From the NCBI GenBank assembly GCA_048886185.1, contig JBHLKY010000012.1, positions 1 through 32,000 on the forward strand: a stretch of 32,000 bases of DNA, given 5' to 3'. Below the pieces are notes generated by a model. It saw only the letters and a list, made by a program, of their open reading frames with translations, was not told the DNA's origin and made no database searches. The stretch is from Candidatus Hermodarchaeota archaeon. GTDB lineage: Archaea; Asgardarchaeota; Heimdallarchaeia; Hodarchaeales; Hodarchaeaceae. This document shows, in pieces, positions 1-32,000 of the stretch; positions within the stretch are counted from its first letter, which is position 1, and each line of letters begins with the position of its first letter. The position numbers and the translations under genes were made by a program.

Positions 1-689
1 ACGAAAAGAGGGAAAACGAGATTGGAATGATATTAAGTTTAGAAGGCACGGTAGCATTAGAAAGGAATCTTCAACTCCTCCCAATTTTTTATGAATTAGG
101 TATACGTAATATTGGATTAAGCTGGAGCCGAAAAAATCTTTTCTGTGAGGGTACAGGGATTAGTCAGTCTGAAAATGAAATGGAGGGATTATCAATGTAT
201 GGAAAACAACTACTTGAACAGATGGAGACTCTCGGAATAGTTGTTGATATTTCACATTTAAATAAGAAAGGAGTGACTGATGTCGCTAAAATTACGAATA
301 AACCATATATCGCCTCCCATTCAAATGCTTACAACATCTGCCCTGTCGACAGAAATTTAACAGATGATCAATTAAGACTAATTGCGGACGCAGATGGAGT
401 TGTAGGAATTAATTTTTACCCCCGATTTCTATCTAAAGAAGATCCCAAAAAAGTCACCATCCTGAATGTTATTGAGCATGTTAAGTATATAACCGATTTA
501 ATTGGCATTCGACATGTGGGATTGGGCTCAGATTTTGATGGAATCGGGACAACACCTAAAGGATTAGAGAACGCTAGCAAAATAAAGGATATTCCTTATT
601 TATTAGAGAAAGAAGGATTTAGTAAACAAGATATTTCTAAAGTAATGGGGGGCAATTTTCAACGAGTATTTCTCAAGGTTTGGAAATAA
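1..689 (+). CDS. Membrane dipeptidase (peptidase M19, amidohydrolase fold), 5'-truncated by the window edge
   Basis: Motifs ILSLEG, VVDISH, ASHSN, RNLTD, HVGLGSDFDG. The frame is open upstream of ATG 27 (EKRENEIG) to the window start. Confidence 0.92.
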   Translation, partial: EKRENEIGMILSLEGTVALERNLQLLPIFYELGIRNIGLSWSRKNLFCEGTGISQSENEMEGLSMYGKQLLEQMETLGIVVDISHLNKKGVTDVAKITNKPYIASHSNAYNICPVDRNLTDDQLRLIADADGVVGINFYPRFLSKEDPKKVTILNVIEHVKYITDLIGIRHVGLGSDFDGIGTTPKGLENASKIKDIPYLLEKEGFSKQDISKVMGGNFQRVFLKVWK

Positions 690-703
690 GAAAAAACAAA
701 TTT

Positions 704-1045
704 TTAATCAAAGTCGAAAATACTTCGACCTTTATTGAATAATTCGATATGTCCACATCTCCTACAGGTACACATAACAACTTTGAAGGAGGTGAAACCC
801 CATTTACTATCAAGCCGCCCTGTATCTTTAGCAAAATCTTGACCACCACACAAACTACAACGAATCACTAGATGCTCACCTGTGTTTCTACTACCAAATC
901 CAATCGAATCTGACCCTCTTGAAGGTTCTAATTGATTTTCATATCCCTGTATTGTAGATCCAAGTGAAGCGCCACAGAAACGGCAAAATTTCGCCTTTCC
1001 CCCGTTTTCTTGACCACAAGTTTCACAATATACCATTATATTCAC
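704..1045 (-). CDS. Double zinc-ribbon protein (N-terminal CxxC..CxxC ribbon; C-terminal DUF2082-like ribbon)
   Basis: CETC-x10-FCRFCG at the N-terminus; CSLCGGQDF...CRRCGHIELF at the C-terminus. The start may be ATG 1036 instead of GTG 1045. Confidence 0.75.
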   Translation of the reverse strand: MNIMVYCETCGQENGGKAKFCRFCGASLGSTIQGYENQLEPSRGSDSIGFGSRNTGEHLVIRCSLCGGQDFAKDTGRLDSKWGFTSFKVVMCTCRRCGHIELFNKGRSIFDFD

Positions 1046-1214
1046 TTTTAGAATGAATCCTTTAAATTCAGGATGGGTCTGTTTTTAGGTTTAATTAAGA
1101 CTTCGTATATCGGAAAATGTAACTATGATTTGTATACCTCCTGAAACTTCAGGCAATCATAATTCTAAGAAATTCATTTATTCAGCACATCCCTCGCTTG
1201 TGAAAGATTCTGAT

Positions 1215-2405
1215 TCATCCTTCATCTTCAGATGACTCTCTAAACATGAACAGACAAATAACAATACCTAGAAGACCTATGAATGCTCCAGCTAAGAAAT
1301 TTGGACTAACCAGACCAGTAATCGAAGCGAGTATTCCCCCGCCAATAGTTCCAAGTGTAAGTCCAAAATACTGTGAACCAATGTAGTATCCCATTACTTG
1401 GCCTCTTCTAGTTTCAAGCGAGTTTTCAGAAATAAAAATTGGAGCAATGACAAATAAAATTGCATAAAAAGGTAAGCAGTATAAGAGGAAAATAATCATA
1501 GGATCTCGTAGAATGTATATAAAAAGAGGAAAGAGAGTATAGAGGATTGTGGCAAACAATATGAATGGTTTCTTTTTCTGAAAATTATCAGCAATTTTGC
1601 CTATAAAATAGGTAACAAAAACACCAAGTAGGGTAGCTATGCTGTTCGCACTTGCTATAAAACTGACATTATGATTTAATTCGTCTTGGACGAATATTGT
1701 GAAAAAGTTTACGTAAAAGGAAGAAGAAATGTTGATTAGAGTAATGATGACAAAGAGTACAATAACTGTTCTCATAGGTTGGTTAATTTCTTGAGTAACG
1801 ATCGTTGTTTGATTAGACTGACAAATACTAGCATGAATATTGAGAATTCCTAAAGGTGTTTCTTTCAATCTGAAAGCGAAAAGAACAGGTATAATGGAAA
1901 TTATCATTGCAATTAGGAACATTAAACGGAAGGTATCCACTGTATTCGAAGAATATGTAAAAGCTATAGCCGCAAAAATACTCCCCCAAAGGAAGCCAAT
2001 ACTTGCCATCATTCCAAATCTACCAAATTTTTCTGCTCTTTCCTCTTTGTAAAATGACATAAGTCGATTAAGAGCTGGATTAAACGCAGATATAACAATA
2101 TTGAAACATATATAAAGAAGAAAGAACAAAAATTTATCTTCAATAATGAAATAAAACATGAATGAGACTGAAGTTGTTCCAAGAGAGATTAGTACAAGAT
2201 TTTTAGACCCAATTTTATCACTCAAACGTCCAAAGAATCTTGTAGAGAAGATTAAGAAGAAATATGGAATCGCTATAATTAGTCCACTACCGATAAAATC
2301 TCTTTCAGAGAGACCGAAGAAAAAATACCAACTGATAAATGGCGATGTTAAAGCCAAGGGGAAGTGATAGAGTGCATAAAGTATTTCTTCAATACTAATT
2401 GACAT
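1215..2405 (-). CDS. MFS transporter
   Basis: About 12 hydrophobic segments; motif A GRLSDKIGSK and a second-half GKIADNFQKKK. Confidence 0.9.
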   Translation of the reverse strand: MSISIEEILYALYHFPLALTSPFISWYFFFGLSERDFIGSGLIIAIPYFFLIFSTRFFGRLSDKIGSKNLVLISLGTTSVSFMFYFIIEDKFLFFLLYICFNIVISAFNPALNRLMSFYKEERAEKFGRFGMMASIGFLWGSIFAAIAFTYSSNTVDTFRLMFLIAMIISIIPVLFAFRLKETPLGILNIHASICQSNQTTIVTQEINQPMRTVIVLFVIITLINISSSFYVNFFTIFVQDELNHNVSFIASANSIATLLGVFVTYFIGKIADNFQKKKPFILFATILYTLFPLFIYILRDPMIIFLLYCLPFYAILFVIAPIFISENSLETRRGQVMGYYIGSQYFGLTLGTIGGGILASITGLVSPNFLAGAFIGLLGIVICLFMFRESSEDEG

Positions 2406-2572
2406 TTAACATACTCCGGATTAGATGAATGGTTATTGGCTTAGATAGATTTCGTCAACATTCAAGTTATTGTAGAGGTGCTAGAATACAAATAAAAAGA
2501 AGAAAGCTCCTATGGAAATTTTTTTAGAATCCCAACTCCCTTATTTTCAATGAAACCTGTCAGAAATCAGGA

Positions 2573-3073
2573 TTATCTAGTAATATGCAGTACTTCAGTT
2601 TCAATTTGATCGAGTTGTTTATCTCCTGGGAAAAGCATCCGTGCTTCCTCAAGCAATCGCCTAGCCTCTCTGATTAACTTTGCTTTCGCACTAGCCTCAA
2701 TCCATACTAACCAATCAATTTTTTCCATGTGCAAAGGATATAATACATTGAACTGTTTGTAAAGATTCTCTGCTTTTAGATAATATTGAAAATCTTCCTC
2801 TCCTAACTCTAAGTAATTACCAGCCAGTTTTCGAATTACTTCAATATGTTTTGGGGGTGTACTCCTAGTTTCGGGAGTATTTAATTTTTCTTCTAATAAT
2901 TTCACTCGACCCTTTACACTAATAGTTTTACGCCCTTTCACAACGGGTCGTTCAGGAACAGAAACATCTTCTCGTGCATCCAATCCTTTTTGAAACGAAA
3001 GTTTAGATTCCGCACGTACTTGCTTTACCTTAGCTTTACTCAATCTTTTCTTGAAAAAACCCATTTGCGACAC
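2573..3073 (-). CDS. Hypothetical protein with basic N-terminus and TPR-like helical C-terminus
   Basis: 166-aa ORF; likely ATG at 3064 (MGFFKKRLSK); C-terminal helical hairpins (EARRLLEEARMLFPGD). Confidence 0.7.
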   Translation of the reverse strand: MSQMGFFKKRLSKAKVKQVRAESKLSFQKGLDAREDVSVPERPVVKGRKTISVKGRVKLLEEKLNTPETRSTPPKHIEVIRKLAGNYLELGEEDFQYYLKAENLYKQFNVLYPLHMEKIDWLVWIEASAKAKLIREARRLLEEARMLFPGDKQLDQIETEVLHITR

Positions 3074-3317
3074 CTTTTCAACATTAGCTGGAGTTTATCA
3101 AAAATAAAAGTTAAATGTATTTCTAATATTTGATACTAGCGCTAGTCTATACCCAAACTTTTAAACTTATGTGCTTTTAAAACAGGATTGTTTTTATCAT
3201 TTAATATAAGAATCAAAGATGAATTATAAAACAAAAGCCCTATAATTATCCCTCTTTTGATAATAACTTATTTTGTGTTCAAGATGTTAATGTTTTCCTT
3301 CTCTGAACTAATTATAA

Positions 3318-4577
3318 TTAGTTTGCTAAGATTGTGTTAGGTTCTTGAAATTCACAGAGGTCAGTGGATTTTCCAGTTTCTAAGACTTCGGAAACTACTT
3401 CACATATTTTTAGTGGTAATTTAAAACGAGTTCTCAAGTTTTTTATGCTCATATGAGAGATATCTATTGGAGATATCTCAATTGCTTTAGCACCTTTGGT
3501 ATAAGGAGAAACAACTCTCCAAGGTTTCTCTTTTATGTTTTGATAATAATAAGCTAAGTTATGGAGAATCGTACTCAATAGATAATTCTTTTGGTACACT
3601 CCAGGAGGAATATAACGTGGGATCCTATCTGAGATACCAAATTTTCTGCAATATTCGTGAACAATTTTAGAGGCATTTAAATTCATTTTACTATGAGGGA
3701 TAGGGGCTCCATATTGATTGTTATTGCTATAAAGATCCTGATATAGTGATATTAAGCTTGGAAAATGCTGTTTTATAGTTTTTAAATACTCTCTCTTGTT
3801 TCTTCCTGGTTTGAGGGTTAATCCACCTGGTAAGATGAATTCTGCATTCACATCTCGAGCTTTTTGAATTATTGATTTGAGATTCTCCTCTCTATCACCA
3901 ATTCCAGGTAAAATTGGCATCAGTATTATTCCCCCATGTAACTTATTATGCCTTACAATTTCTAAAGCTTGGAATCTTTTTGATGTAGAAGGAGAATTAG
4001 GTTCAAAAATCTTTCTTACGTTTTCTTCAAATAATGTTATAGAAAAAGACACATTAGCATAGTTCAAATTATTAATTTCGGAGATTATGTCAAGATCACG
4101 TAAAACTAACGTACTTTTTGTTAGAATACTAACAGGTATCCCAAAATCACGACTTATAGTAAGAATTTGTCGGGCTACCTTGAACTTTTTTTCAGCAGGT
4201 TGATACAAGTCACAAACTCCTCCACCAACCGCGATAGGAGAACATTGTGAGTTCTTATGTGTTGGTTGAGTTTTTGCAGAGATAGATATGAATGATTCCA
4301 AAGTATCTCTCTTGGGTCTAAAATCTGGACGATATCCAAGTTTAAGAAGCTCTTTTTCATACTTTTTAGCAGCATCCACCTTTACTCTAATATGAGTACC
4401 AAAATTGTGAATTCGATACCACTCAGCTTTACCATCGCAATATATACAGTTATGCTCACAGCCGCGGAAAGGATTAATACTCCCTGCAACCCAAAACCAT
4501 GAGTCTGGAGCAGGATAGAGATTTAATACTTTAGAGTGACTCTTTACAGTCTGGTATCTAATCCCCAATACGAACAC
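3318..4577 (-). CDS. Radical SAM protein, SplB/Rv2578c-like, with C-terminal PolX-N-terminal (HhH)-like domain
   Basis: INPFRGCEHNCIYC (CxxxCxxC), DLYQPAE, ILTKS, VSFSITL, EPNSPS...RF, MPILPGI; the tail resembles the PolX 8-kDa domain. Confidence 0.88.
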   Translation of the reverse strand: MFVLGIRYQTVKSHSKVLNLYPAPDSWFWVAGSINPFRGCEHNCIYCDGKAEWYRIHNFGTHIRVKVDAAKKYEKELLKLGYRPDFRPKRDTLESFISISAKTQPTHKNSQCSPIAVGGGVCDLYQPAEKKFKVARQILTISRDFGIPVSILTKSTLVLRDLDIISEINNLNYANVSFSITLFEENVRKIFEPNSPSTSKRFQALEIVRHNKLHGGIILMPILPGIGDREENLKSIIQKARDVNAEFILPGGLTLKPGRNKREYLKTIKQHFPSLISLYQDLYSNNNQYGAPIPHSKMNLNASKIVHEYCRKFGISDRIPRYIPPGVYQKNYLLSTILHNLAYYYQNIKEKPWRVVSPYTKGAKAIEISPIDISHMSIKNLRTRFKLPLKICEVVSEVLETGKSTDLCEFQEPNTILAN

Positions 4578-4772
4578 CGAAGACTATAGCTTATCTTATT
4601 TGAATTAGAACTTTAGATATCAGAGGAATTATCTTTTAATGGTTTGTTTTAAGATTAGCTTTTCATATTATAAGAGAGATAGATCTCAAAACAATGATTT
4701 CAGAGAAGAAATAGAAACTACTTCAAAATCCGACAAAAAACTAGATTCAAGATGAAAAAGGAGGAGGGATTG

Positions 4773-5054
4773 TTATAATTTCACAAATCTCATGAAAATG
4801 GAGTGTGATGCCAAAAGGTAAAGACTTTCTCTTAGATCTTGCAAATTTGGTTTCTTTTGAACCAATTCATATTTACGGAGCTGTCTCAAACCATATTGGA
4901 TTGTACGTTCGGAATAAGGTAACTCTTTGACAATATCTTTGACTGAAAGGGGTGTTTTCCTATCCTCAAGTAATTGAAAAATCGCCTTTGCGCTCGGGGA
5001 AATCTTAATTTTCCTCTTTAGAACTGCGCTGTCACTGGCGACGATATGTGACAT
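4773..5054 (-). CDS. Small winged-helix transcriptional regulator (archaeal MarR/ArsR-like)
   Basis: SPSAKAIFQLL..PLSVKDIVKELPYSERTIQYGLRQL..ELV...DLRESLY is a typical wHTH pattern. Confidence 0.85.
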   Translation of the reverse strand: MSHIVASDSAVLKRKIKISPSAKAIFQLLEDRKTPLSVKDIVKELPYSERTIQYGLRQLRKYELVQKKPNLQDLRESLYLLASHSIFMRFVKL

Positions 5055-5170
5055 TTTTAAAGTCTTTTCCTATAAAATTATCACTTGAATTATTATATGC
5101 AAATCCTTTATAAATTCTCGGTATTATGCAATGCCTATTTATATAGTTCTTCTTTCCATATGATTCAATA

Positions 5171-6349
5171 TTATTTCAAATTTTTTTTCGAGGTCTGCCT
5201 AAAAGACTCTAAAATAGTCTGGGCTTTTTTAAAATAGGACCTTTTATTCAAAAGGAGATTGGAGTCTCCTAGTAGTTCTGGATATAAAAATAACAATTGT
5301 AGAAGATCCTCACTAGTATTAATTCCTGTAGATCGAATCCATCGCTTTATTTTTTTTGTCTCGGCAGTTTGGGGAAAAGATATCAATGAATGAAGTAAAT
5401 GATCGAGTCTATTCTGTTCTTTAGTAGTTATTTTCCAATCCTGTCCTAATTGTATTAATAACCTTTTTGTTTGGATTGGTTCTTTAGATAATAACAATAA
5501 TAGTCCAAAAAATCTGATCCATTTGTCGTGAGAGAGGATTTCTTTAAATTTTGTGAATATGATTTCTGACTTGTCACAATCAAAGCTCAATAAAGGAAAG
5601 TGGGGAAATAATGCGTCTAATGTTTGTGTTTCCCATAATAAGCAAAGCCCCTTTCTTGGATCAGAAAGCATCAATAATTTGAAAAATTCTTTCTTCAGAG
5701 TAGTATAGTTGTGGAACTTGGCAGTTTTCCCAATTACATTAGTGGCAGCTAATAAATCGGGATGGATTCGCAACTTTGGAAATTGGGAAATAAAGCGGGC
5801 GAGTCTAATAATACGTGTTCCATCTTCTGATAATCTAGTGAAAGCATTTCCTATCATCTGTACGGTACATTTCTGGATATCAGCATATCCATTAAATATA
5901 TCAATAAATTGATGATTTTTCGGATCAAAAGCAATTGCATTAAATCGAAAGTCCCTACGAGGTAAATCCTCTTCTAAAGAATTTACAAAAATGACTTCTG
6001 GAGGACCAAGTTCAGTATGAATCTCTTGGCGAAATGTGCATATATCAAAAACAGCATTCTTTCCGATAATTGCTAATATTGTGCCGTATTTGCTTCCAAT
6101 TGGTTTAGTTTTTACACCTTTTTCATTAAGAAACTTCTCCATTTCCTTGGGATGAGCATTGGTTGCAATATCAAAATCTTTTACTGGAAATCCCAATAGA
6201 AAATCACGTACCGCGCCTCCAACAATATAGACGTTTTTCCCATTTTCCCAAAAGATCTTCATGATTGATCGAAGCTCAGATGGAATAAAATTATTAAAAG
6301 CGGAAGCCCTGTCTTGTAAGCTTCTTCTGGTAGTATATTTTGTAGGCAT
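5171..6349 (-). CDS. cca: Class II tRNA nucleotidyltransferase (CCA-adding/PcnB superfamily)
   Basis: Motif A YIVGGAVRDFLLG..KDFDIAT, motif B RRDFRFNA, motif D SEDGTRIIR; no PcnB poly(A) polymerase GRRF signature (IGSKYGT instead). Confidence 0.88.
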   Translation of the reverse strand: MPTKYTTRRSLQDRASAFNNFIPSELRSIMKIFWENGKNVYIVGGAVRDFLLGFPVKDFDIATNAHPKEMEKFLNEKGVKTKPIGSKYGTILAIIGKNAVFDICTFRQEIHTELGPPEVIFVNSLEEDLPRRDFRFNAIAFDPKNHQFIDIFNGYADIQKCTVQMIGNAFTRLSEDGTRIIRLARFISQFPKLRIHPDLLAATNVIGKTAKFHNYTTLKKEFFKLLMLSDPRKGLCLLWETQTLDALFPHFPLLSFDCDKSEIIFTKFKEILSHDKWIRFFGLLLLLSKEPIQTKRLLIQLGQDWKITTKEQNRLDHLLHSLISFPQTAETKKIKRWIRSTGINTSEDLLQLLFLYPELLGDSNLLLNKRSYFKKAQTILESFRQTSKKNLK

Positions 6350-6515
6350 ATTAAAGTCACAGGATCAGAGTAGATTCTGTTGTAAAGGTAATTAATCTCT
6401 TCAGACTCTTGGGTGAATTCTTAAGCTTATTTAAATATCTTTTATTAATTAAATATAAGAAAAATGAGTCGTTCTAAAAACTTTTATGCTAATCACCTCA
6501 TTTATACTTAAGATG

Positions 6516-6776
6516 CTAAATCTCATGATACAAGGGCGATGAAATATAGATTTGAGGATAAAAGTTGTTAAATAATTCCTTTAACTGAAGCCTTTGAAGC
6601 TCAGCCTCTTTCAAAGTCTTATAGAATCCCAATTGTAATAATTTTCGTCCTTCCAGATAGATTTGAAATCGGGAGGTTTTAGAATCTTTCACAATAAGCA
6701 GTTTCAAGTCTTCTTTTGGTACAATTCCACTATAATCTATAACTGGGGAGAATAAAAAGAATGAATACCCCTCCAA
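6516..6776 (-). CDS. Small hypothetical protein (start uncertain)
   Basis: 86-codon ORF from TTG, on the same strand as its neighbours and filling the gap between them; LGFYKTLKEAE resembles SPOR/AP2-like beta-alpha motifs. Confidence 0.45.
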   Translation of the reverse strand: MEGYSFFLFSPVIDYSGIVPKEDLKLLIVKDSKTSRFQIYLEGRKLLQLGFYKTLKEAELQRLQLKELFNNFYPQIYISSPLYHEI

Positions 6777-6869
6777 ATATAATTATTCTTATAAAATTTA
6801 AAGATTCTTTTGATAATTCTACAATAACCTTTTTTTCACGGATATCTGTCAATCGAAATGATATAGTTC

Positions 6870-7409
6870 TCAACCATCCTTAAAACAGTCACAATATAAT
6901 GAATACAATCCAATTAATGTTTTTCCATCTTTTATTATTCCTTGATCAATATAGGAACGAATTTCATTGAATGAAAGGATTTTTATTTGTGAGATCTCAT
7001 CTGAGGAGAAGAGTACTCCTTTATGAGAGATACCCGTCCCTTTATAGATATATAATACTTCAGAAGAATAACCAATGGCAGGAACATATTTTATGAGTAG
7101 TTCGAGATTTTTTACACTATATCCCGTCTCCTCTTTAAATTCTCGCCTAATGCAGGCTTCAGGATCTTCTTCAGAATCAATTTTTCCAGCAGGGATTTCT
7201 AAAGTCTCTTCTTGAATCGAATAGCGATATTGCTTCACGAATACTATCCGTCCATCCTCCAAGATGGGTACTAATGCAGCTGCATCGGGATGTTCCACCC
7301 GAATTCGCTCTGTCACTCTTTCCGAGGGGAGTTGTACCTCATCAAGATTAACAGAAAAAGATCGTGCTGAAATTGTTGCAATTGTTCTTAATTTTGTTTC
7401 TTTCGGCAT
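6870..7409 (-). CDS. NUDIX hydrolase, ADP-ribose pyrophosphatase-like
   Basis: HPDAAALVP, VKQYRY, Nudix box EIPAGKIDSEEDPEACIRREFKEETG, DGKT. Confidence 0.92.
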   Translation of the reverse strand: MPKETKLRTIATISARSFSVNLDEVQLPSERVTERIRVEHPDAAALVPILEDGRIVFVKQYRYSIQEETLEIPAGKIDSEEDPEACIRREFKEETGYSVKNLELLIKYVPAIGYSSEVLYIYKGTGISHKGVLFSSDEISQIKILSFNEIRSYIDQGIIKDGKTLIGLYSLYCDCFKDG

Positions 7410-7478
7410 GATTATTCCCTGAATTCGATGTCCTTATATTAAAACCATATGGATTATAAAAAAAGAAATCAGCATATT

Positions 7479-8972
7479 TTAATATTCTTTTCCTACATAG
7501 ACATAACAAGTGGCTGGTTTTCCACATATGAAGCATTTTTCATCCTTTTGGGGAATGATATTGTCATCAATCTCCCGCATATCTCTTCCTCTAACTGTAG
7601 CAGCTAGCTGGTCTTTGATTTCCATAGCACAATCTTCACCATCAAGATCGATTGAGCACCATGGAATCTTAAAGATCTTCTTCTCATTGATCCTTTCTTC
7701 AAGCTCATCTATTGTTTTAACATCTGAAATACTTTCATCGAATTTCTTTTGGGCTATCTTGCTTATATTTTCTGTAAGAGAAGCACCAAACTCCTTCACT
7801 GTTCTTACCAAATCATCAAAAACAATTGTTGTCCTTTCTCTGGTGTCACGTCTGAAGATTGTTATTGTCTTTTCTTTAACTTCCTTATTTCCAATTTCAA
7901 ACCGTAATGGAACGCCTTTCATTTCCCAAAAATAGTATTTATCTCCAGGCCTGTTATCACTAAGATCAATCTTGACCCGATAACCTTTTTTTCTCAAAAT
8001 ATCTTCGATTTGGACACAATATTTTTCAATATACTTAATGTCTTTTTTCTTTGGGATTGGTATAATAACAACCTGTTTTGGAGCAACATCAAATGGGAAG
8101 ATTAGACCATTGTTATCACCATGAACTGCAATCATTCCTCCAAATATTCGCGATATAGCCGGGCCATAACAAGTTTGATAGGCGATCTTTTCTTCCCCAT
8201 CTTGATCTGTATAGGTAATATTGAATGCTTTAGCAAAATTCGATCCTAGAAGATGAGTAGATGGTAATTGCAGAAACTTCCCATCAGGCATCAATGTATC
8301 TGCAGCATAAGTATGAACAGCACCAGCAAACTTATCCCATTCAGGTCGCTGGAAATAGATTATTGGGATTCCAAAAATATCTTTCAGAACATTATAGGCA
8401 ATTTGCATATCCTCTCTAGTTTGCGCAATAGCTTCTTCCATCGTCTTAAAAACGTTATGAGACTCTATCCACCAAAATTCTCGAGATCTTAGGAAAGGAC
8501 GAGTAGATTTACCTTCGTATCTAAAAACACTACCACTTTGATAAATCTTTAAGGGGAGATCTCTCCAACTTCTAATCCACAAGGAGTATAATGGATACAT
8601 TGCAGTTTCGGAGGTTGGCCTGAGTACTAATCTTTCTTCCAAAATATCATTTCCAGCTCTTTCTATCCAGAAGACTTCAGGATTGAATCCTTCAACATGA
8701 TCCTTTTCAACTTGAAAATTTGACTCAGGAATCACCATTGGAAATATAACTGGTTCATGACCGAATCTGTTCAATTCCTCTTCATAAAAATCGAACATTT
8801 TTTTCATTGCTATTGTAGCAAATGGCATACATACAATAAACCCTTTGACATTATACCGCATGTCAGCGAGCTCTGCTCGCTTTACAATCTCGGTAAACCA
8901 TTCAGAAAAATTGTCTATTTTATCGATATTGAAAGTTTCTAGAACTTCTTCATTATACTTAGACATGATCAC
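7479..8972 (-). CDS. proS: Proline--tRNA ligase, archaeal/eukaryote type
   Basis: FSEWF..IV..AELAD, LRPTSET, SWRDLPLK, FRYE..TRPFLRSREF, QTCYG, GVPLRFEIG, C-terminal Zn site C..CG.PA. Confidence 0.97.
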   Translation of the reverse strand: MIMSKYNEEVLETFNIDKIDNFSEWFTEIVKRAELADMRYNVKGFIVCMPFATIAMKKMFDFYEEELNRFGHEPVIFPMVIPESNFQVEKDHVEGFNPEVFWIERAGNDILEERLVLRPTSETAMYPLYSLWIRSWRDLPLKIYQSGSVFRYEGKSTRPFLRSREFWWIESHNVFKTMEEAIAQTREDMQIAYNVLKDIFGIPIIYFQRPEWDKFAGAVHTYAADTLMPDGKFLQLPSTHLLGSNFAKAFNITYTDQDGEEKIAYQTCYGPAISRIFGGMIAVHGDNNGLIFPFDVAPKQVVIIPIPKKKDIKYIEKYCVQIEDILRKKGYRVKIDLSDNRPGDKYYFWEMKGVPLRFEIGNKEVKEKTITIFRRDTRERTTIVFDDLVRTVKEFGASLTENISKIAQKKFDESISDVKTIDELEERINEKKIFKIPWCSIDLDGEDCAMEIKDQLAATVRGRDMREIDDNIIPQKDEKCFICGKPATCYVYVGKEY

Positions 8973-9248
8973 CGACCTGAGAAGTTATCATTGGTTTTCT
9001 GTGGCAGAATACTGTCTTTACAAAAAAGTAGCCTTTTAATACAAATTTTAAATGAGTAGAGAAGTTATCTAGATAGAAACAAAAATAGAAATCCGTTTTA
9101 ATTGTTCTAAAGGTAAGGAAAACGATCCATCCTATCTCAACTCACTATTTCTTCCCTTTTCATTTTATCTTTTAAACACCTCAGTTTGATATTCCTTGTG
9201 AAAAAATCATTTAAATTCAAACATTTTAAAAAATTATCCCGATTTAGA

Positions 9249-10391
9249 ATGCCTCTTCGTCAATCCCTTAAGGGAATTCGCATTTTGGATTTAACTAGTA
9301 ATCTTCCTGGACCCTTAGCGACTCAAATACTAGGTGATTTTGGTGCCGATGTAATAAAGATTGAATCACCTCGTGGAGATATTGTAAGAAACTATCCACC
9401 TTTCATAGCTTCAGAATCTCTTATTTTTCTATTACTTAATCGTAATAAACGATCTTTCGCAGTTGATCTTAAAACCAAAGAAGGAATAACTCTTTTTTAT
9501 GAATTAGTCAAAACATGCGATATAGTGGTAGAAGGATTTCGCCCTGGAACTGCTAAACGAATGAAGATCGACTATCACACGCTTAAAAATATAAAACAGG
9601 ACATTATTTACTGTTCGTTGATTGGATATGATACACATGACACAAGGTCTGGGCATGACCTGAATTATGTGGGGGAAACAGGAATTCTTCATATTACAGG
9701 ACAAAAAGAAACGCCTACCCCAATAGGGGTTCCTATTGCAGATATTGGTGGTGGTAGTTTACCAACAGTCATCTCTATCCTAGCTGCGTTACTTAACCGA
9801 AAAAGGAAATCCCAATATGTCCAGGTGAAAATGACTGAGCAATTAATACCTTGGTTGAGTGTTGCTGCAGCCAACTATCTAGCGGAAATAGGTGAACCAC
9901 AACGGGAAGAGCACATATTATCGGGTTATAATCCTTTCTATCGCCTTTATCGTACTAAAGATAATCGTTACATATCATTTGCACCATTGGAAGCAAAATT
10001 TTGGCACAATTTCTGTAATGCAATTGACAGAGAGGATCTTATCAGTAAGCAATTTGATTTTGATATTTGTAAAACTGAACTTCCAAAAATTTTTGTCCAA
10101 AAGACTTTATCGGAATGGACTGACTGGTTCCCCAAAAATGATGTTCCAGGAGCTCCTATCTTAACAGTTGGTGAAGCCTTAAGCGTCAAAACACGCATTA
10201 AAAACATAGTTCATCCAATAGCAGGAAAAATCCCCACATTTTCTTCCCCATTTCTTGATTATGATCATGGTGTTGTAATATGCCCCCCACCATTATTGGG
10301 ACAACATACAAAAGAAATTCTTGAGGAAATTGGATATATTAAGGAATTCAAGAGTCTAAAACATCAAAACATAGTATTTGCTTCAGATTGA
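9249..10391 (+). CDS. Family III CoA-transferase (CaiB/BaiF), alpha-methylacyl-CoA racemase-like subgroup
   Basis: LKGIRILDL..LPGP, LGDFGADVIKIE, LNRNKRS, EGFRPG, GHDLNY, ADIGGG. ATG 9249 is preferred over TTG 9186. Confidence 0.92.
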   Translation: MPLRQSLKGIRILDLTSNLPGPLATQILGDFGADVIKIESPRGDIVRNYPPFIASESLIFLLLNRNKRSFAVDLKTKEGITLFYELVKTCDIVVEGFRPGTAKRMKIDYHTLKNIKQDIIYCSLIGYDTHDTRSGHDLNYVGETGILHITGQKETPTPIGVPIADIGGGSLPTVISILAALLNRKRKSQYVQVKMTEQLIPWLSVAAANYLAEIGEPQREEHILSGYNPFYRLYRTKDNRYISFAPLEAKFWHNFCNAIDREDLISKQFDFDICKTELPKIFVQKTLSEWTDWFPKNDVPGAPILTVGEALSVKTRIKNIVHPIAGKIPTFSSPFLDYDHGVVICPPPLLGQHTKEILEEIGYIKEFKSLKHQNIVFASD

Positions 10392-10409
10392 AATCTTAAA
10401 AGTGAAAGT

Positions 10410-11333
10410 CTAAAATCCTTTTGGATCAATTCCAGAATCAAGAATTCCTTCCCTAGATACTAAACCATAAGCCATTCGGTTCGTATTGAAATAATATCCA
10501 ATTTCGCCTTGATTATTAATAATAATAATCCCTCCATAACCGTTGATATCCGCAATTCTATCAATAACAATTTTAGCAGCTACTTGGGGGGTATGTCCCT
10601 GTTGTACAAGATCAATGGCTAATTTAGCTGCATTTAATTTCATGAATGATTCACCATGGCCTGTAGAAGAGGCTGCAGCTACCTGATTAGCATAACCCCC
10701 ACTTCCTATAATGGAGCTATCTCCCAACCTTCCCACCATTTTGAATGGGGATCCACCTGTAGAGGTTGCAGAAGCTAAGTTACCCTTCATGTCAACAGCA
10801 ACAGCTCCAACAGTACCTTGTGAACTTGGAGTGAAAATATCTAATCCTTCCAGTCCTTTTTCCCATCGTTCTCGTTCTCGTGGTATAATTAATTCTTTGG
10901 GATCACAGCTTATTAACATTTCTTGTGAAAAGAGATCAGCTCCTCTCCCAACTAACATTATGGGAGATTGAGGTTTCTCTAATAATTTTCTTGCTAAAGA
11001 TATGGGATTTCGGCATGTACGAACGGCACCTATCGCCCCAGCATCCAATGTCCGTCCATCCATAATTAATGCGTCGAGTTCAACATACCCTTCTTTATTT
11101 AAGAAAGATCCTATTCCAGCATCGAATATTGGATTGTCTTCCATGAGAACAACTGCTTTTTCCACAGCATCGAGAGCACTCCCCTGCTGTGAAAGAATTT
11201 CATACCCCTTTTTGACAGCATTAGTAACCCCAGCTAGATGGCTGGATTTTAATTCATCTGGAATACTCCAAGCACCTCCATGGACAACGATAGCGGGTTT
11301 AATTGGATTTAGTAAGGAACTCTTTGATGTCAT
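10410..11333 (-). CDS. iaaA: Isoaspartyl peptidase/L-asparaginase (Ntn hydrolase)
   Basis: VVHGGAW, FDAG.GS, ELDALIMDG, nucleophile GTVGAVA, STGG, GRLGDS, TGHGE. ATG 11333 is preferred. Confidence 0.93.
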   Translation of the reverse strand: MTSKSSLLNPIKPAIVVHGGAWSIPDELKSSHLAGVTNAVKKGYEILSQQGSALDAVEKAVVLMEDNPIFDAGIGSFLNKEGYVELDALIMDGRTLDAGAIGAVRTCRNPISLARKLLEKPQSPIMLVGRGADLFSQEMLISCDPKELIIPRERERWEKGLEGLDIFTPSSQGTVGAVAVDMKGNLASATSTGGSPFKMVGRLGDSSIIGSGGYANQVAAASSTGHGESFMKLNAAKLAIDLVQQGHTPQVAAKIVIDRIADINGYGGIIIINNQGEIGYYFNTNRMAYGLVSREGILDSGIDPKGF

Positions 11334-11786
11334 TTTCGTTCTAAAGGTCAATATCACAAATAATTAAAGAAATTACTGTTCTCTAGATTATCATAGAATG
11401 CATTATTCTGAAGTTTATTATGCAATTAGAAGAATAACTACTCTTATTGGTTCAATAATGTAGTAAAATTATAAAAGATTCGTTACTACCATTGTCTAAT
11501 ATTATTTTTCATTATCACAGGTTGATAAAAGCGCTCTTACTTCTAAATGAGGATTGAATATTCAATTATTGTCAATTCAGAAAATTAATACTTTGACATC
11601 ACACAGAATAATGCTTATTTATTACTATTCATGTTTTTATGATCAAAGAGATGAATTGATGATGACCAATTCTAACAATCCACTAAAAATTGAAAAAATT
11701 AGGATCACACCTAAGAGATTCATTTATATTAAGCTCTGGAACCCTCATATCATTCTAAATGGGGAATTCATCGTTCTATAATCGAA

Positions 11787-12215
11787 TTGCAGGAAGCTAA
11801 GTTATCTGAAGATAAAAAGATTTCTTATGGCACCCCGATCCGTCTTCCCTGTGATGGAAGTTCAGCTCTTATCGCAGATCTTATAACTAACTATATAATT
11901 GACGGAAGACGACTGAATGATGAGTTTAAGGCGCATCAAGAGGAAATTTCCATATCTATACCAAAAACAGGGGAATCTAAACGTAGTAACGAATATTCTG
12001 GTATGACTTTGGAATCTTTACTCCTAGATGAGTTTAGCAATCAGAAATTGTCAAAAACAAAAATAATTTCTGGACTCTCAAGAAAAGGAATTGAAATAGA
12101 TAGGGAGGATTTACTCCAGTCACTCGAATCCTTAGCAGATCAAGGGAAGATAACAAAAGAGTTTGCTGTTCATTCAAGTTCAGGTACTCGTTACACTCTT
12201 TGGGGATTCTTTTAA
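11787..12215 (+). CDS. Hypothetical protein with C-terminal winged helix
   Basis: LESLLLDEF..LSKTKIISGL..IDREDLLQSLESLADQGKITK..RYTL is a wHTH pattern; TTG start. Confidence 0.7.
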   Translation: MQEAKLSEDKKISYGTPIRLPCDGSSALIADLITNYIIDGRRLNDEFKAHQEEISISIPKTGESKRSNEYSGMTLESLLLDEFSNQKLSKTKIISGLSRKGIEIDREDLLQSLESLADQGKITKEFAVHSSSGTRYTLWGFF

Positions 12216-12445
12216 TTCTGTTTAGATCGAAAAACACTAGCTATCTTACAAGTATTCTTGTTCTTATTTTCCTTCTATCAAGGCATTTATGGGTCAAAAT
12301 TTATAGATATTAAAGAAGAATATCAATATACCCTAATGAATTAGTAAACTCAATTTATAGTATAGAAAAACCTAGTGTTCTTTGGTAAAGTGACTCTAAT
12401 CCCCAAAGAATAGAATTTAAGAGAGAGCATTAAAGTAAAATCTAG

Positions 12446-12465
12446 GATAATAAATTTCTATTATC
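12446..12465. promoter_or_regulatory. Palindromic site GATAATA-N6-TATTATC, candidate transcription-factor operator
   Basis: Perfect 7-bp inverted repeat nested in CTAGGATA...TATCCTAG (12442-12477), just upstream of a TATA-like box. Confidence 0.4.
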
Positions 12466-12480
12466 TATATATCCTAGTAA

Positions 12481-12488
12481 TATAAATA
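12481..12488 (+). promoter_or_regulatory. Candidate archaeal TATA box for the Roadblock gene cluster
   Basis: TATAAATA about 70 nt upstream of the probable TTG start at 12559. Confidence 0.4.
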
Positions 12489-12558
12489 TGAAGACATTTT
12501 TTGTAACTTGAAGTGTAGTCTTTTCATCTCTTACTTTGTACACAAGGAGCCGTCAAGA

Positions 12559-12948
12559 TTGGACGAACAAATAAAGAATGAGCTGCGTACTATTTTAGAA
12601 GATGTCTTCCAAAAGAATTCACAGGTACAAATGATCTCCTTAATAACTCCTGAAGGTCTTCCCATCTTAACATATAACCGTGATTCCGAAAGTGGGCCCT
12701 CCGAAATTACAGATTCAGGGATCCTGAATAGATATGCAGCTCTTGCAGGAGCGAGTACATCTTTAGGAGACCGCACACTTTCAACTCTTTCTGAAGAAAA
12801 AGTTCGTCTAATTCATGTTCAAGGAAAAACTAAAGATATAGCTATAGCTGTTTCTCCGCATCTAATCTCTTTGGTTGTAACTGTCCCCTCTGGAAGTCCA
12901 AACATTCTTGCGGAAAAATTAAATTCTGAATTAAAAGCAAAATTATAA
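12559..12948 (+). CDS. Roadblock/LC7 (MglB/LAMTOR-like) domain protein
   Basis: ISLITPEGLPI, YAALAGASTSLGDRTL, RLIHVQG..IAIAV..ISLVV. TTG 12559 has AAGGAG 9 nt upstream (the ORF track starts at TTG 12508). Confidence 0.88.
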   Translation: MDEQIKNELRTILEDVFQKNSQVQMISLITPEGLPILTYNRDSESGPSEITDSGILNRYAALAGASTSLGDRTLSTLSEEKVRLIHVQGKTKDIAIAVSPHLISLVVTVPSGSPNILAEKLNSELKAKL

Positions 12949-12966
12949 TTAAGAGTTGAATTCTTT

Positions 12967-14922
12967 ATGGATCCTCATCAATGGTTCGATTTAATGAAAG
13001 AAGCTCTAAGTTTAGTTGAATCTGAAGTGGATAACTCTCAATTTGAATTAATGCTCTTAATTCAGCCAGCTGCGGAAATTCAAACTTTTTCTACTTCTAA
13101 GAACCAAGAAGATGTGAAAAACACTACTTTAGTTGGACAAGCATGGAATAGCATTATTGGTACTTTAACTAATGAACTTCAATTGGGGACCTGGAATTCT
13201 CTTACTATAAAGAGTCACAATAAGGTATTTACAATGTACTCTATTGGTTTCGATGTAAATCTTATACTTATATCGGAAGCTGCTATAGACTCTTTAGATG
13301 TCCTAAAGGTAATTCTAAAATTCATTTTCAAAATTGGTTATCAGAAAAAATATGAAACAGTAGGACTAGTATCCTCAGAAGGCTTTCCAGTTTGGCTTAC
13401 TTCTATAGAAGAAATGGATGATTTTCTCTTTGCGATTTCAATTACTTCGCTTCTTTCTCTAGTAGAACGTATAGATTATGAGGTTTCTGCTGGTGGAATA
13501 GGCGCTTGTATCCTCCAAGGAACTGAAAATTTACTATTAAATGTTGCTTTTAATCCTTCACAAGATTTAGCTCTCGCGGTGACACAACAAGGCACAAACT
13601 TAGATGAAGTAGCTCTTGATCCAGAATTGAGTTCATTTTATCAAAAAATTGTAGATCCTCTAATCTATAGCGCATTCGTACCTGAGATTATTGATGAAGA
13701 TCGAGAACGGATGCTAGAAGAAATTCGTCAAGCTTTTGAGGGTGAGACAACAGATGAAGAGATTGAAACTCTAAGTGCATTCAACACCGAAATGCTCCAA
13801 TCTCTTGAAAATGAAATTAAGACAGTTGCTAAAAAATATGGAGCAAATGAAATATCTATAGGATATCTTCGTAAAAGAATGAGGTTACCTTCCGAAGTCC
13901 TCTCTATGGCTTTAGAATATCTCATTGAAGAAGGAGCGATCAGTGGAAAGGTTGGAAAGGATCGTGTATCAGGACATGAAATATTAGTCTTAGATTCAAG
14001 AGTTGATATTAGTAAGGAAGATGAAGAAAAATTAAAAATTATTAAAACTCAAATTGATGATCTTTTTTCACCAATTAAACCCTTTCTTATACAATTGCCT
14101 GAGATTCAACCAGTAAAAAAAGCTGTTCAGGAAGGTATAACCGAAGCTTTAGGGGAATTTCAGATAATGATTACTCTATCTGATACTGACCCTCTATACT
14201 TATTGGCTAATGATTTACGAATTGTAGGGACACACCTAGAAAGTTCTGTGAAAACATTGAAACTAGTGAAAAACCAGCTGTCAGAAACAGATCAAGAGGA
14301 TGTTCTTCGAAATGAGTTAGAACGTCGACACAATAATTTAACTGAGAGAATTCATGAACAAAAATTAACAGCCATTGGGAAAATTACCCGGTTTTATGGA
14401 GATCTTCTAAACTCTTATCGCTTACTTTTTCGATTACTTCCCCTACCAGCTACATTTAGAAGATCTAAGAGTAGGAAAAAAGCTATCATTATTTTCAAAT
14501 GCGAGGCGAATACTTGCGATGAAACTTTCCGAATACAAGATAATCCGTCTACATGGGTTAAATTACGCGTTTTTGCAAGAGTTCTTGGCATTCAGGAGGA
14601 TTTTCCTAAAAAAACTACACCTAGTGTCTCCAAATTAAGAAAAAATTTGGCAAATCGTCTTAACAAACTTACCACTTTATTGAGAAAAGCAGAAGAGAGA
14701 ATAGACTTTCTACCTGAAGATTTTCTTATTATAGAAAACATGGAAGAGCTATTAATCACAAATACTCAAAGAGACAATGCGATCAACACCCTCCGAAAGG
14801 GTATATTTAAACGAGGTACTGTAAAGAAAGACTTCTATTCGCTTTACACACAATGTAACTCCTGTAACAGATGGTATTGTCCAAATCATATGGCAACAAC
14901 TAATAAATGTAAATATTGTTGA
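12967..14922 (+). CDS. Multidomain protein: two Roadblock domains, PCI-like winged helix, coiled coil, split cross-brace Zn finger
   Basis: Roadblock 1 at aa ~1-125; Roadblock 2 (VGLVSSEGFPV...SITSLLSLVERI) at aa ~126-230; EISIGYLRKRMRLPSEVLSMALEYLIEEGAISGKV; CEANTC plus C-terminal CNSCNRWYCPNH..KCKYC. Confidence 0.8.
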   Translation: MDPHQWFDLMKEALSLVESEVDNSQFELMLLIQPAAEIQTFSTSKNQEDVKNTTLVGQAWNSIIGTLTNELQLGTWNSLTIKSHNKVFTMYSIGFDVNLILISEAAIDSLDVLKVILKFIFKIGYQKKYETVGLVSSEGFPVWLTSIEEMDDFLFAISITSLLSLVERIDYEVSAGGIGACILQGTENLLLNVAFNPSQDLALAVTQQGTNLDEVALDPELSSFYQKIVDPLIYSAFVPEIIDEDRERMLEEIRQAFEGETTDEEIETLSAFNTEMLQSLENEIKTVAKKYGANEISIGYLRKRMRLPSEVLSMALEYLIEEGAISGKVGKDRVSGHEILVLDSRVDISKEDEEKLKIIKTQIDDLFSPIKPFLIQLPEIQPVKKAVQEGITEALGEFQIMITLSDTDPLYLLANDLRIVGTHLESSVKTLKLVKNQLSETDQEDVLRNELERRHNNLTERIHEQKLTAIGKITRFYGDLLNSYRLLFRLLPLPATFRRSKSRKKAIIIFKCEANTCDETFRIQDNPSTWVKLRVFARVLGIQEDFPKKTTPSVSKLRKNLANRLNKLTTLLRKAEERIDFLPEDFLIIENMEELLITNTQRDNAINTLRKGIFKRGTVKKDFYSLYTQCNSCNRWYCPNHMATTNKCKYC

Positions 14923-14952
14923 TATATCTAATTGGAATAGGGGACACAATGG

Positions 14953-15744
14953 ATGAAACTAGTGGTAGGAATCGATATAGGTTCGTTAACAGCAAAAATT
15001 GTTGTTCTAGCGATTCCCAACAGATCAAAGGACGAAATCGAGCAGAAATATTCCTTTATTAAACGCGTAGGTTATAATCCAGCGGGGATTGCCATTGATC
15101 TTATAAATAGTGCAAAAAAGTCTATAGGGGTAGAAAATTTTTCCTATATGATCTCTACTGGTTATGGGAGAAAATTAGTTGAGAATGCTGACGAGAGAAT
15201 AACTGAGATTACATGTCATGCTACAGGAGCCTTTTTTATCAATCCTGATATTCGAACAATAATTGATATTGGAGGACAAGATTCCAAAGTAATTCAAATA
15301 AATGAAAAAGGTCAAATTCAAGATTTCGAGATGAATGATAAATGTAGTGCAGGGACAGGACGCTTCTTGGAAGTCATGGCTAATGCTTTAGAAGTAGAAC
15401 TGTCAGAATTTGGTAATCAAGCCCTAATTTCTACAAATCCAGCTTCTATATCAAGTATATGCACTGTATTTGCAGAATCAGAAGTAATTTCTCGTCTGAA
15501 TCAAGGAGCTAATAGAGTTGATATTATTGCCGGAATTCACAAAACAATTGCCAATAAAATTACTGCATTAGCAGCCCGAGTAGGAATCAAACCATTAATA
15601 GCCTTAACAGGTGGAGTTGCTTTAAATCCAGGAGTGAGAAAAATGCTTGAAAAAAACTTCAACTTACCTATTGAGGTTCCTGTGCATCCCCAAATGATTG
15701 GAGCATTAGGTGCTGCTTTGTTAGCATCTAAAAATCTAGTATAG
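14953..15744 (+). CDS. 2-hydroxyacyl-CoA dehydratase activase (HgdC/HadI; BcrAD/BadFG ATPase family)
   Basis: GIDIGS..K, TGYGR, EITCH, DIGGQDSK, MNDKCSAGTGRFLE, SSICTVFAESE (both [4Fe-4S] Cys present), TGGVA.N. Confidence 0.93.
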   Translation: MKLVVGIDIGSLTAKIVVLAIPNRSKDEIEQKYSFIKRVGYNPAGIAIDLINSAKKSIGVENFSYMISTGYGRKLVENADERITEITCHATGAFFINPDIRTIIDIGGQDSKVIQINEKGQIQDFEMNDKCSAGTGRFLEVMANALEVELSEFGNQALISTNPASISSICTVFAESEVISRLNQGANRVDIIAGIHKTIANKITALAARVGIKPLIALTGGVALNPGVRKMLEKNFNLPIEVPVHPQMIGALGAALLASKNLV

Positions 15745-15764
15745 TTCTAAATAGAGGAATATTA

Positions 15765-16739
15765 TTGTCCAATGTTTACAAAGATTTGACAATTTTAGAT
15801 GTGAAAGAAACACTCAGGCAGATACGACCTTATGTGATTAATACGCCATTAATTAGGTCTTATTATTTAGAAAAACAGATTGGAAAGGAGATATACTTAA
15901 AACTAGAGTATTTACAACCAACACGATCATTTAAAGTTCGTGGAGCTTGCTCAAAGGCATTATCATTAGAGAAAAAAGAACTATCAAAGGGATTAGTTAC
16001 CGCATCTGGCGGAAATCATGGATTGGGAGTATGTTATGCCGGAAGAGAACTCAAAACTCCAGTTATTGTCTTTCTTCCAATAAATACCGCTAAAGAGAAA
16101 GTAACTTCAATACAGCAATGGAGAGGGAAGACAATTTTATTTGGTGAAGCTTGGGATGAGGCAAATCTTAAAGCACAACAATACGCACAAGAGAATGATT
16201 TAACATATATTCACCCGTTTGATGATATAACTGTGGTTAGAGGTCAGGGAACTATAGCAATCGAAATACTAGAGCAAAATCCCTATCTCGATGCAATTGT
16301 GGCTTCAGTTGGAGGAGGAGGTTTGATTAGTGGAGTTGGGGTTGTCTCAAGACAAATGAAACCAGAAATTAAAGTTTGGGGAGTTGAAACAATTGGATGT
16401 GATGCCGTGACACAAAGTTACAGGTTAGGTCATCCTGTCACTTTACCTGCTATTACAAGTATTGCAGACACATTAGGGGCAAAGAGAACAACAGAAGCAA
16501 CCCTAAGCAGAATTAAAGCCGTTGTAAATGATATGCAAACTGTTACTGACAAAGAAGCTTTAGATGCTTTACAGTTACTTTTAGAAAAAGAAAAAATTCT
16601 TGTAGAACCCGCTACTTCATGTTCTGTTGCTGCCTTACTACAAAATAAGTTTGAATTATCAGATGTAGAAAAAATTTGCATCATTTTGTGCGGTGCAAAT
16701 GTTTCCCTTAGACAACTAAGAGAGTGGGGAGTGCTTTGA
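15765..16739 (+). CDS. PLP-dependent threonine/serine dehydratase (catabolic type, no ACT domain)
   Basis: LKLEYLQPTRSFKVRGA (PLP Lys), ASGGNHG, IHPFDD...GQGT, VGGGGLISG, VEPA; TTG start with GAGGA upstream. Confidence 0.92.
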   Translation: MSNVYKDLTILDVKETLRQIRPYVINTPLIRSYYLEKQIGKEIYLKLEYLQPTRSFKVRGACSKALSLEKKELSKGLVTASGGNHGLGVCYAGRELKTPVIVFLPINTAKEKVTSIQQWRGKTILFGEAWDEANLKAQQYAQENDLTYIHPFDDITVVRGQGTIAIEILEQNPYLDAIVASVGGGGLISGVGVVSRQMKPEIKVWGVETIGCDAVTQSYRLGHPVTLPAITSIADTLGAKRTTEATLSRIKAVVNDMQTVTDKEALDALQLLLEKEKILVEPATSCSVAALLQNKFELSDVEKICIILCGANVSLRQLREWGVL

Positions 16740-16818
16740 GCTTTGAAAATTTACTCCTAGTATTTATAATCTTAAACCTGACGGAAGGTTGTGAACAATT
16801 CATAGGAGAAAAGCAATA

Positions 16819-17334
16819 TTGGATGCGTTAGAACTATTAAAAAGTCGTAGAAGTATTCGAAAGTATAAATCAACCCCAGTAGAGCCTGAAAAAATTGAGA
16901 AATGTCTAGAGGCTGCTCAATGGAGTCCCTCTGCCAGCAATAAACAACCTTGGGAATTTCTGATCGTAACGGATGAAGATAAGAGAAAAAAATTAGCTAT
17001 TTTCCATCCTTATGGGAAATTTGTAGCAGAAAGCCCAGTAGTTTTCATTCCTTTAACCAATCCTAAGGTTCATCCCAAATATCATCAATCTGATACTGCC
17101 TTAGCTACCTTACAATTCATAATTGAAGCTCATTCCTTAGGTTTGGGAACTTGTTGGGCAGGGGTCATAGGAACAAACTTTGAAAACAAAATTAAGGATT
17201 TATTAAATATCCCTGAGCATCTAAGAGTACTTGCACTCGTGGCTGTTGGATATGCTAATGAAACTCCTAGTTCTAATCGAAAACCTATTGAGAGCTTAGT
17301 CCATAAAGAATCATACATTCGTCATTATTCCTAA
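16819..17334 (+). CDS. Nitroreductase family protein
   Basis: RRSIRKY, AAQWSPSASNKQPWEF, AHSLGLGTCW, VAVGY; TTTATAA at 16763-16769 suggests its own promoter. Confidence 0.93.
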   Translation: MDALELLKSRRSIRKYKSTPVEPEKIEKCLEAAQWSPSASNKQPWEFLIVTDEDKRKKLAIFHPYGKFVAESPVVFIPLTNPKVHPKYHQSDTALATLQFIIEAHSLGLGTCWAGVIGTNFENKIKDLLNIPEHLRVLALVAVGYANETPSSNRKPIESLVHKESYIRHYS

Positions 17335-17690
17335 AATTACTTTTTCAGTTCACCAATAAATGTCAAATCCCCTCCTTCTTGTTCTCCTTCCTTTAATATT
17401 TTTTATACTAGTAGAATTTTAATTTTTCAATAATTCTTGCATGATAGGGCGTTTTTTCAATCTCTGTAATGCATATGTGATTTTTTAAGATGATTTGGAT
17501 ATAGATTTTCTTTTGGAATTTGAAAATTCCCAATTCTTTCTCTGTTTTAAAGGTTCTATCCTCACAAAATGGTCAAAATAGCTGATTATTATATAATATT
17601 TTGATTTTAATAAAAAATGCAAATCACCAAATAATTTATATGCTAAATATTAGAAAAAATGATTAATTTTGACAAAAAAAGTAAAAAAAC

Positions 17691-19586
17691 TTAGTTAGAT
17701 CTTTTTGTTTTTCGGGAAAATATAACAAGTATTCCTATGAATAGAATAATGGATATGTGATTTAAAAATAAACCTGTTTGTTGGATTTGAGTGGTAGTTG
17801 GATTCATTTGCTGGGTCATCGTGCTTACTAGAATGGAAACTATAGAAGAAGATGTAATGATTATTGGTTTCCATAAGACATAATAAGGTCTCATGAATTC
17901 AATTGGAAAAATGGTTTCATTTAGAGAAGAATCTATAAAATAAAAGCGATAGTAATATTCTAATTCCCTACTTAGCCCAATAAACTCATACTGACCAGAA
18001 TCCTTGAAATCTAAATCTTGTAAAACCAATTCTTGATATCCAGCAACACCCCACTCGATCTCTATTCGCACAGGGCGATCAATAGTCCATTCTACTAAAA
18101 TACCTCTTGAAGTATTGAAAAACTCAAGGTGAAGGATTACTGGTTGGTAAGGGGATGGTTCAAATCCCCAAGTGGTTGAGAATGCCAAATTAAAGGTTTT
18201 TGGATAAAGTCGTGTAATGTTATTTTGATCAGCAATCCATAAACGATAATATACCCTGTAACTTACTGGTGCTTTAATTAAAATTGTTCTTGATGTATCA
18301 AGTGTTGTATTAATGTACTTTATTGTTTGATAACCTGCTTCCCCCCATTCTGCAATGATTTGCGTTGGAATATCGGTTTTTAGAGATAATCTGACACCTG
18401 CAGTCGTATTAATTGCATTAAATGAGACTACTTGAGGAGAAAACTCTGAATTTATAAAAACTGATGGTCTCCATTTATTATAGTAATTTCTGATTAATGA
18501 ATTGTTCGTAAGCCTATAAATAACCTCTAACTGGAAAACATGAATCTTTAGATAGTCAAAATTGACTTTACCTTTTCTTGCGTATTTCGAAAGCCCGAAA
18601 TAAGTATCATATTCAGGAAGACTAGATTCAATTGCTGCACTTCCTTCATAAAATAATTGGCTTGCTAGGGCCTTTTTTTGCGTACGAGGGTGTTTTGAGT
18701 ACTCATAAAGTCCAAAAATGGCATAAATATGACCGTTTAAGATAAATTCTAAGTCTTCCTCTTGTTCACAGGGCGATTCGAGAAACCATGTTTTATTGAT
18801 TCCCTCAATAAAAGTAAATCCTCCTTTTTCCCGTGTATAATTGTTTCCTGTGAAAGTGATACCCCCCTCTTCCCATTCATAAGTAAATGTTTCCAAGACT
18901 TTGTTTACTCCTTCTAAATAGGAACTATTTCCAGTGACTTCTTCTGCTCTAAGAAGAACTTGAATAATCAATCCTTGTGCTAACCCTGAGACCCAAGGTA
19001 CAGTTTGTTTATGCCAAAGTGGGATTTTCCAATTATATAGGAAGAAACCATCGTTTGTCATGTTTTTCATTAAAAAATCAGCAATTTTCAGAAGTATACT
19101 ATAATTGTTAATCTGATAATTAAATAATGCGAAGAAAGCTGTTGTTACAGGATTGTATTTCCAACCTAATTCATAATCGTGTAAGCTAATTATAACATAT
19201 TCTCCGGTAAACTGATAGATTCCTTCTTTAAAGTGGCGTTCAATAGAAATTAAATCTTTATAAACTATTTTCCAACCATCAATATCATATTCCTTATAGA
19301 AGGAGTTGTTATTAGGAACATCTGGTGAAACAAGATTTGTTAATCCTTCTTTATGATGATAATCTATATTTTTTGTCTTTTCAAGGATTTTAGGATTTTT
19401 AATTTCTTTTGAATTCGAAAATAAGGAAGTATTGTATGAATAGGTAAAAAAGGATGAATAGGATATTAGGATTATAAGCATAATGAATTGAATCATATTC
19501 TTAGACAGTCTATATTTCAAAATAAATAAGCTAATTCCAACATTAGGTGTTTCCACCTTTATTTCCTCTCTGATAGATTTTTTCAA
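17691..19586 (-). CDS. Membrane-anchored D-glucuronyl C5-epimerase-like surface glycoprotein with two Ig/Fn3-like repeats
   Basis: WVSGLAQG, YL..V..VL..F, GG, WFLESP, FILNGHIYAIFGLYEY, DYLKIHVFQL; N-terminal hydrophobic segment; Thr/Gln spacer, TM helix and basic tail at the C-terminus. Confidence 0.82.
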   Translation of the reverse strand: MKKSIREEIKVETPNVGISLFILKYRLSKNMIQFIMLIILISYSSFFTYSYNTSLFSNSKEIKNPKILEKTKNIDYHHKEGLTNLVSPDVPNNNSFYKEYDIDGWKIVYKDLISIERHFKEGIYQFTGEYVIISLHDYELGWKYNPVTTAFFALFNYQINNYSILLKIADFLMKNMTNDGFFLYNWKIPLWHKQTVPWVSGLAQGLIIQVLLRAEEVTGNSSYLEGVNKVLETFTYEWEEGGITFTGNNYTREKGGFTFIEGINKTWFLESPCEQEEDLEFILNGHIYAIFGLYEYSKHPRTQKKALASQLFYEGSAAIESSLPEYDTYFGLSKYARKGKVNFDYLKIHVFQLEVIYRLTNNSLIRNYYNKWRPSVFINSEFSPQVVSFNAINTTAGVRLSLKTDIPTQIIAEWGEAGYQTIKYINTTLDTSRTILIKAPVSYRVYYRLWIADQNNITRLYPKTFNLAFSTTWGFEPSPYQPVILHLEFFNTSRGILVEWTIDRPVRIEIEWGVAGYQELVLQDLDFKDSGQYEFIGLSRELEYYYRFYFIDSSLNETIFPIEFMRPYYVLWKPIIITSSSIVSILVSTMTQQMNPTTTQIQQTGLFLNHISIILFIGILVIFSRKTKRSN

Positions 19587-20064
19587 TTTTAACGAATTTA
19601 TTCATAACAAGAAAAAGGGATGGATATTTTGTTTAATTCAATATCTCCTTTTTAGTTTTTGATATGATATGTTAAGCTTAAGCCCACAAAAAATTCCAAT
19701 AAACTCAAGAAAAGGTTTTTTTATATGTCTTTTCAAGAATATTGGTTCAGAATCAATGACTGTTTGTGGTTGTGTCTATTTGGGTAATTTAATCCAGGAA
19801 CTAAACTTAAGAGGAATATTTATGCTATAACTGATGTACCAATATACTTCTAAACATCGATAAAATTTATTTTCGAAGAAAATCCAAGTAAATATTCCTT
19901 TTTAACATACATTAATATTATTGTTAAATGATAACTTTATGAAGCATAATAAGAGTAACTAAACGGCCATTTAGAGCATTTACGAGCTTTATTATTATTC
20001 ATTCAAAGAAATTATCTACTTAACACCAACTAAAATTTCAATAAAGAATTCTATCATCATATGA

Positions 20065-20073
20065 TTTAATATA
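20065..20073 (+). promoter_or_regulatory. Candidate TATA box for the putative sRNA at 20095
   Basis: TTTAATATA centred about 26 nt upstream of the structured element. Confidence 0.35.
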
Positions 20074-20094
20074 GGATTAAAAAAATGGACAGAA

Positions 20095-20163
20095 TGAGCC
20101 CCTGATGTTCGAAAGGCATATGTCTGATTCGTGATGACTGAAGGTTCCGAACGATGGGGTTCA
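20095..20163 (+). ncRNA. Candidate structured small RNA with a C'/D'-type K-loop
   Basis: Stems UGAGCCCC/GGGGUUCA and GUUCG/CGAAC enclose GU-CUGA-UUC-GUGAUGA-C; roughly 50% GC within very AT-rich upstream intergenic DNA. Confidence 0.45.
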
Positions 20164-20165
20164 CT

Positions 20166-22442
20166 TCATCGAAGAGCCAGTTGAAAGGAGAGATTTTTCT
20201 GTTCTTGTTGTCCAAATCCAATTAAATCAGCTTGGCCTCGCTTTATGGCTAGTTCTGCAGTTTCAACATCGAAATCACCACTACAAACGATGGCGATGTG
20301 AGGAAGATCATCTTTTACTTTTTGGATAAATCGCTCAACACCTGCTTCTTGATCTGATAAATAGTCGATACAAAGTAGCTCGATCCCTGCTTTCTCGATT
20401 GATTTAACGACTATAGATAGTTCATCTTCAGATAAACCATGAAATGGAGCCGAGATATAAAAAGCAAGCATCATGTTTAAAGGAAGATTTGCACGAATCG
20501 CCGTTGCCACTTCTAATGGAAAACTAATACGCTTCTTAAGCGATCCCCCGTATTCATCGCTTCGTTGATTGTATTCTTGTGAGAGAAATTGACCAAGGAG
20601 ATCTGGCTTGTTATGTGTTACGCTTGAGGAGATTTCAACAATATCAAAACCCACACGTGCAGCACGCATTGCAGCTTCAACGAAAGAATCACGAATCTCA
20701 ATAATTTCATCGTCTGATAAAGAACGAGGGGTATCATGATTTATGATTGGGATTGCTGAAGGTGCTATTGGTTGTACACCACATATTGATTTCTTGGTCG
20801 CACCACCTGCATGAGTCAATCTTATACCAATAAGAGATCCGTATTCATGAACTTGATTGACTACTTCCTTAAGCCGAGGAATTACATAATCATCATGAAT
20901 TCCAATTTGATAGAGATGATCCTTTCCTGAAGGAGTTATATAAGCAGGCTCCAGATAGACAAGTCCCGCACCACTCTGAGCTATTTTAGTATAATGGTTA
21001 ATCGCGTCTCGAGTAATCTGGCCATTTACCAGTTCCCCTGCATTTATCTCTCCGATCTTGGTTGAAGGCATTACTACTCGATTTCGAGCTTGCAGCTTTC
21101 CCAATTGGTAAGAACGAGTCAGAATTGATTCTTTTGGAACACGATTTCTAATTATTAAAATCATCAGGGTTGCGATTGTATATAGGGTAGCAGTAAACAT
21201 GAAAACATAGAGAAAACCAAAATTATCTATAATAAATCCTCCAAATGAGGCAGAAAGCGACCAGAACATTCCCCAAGCTAAAGTTTCTAATGAATTCCAT
21301 TTAGCTCTCGAAGTTGATGGAACTACATCCATGACAATAGAACGACTCACAGGTCCAGCTGCATTCATTAAAGCATTACGACTAATATAAAAAATCACCA
21401 GAAGTAATACAGATATAGGAAATGAGATGATCTGATTCTGATATAATAAAAGGTTTACCACCAAGCCCAATAAACAAATAATTGCGAGACCCTGAGTTAA
21501 GAATACTGAACCAATACGCCCAAAGATTCTAATCATCCGTTGAGCTAGAAGTGCTGCTGATCCTGTAATAATAAATGTTGTACCAGTTATAAGATATGTA
21601 AAGAACGGTTTCAAGCCATATCCTATTGTTGGGTTAGCAAATAAAATAGGAAAAAACGCTACTGTAGCCCCAGCACCAAATCCAATGATCACTCCACTGA
21701 TAACTAAAATTGTAGGAGTTATAGCATCATAATAAAACGGATATCCGAATAATGTTACATATGGTTGATCTTTGGTATTTTCTTTCACCAAAGTCCCTGA
21801 CTCAGGAGAAACTGACTTTTTTACCTTAATTACAATTGCCTTATCGTCAGAAGCAAATATCACCGTAATGTAGGCAATTATTGAACATATTGCTCCAATG
21901 AAAATGAGATTTTGAAGCAAAGTGAAATCCCACGCGTCACCAAGGATCAATGTAAGCCCCGCTGCTAAGTAAGGCCCTGCAGCTGATGCTAAAAGGTTAG
22001 CAAAAAACATTTTTGCGAAAACTTGACTTCGACGACCTGGTTCAATAGAATCAGCAATTAATGCCTGTGCAGCCGGACCAGATAATCCCCAACCTATTCC
22101 TCCAAAGGTTTCACTTAGAAAAAGAACAGATAGTGCTACATGAGGAGTTTCAGTCAATGTAGTTGAATAAATAAGCGCAATTTGAGCGAAAACGCCAAAG
22201 AATACAGAGATTCGGATGAGGAGATCTCTCCGATATTTATCTGCAAAATATCCAGAAGGAAACACAAAAATAGTAGAAGCTAATCCTTGTATTGTAAAAA
22301 GATTCCCCAAGATCAAATTAGATTGTCCTAATCCTTGAGGTGGATTGTTTGTTACATAGATAGAGAAAGCAGTCTGAATTATACCCATTCCGATAGCAAA
22401 ACCAATTGTTTGGATATAAGCCAACTTGATATTCCAATTCAC
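20166..22442 (-). CDS. MFS transporter fused to a degenerate NADH:flavin oxidoreductase (Old Yellow Enzyme) domain
   Basis: aa ~1-435 is a 12-TM MFS (GYFADKYRR); then LGKLQARNRVVMP, GAGLVYLE, RLTHAG, APSAI, GFDIVEI, NQRSDEYGGS, ADLIGFG in the same frame with no stop. Confidence 0.88.
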   Translation of the reverse strand: MNWNIKLAYIQTIGFAIGMGIIQTAFSIYVTNNPPQGLGQSNLILGNLFTIQGLASTIFVFPSGYFADKYRRDLLIRISVFFGVFAQIALIYSTTLTETPHVALSVLFLSETFGGIGWGLSGPAAQALIADSIEPGRRSQVFAKMFFANLLASAAGPYLAAGLTLILGDAWDFTLLQNLIFIGAICSIIAYITVIFASDDKAIVIKVKKSVSPESGTLVKENTKDQPYVTLFGYPFYYDAITPTILVISGVIIGFGAGATVAFFPILFANPTIGYGLKPFFTYLITGTTFIITGSAALLAQRMIRIFGRIGSVFLTQGLAIICLLGLVVNLLLYQNQIISFPISVLLLVIFYISRNALMNAAGPVSRSIVMDVVPSTSRAKWNSLETLAWGMFWSLSASFGGFIIDNFGFLYVFMFTATLYTIATLMILIIRNRVPKESILTRSYQLGKLQARNRVVMPSTKIGEINAGELVNGQITRDAINHYTKIAQSGAGLVYLEPAYITPSGKDHLYQIGIHDDYVIPRLKEVVNQVHEYGSLIGIRLTHAGGATKKSICGVQPIAPSAIPIINHDTPRSLSDDEIIEIRDSFVEAAMRAARVGFDIVEISSSVTHNKPDLLGQFLSQEYNQRSDEYGGSLKKRISFPLEVATAIRANLPLNMMLAFYISAPFHGLSEDELSIVVKSIEKAGIELLCIDYLSDQEAGVERFIQKVKDDLPHIAIVCSGDFDVETAELAIKRGQADLIGFGQQEQKNLSFQLALR

Positions 22443-22699
22443 GTTCTTTTCACTTCTAATTAAATAATGACACTGTGAATATGAAGATCTGTCATTTACC
22501 TTCTGATTTATCCATCAATGGTTGGTAATATGAAATAATTCAAGCTTAAACAGTAAGTCTTTCTTAATAATGATCAGTTATAATTCTTGATATTTTAAAT
22601 AAAATAATATAAGATAATGAAATCATGCTATAATAAGGATTAATATTCTCTCAAATCAGTGAGAACATAAATGGAATATTCATACTGGAGAACTTATTC

Positions 22700-23170
22700 T
22701 TGACTAAAGCAATTATTGAAACTAAATATGGGAATATCGTAATAGACTTTTTTGACGAAGTTACAAACACCGTTAAGAATTTTGTATCCTTAGCGGAATC
22801 AGGATTCTATGATGGCCTGAAATTTCATCGATGCATCGATAATTTTGTTGCTCAAGGAGGATGTCCTATAGGAACAGGGACAGGTGGTCCAGGTTACTCT
22901 ATCCCTTGTGAAACCGAAAAAAATACAGAAAAACACAAACATGTCCGAGGAGCTCTGTCGATGGCCCATGCAGGTAGAAATACAGGTGGTTCGCAATTTT
23001 TTCTAGTTCGGGCACCCCAACCTCATCTGGATGGAAAACACACAATTTTTGGTGAAATTATTGACGGTTTAGAAATTATAGACAAAATTAGTAATGGAGA
23101 TAAAATGAATCGAATTACAATAATTGATAAAAGTTCATTAATTAAAAATCATGAGTTAATTAAGATGTAA
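22700..23170 (+). CDS. Cyclophilin-type peptidyl-prolyl cis-trans isomerase
   Basis: [55 protein letters not shown]. Confidence 0.95.
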
Positions 23171-23272
23171 ATGACCTTTCTATCTAATAGAAAATAATTA
23201 CCTCAATAAATATTTGAAAGTGGAAGTGATGGATTAATCTTTAGATAAGATTATCTTTTTTAGACAACTCAC

Positions 23273-23845
23273 GTGGAGGTTTTCTCTATCCCTGTCTGCA
23301 AGAAGTGTCACAATTATGTTATGAAGTTAGACGAGGATAATCCCTGTCCTCACTGTGGAAATATCCAAACCTTGACAGACCGAACAGATGATGAATTTCA
23401 ACCAGTAATTCCACAAGATTTACAATTTGACTTTCATAAGGATATTGGCGACCAAACAAATATTTTTAGAGTACCCACACATCAGGAAATATACGATAAA
23501 ACTTCCTCAAAAGAGGGATTACCTATTCCCCCTCCACCCACTAGTTCGCCAACTCGTGTTTCTCAGGATATTCCTTTAGAATCGATTTTTCCCACATTGG
23601 ATAATGTATCCCTTGATCCGGCTTCCCAAAAAGTATATTTTCAGTTATCTGTCGAATTCCAGATTATATTGAATAATGCCTCAAATTATCGTCAAGGTCT
23701 CTTCCGCTGGAACTTATTATTACCTGACCGGTTACAGGAATATGGATTAACGGAAGAAGCTTGGCATAAAATCGCAGCAAAGGGGGATGGCGATGAAAAA
23801 ATACAAGAACAGTTGAATCGATTGCTCCGATCACTCTTTGGATAA
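23273..23845 (+). CDS. Hypothetical protein: N-terminal Zn ribbon, Pro-rich linker, small C-terminal helical domain
   Basis: CKKC-x12-CPHCG; PIPPPPTSSP; GTG start. Confidence 0.72.
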   Translation: MEVFSIPVCKKCHNYVMKLDEDNPCPHCGNIQTLTDRTDDEFQPVIPQDLQFDFHKDIGDQTNIFRVPTHQEIYDKTSSKEGLPIPPPPTSSPTRVSQDIPLESIFPTLDNVSLDPASQKVYFQLSVEFQIILNNASNYRQGLFRWNLLLPDRLQEYGLTEEAWHKIAAKGDGDEKIQEQLNRLLRSLFG

Positions 23846-23882
23846 AGAAGAATGTCTTTAGATAGTTTTTAGATACATTTAA

Positions 23883-25226
23883 TTATTCTTTAATCGCAGA
23901 GATATCGATCCCTTTAGTTTCGGGAATTAGTCTCGGAACTATTAACATAGCTAAGTAGGCGAATGTACACGCCAGCATTGCTACAGCTAATGCTTGTGCA
24001 TGTCCTAATGGATTTTCTAAAACTGATACTGATGGTTGGAGAGTCTCTGCAACTATTCCAACAAAGAAAGCTCCCCAAGCTAATCCACGAGCTACCGAGA
24101 AAATAAGAGAAGTAGCAGTCGCACGAACTCTTGTAGGAAAGACTTCACTTGACCAAACTCCGAAGACTCCGTGCATTCCGAAAGATACTGTTAAGACAAG
24201 ACATCCAATTATAATCAAGGGTGTTAGAACAGGGAGTAATATAAAATTAGAAAGAAAGAAAATAAAGGCTCCAATGAGACCAACAATTGAACAACCTATA
24301 AATGCATTTCTCCTCCCAATACGGTCACTCAACCAACCAGTAATAAATAAAGCAAAGGCAGCAATAACCATTACACCTAGCATCACCATCATTGAAAGCG
24401 TACCTGCAGAATCAATTTCCCCACCAGCTTTTTGGAGTTCATAGGTGAACAAGTACTCGAAATAGGTTGGTGCCCAATCAGCGAGAGTATGATAAGCAAA
24501 TTCAGAAAGCCAGAACAATAAAGTCAGTAAAAGGGTAAATTTAAGCCATTTTCCCCTTAATATATCAAAAATTCTAATTTTCTCTCGTTTAACCTCATCA
24601 CCAAGTTGGGATGCTTTTTTATAATCAGACCAGACTTGTGATTCATCTAAACTAAATTCTAAATAAATTAAAAAGGGGATAGGAAAAAGGGCTGATAAAA
24701 AACAGATACGCCATCCATCAAGAACTAAAGGGCCTAAAGTAATGGGCTCAATATTTCCAAAAATCAGGGTGACTATAACAGCCCCAATATAGCCAGCCAC
24801 AAAAGTTGCATGAACCAATCCACCAGCAGCTCCTCGTTTTTTTGAGGAGAAAGTTTCTGATAACAAAGAAAATGAAATACCCCATGAAACACCAAGCCCA
24901 GATAACAATCTGAGTATCGCAAAGACCTCAAACGTGGGTGCCATCGCGGAAAGCGAAGTAAATATCGAATCCCACAATACAGAAAGCAATAATATGTTTT
25001 TTCTTCCAAAACGATCAGCAAGCTCACCAAAAAGCATAGCTCCAGGTACTGTCATAACATATTGGGCAGAGAAAACGAATCCAATTGCTATCTTATCCAC
25101 ATGATATGCAGTACTTATTGTTGTAGCAAGAAGGCTTACTAATACTAAAGCGAAGCCATCGTGGGCCCATCCAATTATTCCAGCAATTAAAACGGGAATT
25201 TTACTAGTGTTTTTCAATTCGCCCAT
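23883..25226 (-). CDS. MFS transporter (sugar/aromatic acid:H+ symporter-like)
   Basis: GELADRFGRK, LRLLSGLG, SETFSSKKRG, GWLSDRIGRR, SEVFPTRVRA, PETKG. Confidence 0.92.
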   Translation of the reverse strand: MGELKNTSKIPVLIAGIIGWAHDGFALVLVSLLATTISTAYHVDKIAIGFVFSAQYVMTVPGAMLFGELADRFGRKNILLLSVLWDSIFTSLSAMAPTFEVFAILRLLSGLGVSWGISFSLLSETFSSKKRGAAGGLVHATFVAGYIGAVIVTLIFGNIEPITLGPLVLDGWRICFLSALFPIPFLIYLEFSLDESQVWSDYKKASQLGDEVKREKIRIFDILRGKWLKFTLLLTLLFWLSEFAYHTLADWAPTYFEYLFTYELQKAGGEIDSAGTLSMMVMLGVMVIAAFALFITGWLSDRIGRRNAFIGCSIVGLIGAFIFFLSNFILLPVLTPLIIIGCLVLTVSFGMHGVFGVWSSEVFPTRVRATATSLIFSVARGLAWGAFFVGIVAETLQPSVSVLENPLGHAQALAVAMLACTFAYLAMLIVPRLIPETKGIDISAIKE

Positions 25227-25684
25227 AGTTAATCACGCTATAATCGTTATAAACGATTGAAATGATGTTAGAGAAGAGTAGTGGTTTAATCAAGTAGAAG
25301 ATTAAAAAATCTTTTGTATATCTGCTCTATATTTTATGATTCTACCTTCAAGACTTCTATCTCCCCCTACTTATTTTGAGTTAATCTGAATCGCAACTAC
25401 TTAACAGTTAAAGTAGTAATAATAATTTCTTATAAATTACTTAGAAAATTATAACAATGACTTGGTGTTTATCTTTATAACTTATACTTCAACCTAAGAT
25501 TCCCTCAATCAAGATAACCGTAGGACTACTGAAGACCATCTTTGCCAAAAACAACTTGGAATTCATAAGAGGTTCTTAATTTAGATGGTATTTTTGCATA
25601 CATATCATAGTTATAGTTAACTACCATTCCCAAATTCCTCCCCGCTGCTAGCTATCTATACAATTTAATTTGATCATGTTTTCA

Positions 25685-27784
25685 TCATCTAAGGACTCTT
25701 CGTCGGATTTTCGCGGTTAATATTTGTTGCAAGAACACCTGTTTCAAGTATGTTGTTTTTTCAATTATTTTTTGAGTTGTGATTAATTTAGTATCAATAG
25801 CTGAGAGAATGTTTACAATGTCTTTTTGTTCGCTCAAAGGAGGGAGGAAAATTTGGATCGTATTAAAATCTGATCTGTTAATTCCTCCCACAACCCCATG
25901 GAATCTTTTTTTGATTTGGTTCTGGCAGATGGAAGAGAATAATAAATAAAATAGAAAATAATTATCCAAAACTTCCCTATCTTTACTTCTTACAATAAAA
26001 ATATGTTCATTAACAGCGATTTTCTCATAGGGTAAATCCCTTACTAGACCGACTTTCCCTGTAGTTGCTCCGTCTTTCACTACTAGAATATCATTCAACT
26101 GTACTTTTCCCTGTGAAAGGTTCTTATCATAGAATTCCTCTGGAATGAATTTGATATTCGTCCAAAGAATTTGACCTGAATCATTAATATGTTCTCCCCC
26201 AATACTGGCTACTACTCCCTCTTTTAATGCTCCACCTTTGGCTCTTTTCCCTGTTTCTAACTCCACAAACTCCCCCAAGTATACCTTACGCCATGTATCA
26301 GGAATGTTTTTCATTAAACTTTCTTCAAATCCATTAAAGATATCATCGATTTTCTGATTGATGTCCTTTTGTTTCTCGTCTAATTTTTTCAATTCAGAAA
26401 TATCAGAATTTAGCTGAGAAATGTTTTTTGGATCATCTTCCACAGTCGTCTCAATATAAAGGGGAATATTCAGATTATATCCATATTCTCTTATTTCTCT
26501 TAACGAAGCTACCCTTGAGAATCTTTTAATAGAATTAAAATTTTTGAATGCCATAACGATTTTAGCTATATCCTCCTCCTGTAAAATGTTCTTGGATCTT
26601 TCCTCTTTGTAGAGTTGAAATGCATCAATGAACAGTATCTTATTTTTTCGGTCTGGGTGTTTTTTCTTGTTAAGCAATACAATAGCTGCTGGAATTGACG
26701 TTCCATAAAAGAGATTAGGAGCTATTCCAATAATTGCTTCTATTAAATCATTGTCAACCAAAGCTTTTCGGATTTTTTTTTCATTACCTCCTCTGAACAA
26801 AATACCATGAGGAAATATCGCTCCCATTCGTCCATTAGGCTGTAATGTGGCTAACATATGCTGTAAAAAAGCCATATCGCCATATGATTTTGGAGGTATT
26901 CCATATTTAAAACGATTGTATGAATCATTTTTTGCTATTTCAATTCCCCAATGCGCTAGAGAAAAGGGGGGATTTGCGATAACGATATCAAACAGTATTA
27001 ATTGATCATCCTCAATCAGCTTCGGATTTCGAATTGTATCTCCACTTTTTATTTTAAAATTAGCTATTCCATGTAGTACCATATTCATAATACAAATTGA
27101 CCATGTATGTATGTTCTTTTCTTGCCCATAAAGTGATAAATTCAGCCAATTACCCCCGTTTCTTTTAATATACTCAACACATTGGATTAACATCCCTCCT
27201 GATCCTACTGTTGGATCTGAAATACACATTCCCTCTTCTGGTGAGAGTAATTCTACCAAGAGTCTGACAACCATATGAGGAGTATAAAATTCTCCTCCCT
27301 TCTTACCAGCTGATTCAGCAAACTGAGCAATTAAATATTCATAGGCCCTACCCAATATATCAGGGTCAGTTAAATCACAATTTCGTAGTCGTAGATTGCT
27401 AAAATGCCTAATTAGATGATTCACTGTTTCATTGGATAAACGGTCACTAATATCAAAGCTAATTCCCGTTAAAACCCCTTTTAAAACAGGGTTGTGTTTT
27501 TCGATTACATCACATGCCTTCATTAAAGATGAGGCGTTGAGTGCAGGCCATTGAGCTTGTTTAGGGATGAAAAATGCATAATTATCAAGTTTGTCCTTTT
27601 CAGAATTGTTCACATGTTGAATTTTCTTTTCAATTTCTTCTTCAAAAACATCATTTAATCGTTTTAAGAATAACAAGCTAAAAATATAGTGCTTATATTC
27701 AGAGGCATCAACACTCCCCCTTAAAATATTGCTTGCTTCCCAAAGATGTTTCTCTAACTCTTCTTGACTTATTTTTATGCCCAT
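25685..27784 (-). CDS. hsdM: Type I N6-adenine methyltransferase (HsdM) fused to a single-TRD specificity module (half HsdS)
   Basis: LW.ASNILRG..DASEYK.YI..LLFLKRL, LGRAYEYLI..FA, GEFYTP, DPTVGSGGM, NPPF; then IPDTW..VYLGE, TRD, LPPLSEQKDIV.IL..ID. ATG 27784 is preferred. Confidence 0.92.
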   Translation of the reverse strand: MGIKISQEELEKHLWEASNILRGSVDASEYKHYIFSLLFLKRLNDVFEEEIEKKIQHVNNSEKDKLDNYAFFIPKQAQWPALNASSLMKACDVIEKHNPVLKGVLTGISFDISDRLSNETVNHLIRHFSNLRLRNCDLTDPDILGRAYEYLIAQFAESAGKKGGEFYTPHMVVRLLVELLSPEEGMCISDPTVGSGGMLIQCVEYIKRNGGNWLNLSLYGQEKNIHTWSICIMNMVLHGIANFKIKSGDTIRNPKLIEDDQLILFDIVIANPPFSLAHWGIEIAKNDSYNRFKYGIPPKSYGDMAFLQHMLATLQPNGRMGAIFPHGILFRGGNEKKIRKALVDNDLIEAIIGIAPNLFYGTSIPAAIVLLNKKKHPDRKNKILFIDAFQLYKEERSKNILQEEDIAKIVMAFKNFNSIKRFSRVASLREIREYGYNLNIPLYIETTVEDDPKNISQLNSDISELKKLDEKQKDINQKIDDIFNGFEESLMKNIPDTWRKVYLGEFVELETGKRAKGGALKEGVVASIGGEHINDSGQILWTNIKFIPEEFYDKNLSQGKVQLNDILVVKDGATTGKVGLVRDLPYEKIAVNEHIFIVRSKDREVLDNYFLFYLLFSSICQNQIKKRFHGVVGGINRSDFNTIQIFLPPLSEQKDIVNILSAIDTKLITTQKIIEKTTYLKQVFLQQILTAKIRRRVLR

Positions 27785-27950
27785 ATAACTGTGCAATTTT
27801 CTTTGATGGTGTTTTTTTTGCATTTGATATGCCCAAGTCGATCATTCTGATGAATAATTTTTCAATAAAAAGACTTCTTAAAACCTTATTGAAATTGAGA
27901 TTTACTCAATCCTAAATTATGTATTCCAACCCATAGGGAAAATAATCCAA

Positions 27951-29144
27951 ATGACAAGCCCAAAAACAAGTCAAAAACGGTTTTATCTAGTATCTGTTGA
28001 CATACTTCAAGGATTATCGATATTTTTGATGGTTATGGGTCATACATTGTTCTGGTGGGATGATCTTTTTAACACAAATTGGCCAGATATAGAATTCACA
28101 GTTGCTCTCGTCATTGCAATAGCGATCGTAGCACATCCTTGTTTTTTCTTTATCTACAGTTTTAATGTTGGAAATTCGCTTCTTTTGAAAGAAACTGACA
28201 TTGAACGCCGTAAAACAAGACACCGTCTTATAAAACGAACTATTATTTTTATTTTAATTGCGGAATTGTTGGAAGGAGTAGCAGCACTAGTTATGTCACC
28301 TAAACATTTATTGAATTTCCTCCTCACTTGGGAATTATTTCATATGTTTGCTCTTTCTACACTTTTCCTCTTGGTTGTTTTTGAATTTGCTTGGCAAGTC
28401 GAGAAAAGAAGTAATTTCACCTCTAACAGTATTGTGATAACAGTTTTATTATTTGTCTTGGTTTCCTTGTTAATGATTTTCTTAATTTATCATGACTATG
28501 CGAATGCAGAGAAGCATTTAGTCTACGTAAATCTAAACATAAATTCTATTTTAAAGCGTATATTCTTTGAAGAAGGCCAAAATCCTATAATACCCTGGCT
28601 TTCATTTTCTGTTATCGGAGGACTCTTAGCTACATTTCTTGATTTACCACATGGGAAAAAAGAGGGTATTTTAAAGAAATCAAGAATGGTAATAATTGGT
28701 GGATCGTTCATAATAATCATAGGTTCCTTATTTTTGAGTCTAGAGAGATACACTTCCACCCCTTTACTTTATTCAATTTCATCCTCTTTCTTATTCATAG
28801 CGATAGGAATACTCATTCTTATTACGCCAATAATGATTGTATTTCTCGATATAGATTCGTTGTATTCAACACCAGACATTAATAGACTATCCTTACCATT
28901 AGTCCTTGTCAGTAATATTAGTTTAACAGTCTATATCTTTCATAATATTGGATTCATAATTCCTCCCGAATTTCCATTTTTGAATACATTTATCAGCATT
29001 GAAATAATACCCATTGTAATCGGGTTCCTGTATTCAATGTTCTTTGTATGTATTGCCTTTTTATGGAAAAAATCGGATTTTAAATACAGTTTGGAATGGA
29101 TAATAATCAAACTCCAAAATATTTCATGGAGATGGTGGATATAA
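27951..29144 (+). CDS. Polytopic membrane acyltransferase-like protein, HGSNAT-catalytic/DUF1624 family (copy 1)
   Basis: SVDILQGLSIFLMVMGH (cf. the family D..RG.....M...H motif), P.FFF, about 10 TM segments, PIIPW, LTVYIFH, LEW. Confidence 0.75.
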   Translation: MTSPKTSQKRFYLVSVDILQGLSIFLMVMGHTLFWWDDLFNTNWPDIEFTVALVIAIAIVAHPCFFFIYSFNVGNSLLLKETDIERRKTRHRLIKRTIIFILIAELLEGVAALVMSPKHLLNFLLTWELFHMFALSTLFLLVVFEFAWQVEKRSNFTSNSIVITVLLFVLVSLLMIFLIYHDYANAEKHLVYVNLNINSILKRIFFEEGQNPIIPWLSFSVIGGLLATFLDLPHGKKEGILKKSRMVIIGGSFIIIIGSLFLSLERYTSTPLLYSISSSFLFIAIGILILITPIMIVFLDIDSLYSTPDINRLSLPLVLVSNISLTVYIFHNIGFIIPPEFPFLNTFISIEIIPIVIGFLYSMFFVCIAFLWKKSDFKYSLEWIIIKLQNISWRWWI

Positions 29145-29216
29145 GTACAATTTGAGATTTCTAACTAAGATTCATGGATTCAAACAGATAATTTCTGTAA
29201 GTAAAGTGAAAAGAGT

Positions 29217-30419
29217 TTGAAGGAGAATATAACACAAAATCATTTCTATCTGGCTTCAATTGATATTCTCCAAGGAATTTCAATAATCTATTTTGTTACT
29301 TGGCATACAATGCTCTGGTGGGATCATTCCATTGATTCAAGATGGCCAAATGTTTTACTCCCTACTTATCTTTTTATGACAACTGCAATGTGTATCCCTC
29401 CGTTGTTCTTCTGCCTCTATGGATTTAATGTTGCCAATTCATTAATGAGAAAAAGAACTGAAATTGAGCGTCACGATAGTAGAACACGGCTTTTAAAACG
29501 AACAGTAATATTTTTCGTGATTGCAGAATTCTGTGAAGGAATAACAGCGTTAGTAACAAATCCTGGCTATCTACTCAATTACCTTTTCACATGGGAATTA
29601 TTTCATCTATTTTCTCTCTCAACAATTTTTCTTTTATTAGTATTTGAGTTTGCTTGGAAATTAGAGGAACAAGAGGGGTATAACTATCGAAAAATTGGTG
29701 GAAGCGTCTTAATATTCTTCTTGATTTTTATTATAGCCATTTTTTTGATTATTCATGACTATACAAGTAGTACAAGGATTGAAAGCATGCACGTTGAATT
29801 AGCTTTGGATTCGATTCTTAAAAGAATGCTGTTCGAGTATGGTCAAAATCCGGTGATTCCATGGCTTTCCTTCCCAATAATTGGCGGAATAACAGCTATC
29901 TTCCTCAATTTAACAAATGAAGAGAGATCTGTTGCATTGAAAAAAACTTTACTGGCTTTTCTAGGTGGGTTCACTCCTTTGATTTTAGGAATACTTTTTC
30001 TCGGGATTGAAAGATATATTTCGAATCCAGTTTACTATCCAGCTTCCTCTTCCTTTTTATTCATAGCTATCGGTACTGTAATTCTTTTAACAACGTCTTT
30101 GATTCTTATCATTGATTTAAACCTTAAAAATTCTCAAATTATAATTAAAATATTTAAACCATTGATTCTTATCAGTAAAATTAGCTTGACCGTTTTCATT
30201 ATTCATTATGGAGTGTATATCATCCCCCCTGAATTCATCCTCTTTACAATACTCATCTCATCTGAAATAGCTGCTATGATCCTGGGATTCCTTTATTCAC
30301 TAACTTTTGTTTTAATTGCTTTCATCTGGCAAAAATGGCATTATATGTACAGTTTGGAATGGACAATCTCTAAGCTACAAACAACCCCATGGCGATGGTG
30401 GCTTGATAGATCAGTATGA
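29217..30419 (+). CDS. Polytopic membrane acyltransferase-like protein, HGSNAT-catalytic/DUF1624 family (copy 2, tandem paralogue)
   Basis: SIDILQGISIIYFVTWH; long blocks near-identical to copy 1 (TWELFH, LVFEFAW, GQNP.IPWLSF, YSLEW, WRWW). Confidence 0.75.
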   Translation: MKENITQNHFYLASIDILQGISIIYFVTWHTMLWWDHSIDSRWPNVLLPTYLFMTTAMCIPPLFFCLYGFNVANSLMRKRTEIERHDSRTRLLKRTVIFFVIAEFCEGITALVTNPGYLLNYLFTWELFHLFSLSTIFLLLVFEFAWKLEEQEGYNYRKIGGSVLIFFLIFIIAIFLIIHDYTSSTRIESMHVELALDSILKRMLFEYGQNPVIPWLSFPIIGGITAIFLNLTNEERSVALKKTLLAFLGGFTPLILGILFLGIERYISNPVYYPASSSFLFIAIGTVILLTTSLILIIDLNLKNSQIIIKIFKPLILISKISLTVFIIHYGVYIIPPEFILFTILISSEIAAMILGFLYSLTFVLIAFIWQKWHYMYSLEWTISKLQTTPWRWWLDRSV

Positions 30420-30562
30420 CATGATTAGAAGTTGTTCATGATTTTTAGTGAAGTTTTCAGTTATTAAATATCGTATTTACAAAGAAATGAACCATTTTAC
30501 GAAGAGTGTTCAAACTTTGAATGGCTTTATATAATAGTTAATTAATATATACATTCAGTGGT

Positions 30563-31618
30563 ATGCAGTCAAATATATTGAATAATTCTACTTCTGTTAT
30601 AGAACAACCTATAATCAATGGTCATGAAATACTACTATTTGAAGAAGACATCGCCTGGAATGCGATCAAGGGTTGGATTATGACCCAATATCTCAATCAG
30701 AAGGGATTATTAGTTTATAATGGTGAGCTTGTCAATCGAACATTCCTAAAAGCTGTATTTCAGGTTATTAATGAAAATCAAATTCACCAAAAACCAAAGA
30801 AACTCTACTCAATTAGTACCCTCCTAAGATTGATTGATCAAGATATGGAAGAAAAAGTTCGTGAAATTATTAGAAATCAGATATGGGAAGCAATTGAGAG
30901 AGATAATGTTCTAGGACTAAGCTATATTTTCAATTTTGTCGAACATATAGAAATCAATAAATTAGCTGTTCTTAATTTGGAACGTATTCTAAAAGGTCTT
31001 TTTCAAAATAAATTTGGTTTTCCTATAGATTGCTGCTGTCTTTATCCTGCGTCACTTGATGTACTGGACTTTGCTGAATTAGTTAATCTTCATGACGGAT
31101 ACCAAATCTTTGATCACTATCAGAAACCAAGATTAAAACATCATGTGCAGACAGATCAAATTAGTTGGACTCATAAAGAAATAGATGTAGAATCACAAAA
31201 ACAAGACAGCTCCATTCCTTATATTGCTAAACGAGCTTATTCAAAATCAAACTCACCTTTCTATTTTTCCCAGGGGGATCGGATTATTGGTATAGCTAAT
31301 GATCTTAAAGATCTTTACAATCAACTTGGAAAAATCCCATTAGATGTTTTTTGTTTTCATTGTTATAGGATTAGTCAATCTAATCTCGCAGGCCATGCTA
31401 TATCACCAAGCCCCAGAAGCGATATTGCGCTTTGGATCGAATATTCAGTTGGAGACACTCAGCTAGCTCATCAAATCTATGATACAGTAAACCACTCCTT
31501 ATGTGATCAGAAAACGCTTGAAGCAGGATCAAAATTTACTCAAATAACCATAAGATCTACTGTTCTCCAACTAATCAAAGCGAGGTTAGATTATCTTTCT
31601 TCTGTAGAATTCATGTGA
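30563..31618 (+). CDS. MEDS-like sensory domain fused to a DUF5752-like domain
   Basis: GHEILLFE...CCCLYP...LVNLHD resembles MEDS; PFYF..A.DL.DL...L..IP.DVF.FH...DIALWI....D..LA..I resembles DUF5752. Confidence 0.62.
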   Translation: MQSNILNNSTSVIEQPIINGHEILLFEEDIAWNAIKGWIMTQYLNQKGLLVYNGELVNRTFLKAVFQVINENQIHQKPKKLYSISTLLRLIDQDMEEKVREIIRNQIWEAIERDNVLGLSYIFNFVEHIEINKLAVLNLERILKGLFQNKFGFPIDCCCLYPASLDVLDFAELVNLHDGYQIFDHYQKPRLKHHVQTDQISWTHKEIDVESQKQDSSIPYIAKRAYSKSNSPFYFSQGDRIIGIANDLKDLYNQLGKIPLDVFCFHCYRISQSNLAGHAISPSPRSDIALWIEYSVGDTQLAHQIYDTVNHSLCDQKTLEAGSKFTQITIRSTVLQLIKARLDYLSSVEFM

Positions 31619-31660
31619 GACAATCATATAAGTTGAAAAAGATGGATGTTGTTATGTTCT

Positions 31661-32000
31661 TCAAGTATATGGAATACCTGATGGAGCTGCTTTATAATTA
31701 AGGGCTTTTTTTACTGAAAGATAATATCGTTTGAAGAAGCTTAACCATTTATCCATATAATTTTCCCTATACTGTTTATATCCCATGAAAAGGTAAAAAT
31801 TCTTTCTCTCATCCTTTGGCGCGATGACCTCAATCCTTTTCACATCAAAAATCACAATATTTTCCATGAGTTTTAATAGTGATGACCCAATTCTCTTTCT
31901 TTGATATTCTTGTTTTACTGCAATGCTTATTACAAATGCATGATGTTCCCGAATCATGAAGACAACCCCCCCTAAAATTTCACCATATTCAGATTTTGCA
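31661..32000 (-). CDS. GNAT acetyltransferase, 5'-truncated by the window edge
   Basis: ISIAVKQEYQRKRIGSSLL (motif A), FYLFMGY (motif B); the frame is open upstream of ATG 31957 (EILGGVVF) to the window end. Confidence 0.88.
   Translation of the reverse strand, partial: AKSEYGEILGGVVFMIREHHAFVISIAVKQEYQRKRIGSSLLKLMENIVIFDVKRIEVIAPKDERKNFYLFMGYKQYRENYMDKWLSFFKRYYLSVKKALNYKAAPSGIPYT

Follow-up and report, generated by a model that had tools for sequence, protein, structure and literature searches.

A short, tail-less second paralogue of class II tRNA nucleotidyltransferase in a family of Hodarchaeales (Asgard archaea)

The window, that is, the whole stretch of 32,000 nucleotides analysed here, carries a gene at 5171..6349 on the minus strand (P0001; ATG at 6349, stop codon at 5171-5173), whose product of 392 amino acids we call the short paralogue. 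A preliminary description of the sequence had placed an open reading frame at this position; the frame is indeed intact and unbroken over its 392 codons, with the qualification that the coding strand is the minus strand, the plus-strand frame containing many stops. The gene is preceded by an archaeal/eukaryote-type prolyl-tRNA synthetase (ProRS; 7479..8972; TIGR00408, 515 bits, above cut-off), which is a conserved upstream neighbour, a NUDIX hydrolase similar to NudE/ADP-ribose pyrophosphatase (6870..7409; a neighbour in 7 of 10 loci), and an 86-aa open reading frame with no family match (6516..6776; conserved in 3 of 10 related loci), all on the minus strand. An archaeal-type proS three genes upstream on the same strand had been noted before, and this order agrees with it. 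On the downstream side, also on the minus strand, a 93-aa winged-helix (ArsR/MsvR-like) regulator (4773..5054; 5 of 10 related loci) lies between the short paralogue and a radical SAM protein of the PA0069/Rv2578c type (3318..4577; 9 of 10 related loci). Collinearity extends over the region as a whole. Functional coupling to them was considered and found to be unsupported: the radical SAM family is independent of the short paralogue, being widespread in the class, including families that lack the latter, and lying elsewhere in the single-contig assembly G056, and the NUDIX protein is of the NudE/ADP-ribose type.

The gene is a genuine, intact member of the class II tRNA nucleotidyltransferase family in a Hodarchaeales (Asgard) archaeon. 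Pfam searches matched its product to PF01743 (E 2.7e-29; 102.5 bits against a cut-off of 23 bits) and PF12627 (E 8e-5), and the characteristic elements of the PF01743 superfamily were all found, namely motif A (GGxxRD...DxD), motif B (RRD), motif C, motif D (EDxxR) and motif E (RxxRF). The best NCBIfam model was NF009814, the Bacillus-type CCA enzyme, with 168 bits, which is below its cut-off of 290 bits; other models of CCA enzymes, poly(A) polymerases (PAPs) and A-adding enzymes likewise scored far under their cut-offs (e.g., 120 against 306 bits for TIGR01942 and 51 against 1440 bits for NF041569). An AF2 model of the protein (pLDDT 90.8) was also obtained, and 1miv_A matched the short paralogue both by sequence (E 1.9e-29) and by structure (Z 29.0). 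The short paralogue and its relatives form a clade that is specific to the family and comprises about 65 sequence clusters. The most distant members of this clade are P0243 and P0253.

The preliminary description had proposed a class II enzyme in an apparently archaeal genome, and the host is indeed a genuinely archaeal Asgard genome of the Hodarchaeales type. Its bin is 96% complete and contains ribosomal protein L31e. A search for the archaeal class I CCA enzyme in this genome gave no match to TIGR03671 (E <= 0.001) or PF09249 (E <= 0.01), models that found the enzyme in 4 of 4 reference archaea. Of the 32 predicted tRNA genes, 27 do not encode the CCA, which makes its addition essential. 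A contaminating or chimeric contig, or a recent isolated transfer, might be suspected from the estimated contamination of the bin (4.96%) and from the ultimately bacterial nature of the family. Against this, the contig is 171 kb long, a block of 12 genes is shared collinearly with a Heimdall/Hodarchaeales genome, closed and 4.94 Mb in size, whose NCBI protein names are those of Heimdallarchaeota, and this synteny is kept with eight other sister genomes. Collinearity with a closed genome implies that the gene is not contamination. In addition, every named close homologue comes from Hodarchaeales or Heimdall organisms, the adjoining ProRS is of archaeal type, and the gene has a GC content (0.339) and GC3 (0.282) typical for the genome. 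On these data, contamination and chimerism were therefore ruled out, and we give the suspicion a negligible probability.

All class II motifs quoted in the earlier description were found in the protein. The head (catalytic) domain spans residues 40-161 (PF01743; 5867..6232, or 5864..6232 as placed by the genome search; the coordinates of this and all following parts are on the minus strand). It begins with the first part of motif A, GGAVRD (44-49; 6203..6220), followed by the metal-binding carboxylates DFD (58-60; 6170..6178). The B/A motif and an altered loop, TFRQEIHTELGPPEVIF, occupy residues 105-121 (5987..6037); motif B, DLPRRDFRFNA with the RRD at 131-133, lies at 128-138 (5936..5968); and the motif D template EDGTR (175-179) and motif E RLARF (182-186) follow at 5792..5827. 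We aligned 32 sequences of the short clade that share 36-62% identity and found 36 invariant columns, which span motifs A-E and the B/A motif. These columns include G44, G45, R48 and D49, the carboxylates D58 and D60, R107 and E109 of the B/A motif, R131, R132, D133 and N137 of motif B, D150 and D157, and D176, R179, R182 and R185 of motifs D and E, while position 175 is either E or D. By the evidence of this alignment, catalysis is under selection in the short clade. In 93% of canonical enzymes RRDF is followed by a Thr, which the short clade has not retained.

Other parts of the protein have changed considerably. The loop, described beforehand as nearly full length, is so (TFRQEIHTELGPPEV, residues 105-119), being only 1-2 residues shorter than that of 1MIV; the deletion typical of bacterial CC-adding enzymes is thus not present, and identity with a loop-deleted CC-adding enzyme was rejected. 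In spite of this length, the residues conserved in its loop family are missing from the loop. The canonical consensus Y.D.R(R/H)P, in which Y, D and R are each found in 91-96% of canonical enzymes, is replaced by ExFxxxG-PP, a clade-specific form without these three residues. The neck signature is degenerate as well: where CC- and CCA-adding enzymes have ERxxxExxxhh (PMC2910056), the short paralogue has TTLKKEFFKLL (216-226; 5672..5704), in which E221 is retained. The E and R of this signature are conserved in 96-97% of canonical relatives, and small residues stand in these columns throughout the short clade. The alternative signature of A-adding enzymes and PAPs, sRxxxExxxhh (PMC2910056), is incomplete: the small residue is there and the Arg is missing. 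Identity with a poly(A) polymerase was also rejected, because the PAP signature [LIV][LIV]G[RK][RK]Fx[LIV]h[HQL][LIV] is absent; PIGSKYGTILAII occupies the site of [LIV][LIV]G[RK][RK]F, in agreement with the earlier statement that no PcnB signature could be seen.

The body domain (about 255-353; 5291..5587) is a homologue of the HD domain found in bacterial CCA enzymes (hhalign of A1 against A2, probability 100%, E 2.3e-66), but it has lost the HD residues, with RFFGLLLLL at the site of RLAALxHDIGKP. The lack of an obvious HD domain, already remarked upon, holds for all 32 short-clade members searched, in which PF01966 (HD) had no match even at E <= 1. The body carries the family-invariant sequence KRWIRxTGINTSEDLL (W337, R339, G342 and S346). 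In place of the tail domain, the protein ends in C-terminal helices (354-392; 5174..5290). The model covers only residues 1-348 of 1miv_A (short paralogue 17-392), 1-381 of 5hc9_A and 1-352 of 4wc2_A in VIA-align, and 1MIV 349-404 has no counterpart. The same break was seen in several ways: hhalign of the short against the canonical alignment stops at position 358/465, the L/G/G/L/N columns of the tail are missing from the short clade, and PF13735 had no match in its 32 members at E <= 1. The predicted structure thus lacks the four-domain head-neck-body-tail architecture with its elbow-binding tail, whose glycines stack on the tRNA elbow pair G19:C56 in known enzymes (10.64898/2026.03.02.709036; PMC3925840). 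The losses of the loop consensus, the ER pair and the tail columns are specific to the short clade, which has also lost the HD residues.

The same genome has another class II gene (P0121, contig C5), whose product of 653 aa is fused to a P-loop kinase-like domain. This long paralogue has the complete 1MIV architecture, its residues 4-459 corresponding to 1miv_A 1-404 in VIA-align, and retains GDYIDGRRP, KERIHTEFQKLL, the ER motif and the tail glycines. Its C-terminus carries about 190 extra residues ending in GNVLTGKT. NF009814 scores it at 263 bits, and its identity with the short paralogue is 37% across head and neck. The preliminary description overlooked the absence of the tail domain in the short paralogue and also this canonical second gene, in view of which the short gene need not be the CCA-adding enzyme. 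Both paralogues are present in 16 of 18 sister genomes that bear class II genes, two single-contig assemblies among them; in one sister genome (G053, 89% complete) only the short copy was seen. In the related family f6, a single canonical class II enzyme occurs. Substitution was faster in the short than in the long copy in 35 of 36 genome pairs.

To place these genes, we built a quick IQ-TREE phylogeny of 103 sequences (LG+C20 PMSF). The short, long and f6 sequences each formed a starred clade, and the backbone was without support. The apparent bacterial neighbours of the short clade (P0278, P0281 and P0293) carry loops and ER motifs of the proteobacterial type, and their grouping therefore looks like long-branch attraction. 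In AU tests (LG+F+G4, constrained trees from fast searches), neither a clade of short and long sequences (p = 0.405) nor one of short, long and f6 sequences (p = 0.163) was rejected, and on these sequences an intra-archaeal duplication and a second transfer are both compatible with the test. Relatives outside the group are bacterial, which implies that the ultimate origin is horizontal acquisition, as had been supposed. A recent isolated bacterial transfer, on the other hand, is ruled out by the occurrence of the short paralogue in 17 of 21 sister genomes, the conserved synteny and the ameliorated GC3, which indicate that the gene is old and has been vertically inherited within the family. The suggested bearing on how eukaryotic CCA enzymes arose found no support. 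The lineage falls among "later-diverging" bacterial enzymes, both in our tree and in a recent preprint (Cassidy, Doktor, Betat, Morl and Prohaska; bioRxiv, August 2026; 10.64898/2026.05.29.728689), and is separate from the Heimdallarchaeaceae-type genes (f4), which that preprint links to eukaryotes. A connection of the short-paralogue lineage with eukaryotic CCA origins is thus not supported by the sequence relationships.

The short gene would be best explained as the second paralogue of a bacterial-type class II enzyme that replaced the archaeal class I enzyme in one Hodarchaeales family. Considering that all catalytic and nucleotide-selecting elements are kept, among them the C/A template of motif D and the B/A motif, which positions the primer, its product most likely retains the ability to add C and/or A to RNA 3' ends. 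The lost elements are those by which canonical enzymes handle tRNA and switch from C to A, the neck Arg presumably among them. Based on this pattern of conservation, we think there is about an even chance that the short paralogue is an accessory 3'-end nucleotidyltransferase beside a housekeeping long paralogue. Housekeeping CCA addition would then be carried out by the canonical, kinase-fused enzyme, and the short enzyme would be non-redundant, recognising an acceptor-like helix without measuring the elbow. Its candidate roles include tRNA repair, partial (CC- or A-) addition on tRNAs and the tailing of other RNAs. On the other hand, the invariance of motifs A-E and the B/A motif, as well as the nearly full-length loop, would also suit a bona fide complete CCA-adding enzyme, either redundant with the long paralogue or specific to certain conditions. 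The classification scheme of the preprint treats loop-bearing class II enzymes as CCA-adding (10.64898/2026.05.29.728689), and two bona fide CCA-adding enzymes are carried by Dictyostelium (PMC7432833). Moreover, loop families differ widely among class II enzymes (PMC2910056), so the G-PP loop may be a new working family and, combined with the intact B/A motif, might provide a novel yet functional solution, in which case the enzyme may be a complete CCA-adding one. Terminal regions are, according to the preprint, dispensable for catalysis (10.64898/2026.05.29.728689), and therefore the loss of the tail need not end tRNA use. The genome with only the short copy seen also speaks against an accessory role. 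However, the short paralogue has lost its tail domain, its ER motif and the consensus of its loop family, its sequence changes faster than that of the long copy, and the retention of both copies in almost every sister genome speaks against simple redundancy. We therefore regard a complete CCA-adding enzyme as possible but rather doubtful.

The tight co-occurrence of the two genes also brings to mind the split pairs of Aquifex, Bacillus halodurans, S. pombe and Salpingoeca; on this view CC would come from the short enzyme and the terminal A from the long one. In eukaryotic CC-adding enzymes, CC-only activity rests on the lack of the conserved loop positions (PMC7014341), and their absence from the short clade agrees with such a division. 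Nevertheless, the long paralogue has the ERxxxExxxhh of CC/CCA-type enzymes rather than the sRxxxE of A-adding enzymes and PAPs (PMC2910056), the short clade retains the B/A motif, which serves A addition, CC-adding enzymes possess the ER motif and the tail while the short clade has neither, and family f6 copes with one canonical enzyme; a split pair is accordingly unlikely. Slightly more improbable still, in our estimation, is an RNA-tailing polymerase acting on non-tRNA substrates, which would be an archaeal parallel to the bacterial poly(A) polymerase derived from CCA enzymes. The elbow-binding tail is missing, the loop consensus is lost (and the loop is dispensable in PAP; PMC2532741), the E of ERxxxE has become a small residue as in PAPs and A-adding enzymes, and E. 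coli PAP and 1MIV match the model almost equally well (Z 28.4 against 29.0). This is countered by the absent PAP signature, the loss of the neck Arg that PAPs keep, and the retention of the B/A motif and of a conserved body motif common to bacterial CCA enzymes.

Because the replacement of archaeal by bacterial-type CCA enzymes in archaea closely related to eukaryotes has already been reported, no new principle follows from this gene, which sits in a lineage without a link to the eukaryotic enzyme. The remaining interest is narrower and lies in a whole archaeal family with two class II enzymes, one of which lacks the elbow anchor, the lever residues of the loop and the nearly universal neck arginine and still preserves the catalytic and templating core. 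Such a family serves as a natural experiment that may tell which features of a class II enzyme determine the choice of substrate and the stop after CCA, and in Asgard archaea its short member is a candidate for a new activity at RNA 3' ends. A bolder and quite tentative suggestion is that the short clade may represent a new class II type, a tail-less, elbow-independent C/A adder acting on acceptor-like helices or non-tRNA RNAs. Such a type would have arisen within Asgard archaea, with a bacterial CCA enzyme as its ancestor, in a manner comparable to bacterial PAP, and might work beside the kinase-fused CCA enzyme in a system of RNA 3'-end repair or tagging.

The closest published system is that of the Hodarchaeales ("Heim02") enzymes in the preprint (10.64898/2026.05.29.728689), which describes class II enzymes in Heimdallarchaeia, Hodarchaeales with class II only, and some genomes that carry "A and B paralogs". 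The replacement of class I by class II in Hodarchaeales is thus already published. The Heim02 enzymes belong to the same lineage, with two copies in some genomes, and are also akin to later-diverging bacterial enzymes and not to the eukaryote-linked clade; our genome tallies match the three patterns of the preprint. According to the preprint, one "Hodarchaeum" class II enzyme adds full CCA, and the available portions of the text and supplements do not name the paralogue concerned. In the same portions, the second paralogue is given no function or domain description, and the tail loss, the loop and ER changes and the kinase fusion of the other copy are not mentioned.

Among characterised enzymes, the best match to the short paralogue in both sequence and structure is the Geobacillus stearothermophilus CCA enzyme (1MIV), of the Bacillota HD type (NF009814; PF01743+PF12627+PF01966+PF13735). 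Head, neck and body superpose over 338 residues, and motifs A-E are of the same kind. The short paralogue differs in lacking the tail, PF13735, the HD residues and the loop Y..D.RRP, in its replaced ER, and in an extra conserved N-terminal helix (residues 11-19). The long paralogue differs from the short one in the canonical loop, ER motif and tail glycines, the kinase-like extension and slower evolution. PcnB poly(A) polymerase I (3AQL) resembles the short model in structure (rmsd 2.9 over 344 residues), in being a class II enzyme derived from CCA enzymes and in the small residue before the neck motif; the short paralogue is set apart by the missing PAP signature and the low TIGR01942 score. 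A addition needs conserved loop positions, which the loop of eukaryotic CC-adding enzymes lacks (PMC7014341; PMC2910056), and, like the short paralogue, those from S. pombe and Salpingoeca rosetta (PMC7014341) have a loop of normal length without the loop-family positions. These enzymes retain the tail that the short paralogue has lost, whereas the B/A motif, degenerate in the CC-adding enzyme from S. pombe (PMC7014341), is invariant in the short clade.

The open reading frame at 5171-6349 on the minus strand is uninterrupted and encodes a protein of 392 amino acids (P0001, the short paralogue); the plus-strand reading of this interval has stops throughout. Every class II motif quoted in the preliminary description is present in the translated protein: GGAVRD (residues 44-49), DFD (58-60), RRD (131-133), EDGTR (175-179), and the loop TFRQEIHTELGPPEV (105-119). 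Pfam analysis detected the class II head domain (PF01743, E = 2.7e-29) and PF12627 (E = 8e-5). The top NCBIfam match was the Bacillus-type CCA enzyme NF009814 (168 bits, under its 290-bit cut-off), and the PcnB and A-adding models scored far below this value. The gene also lies, as described, third downstream of ProRS on the same strand, and this ProRS is of the archaeal/eukaryote type (TIGR00408, 515 bits).

The host genome (4.84 Mb, 96% complete, 4.96% estimated contamination) encodes ribosomal protein L31e, a family which among the control genomes otherwise matched the four archaeal controls only. The class I CCA models TIGR03671 and PF09249, both of which matched the archaeal controls, had no match in this genome. 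The named close homologs of P0001 are all from Hodarchaeales, Heimdallarchaeota, or "Promethearchaeota" MAGs. Twelve consecutive genes of the region, from an M19 peptidase to an asparaginase, are collinear with a closed 4.94-Mb genome of the same group (57-85% amino acid identity), and partial or full collinearity of this block was also observed in eight further sister genomes. In addition, the gene differs by less than one standard deviation from the long ORFs of the genome in both GC content (0.339) and GC3 (0.282). These features show the 171-kb contig C12, whose bases 1-32000 form the window, to be a genuine piece of archaeal chromosome and the P0001 gene to be an old resident, in agreement with the archaeal host proposed earlier. 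The data show that P0001 is a genuine, conserved nucleotidyltransferase of class II whose core is intact, and that its archaeal host lacks the class I enzyme. ARAGORN predicted 32 tRNA genes, 27 of which have no encoded CCA, and CCA addition is therefore essential in this host.

The gene order ProRS - NUDIX - (86-aa ORF) - P0001 gene - (wHTH) - radical SAM is conserved, which reflects the general collinearity of the region, and we draw no functional link from it. Radical SAM genes of this kind are also widespread in families that lack the short paralogue, and in one single-contig sister assembly (G056) the gene is located away from the short paralogue. The NUDIX neighbor is a NudE/ADP-ribose-like protein, and the intergenic gaps (69-195 bp) leave space for separate promoters. 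Elsewhere in the genome (contig C27, 14494-15678, minus strand) lies a further paralogue of the PA0069/Rv2578c type, which shares 40% identity with the radical SAM neighbor of P0001, and most genomes of the class have one or two genes of this type.

Several other genes in the window were also recorded. The product of 20166-22442 (minus strand, 758 aa) is an unusual fusion of an MFS transporter (residues 15-346) and an Old Yellow Enzyme-type NADH:flavin oxidoreductase (446-745). A 631-aa protein (17691-19586, minus strand) contains a D-glucuronyl C5-epimerase C-terminal domain (PF06662, E = 3.9e-32), which is best known from heparan-sulfate biosynthesis in animals. At 25685-27823 (minus strand, 712 aa), a type I restriction-modification methylase (HsdM) is fused to a specificity (HsdS) domain; the Pfam scan of window proteins gave no match to an HsdR restriction subunit. 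The gene at 12967-14922 (plus strand), whose 651-aa product has no Pfam match, is immediately upstream of that for a BadF/BcrA-type activator ATPase (14953-15744, plus strand), and this pair might represent an undescribed radical dehydratase-like system.

Class II CCA enzymes have been reported in Heimdallarchaeia, and Hodarchaeales ("Heim02") have class II enzymes only, one of which, from Hodarchaeum, added full CCA in vitro (10.64898/2026.05.29.728689, version of August 2026). In some genomes, two class II paralogues, A and B, were described. The accessible portions of the text and supplements of this preprint give no function or architecture for the second class II copy. The presence of class II enzymes in Hodarchaeales is already published, and what is new here is a tail-less, signature-deviant short paralogue. 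Our counts for the class (83 species genomes), with coded families matched to taxa by pattern and NCBI names, reproduced the published distribution. In the family of P0001 (f1), class II enzymes occur in 18 of 21 other genomes and class I is essentially absent. Family f6 has a single class II copy, f4 has class II together with a class I below threshold, and f7, f5, and f3 have class I only. As to the f1 exceptions, neither class was found in G050 (87% complete, 20 contigs) or G066 (93% complete), and G048 (7% contamination) lacks class II and has a full class I match (361 bits), as in f7; gaps, misbinning, or a third way of adding CCA could explain these cases.

P0001 is not the only class II enzyme of the genome, which contains two PF01743 genes. 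The other, P0121 (653 aa; contig C5, L003:5277-7235, plus strand), is a complete enzyme of the CCA type whose HD motif is dead (HQ), fused to approximately 190 further residues ending in a P-loop (GNVLTGKT). This gene adjoins an 869-aa N6-methyltransferase-like ORF. The two proteins share 37% identity, confined to the head and neck. Relatives of P0001 form a short clade of approximately 65 sequence clusters (375-399 aa, 37-62% identical to P0001) restricted to f1; beyond it scores fall sharply from 233 to 131 bits and the next matches are bacterial CCA enzymes. An exhaustive HMMER search added just two, more distant members. Of the 18 sister genomes with class II enzymes, 16 have two copies, the short one and a long one of 650-700 aa; two of these are single-contig assemblies. 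Metagenomic giant proteins in which stretches resembling the class II head domain occur two to four times per chain were also observed (P0241, 1312 aa; P0244, 1453 aa; P0268, 1455 aa).

In a tree of 103 sequences, three clades were each strongly supported: that of f6, that of the long copies, and that of the short copies together with their two distant members. The backbone had no support, and short and long clades were not sisters. Approximately unbiased (AU) tests (LG+F+G4) did not reject a single clade of short and long copies (p = 0.405) or of short, long, and f6 (p = 0.163). The two copies may therefore stem from a duplication or from a second transfer, two readings that the preprint likewise keeps side by side (10.64898/2026.05.29.728689). 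The suggested relevance to the origin of eukaryotic CCA enzymes is not borne out: the Hodarchaeales lineage groups with later-diverging bacteria and, by contrast, it is the Heimdallarchaeaceae enzymes that group with eukaryotic ones (10.64898/2026.05.29.728689). An ultimately bacterial origin still stands.

Among 32 members of the short clade, 36 columns are invariant. They include G44, G45, R48, D49, D58, and D60 of motif A, R107 and E109 of the B/A motif, R131, R132, D133, and N137 of motif B, D150 and D157 of motif C, the template residues D176 and R179, R182 and R185 of motif E, E221, and, near the C-terminus, W337, R339, G342, and S346 in KRWIRxTGINTSEDLL. Judged from this pattern, catalysis and nucleotide selection are under purifying selection in the clade.

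Column-by-column comparison with 72 canonical relatives, which comprise the long paralogues together with enzymes of f6 and of bacteria, revealed what has been lost. The loop Y, D, and R (91-96% conserved in canonical enzymes) are absent from the short clade, whose loop (ExFxxxG-PP) is 1-2 residues shorter, and the Thr after RRDF of motif B (93%) is not retained. In the neck motif ERxxxExxxhh, small residues stand in place of E and R (96-97%). According to a published rule, enzymes that add CC or CCA carry ER at this site, and A-adding enzymes and PAPs carry sR (PMC2910056); the short clade fits neither class. The tail columns conserved in canonical enzymes (L, G, G, L, and N) have no counterpart. 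In profile-profile alignment with bacterial HD-type CCA enzymes (465 positions), residues 20-353 of the short clade correspond to positions 7-358 (probability 100%, E = 2.3e-66), the last ~100 positions are unmatched, and the HD residues have been lost, with RFFGLLLLL in place of RLAALxHDIGKP. No short-clade member matched PF13735 or PF01966, even at E <= 1.

The AlphaFold2 model of P0001 is confident (pLDDT 90.8, pTM 0.88), and its top Foldseek match is the Geobacillus stearothermophilus CCA-adding enzyme (1MIV, E = 1.2e-16). Model residues 17-392 align with 1miv_A 1-348 (338 aligned, rmsd 4.1, Z 29.0), 8-392 with 1-381 of the T. maritima enzyme with tRNA (5hc9_A; 343 aligned, rmsd 4.8, Z 25.1), and 28-392 with 1-352 of the Aquifex A-adding enzyme with tRNA (4wc2_A; 318 aligned, rmsd 4.0, Z 22.5). 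Residues 4-459 of the long paralogue model (pLDDT 90.4) align with 1miv_A 1-404 (390 aligned, rmsd 2.9, Z 31.7). From these alignment ranges, the long copy is a complete head-neck-body-tail enzyme, and the short copy stops at the expected start of the tail. The tail is the anchor on the tRNA elbow in solved complexes (PMC3925840), and in human TRNT1 its glycines stack on the G19:C56 pair (10.64898/2026.03.02.709036).

Nine genomes with both genes gave 36 genome pairs, which are not independent; in 35 of them, conservation is lower for the short copy than for the long one. Mean identity is 53% versus 62% in the head and neck and 39% versus 48% in the C-terminal part. Housekeeping CCA addition would be done by the canonical, slower-evolving long copy, since it retains every element kept by bacterial CCA enzymes and a single enzyme of this kind suffices in the related family f6. 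The stable retention of both genes, which speaks for a non-redundant short copy, was also counted toward this assignment.

In the short enzyme, the C/A template is retained together with the B/A motif for primer positioning, and the elbow anchor and loop-lever residues are lacking. Elbow-independent addition of C and/or A to an acceptor-like 3' end is its most likely activity; tRNA repair, partial addition, and tailing of other RNAs are candidate roles, among which sequence alone does not choose. A simple CC/A split between the copies is disfavored by the ER signature of CC/CCA type in the long copy and by the B/A motif retained in the short one. A serious rival is a short copy that acts as a second CCA enzyme with full activity, as described for Dictyostelium (PMC7432833). 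For a loop that is present with its consensus lost, as in the short clade, the nearest precedent is the eukaryotic CC-adding enzymes (PMC7014341).

Follow-up and report, generated by a model that had tools for sequence, protein, structure and literature searches.

A transporter of the MFS type fused to a degenerate Old Yellow Enzyme barrel in Hodarchaeales-type Asgard archaea

The fusion gene and its genomic context

In the window (the whole 32,000-nucleotide stretch of DNA analysed here), the minus strand carries at 20166..22442 one uninterrupted open reading frame, which reads from a GTG start codon at 22442 down to 20169, is closed by a stop codon at 20166-20168 and encodes a protein of 758 aa made of an MFS part, a linker and an Old Yellow Enzyme (OYE) barrel. 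The start motif MNWN is common to the homologues, and the same start is found in 12 orthologous loci. Two Pfam domains are recognised in this protein, MFS_1 (residues 15-346) and Oxidored_FMN (residues 446-745), both far above their cut-offs. The neighbouring genes, which encode a cyclophilin, a C5-epimerase-like protein and a nitroreductase, lie each on a separate transcription unit, and no conserved operon partner or pathway context for the fusion gene was found among them.

The first-pass annotation, made from the letters of the sequence, had claimed a continuous MFS-OYE frame, and this is borne out both by the single ORF and by independent assemblies carrying the fusion. The junction string that it quoted (...IIRNRVPKESILTRSYQLGKLQARNRVVMP) is located where TM12 meets the barrel, with P436 at nt 21135-21137. 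Around 21135, where a check had been advised, contigs of four runs cross the junction with no variants; the four are DNA runs of one sediment study, which may be the source of this assembly. All four matches of the sequencing-run search being DNA, no RNA run with the fusion sequence was found in it. The search for independent copies, also proposed at that stage, gave about 35 distinct full-length fused proteins sharing 49-77% identity, distributed over many assemblies, and this shows that the fusion is not a misassembly. Two closed chromosomes (CP070695 and CP070760) are among the 13 species-level fusion loci, and neither stops nor frameshifts occur in any of the full-length copies.

Distribution and origin

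The fusion is present at full length in 14 of the 22 species genomes of the GTDB family to which the window belongs, and as fragments in one more. The 179 other Asgard genomes sampled show unfused homologues only. When the whole protein was searched against protein clusters (at least 50 members each), generic MFS clusters alone were returned, and a second MFS+OYE architecture was not among the matches. Candidates for another context of the barrel were set aside: P0122 is a fragment whose C-terminal half comes from the corresponding half of a family member and whose N-terminal sequence is unrelated, P0123, considered as a free or differently fused barrel, is a tandem canonical OYE, and the OYE-matching ORFs of about 793 aa in sister families are canonical FadH-like proteins (OYE plus FAD/NAD domains, HGYL intact) and not transporter fusions.

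The unfused protein P0046 nests inside a 100/100 fused clade, and syntenic unfused orthologues occur in L014 and L015. The idea of a split gene was rejected, as no barrel ORF adjoins these orthologues. The fusion arose a single time, in a Hodarchaeales-type lineage, its MFS precursor being a member of an unfused family found throughout the class, and the barrel is dispensable, having been lost secondarily at least once in some descendants.

The transporter part

The MFS domain (residues 1-433, 21144..22442, minus strand) matches MFS_1 at 98.7 bits, for a Pfam cut-off of 33.4, and has 12 predicted TM helices; the full-length AF2 model likewise contains 12 long helices, and its central loop (residues 197-237) is disordered. 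Between TM2 and TM3 lies a motif-A-like basic loop, GYFADKYRRD (residues 64-73), of which G64, D68, R71, R72 and D73 are invariant, unfused and outgroup forms included, the Gly of the canonical motif A being Arg71 in the fused transporter. The charged residues R355, D372 and E386, embedded in the membrane, are also invariant, so that the HMM match, the helices, the basic loop and the embedded charges of an MFS protein are all present. Similarity to the DHA-type efflux models TIGR00880, TIGR00900, EntS and MFS_3 is weak, with sub-threshold matches, and a further sub-threshold match at the MFS level links it to NF006386 (LplT-Aas, E 0.024). Neither sequence nor profile search returned a significant relative of the MFS part in the PDB. 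In the best reading the MFS part is a functional secondary transporter, probably a proton-coupled exporter akin to the drug:H+ antiporters. Eight MFS positions are conserved solely in fused forms, six of them on the cytoplasmic side and none outside, which suggests a cytoplasmic-side excess on a basis of these eight positions.

The barrel and its lost residues

The C-terminal part (residues 445-758, 20169..21110, minus strand) is a cytoplasmic (beta/alpha)8 barrel of the OYE fold, catalytically degenerate. Its match to PF00724 (Oxidored_FMN, residues 446-745) reaches 127.8 bits against a cut-off of 27 (E 7.6e-37), and 129.5 bits in a six-frame search of the genome. The AF2 model of the barrel domain (pLDDT 87.8, pTM 0.89) can be superposed on solved OYEs, Foldseek giving a TM of 0.87-0.88 to TsER (8uaj/3hf3) with an rmsd of 2.7-2.9 A and 28% identity, and a profile of the fused family retrieves YqjM (1z41) from the PDB with an E of 5e-43. 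With the OYEs of the YqjM/TsER/XenA group (1z41, 3hf3, 8uaj; 'thermophilic-like', YqjM-type), which are its best matches, the barrel shares the fold, the N-terminal hairpin and the scaffold motifs KNR, HAG, GFDxxE and FLSxxxNxRxDxYGG. It descends from a flavoenzyme of the YqjM/TsER type. It differs from this group in lacking the side chains for the flavin ring, the phosphate and catalysis, in a variable insert of 4-5 aa after beta4, in the absence of a C-terminal extension and in never being free-standing: 1.84 billion representatives include no copy of this barrel on its own, and it is always fused to an MFS protein.

The substitutions were read by aligning the barrel with TsER, with YqjM and with a set of 28 canonical OYEs, the fused family being represented by 35 members. 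In the canonical enzymes the Gln, the two His and the Arg are each present in 28 of 28 sequences, and the beta8 Gly-Arg in 27 of 28. The Gln of beta3, which contacts flavin N3/O2, is Arg541 in the window (20820..20822, minus strand) and Arg in 34 of the 35 fused proteins, and the Arg of beta5 is Tyr662 (20457..20459, minus strand; Y18/H13 in the family). These two losses are additional to those listed in the first-pass annotation.

The active-site segment of beta4 is degenerate as well, and the string quoted for it, EISSSVTHNKPDLLGQFL, is found at residues 603-620 (20583..20636, minus strand). The alignments confirm that the first catalytic His has become Ser (Ser605; S30/A4 in the fused family) and that the proton-donor Tyr is lost, Asp or Asn standing at 614, past the variable insert; the four inserted residues announced earlier are indeed an insert, whose length across the fused family is 4-5. 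The second catalytic His is replaced by a hydrophobic residue at 608 (Val608 in the window). His610 of the window belongs to the variable insert, and only 7 of the 35 members have it.

At the phosphate site, the Gly-Arg motif of beta8 (G27/R27 of 28 in canonical OYEs) reads Gly744-Gln745 (20208..20213, minus strand; G19/E12/S4 followed by R14/K10/Q6 in the fused family), as had been noticed, with 13 residues and not 12 from there to the stop. The Gly-Gly of beta7 is Gly722-Asp723, Asp occurring in 25 of the 35 members, so that acidic residues, Asp723 at the phosphate-site Gly among them, occupy the place that the phosphate of FMN would take. The barrel therefore has neither the set of flavin contacts of an OYE (beta3 Gln, beta5 Arg, beta8 Gly-Arg) nor the catalytic His/His(Asn) pair with the Tyr of beta4. 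The question raised of whether the substitutions are conserved is answered by the family as a whole, since the catalytic and FMN-contacting losses extend to 35 of 35 members. Three canonical OYE paralogues of the same genome retain these residues, except for the Tyr and a beta3 His in the third one (L022).

Since the side chains for the flavin ring, for the phosphate and for hydride and proton transfer are all lost, it is almost certain that the barrel does not hold FMN as canonical OYEs do and does not catalyse alkene reduction, although it might bind flavin or another ligand in a non-canonical manner. Together with the purifying selection described below, these family-wide losses characterise a pseudoenzyme domain. 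Among polar residues, Asp600, Glu603, Arg541, His544 and His516 are invariant in the fused family, and at the ends of strands beta2, beta3 and beta7 the residues Pro499-Ala500, Arg541 and Gly722-Asp-Phe-Asp725 are invariant and family-specific, and could form a new site.

The linker and the pattern of constraint

TM12 is joined to the N-terminal hairpin of the barrel by a near-invariant linker of 11 residues, RVPKESILTRS (residues 434-444, 21111..21143, minus strand), in which P436, E438, S439 and L441 do not vary in any of the 35 members; the same holds for Y445, which follows it directly. The mean frequency of the major residue is 0.83 over residues 436-447, compared with 0.40 over the equivalent start (first 12 residues) of canonical OYEs.

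For unsaturated pairs the dN/dS is 0.09-0.22 in the barrel and 0.08-0.12 in the MFS part. The barrel evolves about 1.4 times faster than the MFS part. The dN/dS values show that the barrel is under purifying selection, and neutral decay, named at the outset as an outcome that would overturn the proposal then made, is not seen. When the top and bottom faces of the barrel were set from predicted secondary structure and not from coordinates, as a proxy for the pocket face, the major-residue frequency in the fused family was 0.65 at the top, 0.65 over the whole domain, 0.76 at the bottom and 0.83 in the linker (top versus domain, permutation p 0.46), compared with 0.62 at the top and 0.53 overall in canonical OYEs (p 0.01). 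By this secondary-structure proxy, the conserved ligand pocket expected of a transceptor is not seen (0.65 versus 0.65). The helices are the least conserved class of the fused barrel (0.57), and the beta4 loop above the old pocket is its most variable stretch, with indels. Constraint has apparently shifted away from the active-site face, towards the linker and the barrel bottom. Loops at the bottom of such barrels are often conserved for stability alone.

Known systems of related architecture

Several known systems combine a membrane transport protein with an additional cytosolic module. YajR of E. coli (PDB 3WDO) is an MFS protein (DHA1) with an extra cytosolic C-terminal domain, whose role is accessory and poorly understood (PMC8154325). 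It resembles the fusion in being a prokaryotic efflux-type 12-TM MFS protein whose cytoplasmic C-terminus bears a folded domain that takes no part in transport itself. The extra domain of YajR is small, about 65 residues, and not derived from an enzyme, whereas that of the fusion is a flavoenzyme-derived TIM barrel of 314 residues, and a relation between the two MFS parts is not detectable by sequence or profile searches of the PDB.

The Kv-beta proteins are TIM barrels of the aldo-keto reductase type that sit on Kv1 channels at their cytoplasmic face (PMC12043502, PMC9317154), so that here, as in the fusion, a membrane transport protein has an oxidoreductase-fold barrel attached on its cytoplasmic side. 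Kv-beta is a separate subunit of the AKR superfamily, which has kept its NADPH site and its activity and regulates a channel, whereas the barrel described here has a destroyed cofactor site, is covalently joined and has a secondary carrier as its partner. Kv-beta provides the conceptual model for the sensor idea. In LplT-Aas, an MFS lysophospholipid flippase works with an acyltransferase/acyl-ACP synthetase, the two being fused in some bacteria (PMC11416262); an MFS protein and an enzyme-type cytoplasmic module again make one functional unit or polypeptide, but Aas is an active enzyme that acts on the lipid being transported, whereas the fusion barrel has lost its ancestral active site.

Possible roles of the barrel

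Taken together, these data are best accounted for if the barrel is a folded non-catalytic accessory module, braced on the cytoplasmic face of the transporter and kept there by selection, a reading that we consider probable. In a single polypeptide, the near-invariant linker, which is short, connects the last MFS helix to the cytoplasmic TIM barrel of OYE fold, and this barrel would be braced against the cytoplasmic face of the C-terminal six-helix bundle, the linker, the N-terminal hairpin and the barrel bottom being the most constrained regions. This docking geometry is suggested by the shortness of the linker and by the conservation pattern. A barrel braced in this way could stabilise or tune the rocker-switch cycle, or could provide a docking surface.

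Several other hypotheses were considered. In the first, which we regard as unlikely, the remodelled barrel would be a regulatory domain that binds a cytosolic redox cofactor, a metabolite or the substrate and allosterically gates the MFS part, much as the first-pass annotation had proposed when it described a flavin, NAD(P)H or substrate sensor, that is, a possible transceptor. The cytoplasmic position of the barrel, its rigid linkage, the purifying selection and the family-specific invariant polar residues at some strand ends (Arg541, His544, Asp723/Asp725) are consistent with such a function, for which the regulation of membrane transport proteins by the oxidoreductase-fold barrels of Kv-beta is a precedent (PMC12043502). 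However, the old pocket face is conserved no more than background, unlike that of real OYEs, a hypervariable loop with indels covers it, all flavin and nicotinamide contact positions are replaced and the phosphate site is acidified, some lineages have lost the barrel with nothing in its place, and syntenic orthologues lack it. The evidence thus gives little support to the sensor as first proposed, and we consider it unlikely that the old pocket senses a flavin or a nicotinamide. A related idea, decidedly unlikely in our judgement, is that the dead OYE barrel acts as an allosteric gate, a remodelled pocket or surface that would respond to a partner protein or to a redox or metabolite signal of the cytosol and would turn the secondary transporter on or off; if true, it would be a covalently fused, cofactor-free counterpart of Kv-beta, invented in Heimdall-group (Hodarchaeales-type) Asgard archaea.

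TIM barrels evolve new chemistries readily, and the low dN/dS and the invariant Asp600, Glu603, Arg541, His544 and His516 could reflect a new, flavin-independent active site that would modify the transported substrate on the cytoplasmic side, with a coupling like that of LplT and Aas, itself a precedent for partnership between MFS proteins and enzymes (PMC11416262). We find this very unlikely, since most of the invariant residues belong to the scaffold common to canonical OYEs (D600, E603, H544, NxRxDxYGG), constraint on the catalytic face is relaxed and not enhanced, and operon partner and pathway context are not conserved.

Highly improbable, finally, is a barrel that would have kept the di- or tetramerising tendency of the YqjM type and would assemble transporter dimers or recruit a protein. 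The closest relatives of the barrel, the YqjM/TsER-type OYEs, are obligate oligomers, and conservation outside the old active site fits protein-protein surfaces. The C-terminal segment of YqjM contributes an Arg finger and part of the dimer interface, but here the chain ends 13 residues after beta8 and this segment is therefore missing; moreover conservation is lowest in the helices, of which the outer surface of the barrel largely consists. An artefact or decay, whether two genes joined by misassembly or read-through or a barrel that is being lost by neutral drift, has practically no chance of being correct, because the faster evolution of the barrel and its absence in some lineages, which might favour it, are outweighed by the same junction and linker in about 35 proteins of many assemblies, two closed chromosomes included, by the variant-free contigs and intact full-length copies, and by the low dN/dS, all of which together refute it.

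Significance for transporter accessory domains and annotation

Our literature search on MFS-OYE fusions, on OYE-family pseudoenzymes and on Asgard OYEs found nothing relevant, so that the fusion represents a new architecture for MFS accessory domains and for pseudoenzymes. The Hodarchaeales-type fused transporter with its dead OYE barrel is real and undescribed, although not revolutionary, and it has no bearing on a long-standing open question. It offers a clean natural case of an enzyme fold recruited as the non-catalytic appendage of a secondary transporter, with an origin that can be dated (a single fusion event in a Hodarchaeales-type lineage, of an MFS family unfused elsewhere in the class) and with natural deletion controls in the form of barrel-less syntenic orthologues and paralogues. 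Current records name the fused proteins 'MFS transporter' or '2,4-dienoyl-CoA reductase-like NADH-dependent reductase (OYE family)', and the second name is misleading, since it would wrongly put an ene-reductase into metabolic reconstructions of Asgard archaea.

An MFS transporter fused to an OYE-fold barrel

The gene runs without interruption on the minus strand from a GTG start at 22442 to 20169 (stop at 20166-20168) and encodes 758 residues, of which 15-346 match MFS_1 (98.7 bits) and 446-745 match Oxidored_FMN (PF00724, 127.8 bits), both far over the Pfam cut-offs. The NCBIfam models of Old Yellow Enzyme (OYE)-type enzymes (NamA, FadH-like, BaiCD) also match the C-terminal part, at only a fraction of their own cut-offs. 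Four lines of evidence establish that the fusion is real: (i) among 5.8 billion proteins searched, about 35 distinct ones are full-length MFS+OYE fusions (737-780 aa, 49-77% identical), encoded in numerous Asgard MAGs that carry the labels Hodarchaeales, Hodarchaeota, Heimdallarchaeota or Promethearchaeota; (ii) when each GTDB species was represented by a single genome, the complete fusion was located at 13 loci, two of them on closed chromosomes (CP070695, CP070760); (iii) it is full length in 14 of the 22 species genomes of the window's GTDB family, a single genus code, with fragments at contig ends in one more; and (iv) Logan contigs of four runs, all from one sediment study from which this assembly may itself derive, span the gene from end to end, including the junction near 21135, with zero differences. 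The in-frame fusion read in the first-pass annotation is thus upheld by independent copies and across its junction, and the sequence strings quoted there are each found in place; the chain ends 13 residues after the Gly-Gln, rather than 12. All fused orthologues share the start motif MNWN and the end ...ALR, and no internal stop was found in them.

In the full-length AlphaFold2 model (pLDDT 80.6, pTM 0.69), 12 long helices with a disordered loop in their middle precede the barrel. Basic residues cluster in the loops TM2-3, TM8-9 and TM10-11, in the central loop and in the segment that follows TM12, which would place both termini, and hence the barrel, in the cytoplasm. The MFS part is probably a functional carrier. 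Its dN/dS is low, its charged residues within the membrane are invariant, it has a loop resembling motif A, and its similarity to DHA-type exporters is only weak.

Loss of OYE chemistry in the barrel

Modelled with the family alignment, the C-terminal part is a confident (beta/alpha)8 barrel (pLDDT 87.8, pTM 0.89), as the first-pass annotation had anticipated, whose best PDB matches are the Thermus scotoductus ene-reductase (TsER), YqjM-type OYEs and XenA (TM 0.82-0.88, about 28% identity); YqjM (1z41) is also found by the family profile (E 5e-43). The retained scaffold motifs KNR, HAG, GFDxxE and FLSxxxNxRxDxYGG place it in the OYE fold and sequence family.

The 35 fused members were aligned with 28 canonical OYEs that the profile search had retrieved, plus three canonical paralogues encoded in the same genome. 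The beta3 Gln that contacts flavin N3/O2 (28/28 canonical) is Arg541 in 34 of 35 fused members; the beta4 His pair, invariant in the canonical set (28/28 at both positions), is replaced by Ser605 (30 Ser, 4 Ala) and by Leu, Val, Phe or Ile at 608; and a variable insert of 4-5 residues, absent from canonical OYEs, follows beta4. The window's His610 falls within this insert and is present in only seven of the 35. The proton-donor Tyr (Phe in some canonical enzymes) becomes Asp, Asn or Ser at 614, the beta5 Arg (28/28) becomes Tyr or His662 (18 and 13 members), the second Gly of beta7 (17/28) becomes Asp723 (25 members), and the phosphate-binding Gly-Arg of beta8 (27 of 28 at each position) is degraded to Gly, Glu or Ser (19, 12, 4) followed by Arg, Lys or Gln (14, 10, 6). 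The barrel thus shares fold and sequence family with YqjM/TsER-type OYEs but, judged from the alignment, shows none of the residue-level hallmarks of FMN binding and of catalysis. Because the key residues are lost, FMN binding is probably absent. The family-wide replacements support the earlier reading of a pseudo-enzyme.

Literature searches turned up no description of an MFS-OYE fusion or of an OYE pseudoenzyme. P0155 (L025:5001-5975), a free-standing 324-aa OYE-family protein with 33% identity to the window's barrel, is encoded directly upstream of an iscR-iscS-iscU-iscA-hscB-hscA cluster on a contig of bacterial appearance; here too Gln has become Arg (IRLSHAG) and the His pair and beta5 Arg are gone, an independent loss of the same residues. 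P0242 (IEISATTGGLLGQFLS) is another partly degenerate member. OYE-fold pseudoenzymes may be commoner than is currently appreciated. Of the three other OYE-family genes in the window's own genome, one is itself atypical: the 408-aa paralogue L022 on contig 10 has AQLENG in place of QLxHxG, HSAH-GGLL in which Gly stands for the Tyr, and a C-terminal extension rich in Cys.

Gain and loss of the barrel

Among 201 Asgard genomes sampled evenly over the phylum, the full-length fusion is confined to the window's own family; the other families of the class encode the MFS part as an unfused homologue (about 430-450 aa, 250-350 bits), with OYE or FadH-like enzymes of the canonical kind encoded separately. 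In a maximum-likelihood tree of the MFS part, rooted on class-level unfused homologues, the fused proteins and their close unfused relatives form one clade (100/100), the unfused P0046 is nested within a 100/100 clade of fused proteins, and seven more unfused proteins share a clade with fused ones (82/96). The well-supported branches of the tree force at least two changes of barrel state, one gain and at least one loss. Two of the seven, P0049 and P0044 (from loci L014 and L015), occupy the exact position of the fused gene, with a divergent cyclophilin upstream and a nitroreductase, a PLP enzyme and a BcrAD-type activase downstream; both stop right after TM12, and no barrel ORF was found near them. 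When the barrel profile was searched against 1.84 billion representatives, the family came out as one cluster at 477 bits. Below it, the first matches that were complete and not tandem proteins were canonical OYEs at 200 bits or less, and no free-standing copy of the family barrel was found. At L023 (1970-5598), the unfused MFS paralogue P0054 (426 aa, ending ...VPKESIV) and a 764-aa fused copy are convergent genes separated by 53 bp, a natural pair of transporters with and without the barrel in one genome.

Selection and possible role of the barrel

In codon alignments of 13 orthologues (Nei-Gojobori; pairs with unsaturated dS, L009/L012, L006/L008 and L002/L003), dN/dS was 0.09-0.22 for the barrel against 0.08-0.12 for the MFS part. 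The barrel evolves about 1.4 times faster at the protein level, with a mean pairwise identity of 0.53 against 0.66 and a minimum never below 41%. Neutral decay, which the first-pass annotation had named as fatal to its proposal, is ruled out.

In all TIM-barrel enzymes the ligand face is the side of the strand C-ends. We took as top the predicted strand C-ends plus four residues, and as bottom the strand N-ends with the preceding loops. Mean major-residue frequency in the fused family was 0.65 for the top, 0.65 for the whole domain, 0.76 for the bottom, 0.57 for the helices and 0.83 for the linker (residues 436-447), compared with 0.62, 0.53, 0.61, 0.50 and, for the first 12 residues, 0.40 in the 28 canonical OYEs. 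The top face is enriched in the canonical enzymes (p 0.01), whereas in the fused family it is no more conserved than the whole domain (permutation p 0.46) and the beta4 end above the old pocket scores only 0.2-0.4. With the top at background and the bottom and linker high, constraint has shifted from the former active site to the barrel side which so short a linker has to keep close to the membrane protein. At eight MFS positions conservation reaches 90% or more among fused proteins and the unfused relatives differ; six are cytoplasmic (central loop, TM8 end, TM9 start, TM10 end, TM12 end, tail) and none is on the outer side, a hint, from eight positions only, in the same direction.

The supported reading is that of a functional MFS carrier bearing a non-catalytic, selection-maintained barrel, which would be braced beneath its C-terminal bundle. 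Among its possible roles, a brace that stabilises the carrier or tunes its kinetics, or a platform for docking, fits the conservation pattern best. The architecture resembles YajR, an MFS protein with an extra C-terminal cytosolic domain (PMC8154325), and the concept resembles the MFS-enzyme unit LplT-Aas (PMC11416262) and Kv-beta, an oxidoreductase-fold regulator of membrane transport (PMC12043502). A Kv-beta-like ligand gate, to which the idea of the first-pass annotation corresponds, is a possible alternative but lacks its key signature, a conserved pocket; the sensor or transceptor part of that earlier interpretation is unsupported. A new enzyme activity would be the least likely role.

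Neighbouring loci

A conserved trio on the plus strand (14953-17334) codes for a BcrAD/BadFG-type activase ATPase, a PLP-dependent enzyme (PALP) and a nitroreductase of small size. Of the syntenic relatives that were examined, L014 and L015 have it together with the MFS locus, and L023 has it in part; no functional link between the trio and the transporter was found. Between the nitroreductase and MFS-barrel genes lies a minus-strand gene (17691-19586) for a 631-aa membrane-anchored protein with a C-terminal D-glucuronyl C5-epimerase domain (PF06662, E 3.9e-32), a position taken in syntenic loci by a zinc-ribbon membrane protein (L014, L015) or the unfused MFS paralogue (L023). Just downstream of the MFS-barrel stop, the assembly graph breaks at 20095-20124 in two of four runs: an alternative sequence branches off at 20095, X3 and X4 have loose ends there, and small additional contigs cover 20095-20130. 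A variant between strains or a short repeat in the intergenic stretch 3' of the gene may account for this; the break overlaps a putative K-loop small RNA (20065-20163). On the other side, a 190-aa plus-strand ORF (23273-23845), whose product carries a CxxC...CxxC zinc-ribbon motif in its N-terminal part and matches no Pfam family, lies between the cyclophilin and a 447-aa sugar-porter-type MFS gene (23883-25226, minus strand), which is two genes away from the fused MFS and unrelated to it. Finally, a 712-aa minus-strand ORF (25685-27823) joins HsdM_N, N6_Mtase and Methylase_S in a fused type I restriction-modification methylase-specificity protein.
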